This document shows, piece after piece, positions 1 to 29,077 of a stretch of 29,077 nucleotides of DNA (the first letter of the stretch is position 1; every line of letters begins with the position of its first letter). Source of the stretch: Myxococcota bacterium (GTDB lineage: Bacteria; Myxococcota_A; Polyangia; Nannocystales; Nannocystaceae); contig JBCCHT010000074.1 in assembly GCA_039028615.1 (NCBI GenBank), forward strand, positions 1 through 29,077, in the 5' to 3' direction. The notes beneath the pieces were generated by a model. It saw only the letters and a list, made by a program, of their open reading frames with translations, searched no databases and was not told where the DNA came from. Made by a program: the position numbers and the translations under genes.

Positions 1-505
1 CACGGGTGCCGATGGGCTTCTCGAGCGGCACGTCGGGCTCGGGCGGCTGCTCGGGGTCACCCCAGGGCGGGTTGCCGCCGAGCACGATGTCCTTATTGGA
101 CAGCCAGCCGTTGATGTAGATGCGAAGCAGGTTCGCCCGATACGTGAACCATCGATCCCGCTCGACGGGGTACGACAGCAGCACGTCCTTGAAGCGTCGG
201 AACGCACCCTTGCCGTCTATCGCGAGCACGAGGCGCTCGCGGAGGGCGTCGTCTTCGACGGACGACACGAAACGCTCCATCCAGCGGTACTGCTCGCGGG
301 ACGAAGCCGGATCGAGGTGGACGAAACGCCCTTCGGAACGGCGAATGAGCTGGCGTTTTTCTTCGTCCTCGGGCCGGCTGTCGACGATGGTCACCACCTG
401 GCCGGTGGAAAGGTCGAGGTAGCTATGGGTCTCGGGGGCGTTGTGCTCGAAGGCGGTCTCGAGGGTAGTCCAGTCGGGGTTGGGGGCGTCAGCGCTGATT
501 CTCAT
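1..505 (-). CDS. UPF0158 family protein (runs off the left edge)
   Basis: Not in the ORF track because it has no stop in the window. Manual translation from ATG 505: [37 protein letters not shown]...[13 protein letters not shown]...[16 protein letters not shown]...RWF. YLDxxTG and [10 protein letters not shown] are UPF0158 signatures. GGAG lies 10 nt upstream. Confidence 0.85.
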
Positions 506-509
506 CAGT

Positions 510-549
510 AGGTCACTCCATGCGCGTGCGAAACCCGGCAGGTCACTCC
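510..549. repeat. 10-bp direct repeat AGGTCACTCC x2, 30-bp period
   Basis: Exact copies at 510-519 and 540-549. The first overlaps the putative SD of the UPF0158 gene. Confidence 0.6.
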
Positions 550-836
550 GGTGGTCAGCCGTCGCGCCGGGGTCGGTGGGTCGGTGCAGAAAGAAGAATG
601 ACTTGCGCACACAGGCGCACAAGTCGTCATGAGAATAGACCTCAGGTCCAGGGCGCGGCAAGGCGCGTCGTGGACCACGATTGAAAGCGAGGGTCCTTCA
701 CCTCCAGAAGCTGCCAATTATCGTTCGATCCTCGGCCCTTACTGAGTTTCGTGGGGTTTTCCCTCTCCGGGACGGGGCGGCCCGCCAGGGTTCGAGTACG
801 GGTGCCGCCGTCCGCTCGGTATCCTGGGCGCCACCG

Positions 837-1469
837 ATGACCGAGCCTGCCCCCATCCTCGAGGTCGAAGACCGGCTGCGCCAGCTGCACCCGGACGCTC
901 GCTACGAGCTGAATTTCGACAACCCTTTCCAGCTGCTGGTGGCCACCATCCTCGCCGCACGCTGCACCGACGAGCGGGTGAATCGAGTGACCGCCACCCT
1001 GTTCGAGAAATACCCGACCCCGCAGGACTACGCCGACGCGGACATCGAACAGCTCGAGCAGGACGTGCGCCCCACGGGCTCGTACAAGACCAAGGCTCGC
1101 TCGGTGCAGGGCACCGCCCAGGAAATCCTGGCCCGCTTCGGTGGCGAGGTCCCCGCCAACATGGAAGATCTCATTACCTTGCCGGGCGTCGCCCGCAAGA
1201 CGGCCAACGTCGTGCTCAACATGGCCTTCGAGATTCCCTCGGGCGTCATCGTCGACTCGCACGTGGCCCGGGTCAGCCAACGCATGGGCCTGACCACGCA
1301 GAAGAAGGGCGACAAGATCGAACGCGACCTGATGGACGTCGTGCCCAAGGGCGACTGGACGCACTTCGGCCCCGCCATGGTCTTGCTGGGTCGCTACACG
1401 TGCAAAGCTCGAAGCCCCGGCTGCGGCGAGTGCATCATGGCCGACATCTGTCCGAAGATCGAAGGCTGA
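837..1469 (+). CDS. nth: Endonuclease III (HhH-GPD DNA glycosylase/AP lyase with 4Fe-4S cluster)
   Basis: ELNFDNPFQLLVATIL, HhH LPGVARKTANVV, VDSHV, C-terminal C-X6-C-X2-C-X5-C (CKARSPGCGECIMADIC). Start placed at ATG 837. Confidence 0.95.
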   Translation: MTEPAPILEVEDRLRQLHPDARYELNFDNPFQLLVATILAARCTDERVNRVTATLFEKYPTPQDYADADIEQLEQDVRPTGSYKTKARSVQGTAQEILARFGGEVPANMEDLITLPGVARKTANVVLNMAFEIPSGVIVDSHVARVSQRMGLTTQKKGDKIERDLMDVVPKGDWTHFGPAMVLLGRYTCKARSPGCGECIMADICPKIEG

Positions 1470-1486
1470 CCGGCGGGAGCACAGAC

Positions 1487-2170
1487 ATGGACGCATCTTT
1501 TCGATTCCCCGGCGATTGGCACGAGGTCCTCGCGGACGAGTTCGACAAGCCCTATTGGCAGAAGCTCTCCGAGTTCATCACCGCCGAGCGCGAAGAGCAG
1601 GAGGTCTTTCCCCCCGAGGACGAGGTCTTCAGCGCGCTGGACCTGACGCCCTACTCCGAGGTCCGCGTCGTGATCCTGGGGCAGGACCCCTATCACGACA
1701 ACGACCAGGCGCATGGGCTGTCGTTCTCCGTCAAGCCCGGCATCAAGATCCCGCCGTCGCTGCGCAACATCTACAAGGAGCTCAACGCCGACCTCGGCTG
1801 CACCATCCCGGACCACGGTAACCTCGTGCACTGGGCCACGCAGGGGGTGTTGATGATCAACGCCGTGCTCACGGTGCGGGCCCACCAGGCCAACTCGCAC
1901 AAGAGCAAGGGCTGGGAAAAGCTCACCGACCGCATCATTCGGGCGGTCAACGAAAAGGACGACCCGGTGGTGTTCCTTCTATGGGGTGGGTATGCCCGCA
2001 AGAAGGCCAAGCTCGTCGACACCGACCGCCACGGCCTGGTCGAGGGCGCCCACCCTTCACCGTTGTCGGTGAAGAAGTTCATGGGCAGCAAGCCCTTTTC
2101 GCAGGTCAACGCGCTGCTGCAGGACAAGGGGCGCGAGCCCATCGACTGGGAAGTGCCGCCGCTGGACTGA
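1487..2170 (+). CDS. ung: Uracil-DNA glycosylase, family 1
   Basis: GQDPYH, QAHGLSFSV, PPSLRNIYKEL and HPSPLS motifs. ATG 1487 with GGGAG upstream. Confidence 0.97.
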   Translation: MDASFRFPGDWHEVLADEFDKPYWQKLSEFITAEREEQEVFPPEDEVFSALDLTPYSEVRVVILGQDPYHDNDQAHGLSFSVKPGIKIPPSLRNIYKELNADLGCTIPDHGNLVHWATQGVLMINAVLTVRAHQANSHKSKGWEKLTDRIIRAVNEKDDPVVFLLWGGYARKKAKLVDTDRHGLVEGAHPSPLSVKKFMGSKPFSQVNALLQDKGREPIDWEVPPLD

Positions 2171-2175
2171 GCCGC

Positions 2176-3708
2176 TCAGGAGCGCAGGCGCTGACGCAGC
2201 TGGACGAGCTCCGAGCGTAGCTGCAGTGCACCGATGCCGCCGCGCTCGACTCGTTCGATCAGGCGATCGAGCTGGCGCAGCGCCTTGCCACGACGCATCC
2301 GCTCGGCCTGCTCGTCGGCTTCGGCCACCACCACGATGAGCGGCTCGGGACCTTCGTCGTCCTCGAAGTCTTCGTCGTCGTCGTCTTCGTCGTCCGCCTC
2401 GGCTTCGGCTTCGGCGGGCTCGACCTCGATGACTCCAGAGACGGTGTGCGACGGCCGGTCGTCGTCGCTTTCGCCGCTCTCGGCCGCCTCGTCCTCCGTC
2501 GTCTCGTCCGCGTCGGCCTCGTCGGTGTCGGCCTCGTCGACCGCTTCGGGCTCTTCCCCGGCCTCGGCCGCCTCGCCCTCTTCGACCGCCTCGTCTTGGG
2601 CGGCCTCGTCTTCGACCGCAGGCTCTTCGGTCTGCGCGGCCGCCAGCCGGGCCCGCAGCTGCGCGACCTCGGCCTCGAGCTCATCGACGGGGCGCGCCCG
2701 GCTGTCCCGAAGCTCGCGCTCGATCTGCTGCACCTTCCAGCGCAACGCCTGATTGTCGGCCAGCGCCGCCTGCAGCCGCTCGTGGGCCTCGGACGCCTCG
2801 GGCGGCGCTTCGTTGACCGCCCGCGCCAGGCGATCGCGAAGCTCGGTGGCCTGGCGCTCGAGCTGGGCCTGCTCGGACTCGAGGTCGTCGACCTTCTCGA
2901 GCAAGGCCTGGCGATCGATGGCGGCCAGCTCGGCCTGGCGCTGGGCCTGCACCAGCTGACCCCGCAGGGCATCGTCGCTCGACGCGACGATCGACCCCGC
3001 GTCGGCGGGCAGCTCGACCAGCGTCAGCCCCTCGGGCAGCGGCGGAGCCTGACCCGCGACGGCGACGTACTCGACGAAGCGAGGCGCCTGCGAGCCCAGG
3101 GTGTTGTCGAAGGACAGCGGGACCTCTTCGTCCTCGGACTCCCCTTCCTCTTCACCACCGCCAAAGTCCACCACCCCGGCCATCGGCGGGCGATAGACGC
3201 CGAAGATCCGGCCGCCGCCGAGTTGCTCCTCGAGCAGGTCGCTCAGCGCCTCGAAGGTGATGTCCTCGTCGTCTTCGTCGTACAGCGCGCGGGCACCGAT
3301 GATCACGGTGCGGCCCTGCTTTGCACGTTGGGCCAGCTCGGCTCGCAGCTGGGTCCCGCCGGGCACGTCGTCGCTCAGCGCAGCGAGCTCGACCAGCGCG
3401 ACTTCCCAGTCGCGATGCGCCACCACTTCGGCGAAGCTCGCCCGCGGCAGAAAGCCGGTGCCGGGTCGGGCCTGCGCCAGCTCGCGTGCCACCGCTTCGT
3501 CGGCGACCGCGACCCACGTGCGGGCCTTGGACGCGCGCGGCACCAGAGCATCGGCCAGCTCTCCCAGCGGCGACTCGTCGTCCGCCGGACGCGAGGACCC
3601 CTCGCGCAGCGTCGCCTCGAGGCCGGCATCCACGATGACCCGGGCGCGGTTGCGCCAGAGATCTTCGGCAAATGCGTAGCGAACCGCCCAGCGCAGGTCG
3701 TCGGTCAT
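2176..3708 (-). CDS. Hypothetical protein: possibly degenerate methyltransferase-like N-terminus, coiled coil, long acidic tract
   Basis: 510 aa from ATG 3708. N-terminal RYAFAEDLWRNRARVIVDAG, heptad-rich middle, E/D-rich tail, short helical C-terminus. Confidence 0.75.
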   Translation of the reverse strand: MTDDLRWAVRYAFAEDLWRNRARVIVDAGLEATLREGSSRPADDESPLGELADALVPRASKARTWVAVADEAVARELAQARPGTGFLPRASFAEVVAHRDWEVALVELAALSDDVPGGTQLRAELAQRAKQGRTVIIGARALYDEDDEDITFEALSDLLEEQLGGGRIFGVYRPPMAGVVDFGGGEEEGESEDEEVPLSFDNTLGSQAPRFVEYVAVAGQAPPLPEGLTLVELPADAGSIVASSDDALRGQLVQAQRQAELAAIDRQALLEKVDDLESEQAQLERQATELRDRLARAVNEAPPEASEAHERLQAALADNQALRWKVQQIERELRDSRARPVDELEAEVAQLRARLAAAQTEEPAVEDEAAQDEAVEEGEAAEAGEEPEAVDEADTDEADADETTEDEAAESGESDDDRPSHTVSGVIEVEPAEAEAEADDEDDDDEDFEDDEGPEPLIVVVAEADEQAERMRRGKALRQLDRLIERVERGGIGALQLRSELVQLRQRLRS

Positions 3709-3950
3709 GGTCGGCCGGAGTCTTAGCTCGGCCCCGGACGGCTCGCAACGGTCAGCCTGGGCCCCCTGCGATTGCCGTGCGTTGCGGCACGCGTTCCGTC
3801 CCCCGCCCCGGTCGGAAGAAGCGCGATGGCGCGCCGCCAGCCGGCCGTGGGGCGGTGTTTGGCCGGCGCGAGGGTGGCACCACGGCCTGCTAGACTTGCC
3901 CCGCGGGGGCTGTCGTGACACACGAAGGTCCTTCCCGCCCCCAGCGTCAC

Positions 3951-5027
3951 ATGGACGACAAGCTCCGCACCAAGCTCCAGGACATCGCCGAACGCCACGA
4001 AGAGCTCGGCGACATGCTCTGCGCACCCGAGCTGGCCGAGGACAAGGCCCGCTTCCTCGCTGCTTCGCGCGAGCACGCCGAGCTGCGCCCCGTGGCCGAG
4101 GCATTTGCGCGCCACGCCCAGGCCGAGGCCAACCTCGACGAAGCCAAGGAGATGCTGTCCGACCCGGACATGAAGGAGCTCGCCCAAGAGGACGTGCAGC
4201 GCCTTCAGGCCGAAATCGCCACGCTCGAGGACGAGCTGCAGCGCGCGCTCATCCCCAAGGATCCGAACGACAGCAAGAACGTCGTGCTCGAGATCCGCGC
4301 GGGCACGGGAGGCGAAGAAGCCGCACTCTTCGCCGCGGACCTGTGGCGCATGTACACCCGCTTCGCCGAGCGCAACCGCTGGGAGGTCGACGAGATGGGC
4401 ATGTCGGAGGCCAGCGCGGGCGGCTTTCGCGAAGTCACGGGCCTCATTCGCGGCAAGGACGTCTACGCGTTCCTCAAGTTCGAGAGCGGCGTGCACCGGG
4501 TCCAGCGCGTGCCCGCCACCGAGTCCCAGGGGCGCATCCACACCTCGGCCGCCACCGTCGCGATCATGCCCGAGGCCGAAGAGGTCGACATCGAGATCAA
4601 CGAGGCCGACATCAAGCTCGACGTGATGCGAGCCTCGGGCGCGGGCGGGCAGCACGTCAACACCACCGACTCCAAGGTCCGGCTGACCCACATTCCCACC
4701 GGGCTCGCCGTGGAGTCGCAGCAGGAAAAGTCGCAGACCAAAAACCGCGAGATCGCCATGGTCTTGCTGCGCAGCCGCTTGCTCGACCTCGAGATCCAGA
4801 AGTACCAGGCCGAGCGGGCGGCCGAGCGCAAGTCGCAGGTCGGCTCCGGCGACCGCTCGGAGAAGGTCCGCACCTACAACTATCCGCAGGATCGCATCAC
4901 CGATCACCGGATCAACCTGACCCGACACAACCTCCCGTCGTTCATGGATGGCGACCTGAGCGACGTGCTCAACGCCCTGCGGGCGCACGACGAGGCCGAG
5001 CGTCTGGCCGACGCGCAGCGCGAGTAG
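3951..5027 (+). CDS. prfA: Peptide chain release factor 1
   Basis: [25 protein letters not shown] (PxT, RF1-specific), [27 protein letters not shown]. Confidence 0.97.
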
Positions 5028-5036
5028 GCCGGGCGC

Positions 5037-5375
5037 ATGGTCAAACGATCGGTCCAGGTCGAGATCGCCGGGCAGCGGCTTTCGATCCGCAGCGACGAGG
5101 GGCCGCAGTACGTCCAGCAGCTGGCCGACTACGTCGACGCCCAGCTGCGACAGCTGACCCAGGGGCGCCGCAGCACGCCGAGCATGCAGCGGGTCGCCCT
5201 GCTCGTCGCGATTCAGATGGCCGACGAGCTGTTCCGCGAGCGCGACCTGCATCGCCGGTTCCGCGCCCGGGTGGCCGACAAGCTCGCCACGCTGCGCGAA
5301 GCCCTGGACGAGCACGAAGCGCAGCTGCAGCCCACCGCGGCCGAGCCTCCCCCGGACACGGCCACCGAAGAGTGA
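5037..5375 (+). CDS. zapA: Cell division protein ZapA
   Basis: VQVEIAGQRLSIRSDE...LADYVD...VALLVAIQMADELF followed by a coiled coil; 112 aa. Confidence 0.88.
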   Translation: MVKRSVQVEIAGQRLSIRSDEGPQYVQQLADYVDAQLRQLTQGRRSTPSMQRVALLVAIQMADELFRERDLHRRFRARVADKLATLREALDEHEAQLQPTAAEPPPDTATEE

Positions 5376-5376
5376 G

Positions 5377-6096
5377 CTACACGGCGGGGGCGGGCATGTG
5401 CTCGGCGAAGAATGCCAGCAGCTTGTCCCACGCCACCGCTTCGGTGGGCGCGTCGTACTGCGCCCGCATACGCGAGTACTTCGAAAGCTTGAACAGCGGC
5501 CAGTCGTGGTCGTTCATGAACGAGTGCCCCACGCCCGAGTGCATCAGCAGCTCGTGCTCGATGCCCAGCGTCTCCAGGTGCTCGGACAGGCGCTCGGCGT
5601 GCGGCCGAAACGAGCGATCGCGTTCGCCGTACTGCGCGAGCGTGGGGCACAGCCCGCTCAGTCGCTCGGCGCGGCGCGGGACCGCCCCGTAAAACGGCGC
5701 CGCCACGGCGTAGTGGTCGTCGGCTGCCGCCAGCAGGGCAAACCCGCCGCCCATGCAAAACCCGGTGATGCCCACACGATCGGCATCGACTTGCGGCATC
5801 GCAGCCAGCTGCGCCCGCGCGCTCGCGATGACCGGCAGTGTGTGTCGGCCCTGGCGAAACACGTCGAGCATGGTCCGCACGGTGCAGCCGACTCGCTTGC
5901 CGTCGTACAGGTCGGGCGCGAGCGCGACGTAGCCGGCCTCGGCGAAGCGCTGGCAGTGACGGCGCGTGTCGGGCATCAGGCCCACCAGATCGTGGATCAC
6001 GATGACCCCGGGAAAGGGCCCTTCCCCCGGGGGTCGAGCGAGGACGCCGGGCCTGTCGTCACCGCCCGGCAGCGATACTCGGATCTCGTCGATCAT
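5377..6096 (-). CDS. Dienelactone hydrolase family protein
   Basis: PGVIVIHD, ALAPDLY, nucleophile motif GFCMGG, GHSFMN. Start ATG 6096. Confidence 0.92.
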   Translation of the reverse strand: MIDEIRVSLPGGDDRPGVLARPPGEGPFPGVIVIHDLVGLMPDTRRHCQRFAEAGYVALAPDLYDGKRVGCTVRTMLDVFRQGRHTLPVIASARAQLAAMPQVDADRVGITGFCMGGGFALLAAADDHYAVAAPFYGAVPRRAERLSGLCPTLAQYGERDRSFRPHAERLSEHLETLGIEHELLMHSGVGHSFMNDHDWPLFKLSKYSRMRAQYDAPTEAVAWDKLLAFFAEHMPAPAV

Positions 6097-6192
6097 CGGG
6101 GGCACGCTATGTCCCCCGCCTGGCTCGTGTCGATGGCGGAATCGGCGCGGGTGTCTTGACCTGCTCGCCCCTGCCCCGCCTATGCTGCGCTG

Positions 6193-6699
6193 GTGTCGCT
6201 GCTCGTTCGCCTTGCCACCCCCGACGACGCCGAGACCCTTCACCGGTTCATCTGTGATCTGGCCGACTATGAGAAGAAGCGCGATGCGGTCGAAGTCACA
6301 CCGCCGCAGCTGCGCGAGCAGATGAGCCAGCCGCATCCGCCCTTCGAATGCCTGATCGCGGAGGATCCCTCGGCCTCGGGCGACGCCGCGCGGGGCTTCG
6401 CGTTGTTTTTCTACAACTACTCCACCTGGCGAGGCCGTCGGGGCCTGCACCTCGAGGACCTGTACGTGCCCCCGGAGCATCGCGGCACCGGCGTGGGCAA
6501 GGCCCTGCTGGCGACCCTGGCCCGGGTGGCCAAGGAGCGAGGCTGCGCTCGGATGGAGTGGTGGGTGCTCGACTGGAACACGCCCGCCATCGAGTTCTAC
6601 CGGGGTCTCGGGGCCACCCCGATGGGCGACTGGACCACCTTCCGGCTCACCCGCGACGCGCTCGACGAGCTCGCGACCCAGGGTCAGCCGCTGGGCTGA
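6193..6699 (+). CDS. GNAT N-acetyltransferase (spermidine/diamine acetyltransferase-like)
   Basis: LADYEK, YNYSTWRG, LEDLYV, acetyl-CoA motif HRGTGVG, VLDWNTPAIEFY. GTG start. Confidence 0.92.
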   Translation: MSLLVRLATPDDAETLHRFICDLADYEKKRDAVEVTPPQLREQMSQPHPPFECLIAEDPSASGDAARGFALFFYNYSTWRGRRGLHLEDLYVPPEHRGTGVGKALLATLARVAKERGCARMEWWVLDWNTPAIEFYRGLGATPMGDWTTFRLTRDALDELATQGQPLG

Positions 6700-6757
6700 G
6701 CCACGTCGCCCCTGCCCCCTCGGCGCCGCCCACCGATTCGGGTACGCTCGCCGCTCC

Positions 6758-8032
6758 ATGGACGACGTGGAAGCGCTCAAGCACCCCCGCTCCAAGGCCC
6801 TCGCCGCCCTCGTCGAACGAGGCTTCGTCGAGCAGGCCTCCGATGCCGCCGCCATCGACCAGGCCCTCGCCGAGGGCATGGTGACGTTCTATATCGGCTT
6901 CGATCCCACCGCCCCCTCGCTGCACGTGGGCAACCTGGTGTGCATCATGGCGATGCGGGTGCTCCAGCAGCATGGCCACCGCCCGGTGGTGTTGCTCGGC
7001 AGCGGCACCGCGCGCATCGGCGACCCCTCGGGGCGCAACGAGACCCGCAAGATCCTCGACGAGGCGACCATCGACTCGCAGGTCAAGTCGATCAGCGAGC
7101 ACTTCGGTCACTTCCTGCACATGGACACGGGCGCGCCCAACGACGCCGTGGTGGTCGACAACCACTCGTGGCTCGGCAAGCTCGGCTACATCGACTTCCT
7201 GCGGGACTTCGGCGTGCACTTCACGATCAACCGGATGATCGCGACGAAGACCTACCGCGAGCGCCTGGACAACGAGCAGCCGCTGTCCTTCATCGAGTTC
7301 AACTACCAGCTGTTCCAGGCCTACGACTTCATGCACCTGTACCGGGAGCACGGGGTCAAGCTGCAGCTGGGCGGTAGCGATCAGTGGGGCAACATGGTGG
7401 CGGGCGTCGAGCTCATCCGTCGCATCGGCGGCGGCGACAAGGGCCCTGCGCACTGCCTCACCTTCCCGCTGCTGACCACCGCCGACGGCCGAAAGATGGG
7501 CAAATCGGAGCGCGGGGCGGTGTGGCTGCACCCCGACCAGCTCGCCCCCTTCGACTACTTCCAGTACTGGGTCAAGTGTGACGACAGCGACGTCCGCAAG
7601 CTGCTGCTGACGTTCACGGACCTGCCCGTCGCAGAGATCGACGCGCTGTGTCGGGCCGAGGGCGCGCAGCTCCGCGAGGTGAAGCAACGCCTCGCCTACG
7701 AGACGACCAAGCTCGCGCACGGCGAAGAAGCGGCCGAGCAAGCCAAGGCCGCCGCCGCGCAGGCCTTTGGGGGTGGCGACGACTGGAGTGCCGTGCCGGC
7801 CGTCAGCATCGACGCCGCGCCGATCAAGCTGGTCGACCTGGTCACCCACGACGCGGTCAAGGCGTTCCCCTCCAAGCGTCAGGCTCGACAGCGCATCGAG
7901 TCGGGGGCCGTGAAGATCGACGGCGAGCCGCGGACCGACCCCAACGCGGAGCTGGGACCCGACGACTTCCCCCGCTCGGGGCTGCGGCTACAGGCTGGCC
8001 GACGTACGCGCTTCCGCGTCCTCGTCGGTTGA
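6758..8032 (+). CDS. tyrS: Tyrosine--tRNA ligase
   Basis: YIGFDPTAPSLHVGN (HIGH), QAYDF, GGSDQWGN, KMGKS (KMSKS), C-terminal S4-like domain. Confidence 0.97.
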   Translation: MDDVEALKHPRSKALAALVERGFVEQASDAAAIDQALAEGMVTFYIGFDPTAPSLHVGNLVCIMAMRVLQQHGHRPVVLLGSGTARIGDPSGRNETRKILDEATIDSQVKSISEHFGHFLHMDTGAPNDAVVVDNHSWLGKLGYIDFLRDFGVHFTINRMIATKTYRERLDNEQPLSFIEFNYQLFQAYDFMHLYREHGVKLQLGGSDQWGNMVAGVELIRRIGGGDKGPAHCLTFPLLTTADGRKMGKSERGAVWLHPDQLAPFDYFQYWVKCDDSDVRKLLLTFTDLPVAEIDALCRAEGAQLREVKQRLAYETTKLAHGEEAAEQAKAAAAQAFGGGDDWSAVPAVSIDAAPIKLVDLVTHDAVKAFPSKRQARQRIESGAVKIDGEPRTDPNAELGPDDFPRSGLRLQAGRRTRFRVLVG

Positions 8033-8091
8033 AAAAATGAGCCCACCCCCCAAGAAGCGGTCCCCCGACTGCTCGAGCGGGGGGCGGGCTC
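8032..8091 (-). terminator. Intrinsic terminator on the minus strand
   Basis: 13-bp stem GAGCCCGCCCCCC/GGGGGGUGGGCUC (one G-U pair on minus, a mismatch on plus) followed by AUUUUUU. The loop is unusually large (27 nt). Confidence 0.7.
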
Positions 8092-8281
8092 TCCCCTCAA
8101 CCCCCCGACCCAACGAACCGTCGAGTGCGGGTGCGTTTCGCCATTCCCCGCGAAACGCTGACGACACCGACCGCTTCATCGAGCCAGCACGGGCCAATTC
8201 CCCTTGCCCATGCTCTCGACGGAACTGTCTGTGCCGTGATCCGTAACATCTGAATCTCCCAGAGCATCATTTGTGCTCTGC
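8032..8281 (-). ncRNA. Candidate structured small RNA (~250 nt), family not recognised
   Basis: Promoter-like element upstream, 5' hairpin at 8260-8280, enclosing stem 8118-8128/8212-8222, two 9-bp hairpins with GGGGAAU loops, terminator at the 3' end, no convincing ORF. Confidence 0.55.
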
Positions 8282-8287
8282 GCAACG

Positions 8288-8316
8288 ATTAGAACACGGC
8301 CGTTTCAATTTTTCGA
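8288..8316 (-). promoter_or_regulatory. Putative sigma70-type promoter for the candidate sRNA
   Basis: Minus strand: TCGAAA (-35, 8316-8311), 17-nt spacer ending in TGn, TCTAAT (-10, 8293-8288). Predicted start near 8281. Confidence 0.45.
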
Positions 8317-8409
8317 CGAATACGTGGGGCTTTGTGACGCACCTGGTTTGTGGCAAGTCACGCAATTGGGGGCATTTTGGTGCGCTGGGCTACCAAAACT
8401 AAGCCGATC

Positions 8410-9531
8410 TCAAGGTGCGGAGGCGGATCCCGTCGGCTGCGATGCCGCCGTCGATCCTTCGCCCGAAAACCGGCCTGAAAGCCTGTTTTTCTCGACGTTC
8501 GCCTCGAGCTCGTCGATCGCCGAGGCGAGCAGCTTCGTCGACGCCCCGGGCAGCCGAGCCTGCTCGCTCAAGCATCGTCGAAAGCGACGCGCGCCCGGCA
8601 AGCCGTGCACGAAACCCATGAAGTGACGGGTCACGAAGCTCAGGCGATGTCCCTGCTCGACCGAGCGCTCCACGTAGGGCAGCAGCGAGCGTAGGACGGC
8701 GAAGCGCTGGTTCGAATCCACGCGGTTGGTCGGTTCGTCCGCAGGCCAAGGCTCTCCGCGCTCATGGGCGTCGATGAGCGCGTCCGCGTTCGCGAACAAC
8801 ATCGGATCGTCGTAGGCCGCACGCCCGATCATGACGCCGTCGAGCCCCTGCTGCAGGTGGTCGGCGGCTTGGGCCAGCGTGGTGATGCCCCCGTTGATCT
8901 CCACGCGCAGCGACGGATGCTCGGCCTTGAGCCGATGCACCCAGGACCATCGCAGCGGAGGCACGGTGCGGTTTTGTGCCGGGCTCAGCCCCTGCAGCCA
9001 GGCCTTGCGCGCGTGCACGATGACCCGGTCGGCGCCCGCGTCCGCGACCTGGGCCACGAAGTCGGCGGCGTGCTCGTACTGGTCGAGATCGTCGACACCG
9101 AGGCGCTGCTTGACCGTGACCGGCAGCGGCGTCGCCTTGCGCATCGCCTCGACGCACTGGGCGACGCGGGCAGGGTCCTTCATGAGGATCACGCCGAAGC
9201 GCCCTTGTTGCACGCGCGGTGAAGGGCAGCCGCAGTTGAGGTCGATTTCGTCGTAGCCCATCGCGGTGGCGACCGCGGCCGCCTCTGCCAAGCGAGCCGG
9301 ATCGTCGCCGCCGAGCTGGAGGGACACGGGTCGTTCGATGGGGTCGAAGCCGAGCACGCGCGCCTGGTCGCGACCGAGCGCGGCGGACAGCGAAATCATC
9401 TCGGTGTACAGCAGCGTCCGCCGGGTGACCGCCCGCATGATCACGCGATAGTGGCGATCGGTGCGATCGACCATCGGCGCGACCGACAGCGGGTACGCGG
9501 GTCCGCGAGGCGACTTTGACGACAGAGACAT
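8410..9531 (-). CDS. dusA: tRNA dihydrouridine synthase DusA
   Basis: SVAPMVDRTDRHYR, LLYTEM, LQLGG, DLNCGCPSPRVQ, HARKAWLQGLSPAQNRTVPPL, NGGI, VMIGRAAY. Confidence 0.95.
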   Translation of the reverse strand: MSLSSKSPRGPAYPLSVAPMVDRTDRHYRVIMRAVTRRTLLYTEMISLSAALGRDQARVLGFDPIERPVSLQLGGDDPARLAEAAAVATAMGYDEIDLNCGCPSPRVQQGRFGVILMKDPARVAQCVEAMRKATPLPVTVKQRLGVDDLDQYEHAADFVAQVADAGADRVIVHARKAWLQGLSPAQNRTVPPLRWSWVHRLKAEHPSLRVEINGGITTLAQAADHLQQGLDGVMIGRAAYDDPMLFANADALIDAHERGEPWPADEPTNRVDSNQRFAVLRSLLPYVERSVEQGHRLSFVTRHFMGFVHGLPGARRFRRCLSEQARLPGASTKLLASAIDELEANVEKNRLSGRFSGEGSTAASQPTGSASAP

Positions 9532-9702
9532 CGGCCGGGGGTGATGGTGCAGCCAGGCGCTCGGATGCGCCAGCACGCCGTGGATGAGTACGCCGTAAAT
9601 CGGCCTGAACGGCCGCCAGTTGCCGGTTCGAGCCCTCTGGCGCGAAGTGAGGCGCCACATCGGACCTCCGAGCGTAGCCGGTCCGCGTGCTACCGTCGCC
9701 GC

Positions 9703-10602
9703 ATGGATTGGTTGCGACTTGGCGTGGGACTGGCACTGGGTACAGCCGTGGGATGTGGTGATGACGCCGCGGGGACCACGGCCGGCAACGACGGCGGAAG
9801 CACCAGCGCCGTGGGCTCGACGGGGGCCGACAGCGGCAGCGACAGCTCGGGCAACGCGGGCGCGACGAGCATGAGCGGCTCCAGCAGCGACGACGGGCTC
9901 GACGGCTCGACTGGAGACGACGTGCCCCCACCCGACTGCAGCGACTTCATGGGCGCCGCGACGCCGGAGCAGGTCGCCATGACGCCCCGGGACGACGAGG
10001 AGGCGGAGCTGCTGGCGATCGAGGCGTCGGAGGAGATCGTCGCGCCCACCGAGCTGTACGAGCGGGCGCTCGCCGACTTGGCGTTGATTCGCGCCGACGC
10101 CCCCGAGCTGAGCACCATCCAAGCCCGCCCCCGCTGGAGGCCCGACGAGCTCCGCGTGTCCTTGGATCGAGACAGCGACGCTGCATTGATGGCCGGCACC
10201 TATCGCGACTGGGACTGCGTCAACGAGCACTACGGCGTGGTGGAGGTCATCGCCGAGGGGTTCTTCTTCTCGCATGTCTTGCACTTCGAGGGGCGCTTCA
10301 ACATCCCCTTGGTGCAGCCGGACTACATGGCGGTCGAGACGGTCACCAGCACCGAATCTGCGATCACGGGCGGCGATGGCCCCGACGTGTGCATGTCCAT
10401 CGATGGCGACCTGCACACCTACATCTTCGACGACGCCCGGGGTGATTGCCCGGCGGGCTGCACCGAGCACGCCTATACCGGGTACACGGTCGACGGTCGG
10501 GGAACGCTCGAGCTGCTGGGCGTCTGGGCACCCGATCCCGAGGCCCGACCCGACCCGCCGCCGTGGTTCACCGCGGCCGAGCCCTGCACGCAGTGGCTTT
10601 AG
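9703..10602 (+). CDS. Putative lipoprotein with Ser/Gly/Thr linker and a GDCPAGC-containing C-terminal domain
   Basis: Signal peptide with lipobox AVG-C, low-complexity linker, acidic Cys-containing globular domain. Confidence 0.75.
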   Translation: MDWLRLGVGLALGTAVGCGDDAAGTTAGNDGGSTSAVGSTGADSGSDSSGNAGATSMSGSSSDDGLDGSTGDDVPPPDCSDFMGAATPEQVAMTPRDDEEAELLAIEASEEIVAPTELYERALADLALIRADAPELSTIQARPRWRPDELRVSLDRDSDAALMAGTYRDWDCVNEHYGVVEVIAEGFFFSHVLHFEGRFNIPLVQPDYMAVETVTSTESAITGGDGPDVCMSIDGDLHTYIFDDARGDCPAGCTEHAYTGYTVDGRGTLELLGVWAPDPEARPDPPPWFTAAEPCTQWL

Positions 10603-10612
10603 ACGCGCCCGA

Positions 10613-12013
10613 CTACCCCACCGGGCCGGTCACGGAGCCCAGCAGGAAGCCGGTCATGTCGCTGTAGGTATAGGCGCCGACCAGCCCTCCGACGCTCTCG
10701 ATCTGGTGCGTGGCAGGGTCGACTCGATACGCCGTGGAGCCGCTGCGGGGAATCGCCCAGACGTAGCCGTCGTAGTCGACCGCCACGCCCCAGAGCATCC
10801 CCTCGGGCAGCGTGATGGTGTCGACGACGTTCATCGTGGCCGTCTCGACCGCGAGCAAGCGATCGTCCATCGACTTCCAGATGATGCCGTTGCCGTCGCT
10901 CATGCAGCCGCCCGCGTGGCCGAAGAAGCCCTGCCAGTCCTCGATCAACGCGACGTCCCAGGTCTCGGTGATCGGGTCGAAGCGCCCGAGGTGGCGGTTG
11001 CAGGTCCAGATGGAGCCATCGGTATCGATGGTCATCCCGTAGGTGTGCTCGGGCTCGTCCCACCAGTCGATCTCGAAGGTGTTGCGATCGACCCGCAGCA
11101 GGCGGTTGTTATAAAGCTGCACGATCCACAGGTTGTTGTCGGCGTCGACGGCCGCACCGTAGGCACCGTGACCGAGCGGCAACGGTAAGTCGTCGGGCAG
11201 CTCGATCGTCTCGGTGATGGAGCCGTCCTCACCGTCGATGAGCAGGACGTCGGCCGAGTCCGAGGTGTCGTTGTTGCCCGAAGCCCACACCATGGAGCCG
11301 ACCACCTCGCAGGTCTCGGGATCGAGGACACCCGAGGTCCACGCGACGGCGCGCATGTTGAGGTAGTTGAGCGGGGTGTGCCACGCCCGGCACTCTTCGT
11401 CGTCCCAGGCCTGGGTCGTGCCCGGACCGCCGGGCGAGGTCTGGATCCCCGGCGTGCCGTTCGTGTCCTGGCACCGCGAGGGACTGCCGTAGAACTTGGT
11501 GAGCCCGCCGTCGCGAGATAGCACCACCGCGTCGTTGGCCCCGTTGACCGAGGTCCGCGAAGGGTTGCCGCCGCCGTCGGGGCGCACCGCGTAGCGGCCC
11601 ACTTCCTCGAGCTCGCGGGTGTCGATCTTGGAGACCGTGCCCTCGCTCGAGTTGGCGATCCAGATGTACGACTCGTCGATCTTCCCGCCCGAGGGGCACC
11701 CCTTCGGGCCGCCTCCGACATCGAAGGTCACGGGCGGTGCCCCGGACGAATCGGAGCCCGACGTGGTCCCAGTGGCGGTATCGAGCGCGCCCGAGCTGTC
11801 GCCCCCCATGCCCTGGGTCGCGGTCGAGCCTCCCTCGCCGTCCACCGCCGTGGTCGACCCCGGCTCGACCGAGCCGGAGCTCGAGACGGTGGTCCCACGC
11901 TCATCGCCCGTAGAGCTCCCCGCGGGCTCTGAACCGCAGCCGCCAAGCGCCAGCGCCAGGCCGAAGAAGCCACCCCAACCCGCACCACGACGCTTCGACA
12001 ACCGGCCGCCCAT
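10613..12013 (-). CDS. Putative lipoprotein with a beta-propeller (Vgb/NHL-like) domain
   Basis: Lipobox LGG-C, S/T/G linker, YIWIANSSEGTVSKIDT, NPSRTSV, repeated YGxxxDxDxxxW blades, YTYSDMTG end. I recall this family as common in myxobacteria. Confidence 0.8.
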   Translation of the reverse strand: MGGRLSKRRGAGWGGFFGLALALGGCGSEPAGSSTGDERGTTVSSSGSVEPGSTTAVDGEGGSTATQGMGGDSSGALDTATGTTSGSDSSGAPPVTFDVGGGPKGCPSGGKIDESYIWIANSSEGTVSKIDTRELEEVGRYAVRPDGGGNPSRTSVNGANDAVVLSRDGGLTKFYGSPSRCQDTNGTPGIQTSPGGPGTTQAWDDEECRAWHTPLNYLNMRAVAWTSGVLDPETCEVVGSMVWASGNNDTSDSADVLLIDGEDGSITETIELPDDLPLPLGHGAYGAAVDADNNLWIVQLYNNRLLRVDRNTFEIDWWDEPEHTYGMTIDTDGSIWTCNRHLGRFDPITETWDVALIEDWQGFFGHAGGCMSDGNGIIWKSMDDRLLAVETATMNVVDTITLPEGMLWGVAVDYDGYVWAIPRSGSTAYRVDPATHQIESVGGLVGAYTYSDMTGFLLGSVTGPVG

Positions 12014-12098
12014 CACGTGCTCGTACTACCACGCGCGCCCCCGGACCGACCATTTCGATGCTGCGAAGATCCATGGACGGCAGTGCTACGATTCGACG

Positions 12099-14453
12099 GT
12101 GACGTCCGGCGACGACGAGACGCTCGCGGCGACCTCGACCGGCGCGAGGTCGGCGTCGTTCGAGGGTCCCGAGCCCGCCCTCGGGACGGTGTTCGCCGGT
12201 CGCTACGAGATCGAGGCGCCGCTGGGGCGCGGCGGCATGGGCTCGGTGTATCGCGTACGCGACACCAAGCTCGACGAGGTCGTCGCACTCAAGCTGCTCA
12301 CGCTCCAGACCGAGCAAGCCGAGGACCGTTTCGTGTCGGAGGTGCGACTCGCCCGTCGAGTCACGCACCCGAACGTCGCACGCACGCACGATTTCGGCGA
12401 AGACGGGCCCTTTCGCTTCCTCACCATGGAGTACGTGCCCGGCACGACGCTCGAGCGCATCATCGAACAGCGGGGGCCGCTGTCCAGCGCGGACGTAGTG
12501 ACTTTCGCTCAACCGATTGCAGCCGGGCTGGCGGCGGCGCACGCGGCGGGCGTCGTGCATCGCGATCTCAAGCCAGCGAACGTGCTGGTGGGCGAGGCGC
12601 AGCGCGTGGTGCTCACCGACTTCGGCATCGCCCGGGCGGCCGAGCACGACGGTGGCACCCACAGCGGCATGATGATGGGCACGCCCTACTACATGTCGCC
12701 CGAGCAGGTCATGGGCAAGCCGGCCGACGCCCGCAGCGACCTGTATGCGCTGGGGCTCATCATGTACGAGCTCGCGACCGGCACCCGCCCCTTCATCAGT
12801 GACAACCCCATGGGCTCCGCCCTGGCGCGGCTCCACAGCTGCCCCGTCGATCCTCGCCGCGACCACGTCGTCGACGATGGGCTCGCTTCGCTGATCCTCC
12901 GTTGCCTGGCCCGCGAGGCCCATGGGCGCCCCGCCTCCGCCGACGCGATCCTCGAGCGTTTGCGTGCGGTGGGGAGCTCGGCCTCCACCGACCCGACGCC
13001 CGAGCCCAGGCCGACCACCGAGACGACGTCGACGCCCTTTGCTCCCCTGGCGGAGGGCGGTCGTACGGTGGTGGTGCTGCCCTTTGCCTTTCGCGGCGCC
13101 TCGGAGCACGCCTACCTCGGCGAGGCCATGGCCGAAGAGCTCATCGACGTGCTCTCGCGAACCAAGGGCCTGCGGGTGCTCTCGCTCGGCGCGACGCGCC
13201 GCTTCGCGGAGACTCGAGACCCCGCCCGCATCGGCGAAGAGCTCGGCGCCGAGTCGATCGTCGACGGCACGGTGCAGCATGCCGCCGCGCGGGTGCGGCT
13301 GTCGGTGAGGATGATCGATCCCGACGGCACCCAGCGCTGGGCCGAGCGCTACGAGGGCGGCCTCGAGGACGTCTTCGAGCTGCAGGAGTCGCTCGCCCGC
13401 CGCGTGGCCGAGGCCCTGCGCATCGAGCTGGACGTCGTCACCCATGGCGTCGCCGCGCCGCCCGAGGCGATCGAGCACTACCTGCGAGCGCGACGTCTAC
13501 AACGCACCATGCCCTTGCTCGGCGCCGAAGAAGCGGTCGGACTGCTCGACCGTGCTCTCGGGGCGGCGCCCGGCCTCACCCCGGCCCTCGCCGCGCATGC
13601 GATGGCCTCGGTGCGCGCGTGGTGGGGCTACGAGGACTGGGAACGCAGCGCAGCGCGAGCCGAACGCGCTCATCGAAGCGTGCTCCGGGCCCAACGCCAG
13701 GCGCCCTCGATGGCCGAGACCCACCTCGCGACCGCGATGTGGGAGGTCCAGGGCGGGGGCTTCATCGCGGGGGTGGAGGCGCTGTCCCGGGCGCTCGAGC
13801 TGGCCCCCACCATGCCCGAGGTGCACCAGTACTTGGGACAGCTGCAGTGCGAAGCGGGCCGACCCAAGGAAGGCCGTCGGCGGCTGGAGCACGCGCTCGC
13901 GCTCGATCCTTCGCTGCACCTGTGCCGCTACACCTTGGCCCGCGTGGCGATGCTGCACGGCGACCCCGAGCGCGCGTACGAGCACGTCGACCACCTGTGG
14001 CACTCGCTGCCGGGGCCGCCCGTGCCGGTCATGATCATGGCGCTGCGGCTGTCGCTGTATGCGGGCGACCTCGAGCGAGCCGAGATGTACCGCCAGCACA
14101 TCGCCGGGGCCGGGGGCTCGGGAGTCGTGGTCAGCGAGCTGTTCGGCGTGGGGCTGGGCAAGACCTCCATCGAGCGGGCCGAGTCGCTGTATCAACGCGC
14201 GCACGGGCCCCAGACCAACACCCGCTTCACCACCCTCATGCGCCAAATCGCCGTCGAGCTGTTCACGCGGATCGGACGAACCGACCTCGCCCTCCGGGAG
14301 CTGACCACGGCGGCGGACAGCGCGTTGATCGACGTGCTGTGGCTCGAGCGATGCAGCCTGCTGGACCCGCTGCGAGGCGACTCCACCTTCCTCCGCGCGG
14401 AGCAGCAGGTACGCCGCCGCGCGGCCGCCCTGTGGAAGAACACGCCGAGCTAG
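12099..14453 (+). CDS. Ser/Thr protein kinase with a TolB-like central domain and TPR repeats
   Basis: [30 protein letters not shown], then VVVLPF...[15 protein letters not shown] and helical TPR-like repeats. GTG start at 12099 is inferred. Confidence 0.9.
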
Positions 14454-14457
14454 CGCG

Positions 14458-14802
14458 ATGTCCACCGACGACCGAGTCCCCGCGCACTGGCGCCGAGCCT
14501 CTCGAGACCTCGGCTTCACCGTCGTCGCCGACCACCCCGTCACGCTCGGCGACGGGCAGTCGCTCACCGCAAACCTGTACCTGCCCCAGTTCGGCGCCCC
14601 ACGCGGCATGCTCGTCGTGTACCGCTTCGACGACATCGAAGACCACGTCACTCGGCTCGGCGACGATGGCTTCGGCTTCTCCACCCTCGAGCCACCGTCG
14701 GACGACGAGCCCTACGACCGCGAGTCCTTCGAGGACATGCTGCGCGACTGGGGATGGTCGGCCGATCCGGCGACGCGCCCCGCGTGGCTCGACGCCCCCT
14801 AG
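14458..14802 (+). CDS. Hypothetical protein (114 aa)
   Basis: Starts 4 nt after the kinase stop. Normal codon bias and protein-like composition (YLPQFGAPRGMLV, LRDWGWS). Confidence 0.7.
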   Translation: MSTDDRVPAHWRRASRDLGFTVVADHPVTLGDGQSLTANLYLPQFGAPRGMLVVYRFDDIEDHVTRLGDDGFGFSTLEPPSDDEPYDRESFEDMLRDWGWSADPATRPAWLDAP

Positions 14803-14906
14803 CGACCGAAGGCGCCGAGGACGACGGCCCCCCGCAGGCGCACCAACCCTTGCGAATTCAACGACTTCCCCCGCGCAATTCCGAGACTGCTACCCTGCCG
14901 CCCGCC

Positions 14907-15674
14907 ATGATCACGTCTCGCTGCACTCTGCCTGCACTGCTGACCCTCGCGCTGGTAGGCGCCTGCGATTCCAAGGACGCCAAGCCCCCGGCCAAGCCCG
15001 CCCCAGCGGCGGCGGCCAAGCAGGGCGACGCCAAGACTCCCGACGCCAAGACGCCGACGCCTCCGCACGGCGCTGCCAACCCGCACGCGGCCGCGAGTCC
15101 CCACGGCGCCGCCAACCCGCACGGCGGCGGCATGCCGCCCATGGCCAAGCCCAAAAAACCGATGGGTCCGCCCCGCGACGTGACGCCCTCGGGCGAGGTC
15201 GCGGCGGAGACCGTGCCCGGCCTGACCTTCTCCGTGCCCAAGGAGTGGGAGAAGGGCACGCCCAGCAACAGCATGCGCGTGGCCCAGTGGGTCTTGCCCG
15301 GCCCCGGTGGCGACGCCGAGCTGGTGGTCTTCCGCTTCCCCGGAGGAGCCGGCGGCGTGGAAGCCAACCTCAACCGCTGGAAGGGCCAGTTCACGCCTCC
15401 CGAGGGCAAGACCATCGACGACGTCACGACCACCAAGAAGGTCGAGGGCAAGGGCGTGAGCACGACCCAGGTCGACGTGACCGGGACCTACGTGGCCGCC
15501 ATGACCCCCGGCTCGGAGCAGAAGCACAACGAGTCCGGCTCGCGCATGTTGGCCGCCATCGTCGAGGGCTCGGGCGACCCGTTCTTCTTCAAGGTCGTGG
15601 GTCCCAAGGCCACCATGGACGTCTGGGCCGCGCCCTTCGAGACGATGGTGACCACCTTCGCCACGGGGAGCTGA
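14907..15674 (+). CDS. Putative lipoprotein with Pro-His repeat linker and a globular, possibly PsbP-like, domain
   Basis: Lipobox VGA-C; PHGAAN-type repeats; VPKEW...SMRVAQW...GGVEANLNRWKGQF...FFFKVVGP. Confidence 0.8.
   Translation: MITSRCTLPALLTLALVGACDSKDAKPPAKPAPAAAAKQGDAKTPDAKTPTPPHGAANPHAAASPHGAANPHGGGMPPMAKPKKPMGPPRDVTPSGEVAAETVPGLTFSVPKEWEKGTPSNSMRVAQWVLPGPGGDAELVVFRFPGGAGGVEANLNRWKGQFTPPEGKTIDDVTTTKKVEGKGVSTTQVDVTGTYVAAMTPGSEQKHNESGSRMLAAIVEGSGDPFFFKVVGPKATMDVWAAPFETMVTTFATGS
15063..15128 (+). repeat. 18-bp coding tandem repeat (PHxxxx x4)
   Basis: PHGAAN-PHAAAS-PHGAAN-PHGG starting at 15063, 15081, 15099 and 15117. Confidence 0.75.
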
Positions 15675-15681
15675 GCACCTC

Positions 15682-16314
15682 GTGAGCGCCTCGTCTCGCC
15701 GCCGAAGCTTCGCGCCGTGGGCGGTGCTCGCGGCCGGGCTGTGGGCGGCGAGCGGGTGCCCGACCAACGAGGGCGAGTCGCCGGAGTCCACCCCCCCGCC
15801 CGACTCGACCCTCGAAGCCACCAACACCACCGAGGCCCCCACGAGCACGGGCGCCGCCGACAGCACGGGTCCCGGCTGGCCCCTGCCCACCGACGACGAG
15901 CTGCTCACCTGCGTCCGCACGTGCGAGGGCCCCTGGGACTGCTGCCCCCCGAACACGCAGGGCCTGTGCCCGGGGCCGGCCTATCCCTACAACTACATGT
16001 GCATCGACGGGCTGTGCGTCACGCCGCCCTGCGTGGCGGACAGCGACTGCCTCGACGAGAGCGAGCAGTGCGTGTCCGTGCGAGGGGCCCCTCGCTGCGT
16101 TCGCCTCTGCGACGGCCCCGGCGACGACGACCCCTGCCCTGCGATCGAGTCCGACCAGACCTGCTCGGGCGTCGACGACGAGGGCCAGACGTTCTGCTTC
16201 GCCCACTGCGACAACACGGGAGTGTTCTGCGGCAACACCACCTGCGACTCGGCGACGGGCGAGTGCGTGTGCAGCAGCAAGGGCCAGTGCCAGTCCAACT
16301 GGGACTGCGTCTGA
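15682..16314 (+). CDS. Cys-rich putative lipoprotein
   Basis: Lipobox ASG-C, Thr/Pro linker, then about 20 Cys in small disulfide-type modules. Confidence 0.8.
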   Translation: MSASSRRRSFAPWAVLAAGLWAASGCPTNEGESPESTPPPDSTLEATNTTEAPTSTGAADSTGPGWPLPTDDELLTCVRTCEGPWDCCPPNTQGLCPGPAYPYNYMCIDGLCVTPPCVADSDCLDESEQCVSVRGAPRCVRLCDGPGDDDPCPAIESDQTCSGVDDEGQTFCFAHCDNTGVFCGNTTCDSATGECVCSSKGQCQSNWDCV

Positions 16315-16616
16315 ACTCGTTCCGCGGCGATTCGGTCGAAGCTCGATCTCGCAGCCGAGCTCCCGGTCGAGCGTGGGCACCCAGGGCCATGGAATCGCCA
16401 ACGATTGCGGGCGACCGAGTATCGAGACGAGACCGGCTCGAGCCCTGACGCGCGGTGGGTTCGGACCCAGGGCCCGGGGCGACCTCGTGACTGGGCCGTG
16501 AACGAGGCCGCGGGATTTACATCTCAGTTCGTGTGACGAGTCGGCAACCGTCGGAGGAATACCCTCCGCAACGCTCGCCGTTTTCAACGGCCACCCTCGC
16601 CCTGGGAAGGACGACC

Positions 16617-18281
16617 GTGAAGCTCCGGCCAACCTCAGAGTTTGTCGCCATCGCCACTGTGGTTGGCCTGACCAGTTGCTACTCCGGCTTGCAGACCACG
16701 CCGGCCGAGGATGACGGCGCGGCTACCGATACGGAGACCAACGACGCGACCGGATCGGATGGTGACCACGACGGGAGCTGCGAGACGCTCGCCGTAGGTG
16801 GCTCTCGCATGCGACGGATGACTCGCAACGAGTACAACCGCACCGTCTCCGAGCTCCTCTCCATCACCACCACGATCGCCGACACCTTCGCCCCCGACAA
16901 CCGCGCCCGGGGCTTCGACAATCAGGCCGAGGTCCAGGAGGTTTCCCCGGCCGAGATCGCGGCCTGGGAGCAGGCGGCCGAGGTCCTCACCGCCGAGGCC
17001 ATGGCGGACATGACCGCGTTCGTCGGCTGCGACGTCACGGGATCCGACGAGGACGCCTGCGTGGCGTCGTTCCTCGCCGACTTCGGGCTGCGTGCGTTCC
17101 GGCGCCCGCTCAGTGCCGCCGAACTCGACAAGTACACCGCGTTCTACCTCGACCACCGCGCCCAGTCGGGGCCCGAACGCGCGCTCGAGATGCTCGTACA
17201 GGCGATGCTGATGTCGCCCAAGTTCCTGTACCTGGTCGAGCCGGGCAGCGAGGCCGAGCCCTCCCCCCTCGACGACTATGCGATCGCCAGCCGGCTGTCG
17301 TACCTGCTGTGGAACTCCATGCCGGACGCGACGCTCTTCCAGGCCGCGGCCGCGGGCGAGTTGTCGACGCGCGAGGGTATCGAGGCGCAGGCCCGCCGCA
17401 TGATTGCCGACCCGCGAGCGGAGGACGTCGTCCGGGACTTCTACTTGCAGTGGATGGACGCCTACGCGCTCGAGGCCCTGCACCTGCCCGAGGGCTTCGA
17501 CGCCTCGCTGGTCGACTCCACCCGGACCGGCCTGCGGCTGTTCATCGAGGATTGGTACGACAACGGGGGTCTCTTCTCCGAGCTGCTGACCTCGAACACG
17601 GTCTTCGCCGACGACGTGCTGGCCGAGTATTACGGCTTGGCGGACGCCTCTGGCGGTGAGCCGATCGAGGCAGCGCTCGACCCCGAGACGCACGCGGGGC
17701 TCTTGACCCGGGCCGCGTTCCTGGGCACGCACAGCATCCCGCCGAGCCGGGGCGACTTCGTCCTCAACAAGCTGCTGTGCGCGACGCTGGTGGTGCCGCC
17801 CATCGAGATCCCCCCGCCGCCCGAGGGAGAGGAGTATGAGACCCAGCGGGAGCGCTTCGAGGCCCACGCGGCGATGGATTGCGCCGCGGCTTGTCACCGG
17901 TTGATCGATCCCCTCGGCTTCACCTTCGAGCACTACGATCACTCGGGGCGCTGGCGGAACACCGACAACGGCCACCCGATCGATGCGACCACCGACGTCG
18001 TGCTGAGCTTCGCCCCCGAGCTCGACGGCCCCGTCGACGGCGCGATCGAGCTGTCGGAACGGCTGTCCAGGAGCGAGACGGTCATGGCCTGCCAGGTCGA
18101 GAAGTGGTTCACCTACGCCTATAGCCGGCCTCCCCGGGCCGACGACAACTGTGCCAAGGAGCAGCTCGTCGAGGCATTCATCGCCGCGGACGGCGAGCTC
18201 GAGCCGCTGCTCGTCAGCCTGACCCTGTCCGACGCGTTCCGCTTCGTCCGCAAGGAGGAGCCCGAGGAGACGAGACCATGA
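16617..18281 (+). CDS. DUF1592/DUF1588-family (PSD/PSCyt) exported protein
   Basis: Lipobox-like LTS-C; RRMTRNEYNRTV, AFRRPL, LMSPKFLY, IASRLSYLLWNSMPD, GLLTRAAFL, CAAACHRLIDPLGFTFEHYD. GTG 16617 with GGAAGG upstream. Confidence 0.9.
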   Translation: MKLRPTSEFVAIATVVGLTSCYSGLQTTPAEDDGAATDTETNDATGSDGDHDGSCETLAVGGSRMRRMTRNEYNRTVSELLSITTTIADTFAPDNRARGFDNQAEVQEVSPAEIAAWEQAAEVLTAEAMADMTAFVGCDVTGSDEDACVASFLADFGLRAFRRPLSAAELDKYTAFYLDHRAQSGPERALEMLVQAMLMSPKFLYLVEPGSEAEPSPLDDYAIASRLSYLLWNSMPDATLFQAAAAGELSTREGIEAQARRMIADPRAEDVVRDFYLQWMDAYALEALHLPEGFDASLVDSTRTGLRLFIEDWYDNGGLFSELLTSNTVFADDVLAEYYGLADASGGEPIEAALDPETHAGLLTRAAFLGTHSIPPSRGDFVLNKLLCATLVVPPIEIPPPPEGEEYETQRERFEAHAAMDCAAACHRLIDPLGFTFEHYDHSGRWRNTDNGHPIDATTDVVLSFAPELDGPVDGAIELSERLSRSETVMACQVEKWFTYAYSRPPRADDNCAKEQLVEAFIAADGELEPLLVSLTLSDAFRFVRKEEPEETRP

Positions 18282-19624
18282 CCCGCACGACTCGACGACG
18301 CTTCCTCCGCGCTGGCGCCTCGCTGACCATCGGACTGCCCTGGCTCGCGAGCCTCACCCGCCCCGCCCGGGCCGAGCCCGGCGAGTTCCCCCGGCGGGTG
18401 GTGTTCCTCATCGGAAGCTGCGGGGTCGTGGCCGACGACTGGTTCCCCGACCAGACCGGAACCGACTTCACGCTGCCCTACAGCCTCGAGCCGTTGCAGG
18501 CCTACCAGGACCGCATGCTCGTGCTCAAGGGCCTCGAGAACGCGTCCGCTCGCAACCAAAGCGGCAACCCCCACACCAAGGCCGGCTCCCACACCCTGAC
18601 CGGGGCCCGGCACATCCCCGGGCAGTTCAACGGGGGCGGAGGCGGCGGGTTCTCGACGCGGATCTCCATCGATCAGGAGCTCGCCCAACAGCCCGGCAAC
18701 ACCAGCCCGGTCGCCTCGCTGCTCACCGGAGTGAACATCGGGGCGGGCGACAACGGCGAGACTCCGCGCGGCCGTTTCTCCTACCTCGGCCACAACATGC
18801 CGGTAGCGCCGAGCGGCGATCCGCAGCAGGTCTTCAACCAGCTCTCGGGTTTCACGGGCGGGTCGCTCCCGGGCGAGGATCCCGATGCCATCCTGCGGTT
18901 GCGGGCCGAGCGGCGCAGCATCCTCGACCTGGCGATGGACGACATCCACGAGCTCGAGCCCTCGCTGAGCGCCGTGGACCGCCAGCGCCTCGACCACCAC
19001 CTCACCCACCTGCGGGCGCTCGAACAGAGCATCGCCAACCTCCCCGATCCCGACGACGTCAGCCAGGCATGCGCCGAGTTCGACGACCCTGGGAGCAGCG
19101 ACGGGATCGAGGACGGCACCCGCAAGATGCTCGAGCTCACCGCCTTCGCCCTGCGCTGCGACATCACCCGCGTGGCGACCTTTCAGTGGGCGGGCGCCCA
19201 GTCGTCGCTCCGGTACGGCTTTCTCGAGGGGGTCCCCGACGAGCGGCACCACGGCATCTCCCACAACGACGGCAACGCCTACAACACGCCCATGCGGCAG
19301 ATCGCCCGGTTTCACGCCGAGCAGACCGCCGTGCTCGCCGACCTGCTCGATGCCGCACCCGAGGGTGAAGGGACGCTGCTCGACAACACGATCATCGTCC
19401 ACCTCAACACGCTGGGGCGGGGCAACAACCACAGCTTCTCGGACATCCCCGTGCTCACGGTGAGCGGGAGCGGGAGCGGCCTCGACGTGGGGCGCTCGCT
19501 CCAGCTCCAAGACCGCTCGCTCAACGACTTCTACATCACGCTGGGTCGAGCGCTGGGCGTGAACATGACCACCTTCGGCGATCCCGAGCATGTGCAGGGG
19601 CCGATCGACACCCTGCTGGCATAG
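18278..19624 (+). CDS. DUF1552 family protein with Tat-type signal
   Basis: TRRRFLRAGA...GLPWL, SIDQ, SILD, LDHHLTHLRALE, ALRCDITRVAT, HHGISH, EGEGTLLDNT. 4-bp overlap with its usual DUF1592 partner. Confidence 0.9.
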   Translation: MTRTTRRRFLRAGASLTIGLPWLASLTRPARAEPGEFPRRVVFLIGSCGVVADDWFPDQTGTDFTLPYSLEPLQAYQDRMLVLKGLENASARNQSGNPHTKAGSHTLTGARHIPGQFNGGGGGGFSTRISIDQELAQQPGNTSPVASLLTGVNIGAGDNGETPRGRFSYLGHNMPVAPSGDPQQVFNQLSGFTGGSLPGEDPDAILRLRAERRSILDLAMDDIHELEPSLSAVDRQRLDHHLTHLRALEQSIANLPDPDDVSQACAEFDDPGSSDGIEDGTRKMLELTAFALRCDITRVATFQWAGAQSSLRYGFLEGVPDERHHGISHNDGNAYNTPMRQIARFHAEQTAVLADLLDAAPEGEGTLLDNTIIVHLNTLGRGNNHSFSDIPVLTVSGSGSGLDVGRSLQLQDRSLNDFYITLGRALGVNMTTFGDPEHVQGPIDTLLA

Positions 19625-19653
19625 GGCGCTGCTCCGCGTAGGTGCTCTTCGGG

Positions 19654-21126
19654 CTAGCGTCTCTCCCGCTCGGTCGGCGCCGCGACCCCGTTGGGCTCGA
19701 CATGGAAGCGCGCCGGACCCAGCGAGGCAGAGGCCTCGATCTGCTCCGGCAGACTGATGGTCTCGTGCATGCTCTGCATCTGACACCGCAGCGAAGAGGC
19801 GCGGTCGTACTCCGAAAGCCGCGCTGCCAGCTCGACCATCAATGACGAGATCCGCCGGACCTTCGCGCGCTCATCGTCCGTGCGCTGCAGCTGCTCTTCC
19901 AGTCGCTCGGCTTGAATCCACATCGCGGTGGTCAGAGCGCTCGCCACCGCCACGCCCAAGCTCCCGGCCACCACCGCCCCGCGATGGCGCCGCACCAGCT
20001 TACCCAGGCGATAGCGCAGCGTGTCCCGCCGTGCGTGCACGGGCAACGCAGCCCGGTGCCGCTCGATGTCCTCCCGAAGCTGGTCGACCGACAAGTAGCG
20101 CCGGGCGGGATCGGCCCGCAGAGCCTTGAGAATGATGGCATCCAGGTCGCCCCGCAGCTGCGCTCGCACACGAACGTCGCTGGCCGCTAGCTCGACTCGC
20201 CCGTCCGCGCCAGCGGTCGATGCCGACGGGACGGCGCTGGGCCGCACGAGGTCGCCGCCATCCCACACCGCCGACGTCGAGGCCTCGTCCCCCGCCGCCC
20301 GCGGCAAGACCCCGGTGAGCACTCGATGCAGGATGACCCCGAGCGAGTACACATCGCTCGCCGTCGTGAGCACGCCGCCGCGGTGCTGCTCGGGACTGGC
20401 GTAGTCCGGCGTCATCGGCCGCGGCCCCGCGGTCTCGGCCCCCGCTCGCAGCAGCTTGGCGATCCCGAAATCGAGCAGCTTGGGCACCCCCGCCGTGGTC
20501 ACCAGCACGTTGTGCGGCTTGAGGTCGAGGTGCAGCACCAGCCCGCGATGTGCATGCGAGACCGCCTGGCAGATGTCGAGAAACAGCGCCAGGCAACGGT
20601 CGAGCGAGACCCCGCGCTCACAGAAGTGATGCAGCGGAACCCCGTCGACGTACTCCATCACCAGGTAGGGCCGCCCGTCGGGCAGCGTGCCGCCCCCGAG
20701 CAGCTTGGCGATGTTGGGGTGATCGAGGTTGGCGAGGATCTGGCGCTCGCTTCGAAAGCGACCGATGAGCTCCTCGTCGCACAGACCGGGGGCAAGCACC
20801 TTGATGGCGACGAGCTGATGGAACTCTTCGTCGTTGCGGGAGGCCAGGTACACCTCGCCCATGCCGCCGCCGCCGAGTCGACGCACCACCCGGTACGAGT
20901 CGATGACCGCGGGCGCCCCGGCGGGGCGCAGCCGCTCGCAGGCGGGGTTGTCGAGGAACTCGCCCGCCTGCTCGTGGGCGGCGATCAAGGCCCGGGCCTC
21001 CCGATGCAGCTCGGTCTTCCCCTCCCCCGCGGCGTGGGCCAAGAAGCGCTCTCGTTGCTCGGGCTCGAGATCCAATGCGGCCTGGACCAGCGCTTCGAGT
21101 TCACGCCATTGCTCGGGGCCCGTCAC
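19654..21126 (-). CDS. Membrane Ser/Thr kinase of the ECF-associated type, short C-terminus
   Basis: N-terminal WRELEALVQAALDL..ERERFL domain, GGGGMG, VAIK, HLDLKPHN, DFG, TPDYASPE, LRGDLDAIILKAL, one TM segment. 4-bp overlap with the ECF gene. Confidence 0.9.
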   Translation of the reverse strand: MTGPEQWRELEALVQAALDLEPEQRERFLAHAAGEGKTELHREARALIAAHEQAGEFLDNPACERLRPAGAPAVIDSYRVVRRLGGGGMGEVYLASRNDEEFHQLVAIKVLAPGLCDEELIGRFRSERQILANLDHPNIAKLLGGGTLPDGRPYLVMEYVDGVPLHHFCERGVSLDRCLALFLDICQAVSHAHRGLVLHLDLKPHNVLVTTAGVPKLLDFGIAKLLRAGAETAGPRPMTPDYASPEQHRGGVLTTASDVYSLGVILHRVLTGVLPRAAGDEASTSAVWDGGDLVRPSAVPSASTAGADGRVELAASDVRVRAQLRGDLDAIILKALRADPARRYLSVDQLREDIERHRAALPVHARRDTLRYRLGKLVRRHRGAVVAGSLGVAVASALTTAMWIQAERLEEQLQRTDDERAKVRRISSLMVELAARLSEYDRASSLRCQMQSMHETISLPEQIEASASLGPARFHVEPNGVAAPTERERR

Positions 21127-21731
21127 CCCTCGCCGCCCCCGAGTTCACGAAACAACCAGGCCTTGGCCATCCTCCATTGACGCACGATGGTCCCGCGCGA
21201 GCACCCCATGAGCTCGGCCGTCTCCTCGAGCGAGTGGCCGCCGAAAAAGCGCAGCTGCACCAGCTGGGCCTTGTCGGGATCGAAGGCGTGCAGTCGCGTC
21301 AGCGCGGCATCGATGGCCAGCAGCTCCGCGTCGCACAGCGAGGTCGCGCTGCACTCGGGCTCGTGCTCGAGCTCCTCCCACGACGGTCGCGACGCGCCCC
21401 CACCCCGCTTGGCTGCCAGCCGGGCCCGCGCATGGTCGACCAAGATCCGCCGCATGGTGGCCGACGCCACCGCGAAGAAGTGGCGTCGATCCTGCCACTG
21501 CACCACCGATTGCCCCGCGAGCCGGGCGTAGGCCTCGTGCACCACCGCGGTGGGCTGCAGCGTGTGGCTCGATCGCTCGGCGCGAAGCTGTCGCTTGGCG
21601 ATGGCGCGCAGCTGATCGTAGACCGCCCCCATCAGCGCCTCCGTGGCCTGCCGTTCGCCTTGATTCCAGCCGCGGAGCAGCTGGGTGACGGGGGCGGAAT
21701 CGGCGGGGGCGGGTGCGCAACGGGGGAACAT
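21123..21731 (-). CDS. ECF sigma factor, ECF43/TIGR02999 type (kinase-associated)
   Basis: VTQLLRGW, HTLQPTAVVHEAY, FFAVASATMRRILVDHAR, AKRGG, LRFFGG, WRMAKAWL. Confidence 0.92.
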   Translation of the reverse strand: MFPRCAPAPADSAPVTQLLRGWNQGERQATEALMGAVYDQLRAIAKRQLRAERSSHTLQPTAVVHEAYARLAGQSVVQWQDRRHFFAVASATMRRILVDHARARLAAKRGGGASRPSWEELEHEPECSATSLCDAELLAIDAALTRLHAFDPDKAQLVQLRFFGGHSLEETAELMGCSRGTIVRQWRMAKAWLFRELGGGEG

Positions 21732-21773
21732 GGCGCGGGTCGATCCGAGCGGTCGCAGCGTTGCTCGAAATCG

Positions 21774-21789
21774 AGCAAAGCCTGCGCCA
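21774..21789 (-). promoter_or_regulatory. Putative sigma54 (-24/-12) promoter of the ECF-kinase operon
   Basis: Minus strand TGGCGC-AGGCT-TTGCT versus consensus TGGCAC-N5-TTGCW: one mismatch and exact GG-N10-GC spacing, about 43 nt before ATG 21731. Confidence 0.6.
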
Positions 21790-21899
21790 CGGGACAAAGA
21801 AGGTTGTTCTACGACCGATTGACGACGTCAACCTGGAGACACTTCGAGGGTAGACGATCCCACCCGAGCGTCAAGACACCCCCTGCGCCAATCGATCCC

Positions 21900-22295
21900 T
21901 CAGCCGACCGCGCTCAGGTCCATCTCGTAGCGAGTCGCGCTGCGGCGGCGGTACTCGATGGGCGTGCATCCGGCCCACCGCCGAAAGGCACGCGTGAACG
22001 AGCTGGTGCGACCGAAGCCGAGCACGCGGGCGATCTCTCCGATGGAGAGCCTCTGGTCGCATAGATGCGCGACGGCGACCTCATAGCGAGCGCGGTCGAG
22101 CAGTGCACCGAAGGGCGTGCCCTCGCGGGCGAGGTGGCGATGCAACGTCCGCAGGCTCGTGCCGAGGCGAGCGGCGACGACGGTCGCGGTCACTCCGCCT
22201 TCTCCCATGGACTCACGCAATACTCGGCGGACGCGCTCGCTGGTGAGAGGGGTGGAGGGGCGAGGCGGATGATTGGCGAAGCATGAACTAGACAT
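21900..22295 (-). CDS. AraC-family protein with only the HTH domain
   Basis: VAARLGTSLRTLHRHL, LLDRARYEVA, SIGEIARVLGF..SSFTRAFRRWAGCTP.EYR; 131 aa with no ligand-binding domain. Confidence 0.85.
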   Translation of the reverse strand: MSSSCFANHPPRPSTPLTSERVRRVLRESMGEGGVTATVVAARLGTSLRTLHRHLAREGTPFGALLDRARYEVAVAHLCDQRLSIGEIARVLGFGRTSSFTRAFRRWAGCTPIEYRRRSATRYEMDLSAVG

Positions 22296-22658
22296 GGTTA
22301 GGCTCGAATGTGGAGTCGGATGAGGATTGGAATTGATCAGCGAAGGAACGAGCCGCGGGATGAATGGGCCAATGTCCTTTGCCTACGAGTGTCTAACCGG
22401 GTCGAAATTTACGATGCGAAGCGCAGGCTCGTTCGAGGGGAATCGCACGTTTTCGGGGACGAGCGCTCGTTCGACACACTAATCGTGCCATGGGTGTCGC
22501 CGAAGATTCGAAATCGGAGCGCTCGATACCTCTTTTGCAGCGTCCCCCCTGATTTCTAACGGCCCAAAACAACAACCTCGACCTTTTCTTCAGTTTCCTA
22601 CGATTTTCTCGCGAGGCAATGTCGATCTTCGCTCGGGTCCGCCGTCGGGGGGGTACCC

Positions 22659-23411
22659 ATGGCACAGAGCAACGACACCTTTTGTTGGAACGGCATCGTC
22701 AGCAGCGACCCCGAGCGGACCCTGGCCTTCTTCCCCGAGGTCTTGGGCTGGAAGGTCCAGAAAGTGGAGATGGGCGACGAGACGGTCTCGATGTTGGCCA
22801 ACGGCGAGACCCCGCTGGCGCATGTGCGCGGCCCTCAGATGGAGGGTGAGCCGACCTGGTGGAACAACTACCTCCGCGTCGCGGACGTCGACGCCGCATC
22901 CAAGGCGGTGGCGGACAACGGCGGTGAGGTGCTCGTGCCTCCCACCGACATCCCGCCCGGGCGCTTCAGCACGGTCAAGACGCCCTCGGGCGCGGCGTTC
23001 AGCCTGTTCAAATCCGCCAACCCCGAGGACGAAGATCCCGTGCCCGCGCTGGGCAACATTCACTGGGTCGATCTGCACTCCAAGGACATCGATGCGGATC
23101 TCGCATTTTTGCGCGAGGCGCTCGGCCTGAAGACCCAGGAGATGCCGATGCCCAACGGGCCCTACTTCATCCTCAACCCGGACACCGCGACCCGCGGCGG
23201 CGCGATGGCGGGCATGAACCCGCAGGCGCCCTCGATGTGGCTGGCCTGGGTGCAGGTCGACAGCGTCGAGGACGTGCTCGGCCGAGTGGAGCGCAATGGC
23301 GGCAAGGTGCTCGCGCCGGCCTGGAATGCCGAAGGCGTGGGTCACATGGCGATCGCCAGCGACCCGGCGGGCATTCCCTTCGGCGTGATCAAGCCGCCCG
23401 CCGCCAACTAG
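22659..23411 (+). CDS. VOC/glyoxalase family protein with two domains
   Basis: FCWNGI..FFPEVLGW, WNNYLRVADVD..NGGEVLVPPTDIP, second domain IHWVDL..WLAWVQVDSV..DPAGIPFGV. Confidence 0.9.
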   Translation: MAQSNDTFCWNGIVSSDPERTLAFFPEVLGWKVQKVEMGDETVSMLANGETPLAHVRGPQMEGEPTWWNNYLRVADVDAASKAVADNGGEVLVPPTDIPPGRFSTVKTPSGAAFSLFKSANPEDEDPVPALGNIHWVDLHSKDIDADLAFLREALGLKTQEMPMPNGPYFILNPDTATRGGAMAGMNPQAPSMWLAWVQVDSVEDVLGRVERNGGKVLAPAWNAEGVGHMAIASDPAGIPFGVIKPPAAN

Positions 23412-23423
23412 GCTCGGGTGGGC

Positions 23424-25010
23424 CTACTTTCCCGCGAGAGCGGAGAGTCGGCCCTCCACGGTGGCGTTGCCCGGACGCAAGCGCAACGAGCGTTGGTAGT
23501 ACCCCCGCGCCCGCTCGATCCGACCGCGCTCTTCCTCCACACGACCGAGGCTGTAGGTGATCGCCCCCCGCGTACGGTCGCTGCCCCCCACCGACAACCC
23601 GGCCAAGCACGCGGCCTCGGCCGCGTCGAGTCGGTCCCCCTTGAGGTGGGTGAAGCAACGGTTCCCCCACTGTTTCGCGGAGCCATCGTGCTCGAGGTCT
23701 TCGGCCGCCAAGGATGGCAGCCCGACCTGGACTTCCAGCGGGACCTCGAGCGCCTCGACGAGCGCGGTGTCGGGGTGAAACTCGACGCCCAGCAAACCAT
23801 CGGAATCGGCGGCGGCGGTCCGTATGCGTCCCCCGTCTTCGTCCAGGACCTGCAGCTCCCCATCCTGGACGACCAGGGCCGCCCCGCCGCCCGAAGGCAC
23901 CCACCAGTCGTCGTACTCGTCGAGGCCGCCGAAGTCTTCGTCGGTGCCGCAGGGATCGAACTGCGACGGGCACGTCGCCGTCTGCAGCGGCTGCGCGCTG
24001 GCGCAGAGGCACTCGACCCCCGCCGTCGCGATGTGTCCGCGGCCATACACGAGATGGCCGCGATGGATCGACCACGCGACGACCTCGTCCCATTCTTCTT
24101 GGCAGACGGGCTCGTCGTACTCCTCGTAGGGCAGCTCTTCGGGGGCTTCGTAGAACTCGTCGTCCGGCATCGGGGCGAGGCTCGGGGCCATGTCGGCCTC
24201 GCCTTCGCCGCACGCCATCGGGCCCGAGACGAAGTCGGTCGGCTCGGCGGCCCCCGGCCGCAGCTCCACCACCACGCTCGCGCCGTCGTAGATGTTGAGC
24301 CCGTTGCACACGTTGGTGTGGGCCATGCCGTTGTCGTAGCGAACGCCCCCCACATACGACGAAGGGCCGACGTCGGGTCTCAACGCCTCCTCGCCGCACT
24401 CCTGCTCGTACTCCTCGGGCTCGTAGGGCGACATCTCGATCTCTTCGAGCGTGTCGGGATCGGTGAGGTCGAACTCGGGCTCGGGGAGGCCGTCGGTGGA
24501 CAGGCCGGGCACGACCACGCAGGGGCACGCCCCCTCGACCCATGGATCGAGCAGGGCCCAGCCGTCGACTCGGCCCTCGCCGACGTCCACCTGGAGCTCG
24601 AACATCCCCGAGGTTCCGGGCAGCTCGGTGTAGGGCAGCTCGCCGGGCTCCAGCTCGAGCACGCAGGGATCGTCGAAGCTCGCGTCCACGCAGATCGGAA
24701 GCTCGAGTTCACCCCGGCCGGGCACGATCGACACCATCGCCTCGTAGCGGCCGCGCGCGCGCGACCCCGAGTCGGACGGCATGCCGATCCAGTGACCGGG
24801 CAACTCCATTTCGTCGACCTCGGGATCGAGCGGAACCACCGTGGTGGAATCGAACGACAGCACCACGAACGCGGGGCCTTTGGTGGAGGCCTCGACCACG
24901 GGCTCCGGCTCCGGTTCGGTCACGGGCTCTGGTTCGGGCGGGGGACCGGGCGGCGGCGTTCGGCAGCCTGCGATCATCCCGAGCACCACCAGCAGCGGCC
25001 ATGGCCCCAC
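23424..25010 (-). CDS. Putative lipoprotein, acidic and Cys-rich, with C-terminal TPR
   Basis: C-terminal half of the 1057-aa ORF. GTG 25010 gives a signal with lipobox IAG-C, a PE linker and a terminal TPR (YSLGRVEEERGRIERARGYYQRSLRLRPGN). Confidence 0.75.
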   Translation of the reverse strand: MGPWPLLVVLGMIAGCRTPPPGPPPEPEPVTEPEPEPVVEASTKGPAFVVLSFDSTTVVPLDPEVDEMELPGHWIGMPSDSGSRARGRYEAMVSIVPGRGELELPICVDASFDDPCVLELEPGELPYTELPGTSGMFELQVDVGEGRVDGWALLDPWVEGACPCVVVPGLSTDGLPEPEFDLTDPDTLEEIEMSPYEPEEYEQECGEEALRPDVGPSSYVGGVRYDNGMAHTNVCNGLNIYDGASVVVELRPGAAEPTDFVSGPMACGEGEADMAPSLAPMPDDEFYEAPEELPYEEYDEPVCQEEWDEVVAWSIHRGHLVYGRGHIATAGVECLCASAQPLQTATCPSQFDPCGTDEDFGGLDEYDDWWVPSGGGAALVVQDGELQVLDEDGGRIRTAAADSDGLLGVEFHPDTALVEALEVPLEVQVGLPSLAAEDLEHDGSAKQWGNRCFTHLKGDRLDAAEAACLAGLSVGGSDRTRGAITYSLGRVEEERGRIERARGYYQRSLRLRPGNATVEGRLSALAGK

Positions 25011-25127
25011 GACGGCGCCGTACCCAGGTTCACTCCACCGTGCCACCAATGGACGATACCAGCCGCGCGCTGGCCAATGCACCGCGACGTGGGATCCGGC
25101 CGAGCGATGGCGTACCCTGATCTGGCG

Positions 25128-25577
25128 ATGGCCTACGCGAATGCCCAGCTCATCCGGTCCCTGAAAACCACCGCCGCTCGACTCCGCGAGGGCAGCGAGT
25201 ACCAGTGGGGGCACCTGGGCATGTGCAACTGCGGGCAGCTGGTGCAGACGATCACGGGCGAAGACCGTCACGAGATCCATCGCGCCGCGCTGGCCCGCGG
25301 TGGGCAGTGGGACGACCGCGTCCGCGAGTACTGCCCCGATAGCGGACACTCCATCGACGCCATCATCCGAACGCTGCTCGAGCAGGGGCTGACCACGGGC
25401 GACCTCGCCGACCTCGAAGGGCTGAGCGACGACCGGATCCTGCGACGGCTGCCCTCGGGACGACGCTATCTCGAACGCAACCAACGCGAGGACGTCATCG
25501 AGTACCTCGAGACCTGGGCCACGCTGCTCGACGAGCAGCTGCAGGCCCGCGTCGAAGCGGCCGGGCACGCGGCCTGA
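25128..25577 (+). CDS. Hypothetical protein with a YQWGHLGMCNCG motif
   Basis: C-terminal part of the 719-aa ORF with normal codon bias. Alternative start ATG 25107. Confidence 0.8.
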   Translation: MAYANAQLIRSLKTTAARLREGSEYQWGHLGMCNCGQLVQTITGEDRHEIHRAALARGGQWDDRVREYCPDSGHSIDAIIRTLLEQGLTTGDLADLEGLSDDRILRRLPSGRRYLERNQREDVIEYLETWATLLDEQLQARVEAAGHAA

Positions 25578-25602
25578 GCACGTCACCGACCTCGAACGAA
25601 CC

Positions 25603-26574
25603 GTGGTAGGCGGGGGCTTCATCATTGCGCTCGGGCTCGGCTTGGCGCCGATCGTCGCGGAGGGCGAGACCTGCCCGCAGCTCGACCTCGAGACGCGGGT
25701 CGGCGAGTACTTGCCGGATTCGGCGGCGAGGCCAGCCGAGGTCGAAGCGACGCTCGTGCAAGAGCCGCAGTCCTGGCGCTTGCAGCTGCGCATCGGGGAG
25801 GACGAGCGCGAGTTCGTGGCACCGGATTGCGCGACGGTGGTCGACGCGGCGGCGTTTCTGATCGCCATCACCGTCGACCCCTCGGTGGCCGACCGGGTGC
25901 CACCGCCACTCGAACTCGCGGAACCGGAGCCCGAGCCCGAGCCCGAACCGGAACCCGAGCCCGAGCCCGCACCTGAGCCCCCGCCCGAACCGGAACCTGA
26001 ACCCGCCCCCGAGCCGACACCGACCGAGCCCCCGACTCGCGCTCTGCACGGCCTCGCGAGCGTCGAACTCGGCATCGACGGCGGTGCACTCCCGGGCGTC
26101 GGCGCATTGATTCGGCCCGCCGTCGGACTCGGCGGTCGCCGCTGGCAGTGGCTCGTCACCGGAGCCTTCCGCACGCGCGCCCGAGCCTCCGCCCCGCAAG
26201 ACACCGCGGTGGGCGGAGAACTCGGGGCATGGTCGCTCGGCTCGCGCGGCGGCGGCCTCCCCCTTTCCCCCGAGTCCCGACTGGTCGTGCCCCTGTGCGG
26301 CGGGTTCGAGGTCGGCCAAGTCCTGGGCCAGGGCTTCGGCTTCTCCGGCGCCCAGCCGGCCTCGGTGCTGTGGGCCGCGCTGCTGGCCTCGGCGGGGGTC
26401 GGCGTTCGCGTGCATCCGCGGGTCACGCTCGTGCTCAGCGGAGAATTCGGGGTCGTCCCGATCCGCAGTGAATTGACCATCGGAGGCCTCGGAACTGCGT
26501 TCCAGGTCGGTCCGGTATTCGGCCGGGGCCTGCTCGGCGTCGATTTCCACTGGGGTCGAGGCGCAAAGCGGTGA
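25603..26574 (+). CDS. Exported protein: Cys-pair N-domain, (EP)n linker, predicted beta-barrel-like C-domain
   Basis: Hydrophobic N-terminus, C..C domain ending AAAFLIAITVDP, EP repeats, Gly-rich amphipathic strands ending LLGVDFHW. Confidence 0.75.
   Translation: MVGGGFIIALGLGLAPIVAEGETCPQLDLETRVGEYLPDSAARPAEVEATLVQEPQSWRLQLRIGEDEREFVAPDCATVVDAAAFLIAITVDPSVADRVPPPLELAEPEPEPEPEPEPEPEPAPEPPPEPEPEPAPEPTPTEPPTRALHGLASVELGIDGGALPGVGALIRPAVGLGGRRWQWLVTGAFRTRARASAPQDTAVGGELGAWSLGSRGGGLPLSPESRLVVPLCGGFEVGQVLGQGFGFSGAQPASVLWAALLASAGVGVRVHPRVTLVLSGEFGVVPIRSELTIGGLGTAFQVGPVFGRGLLGVDFHWGRGAKR
25921..26031 (+). repeat. 6-bp coding repeat (EP)n
   Basis: GARCCS units encoding EPEPEPEPEPEPEPEPAPEPPPEPEPEPAPEP. 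Confidence 0.85.
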
Positions 26575-26600
26575 CGGATCAAAAACCCCGCGGGCAATGC
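26569..26600 (+). promoter_or_regulatory. Putative ECF-dependent promoter, copy 1
   Basis: CGGTGACGGA-N11-GCGGGCAATGC; the same motif and spacing recur at 28028-28059. Confidence 0.65.
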
Positions 26601-26606
26601 TCATCG

Positions 26607-27215
26607 GTGGGGATCCCCCAAGAGCGGACCGACGACGTCCGGGCTCGGCGTGAGCCCCGGCATCTGCACGCGGTCGGCGACGGAGGCCCCCTGACGCTGT
26701 CGTGGGTCTATCGCGAGCATGTGGACTTCGTGGTGCGAACGACCCGGCACCTCGGCGTGCCCGAGCCCCAGGTCGAAGACGTAGTTCACGACGTCTTCCT
26801 CGTCGTGCATCGACGCCTGGACGACTACGACGAGCGAGCCCCGCTGCGGTCGTGGCTGTACGGGATCACGCGGCGGGTGGTGCTGCACCACAAGCGTCGC
26901 ACCAGTCGCGCGCGCGCCCGCGAGGCCCGGGCCCCCGCGCCCTCGCCGGCCCCGAGCCTCGACGAAGGCATCGCACGAGACGAGGCAGCCGTGCTGGTCG
27001 AGGCCTGCCTGGCCAGCCTCGACATCGATCAGCGCATGGTCTTCGTGCTCGCCGACATCGAGGGCCTGACCGCGCCGCAGATCGCCGAAGCGACCGGGGT
27101 CAAGCTCAACACCGTGTACTCCCGGCTGCGCCTGGGCCGGAGGAAATTCGAACGGGCCTTGGCCCAGCGTCTCGAGGGCAAGGCACCCCCGGCAAAGGGA
27201 GCGGCAGGACGATGA
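26607..27215 (+). CDS. ECF sigma factor
   Basis: VYREHVDFV, QVEDVVHDVFL, LRSWLYGI, VFVLADIEG, IAEATGVKLNTVYSRLRLGR. Start is GTG 26607 (preferred) or GTG 26571. Confidence 0.93.
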   Translation: MGIPQERTDDVRARREPRHLHAVGDGGPLTLSWVYREHVDFVVRTTRHLGVPEPQVEDVVHDVFLVVHRRLDDYDERAPLRSWLYGITRRVVLHHKRRTSRARAREARAPAPSPAPSLDEGIARDEAAVLVEACLASLDIDQRMVFVLADIEGLTAPQIAEATGVKLNTVYSRLRLGRRKFERALAQRLEGKAPPAKGAAGR

Positions 27216-28033
27216 ACGAGCTGAGCGATCAAACCAAGGCCCTGCTGGCTCGTTATCGACAGGCCCCCGCGATCGACGACGGAGCCAAGCGAGCGCTGTG
27301 GTCTCGTGTCGGCGCGTCGGTGGCCGACCAGGCCGAGGCGACTGACAGCCCTCCGAAGGTGGTGTCCATCGATCGCTGGCGCAGCGCCGGTCGCATCGCG
27401 GTGGGCTTGGCCGCCGTGGCGGCGGTGTTGCTGCTGATCCGAACCGTGGCTCACTCATCGTGGGTCCAGCAGACCGAGCAAGTGCCCACGAGCGAGCAAG
27501 CCGTCTACGGGCGGGCCGAATCCGGCGCGCCATCGAAGGCCATCGAGCGCACCGCCCCGCGCCGAACCTCGGCCTCCAGCGCCGCGGAGACACCACGGCC
27601 GACGCCCGAGCCAACCCCGGCCGTCACCCCGCCCGCGCCCGCGCGAGTCTCGACCGCGCGCACGAACCCGTCCACCCCGCCCCGCCCCGCGACGGAACCC
27701 AAGGCCACTGCCTCCGCGAGCGAGCTCGCTGCGCCGCCCAACTCCCTCGCTGAAGAGATGCGGCTGATGACCGCCGCCCGCCGAGCACTGTCGCAAGGGC
27801 AGCCGGCCCGCGCCCTGGAGCTGCTGGAGCAACACGAACGAACGCATGCCCGCGGGCAAATGGCCGAGGATCGAGCCGCACTGCGCAGCCAGGCCCTGTG
27901 CGAAGCGGGTCGCGGCGCCGAGGCCCGGGCAGCCGCCACGTCGTTTCTGGCCGCGCATCCCCGCTCGGCGCACGGAAACCGCGTCCGGGCCACGCTCGAT
28001 CGTGCGACGAAAGAAAACTGCACGACTCGGTGA
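27212..28033 (+). CDS. Putative anti-sigma factor: single TM, Pro/Thr linker, C-terminal TPR-like domain
   Basis: 4-bp overlap with the ECF gene; TM IAVGLAAVAAVLLLI; SLAEEMRLMTAARRAL..ALELL..EDRAALRSQALCEAGR. Confidence 0.8.
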   Translation: MNELSDQTKALLARYRQAPAIDDGAKRALWSRVGASVADQAEATDSPPKVVSIDRWRSAGRIAVGLAAVAAVLLLIRTVAHSSWVQQTEQVPTSEQAVYGRAESGAPSKAIERTAPRRTSASSAAETPRPTPEPTPAVTPPAPARVSTARTNPSTPPRPATEPKATASASELAAPPNSLAEEMRLMTAARRALSQGQPARALELLEQHERTHARGQMAEDRAALRSQALCEAGRGAEARAAATSFLAAHPRSAHGNRVRATLDRATKENCTTR

Positions 28034-28059
28034 TGGAAGCCCCGCGCGGCGGGCAATGC
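28028..28059 (+). promoter_or_regulatory. Putative ECF-dependent promoter, copy 2
   Basis: CGGTGATGGA-N11-GCGGGCAATGC. Confidence 0.65.
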
Positions 28060-28064
28060 CAGGT

Positions 28065-28994
28065 GTGACGAAGACTAAACACCTTGGATTGTTCTTGCTG
28101 GGCGGCACCCTCACCCTCTGCGCCTGCCCCACGACCGACTCCCTCGGCGACTACGAAAGCAGCAGCTCCGACTCCGGCGAGTCCACGAGCACCACCGACG
28201 GCGTCACCCCGGACCCGGGCACCAGCGGCACGAGCGTGGGCGGCGAGACGGGCGATACCGGGATGGTCGACACCGGGATGGTCGATACGGGCATGGCCGA
28301 CACCGGCATGGTGGGCGAGTGCGAGTTCTCGGGCTGCGCCGTCGATTGCGAGTCCTACAACTGCGGAGCCCTCGGCGAGTTCGATGCCGACGGCTGCCTG
28401 CGTCAGCCCTGCGGTGGCGCCAACCCCTGTGGTGAGGGCGAGGTCTGCTATCAGCCCGAGCTGTTCGGCGGCTGCACGGGTAGCGCGAATTTCTGCGAGT
28501 ACGACGAAGAGCTCATGGCTTGCTCGTGCGGCGGCACCGACGACTGTGGCGGCTCGTTTTGCGTGGCCGAGGCCGAGTATCCCGAGCCCATGGCCGGGCC
28601 GCGCGGGGGTGCCCGCATCGAGAACGGCTGCTCGCCCGACGACGGTCCCGCCAAGAACTTCCTGTTCGGTCTCCCCGACGACACCTGCGAGAGCCCGCTC
28701 ATCAAGGGCACCAGCGTCAGCATCACGCTTTACGACACCGACGCGCCGGTCACGGGGACCTTCCCCATCGGCATCCAGAACAGCAGCCTCGAGGGCCAGG
28801 GGGTCTACACCGACGACGAGGGGGAGACGTACCCGATCTGGCTGGGCACGCTCACCATCGATAGCTGGGATGCGAGCGGCGCGACGGGGAGCTACGAGAT
28901 CTGGGCCGGTGAGACGGCGGAGGGTGGCTTCAACTACCTCGCCGATACCTTCACCACGATTCAGGACTGCGGCGGCGATCCATTCTGCGGGTAG
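28065..28994 (+). CDS. Cys-rich acidic putative lipoprotein
   Basis: Signal ending LTLCA-C, S/T linker with DTGMV repeats, Cys-rich module, beta-rich C-domain. Start is GTG 28065 or ATG 28056. Confidence 0.8.
   Translation: MTKTKHLGLFLLGGTLTLCACPTTDSLGDYESSSSDSGESTSTTDGVTPDPGTSGTSVGGETGDTGMVDTGMVDTGMADTGMVGECEFSGCAVDCESYNCGALGEFDADGCLRQPCGGANPCGEGEVCYQPELFGGCTGSANFCEYDEELMACSCGGTDDCGGSFCVAEAEYPEPMAGPRGGARIENGCSPDDGPAKNFLFGLPDDTCESPLIKGTSVSITLYDTDAPVTGTFPIGIQNSSLEGQGVYTDDEGETYPIWLGTLTIDSWDASGATGSYEIWAGETAEGGFNYLADTFTTIQDCGGDPFCG
28254..28313 (+). repeat. 15-bp coding tandem repeat x4 (DTGMV/DTGMA)
   Basis: GATACCGGGATGGTC GACACCGGGATGGTC GATACGGGCATGGCC GACACCGGCATGGTG. Confidence 0.9.
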
Positions 28995-29046
28995 ACGCTC
29001 CGCATCGTCGGGGGCCCCCCGGCCGCGGGCCGCCCCCACGCTCCCG

Positions 29047-29077
29047 CCGGCGCCCCACAAGTGGAGGGGCTCGCCGG
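29047..29077. other. GC-rich imperfect hairpin at the window edge (terminator- or REP-like)
   Basis: CCGGCG-CCCC...GGGG-CT-CGCCGG downstream of the last gene; the downstream context is cut off. Confidence 0.3.

Follow-up and report, generated by a model that had tools for sequence, protein, structure and literature searches.

RosA of B. subtilis is an RNA of ~229 nt whose sequence includes three G-rich regions; it acts as a sponge for the C-rich small RNAs RoxS and FsrA, and RsaI of S. aureus has been proposed to act as a sponge like RosA (PMC8216469). LhrC (PMC4132741), sX13 (PMC3771888), and 6C (PMC6486639) are established examples of RNAs whose C-rich loops bind ribosome-binding regions rich in G. 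In myxobacteria, the Pxr RNA of Myxococcus xanthus follows an NtrC-like gene (PMC5684412), contains a C-run (visible in the probe of PMC5568312), and binds near Shine–Dalgarno sequences (10.1101/2025.09.11.675593); the available part of PMC11928866 holds nothing further on its seed. Our literature search found no small RNA of the family Nannocystaceae and no myxobacterial sponge RNA, and the element reported here is undescribed in the literature searched. To our knowledge, few regulatory RNAs of myxobacteria have been described apart from Pxr and recent candidates from M. xanthus.

Here, we analyzed a window of 29,077 nucleotides, that is, the whole stretch of DNA under study, which is contig C74 of a Nannocystaceae genome (G000; 12.3 Mb, 97% complete). 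The convergent genes tyrS and dusA enclose a single-copy, non-coding, strongly folding stretch (Table 1), which probably gives rise to a genuine minus-strand RNA that has its own function. The initial annotation had described a structured non-coding element with a Rho-independent terminator between these genes, and our results agree with it: the fold is strong (z −7.06 on the minus and −5.60 on the plus strand, with neither value reached by any of 200 shuffles), the flanks match PF00579 and PF01207, and the 5′ hairpin, the 13-bp terminator, and the U6 tail are all present in the sequence. Both of the twin GGGGAAU hairpins are present as well, and their loops are open in the predicted fold (mean unpaired probability 0.93 in hairpin 1 and 0.91 in hairpin 2), but the twins are not conserved as such among homologs; the relative G004 has a comparable long hairpin with the loop AGGGGAGAGU. 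The stem CCGUCGAGAGC/GCACUCGACGG, which had been drawn around the twin hairpins, has to be given up. The inverted repeat exists, but the pairing probability is 0.000 for all 11 pairs, and forcing the stem yields a structure 16 kcal/mol less stable than the best fold.

Table 1. Features of the tyrS–dusA intergenic element and its flanking genes, in window coordinates.
Feature	Position	Strand	Remarks
tyrS, tyrosyl-tRNA synthetase	6758..8032	+	PF00579, PF22421, PF01479; 3′ end at the U-tract of the element
dusA-type tRNA-dihydrouridine synthase	8410..9528	-	PF01207; same orientation as the element; start codon approximate
Promoter-like TCGAAA-17-TCTAAT	8288..8316	-	Putative; within AT-rich dip
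5′ hairpin, 7 bp	8260..8280	-	As sequence, in G000 only
Long irregular 77-nt hairpin	8161..8237	-	Apical loop 8195-8205 with GGGGAAU is G-rich region 1
Hairpin 1, AGCAUGGGC/GCCCGUGCU	8186-8214	-	GGGGAAU in loop; tip of the 8161-8237 hairpin
Hairpin 2, 9 bp, GCGUUUCGC/GCGAAACGC	8133..8158	-	Loop GGGGAAUG with GGGGAAU is G-rich region 2
Small hairpin and G-rich linker GGGUCGGGGGG...GGGGA	8092..8123	-	Immediately upstream of the terminator
Terminator hairpin, 13-bp outer stem	8039..8091	-	Conserved
Inner mini-hairpin GCRRUC-GGGG-GACYGC	8057..8072	-	Within the terminator loop; G-rich region 3
U6 tail	8032..8037	-	Sequence

The element belongs to no tested RNA family. In the window, Rfam gave nothing at gathering level and weak miRNA-precursor shapes alone at E up to 10, and the three homolog loci had no match up to E 5. 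As had been judged by eye, the element is not a 6S, SRP, RNase P, tmRNA, or tRNA: no model matched, and the first four of these RNAs lie on other G000 contigs. A T-box riboswitch was rejected in the same way, with no Rfam match and a position downstream of and antisense to tyrS, and the single copy in G000 speaks against a REP- or MITE-like dispersed repeat. Identity with Pxr was also rejected, given the lack of an RF01812 match and the dusA and tyrS flanks; across 31 family genomes, the Pxr model found no match over its cut-off. The only rRNA seen in G000 is a 16S fragment at a contig end.

The element is probably narrow in range and lineage-specific, known to date from four related genomes of myxobacteria. 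It occupies the tyrS–dusA site in four of six genomes of the genus (Paraliomyxa lineage; G000, G002, G004, and G005), in each with a spacer of 228–324 nt and a terminator, and an element of the same kind occurs in Paraliomyxa miuraensis (L142; 82 bits). G001 has other genes at the tyrS end and no element. No spacer separates dusA from tyrS in G003, G017, and five further family genomes, where the two genes abut, so they do not need one. BLAST of the element against 61 genomes matched only G004 (E 1e-8) and, weakly, G002. A model (R1) was built from the four homologs, whose own matches are thus by construction, and it found nothing further above 27 bits in 73 family genomes, considering 67 candidates per genome and, in a second run, 150. 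A pattern scan returned 75 loci, three of them strong, from a species-level genome collection, and 74 loci with a best score of 23 bits and no further homolog from metagenomes. The scan also picked up two viral loci, and no viral tyrS relative was found. The loop 16-mer has 15 matches in 14 of the 73 genomes, 11 of which lie outside the element and none of those in such a terminator, while a looser loop pattern proved to be noise (matches in at least 52 of 59 genomes, among the matches listed). A tree of the genus gave no resolved branching on which gain and loss could be placed in order.

Conservation is concentrated at the 3′ end. The terminators of the four homologs align with 73% column identity and share words of 11–19 nt pairwise; their outer stem is 100% paired with three pairs changed on both sides, a result that 18–23 of 500 shuffles of these four sequences matched. 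The conserved core consists of the terminator with its inner UCGGGGGAC loop and the G-rich stretches directly upstream. Within it, the inner mini-hairpin is the best-conserved sequence of the element and unique within G000, and the linker retains GGGG(A) in all four homologs and GGUCGGG in three. By comparison, four-fold sites of tyrS are 52–68% identical among these genomes (random 40–49%), and three control terminators share words of only 5–6 nt across the same four genomes, which indicates that the terminator of the element is under unusual constraint. The conservation check proposed in the initial annotation thus came out positive for the terminator and its inner loop but mostly negative for the 5′ two thirds, where four of the six homolog pairs show no significant likeness. 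Over the 185 nt upstream of the terminator, G000 and G004 are alike (0 of 500 shuffles) and G000 and G005 borderline (7 of 500). The upstream 200 nt fold strongly in G000 (z −7.5) and G004 (−5.6), weakly in G002 (−2.4), and no better than shuffles in G005 (−0.6), and most upstream G-runs of G002 and G005 are predicted to be paired. The conserved terminator loop had not been singled out in the initial annotation, which did list a base-pairing small RNA among its options.

The least improbable alternative, though still an unlikely one, is that the element merely forms the end of the dusA mRNA, as a long 3′ UTR with its terminator, and serves tyrS as a 3′ barrier, with hairpins that stabilize the mRNA and G-runs that have no partner. 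A terminator scan of the window saw no terminator between dusA and the element's own, which ends at 8032, and the 5′ part diverges fast. Such a reading also fits the promoter results. The TCGAAA-17-TCTAAT element claimed earlier is present and has 9 of 12 consensus bases, but a promoter scanner rejects it, the −10 box having no A at position 2, and no equal element is conserved in three relatives, where the best candidates reach 6–8 of 12. Furthermore, the closure GAGCCC...GGGCUC is common among G000 terminators (62 matches), and G4 or C4 runs are present at the loops of 16 of 101 oriented terminators; a bias of terminator loops to UCCCC was considered and rejected (4 vs 3). However, the sequences of ordinary terminators differ among these genomes, whereas that of the element's terminator is conserved, loop included, and the spacer-free arrangements described above argue against a mere separator of the two genes.

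The G-runs of the element also stand out. It contains four GGGGA (genome mean 0.29), and its relatives contain 4, 3, and 2. Among 2774 intergenic strands of G000, 13 have at least four GGGGA and two, including the element, have at least three that are accessible. G-runs alone are not rare in this genome, since a looser filter gives 70 non-coding-like clusters with at least four GGGGA, two GGGGA hairpins occur within 150 nt of each other in 23 cases across the genome, and G4 or C4 runs recur in the terminator loops counted above.

A candidate partner, the C6 RNA, was reached by scanning for intergenic UCCCC hairpins (G000:C6:248710-248970, minus strand, directly behind a sigma54-activator-like gene); its complementarity to the element is thus by construction, as it was found through the complementary motif. 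With ten UCCCC, nine of them accessible, it ranks at the top of the 2774 intergenic strands (next 4), and when the same strands are ranked by accessible GGGGA, the element is second, after the antisense strand of C6. UCCCC occurs 10 times at the C6 site of G000, 7 times at the orthologous site of G004, and 3 times in the 143 nt of contig that remain in G002; G005 has a short UCCC-repeat version, and G001 and G003 have none. In 24 other family loci the count is 0–3 (30 of the 45 matched loci covered), and the C6-orthologous loci of G013, G014, and G093 have two each near the stop. The C6 repeats and the G-rich element therefore share their distribution, with three clear cases, one degenerate case, and neither at its site in both non-carriers, but the six genomes are not independent, and a shared expansion of intergenic G/C runs could yield both. 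In C6, G·U pairs fall on the C-rich strand (2:0), and a 5′ hairpin is conserved in three genomes; the terminal hairpin in G004 has no U tail. The 6C and Scr3202 models show a weak likeness to C6 at 22–24 bits, below the cut-off. No promoter upstream of the element or of C6 was accepted by the promoter search, and a search for sigma54 promoters gave one candidate at the element, in G004 only, and none upstream of C6.

Between the element and C6, we predicted seeds of 6–11 bp. For G000, G002, and G004, the energies of three separate sites, with opening costs counted, add up to between −24 and −28 kcal/mol. Non-cognate pairs do equally well or better (for example, −32.0 for G000 with G002), the cognate pair of G005 is weak (−10.0), and the two RNAs showed no species-specific covariation.

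Because the element matches the anatomy of RosA, we propose, as a tentative reading, that it is a RosA- or RsaI-like G-rich sponge for a C-rich, 6C- or Pxr-like C6 RNA. In this model, a lineage-specific small RNA of ~250 nt would be made from the minus strand, either from its own AT-rich promoter or by cutting from the 3′ end of dusA, and would end at the conserved terminator. Three to five G-rich regions (two hairpin loops, the linker, and the inner loop of the terminator) would be exposed and would bind, by base pairing, the UCCCC loops in a small RNA rich in C (most likely C6), keeping it off the G-rich ribosome-binding regions of its mRNA targets. The basis of this reading is predicted structure, conservation, complementarity, and a shared distribution in six related genomes, from which we infer the transcription of the element and of C6, their strands, the pairing, and its regulatory effect. 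A more far-reaching version, which we consider rather doubtful, is that sponge and target arose together in one genus, as a ten-site C-rich anti-Shine–Dalgarno RNA and an unlinked G-rich neutralizer; multiple loop–loop contacts would join them, one made from inside the terminator loop of the G-rich RNA.

With RosA and RsaI/RsaOG, the element shares a size of ~230–250 nt, an intrinsic terminator, a narrow range, and several GGGG regions that are single-stranded; a further parallel is that the genome also encodes an RNA with C-rich loops, here the predicted candidate C6 (PMC8216469). A terminated RNA of 150–250 nt with at least two accessible G-rich regions is predicted in G000 and G004, and fewer such regions are accessible in G002 and G005. 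The differences are that the element has no Rfam match, that its host is a myxobacterium, that its best-conserved G-region lies inside the terminator loop, and that the candidate partner offers some ten C-rich sites and the pairing is a predicted one. LhrC likewise has a redundant motif in a hairpin loop, a linker, and the terminator loop (PMC4132741), and chaperone-independent loop–loop G–C pairing, as predicted here, is known from the group of LhrC, 6C, sX13, and RNAIII (PMC6486639; PMC3771888). In contrast to these RNAs, the element carries the mirror-image motif GGGGA on its favoured strand, and the direct resemblance to them, below cut-off as it is, belongs to C6 and not to the element. 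A similar division holds for Pxr, which is also a myxobacterial intergenic stem-loop RNA and has a functionally needed terminator hairpin (PMC5684412), but whose upstream NtrC-like gene and C-run fit the context of C6 rather than that of the element.

If the version in which sponge and target arose together is true, a RosA-like circuit evolved independently outside the Firmicutes, and sequence suffices to recognize the sRNA–sponge pair, as two motif outliers that complement each other. A recently born small RNA with a nameable partner would also be a case for studying the origin of sRNA–sponge pairs. If the sponge reading fails, the locus would be of modest interest, as either a genus-level RNA not described before or the long 3′ UTR of dusA.

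The initial annotation had instead assigned the loops a role like that of CsrB, RsmY, and RsmZ, with their GGA titrating CsrA. The sequence evidence disfavours this mechanism, and we regard it as improbable. A repeated GGA-containing motif in hairpin loops is indeed shared with CsrB/CsrC/RsmY/RsmZ, each homolog has 6–9 GGA with several in loops, and the genome search suggested at the time did find csrA in G000 (contig C44), followed by fliW and placed behind a sigma54 activator, as well as in 36 of 61 relatives. No flagellin was found in G000, which suggests that CsrA has other work there. However, the GGA count of the element (6, against a genome mean of 3.7, and reached by 17.6% of windows) is not enriched, nor is ANGGA, with one copy in G000 and one or two per homolog. 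The element presents GGGGA rather than ANGGA, at few sites and on long stable stems of at least 9 bp, whereas the CsrA consensus requires an A on the upstream side, a loop of six bases, and, usually, no more than four pairs (PMC7652899). Csr/Rsm Rfam models gave no match in the window (E 10) or at the three homolog loci (E 5), and no canonical Csr sRNA-like ANGGA cluster was present among the top 25 windows.

The genomic context of csrA points in the same direction. FliW, encoded beside CsrA, is anti-correlated with the BarA–UvrY system that drives the Csr small RNAs (PMC4682653). Outside the genus, the start region is covered by the GCCANGGAG hairpin in 17 of 20 csrA loci, and this suggests that CsrA specificity in the family is canonical; this ANGGA hairpin of the csrA leaders is absent from the element. 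Within the genus, the leader site is lost (0 of 5), leaving room for a shifted specificity. The available part of PMC13443453, a review of CsrA variation, makes no mention of myxobacteria. Only three of the four element-bearing genomes carry csrA, and G001 and G003 have csrA without the element. In G004 (88% complete), no csrA or fliW match was found, and the syntenic flanking genes lie ~100 bp apart in continuous sequence; despite this csrA–fliW deletion, the G004 element keeps four GGGGA and a strong fold. A CsrA sponge is thus disfavoured by the GGGGA motif, by FliW beside CsrA, and by the loss of csrA–fliW in G004.

Similarly low odds apply to a sponge for another G-tract-reading protein, for example a putative RRM protein, or to direct pairing with C-rich mRNA sites. 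Repeated short motifs on variable stems are typical of protein sponges, and the element has this appearance; each of the six genus genomes has 4–7 RRM_1 genes, and G000 contains 218 GTCCCCCGA sites. Nevertheless, both non-carriers also have RRM genes, and the analysis yielded no protein or mRNA partner. Pairing of the loop with a tRNA 3′ end (tRNA-Leu, −28 kcal/mol) was rejected, as it was not above shuffles (9–101 of 150).

To orient the transcript, we compared pair changes over the four homologs and found 10 G·U against 4 A·C positions on the minus strand, cells that are not independent of each other; for comparison, this test scored 17:5 on 101 terminators whose orientation is known and 4:0 on SRP RNA. 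The G–U argument made earlier for the minus strand therefore stands for the outer stem and the upstream hairpins, but three of the four contrary A·C positions sit in the inner terminator helix and point to the plus strand, which keeps a plus-strand reading alive. In that reading, which we consider quite unlikely, the functional RNA would derive from the tyrS 3′ UTR and expose UCCCC loops as a sibling of C6, similar to anti-Shine–Dalgarno small RNAs of the LhrC/6C/sX13/Pxr type. The plus strand folds well (z −5.6 in G000 and −9.0 in G004) with three accessible UCCCC, its inner helix has G·U pairs in three of four homologs, and its motif layout is also that of LhrC (PMC4132741). Against it, the homologs have their U tails on the minus strand, the AT-rich dip is located where the 5′ end of a minus-strand RNA would be, and the terminator search gave none on the plus strand. 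The minus strand is the favoured orientation.

Returning to the minus-strand RNA, it is very unlikely that it acts as an attenuator, in which upstream or inner G-runs would pair with the C-run of the terminator 5′ arm and let transcription from the dusA side enter tyrS antisense: 5–10 of the 13 bases of the 5′ arm can pair upstream in the nascent RNA in all four homologs, and terminator-free folds are just 7–19 kcal/mol worse, but the alternative pairings differ among homologs, as expected from G/C runs, and no T-box or riboswitch model matched. Hardly credible is a small protein gene filling the element, as the G000 and G004 peptides are unlike, G002 and G005 have no equivalent, and such frames are common in GC-rich DNA. 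The frame in G000 has 50 codons with an ATG at 8249 preceded by the SD-like GGGAGA, and that in G004 has 61 codons, both stopping just upstream of the terminator. The element also has in common with RosA and RsaI that a small ORF is present together with an SD-like word rich in G (PMC8216469).

A candidate RNA with many C-rich loops, proposed as the partner of the G-rich-loop element between tyrS and dusA, has a helicase-like gene on one side and a sigma54-activator-like gene on the other in the source genome, and is conserved in two relatives of the same genus that also carry the element (G004 and G002). We consider it a 6C/Pxr-like candidate, which is noteworthy independently of any pairing with the element. 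Four accessible UCCCC motifs were also found in each of three more intergenic regions of the source genome, and these regions may be other partners of the element or C-rich sRNAs.

Bearing on the initial annotation's idea that the element sequesters CsrA, the source genome holds a csrA-fliW pair, and a search for flagellin gave no match in that genome; the FliW-CsrA module stands there without flagellin, its usual partner. Within the genus, the pair has been cleanly deleted in G004 between two conserved flanking genes, and fliW of G001 contains an in-frame TAG. Elsewhere in the family (loci L047-L066), csrA was present in 11 of 11 sampled from four genera, and fliW in 0 of 34; the CsrA tails of these genera differ. 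Most csrA genes of the family have a conserved GCCANGGAG hairpin at their start, which is likely a site of autoregulation. The four genera that lack FliW would be the place to look for a true Csr sRNA. Single-domain RRM_1 genes number 4–7 per genome in all six genomes of the genus.

zapA and 6S RNA are usually linked. No 6S RNA follows zapA in the window, and a 6S match of the source genome is located downstream of respiratory-complex-I-like genes. This genome also has clusters of 5–9 tRNAs, extra arrays with divergent copies that possibly derive from mobile elements.

Locations of features in the source genome (G000) and its relatives
Feature	Location	Strand	Remarks
C-rich multi-loop RNA candidate	G000:C6:248710-248970; L348:310-570, L349-L353	minus	ten UCCCC motifs, terminator-like end
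UCCCC regions	G000:C25:12924-13287; C51:81340-81894; C42:59174-59711		
csrA-fliW pair	G000:C44:12896-13491 (L045)		behind sigma54 activator
csrA-fliW deletion	G004, L266:1394-1495		
zapA	window 5037-5375		
6S match	G000:C59:45788-45953		
tRNA clusters	G000:C3:258280-258723; C23:6428-7170; C27:171191-172216		
~100-nt dispersed repeat copies	G000:C18 about 62280, 158800, 165890; C53 about 38210		
Tandem repeat	G002, L041:2773-2850		

Closure by GAGCCC...GGGCTC is common among strong hairpins of the source genome (62 matches genome-wide, both strands counted). UUCG loops in this genome favour the strand that bears the U tail (12 vs 2). G-rich stretches of its non-coding DNA contain at least four copies of a dispersed repeat about 100 nt in length. 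In G002, a 13–14-nt unit is present as five tandem copies between the terminator and the end of tyrS, and the C-terminus of TyrS differs at this site.
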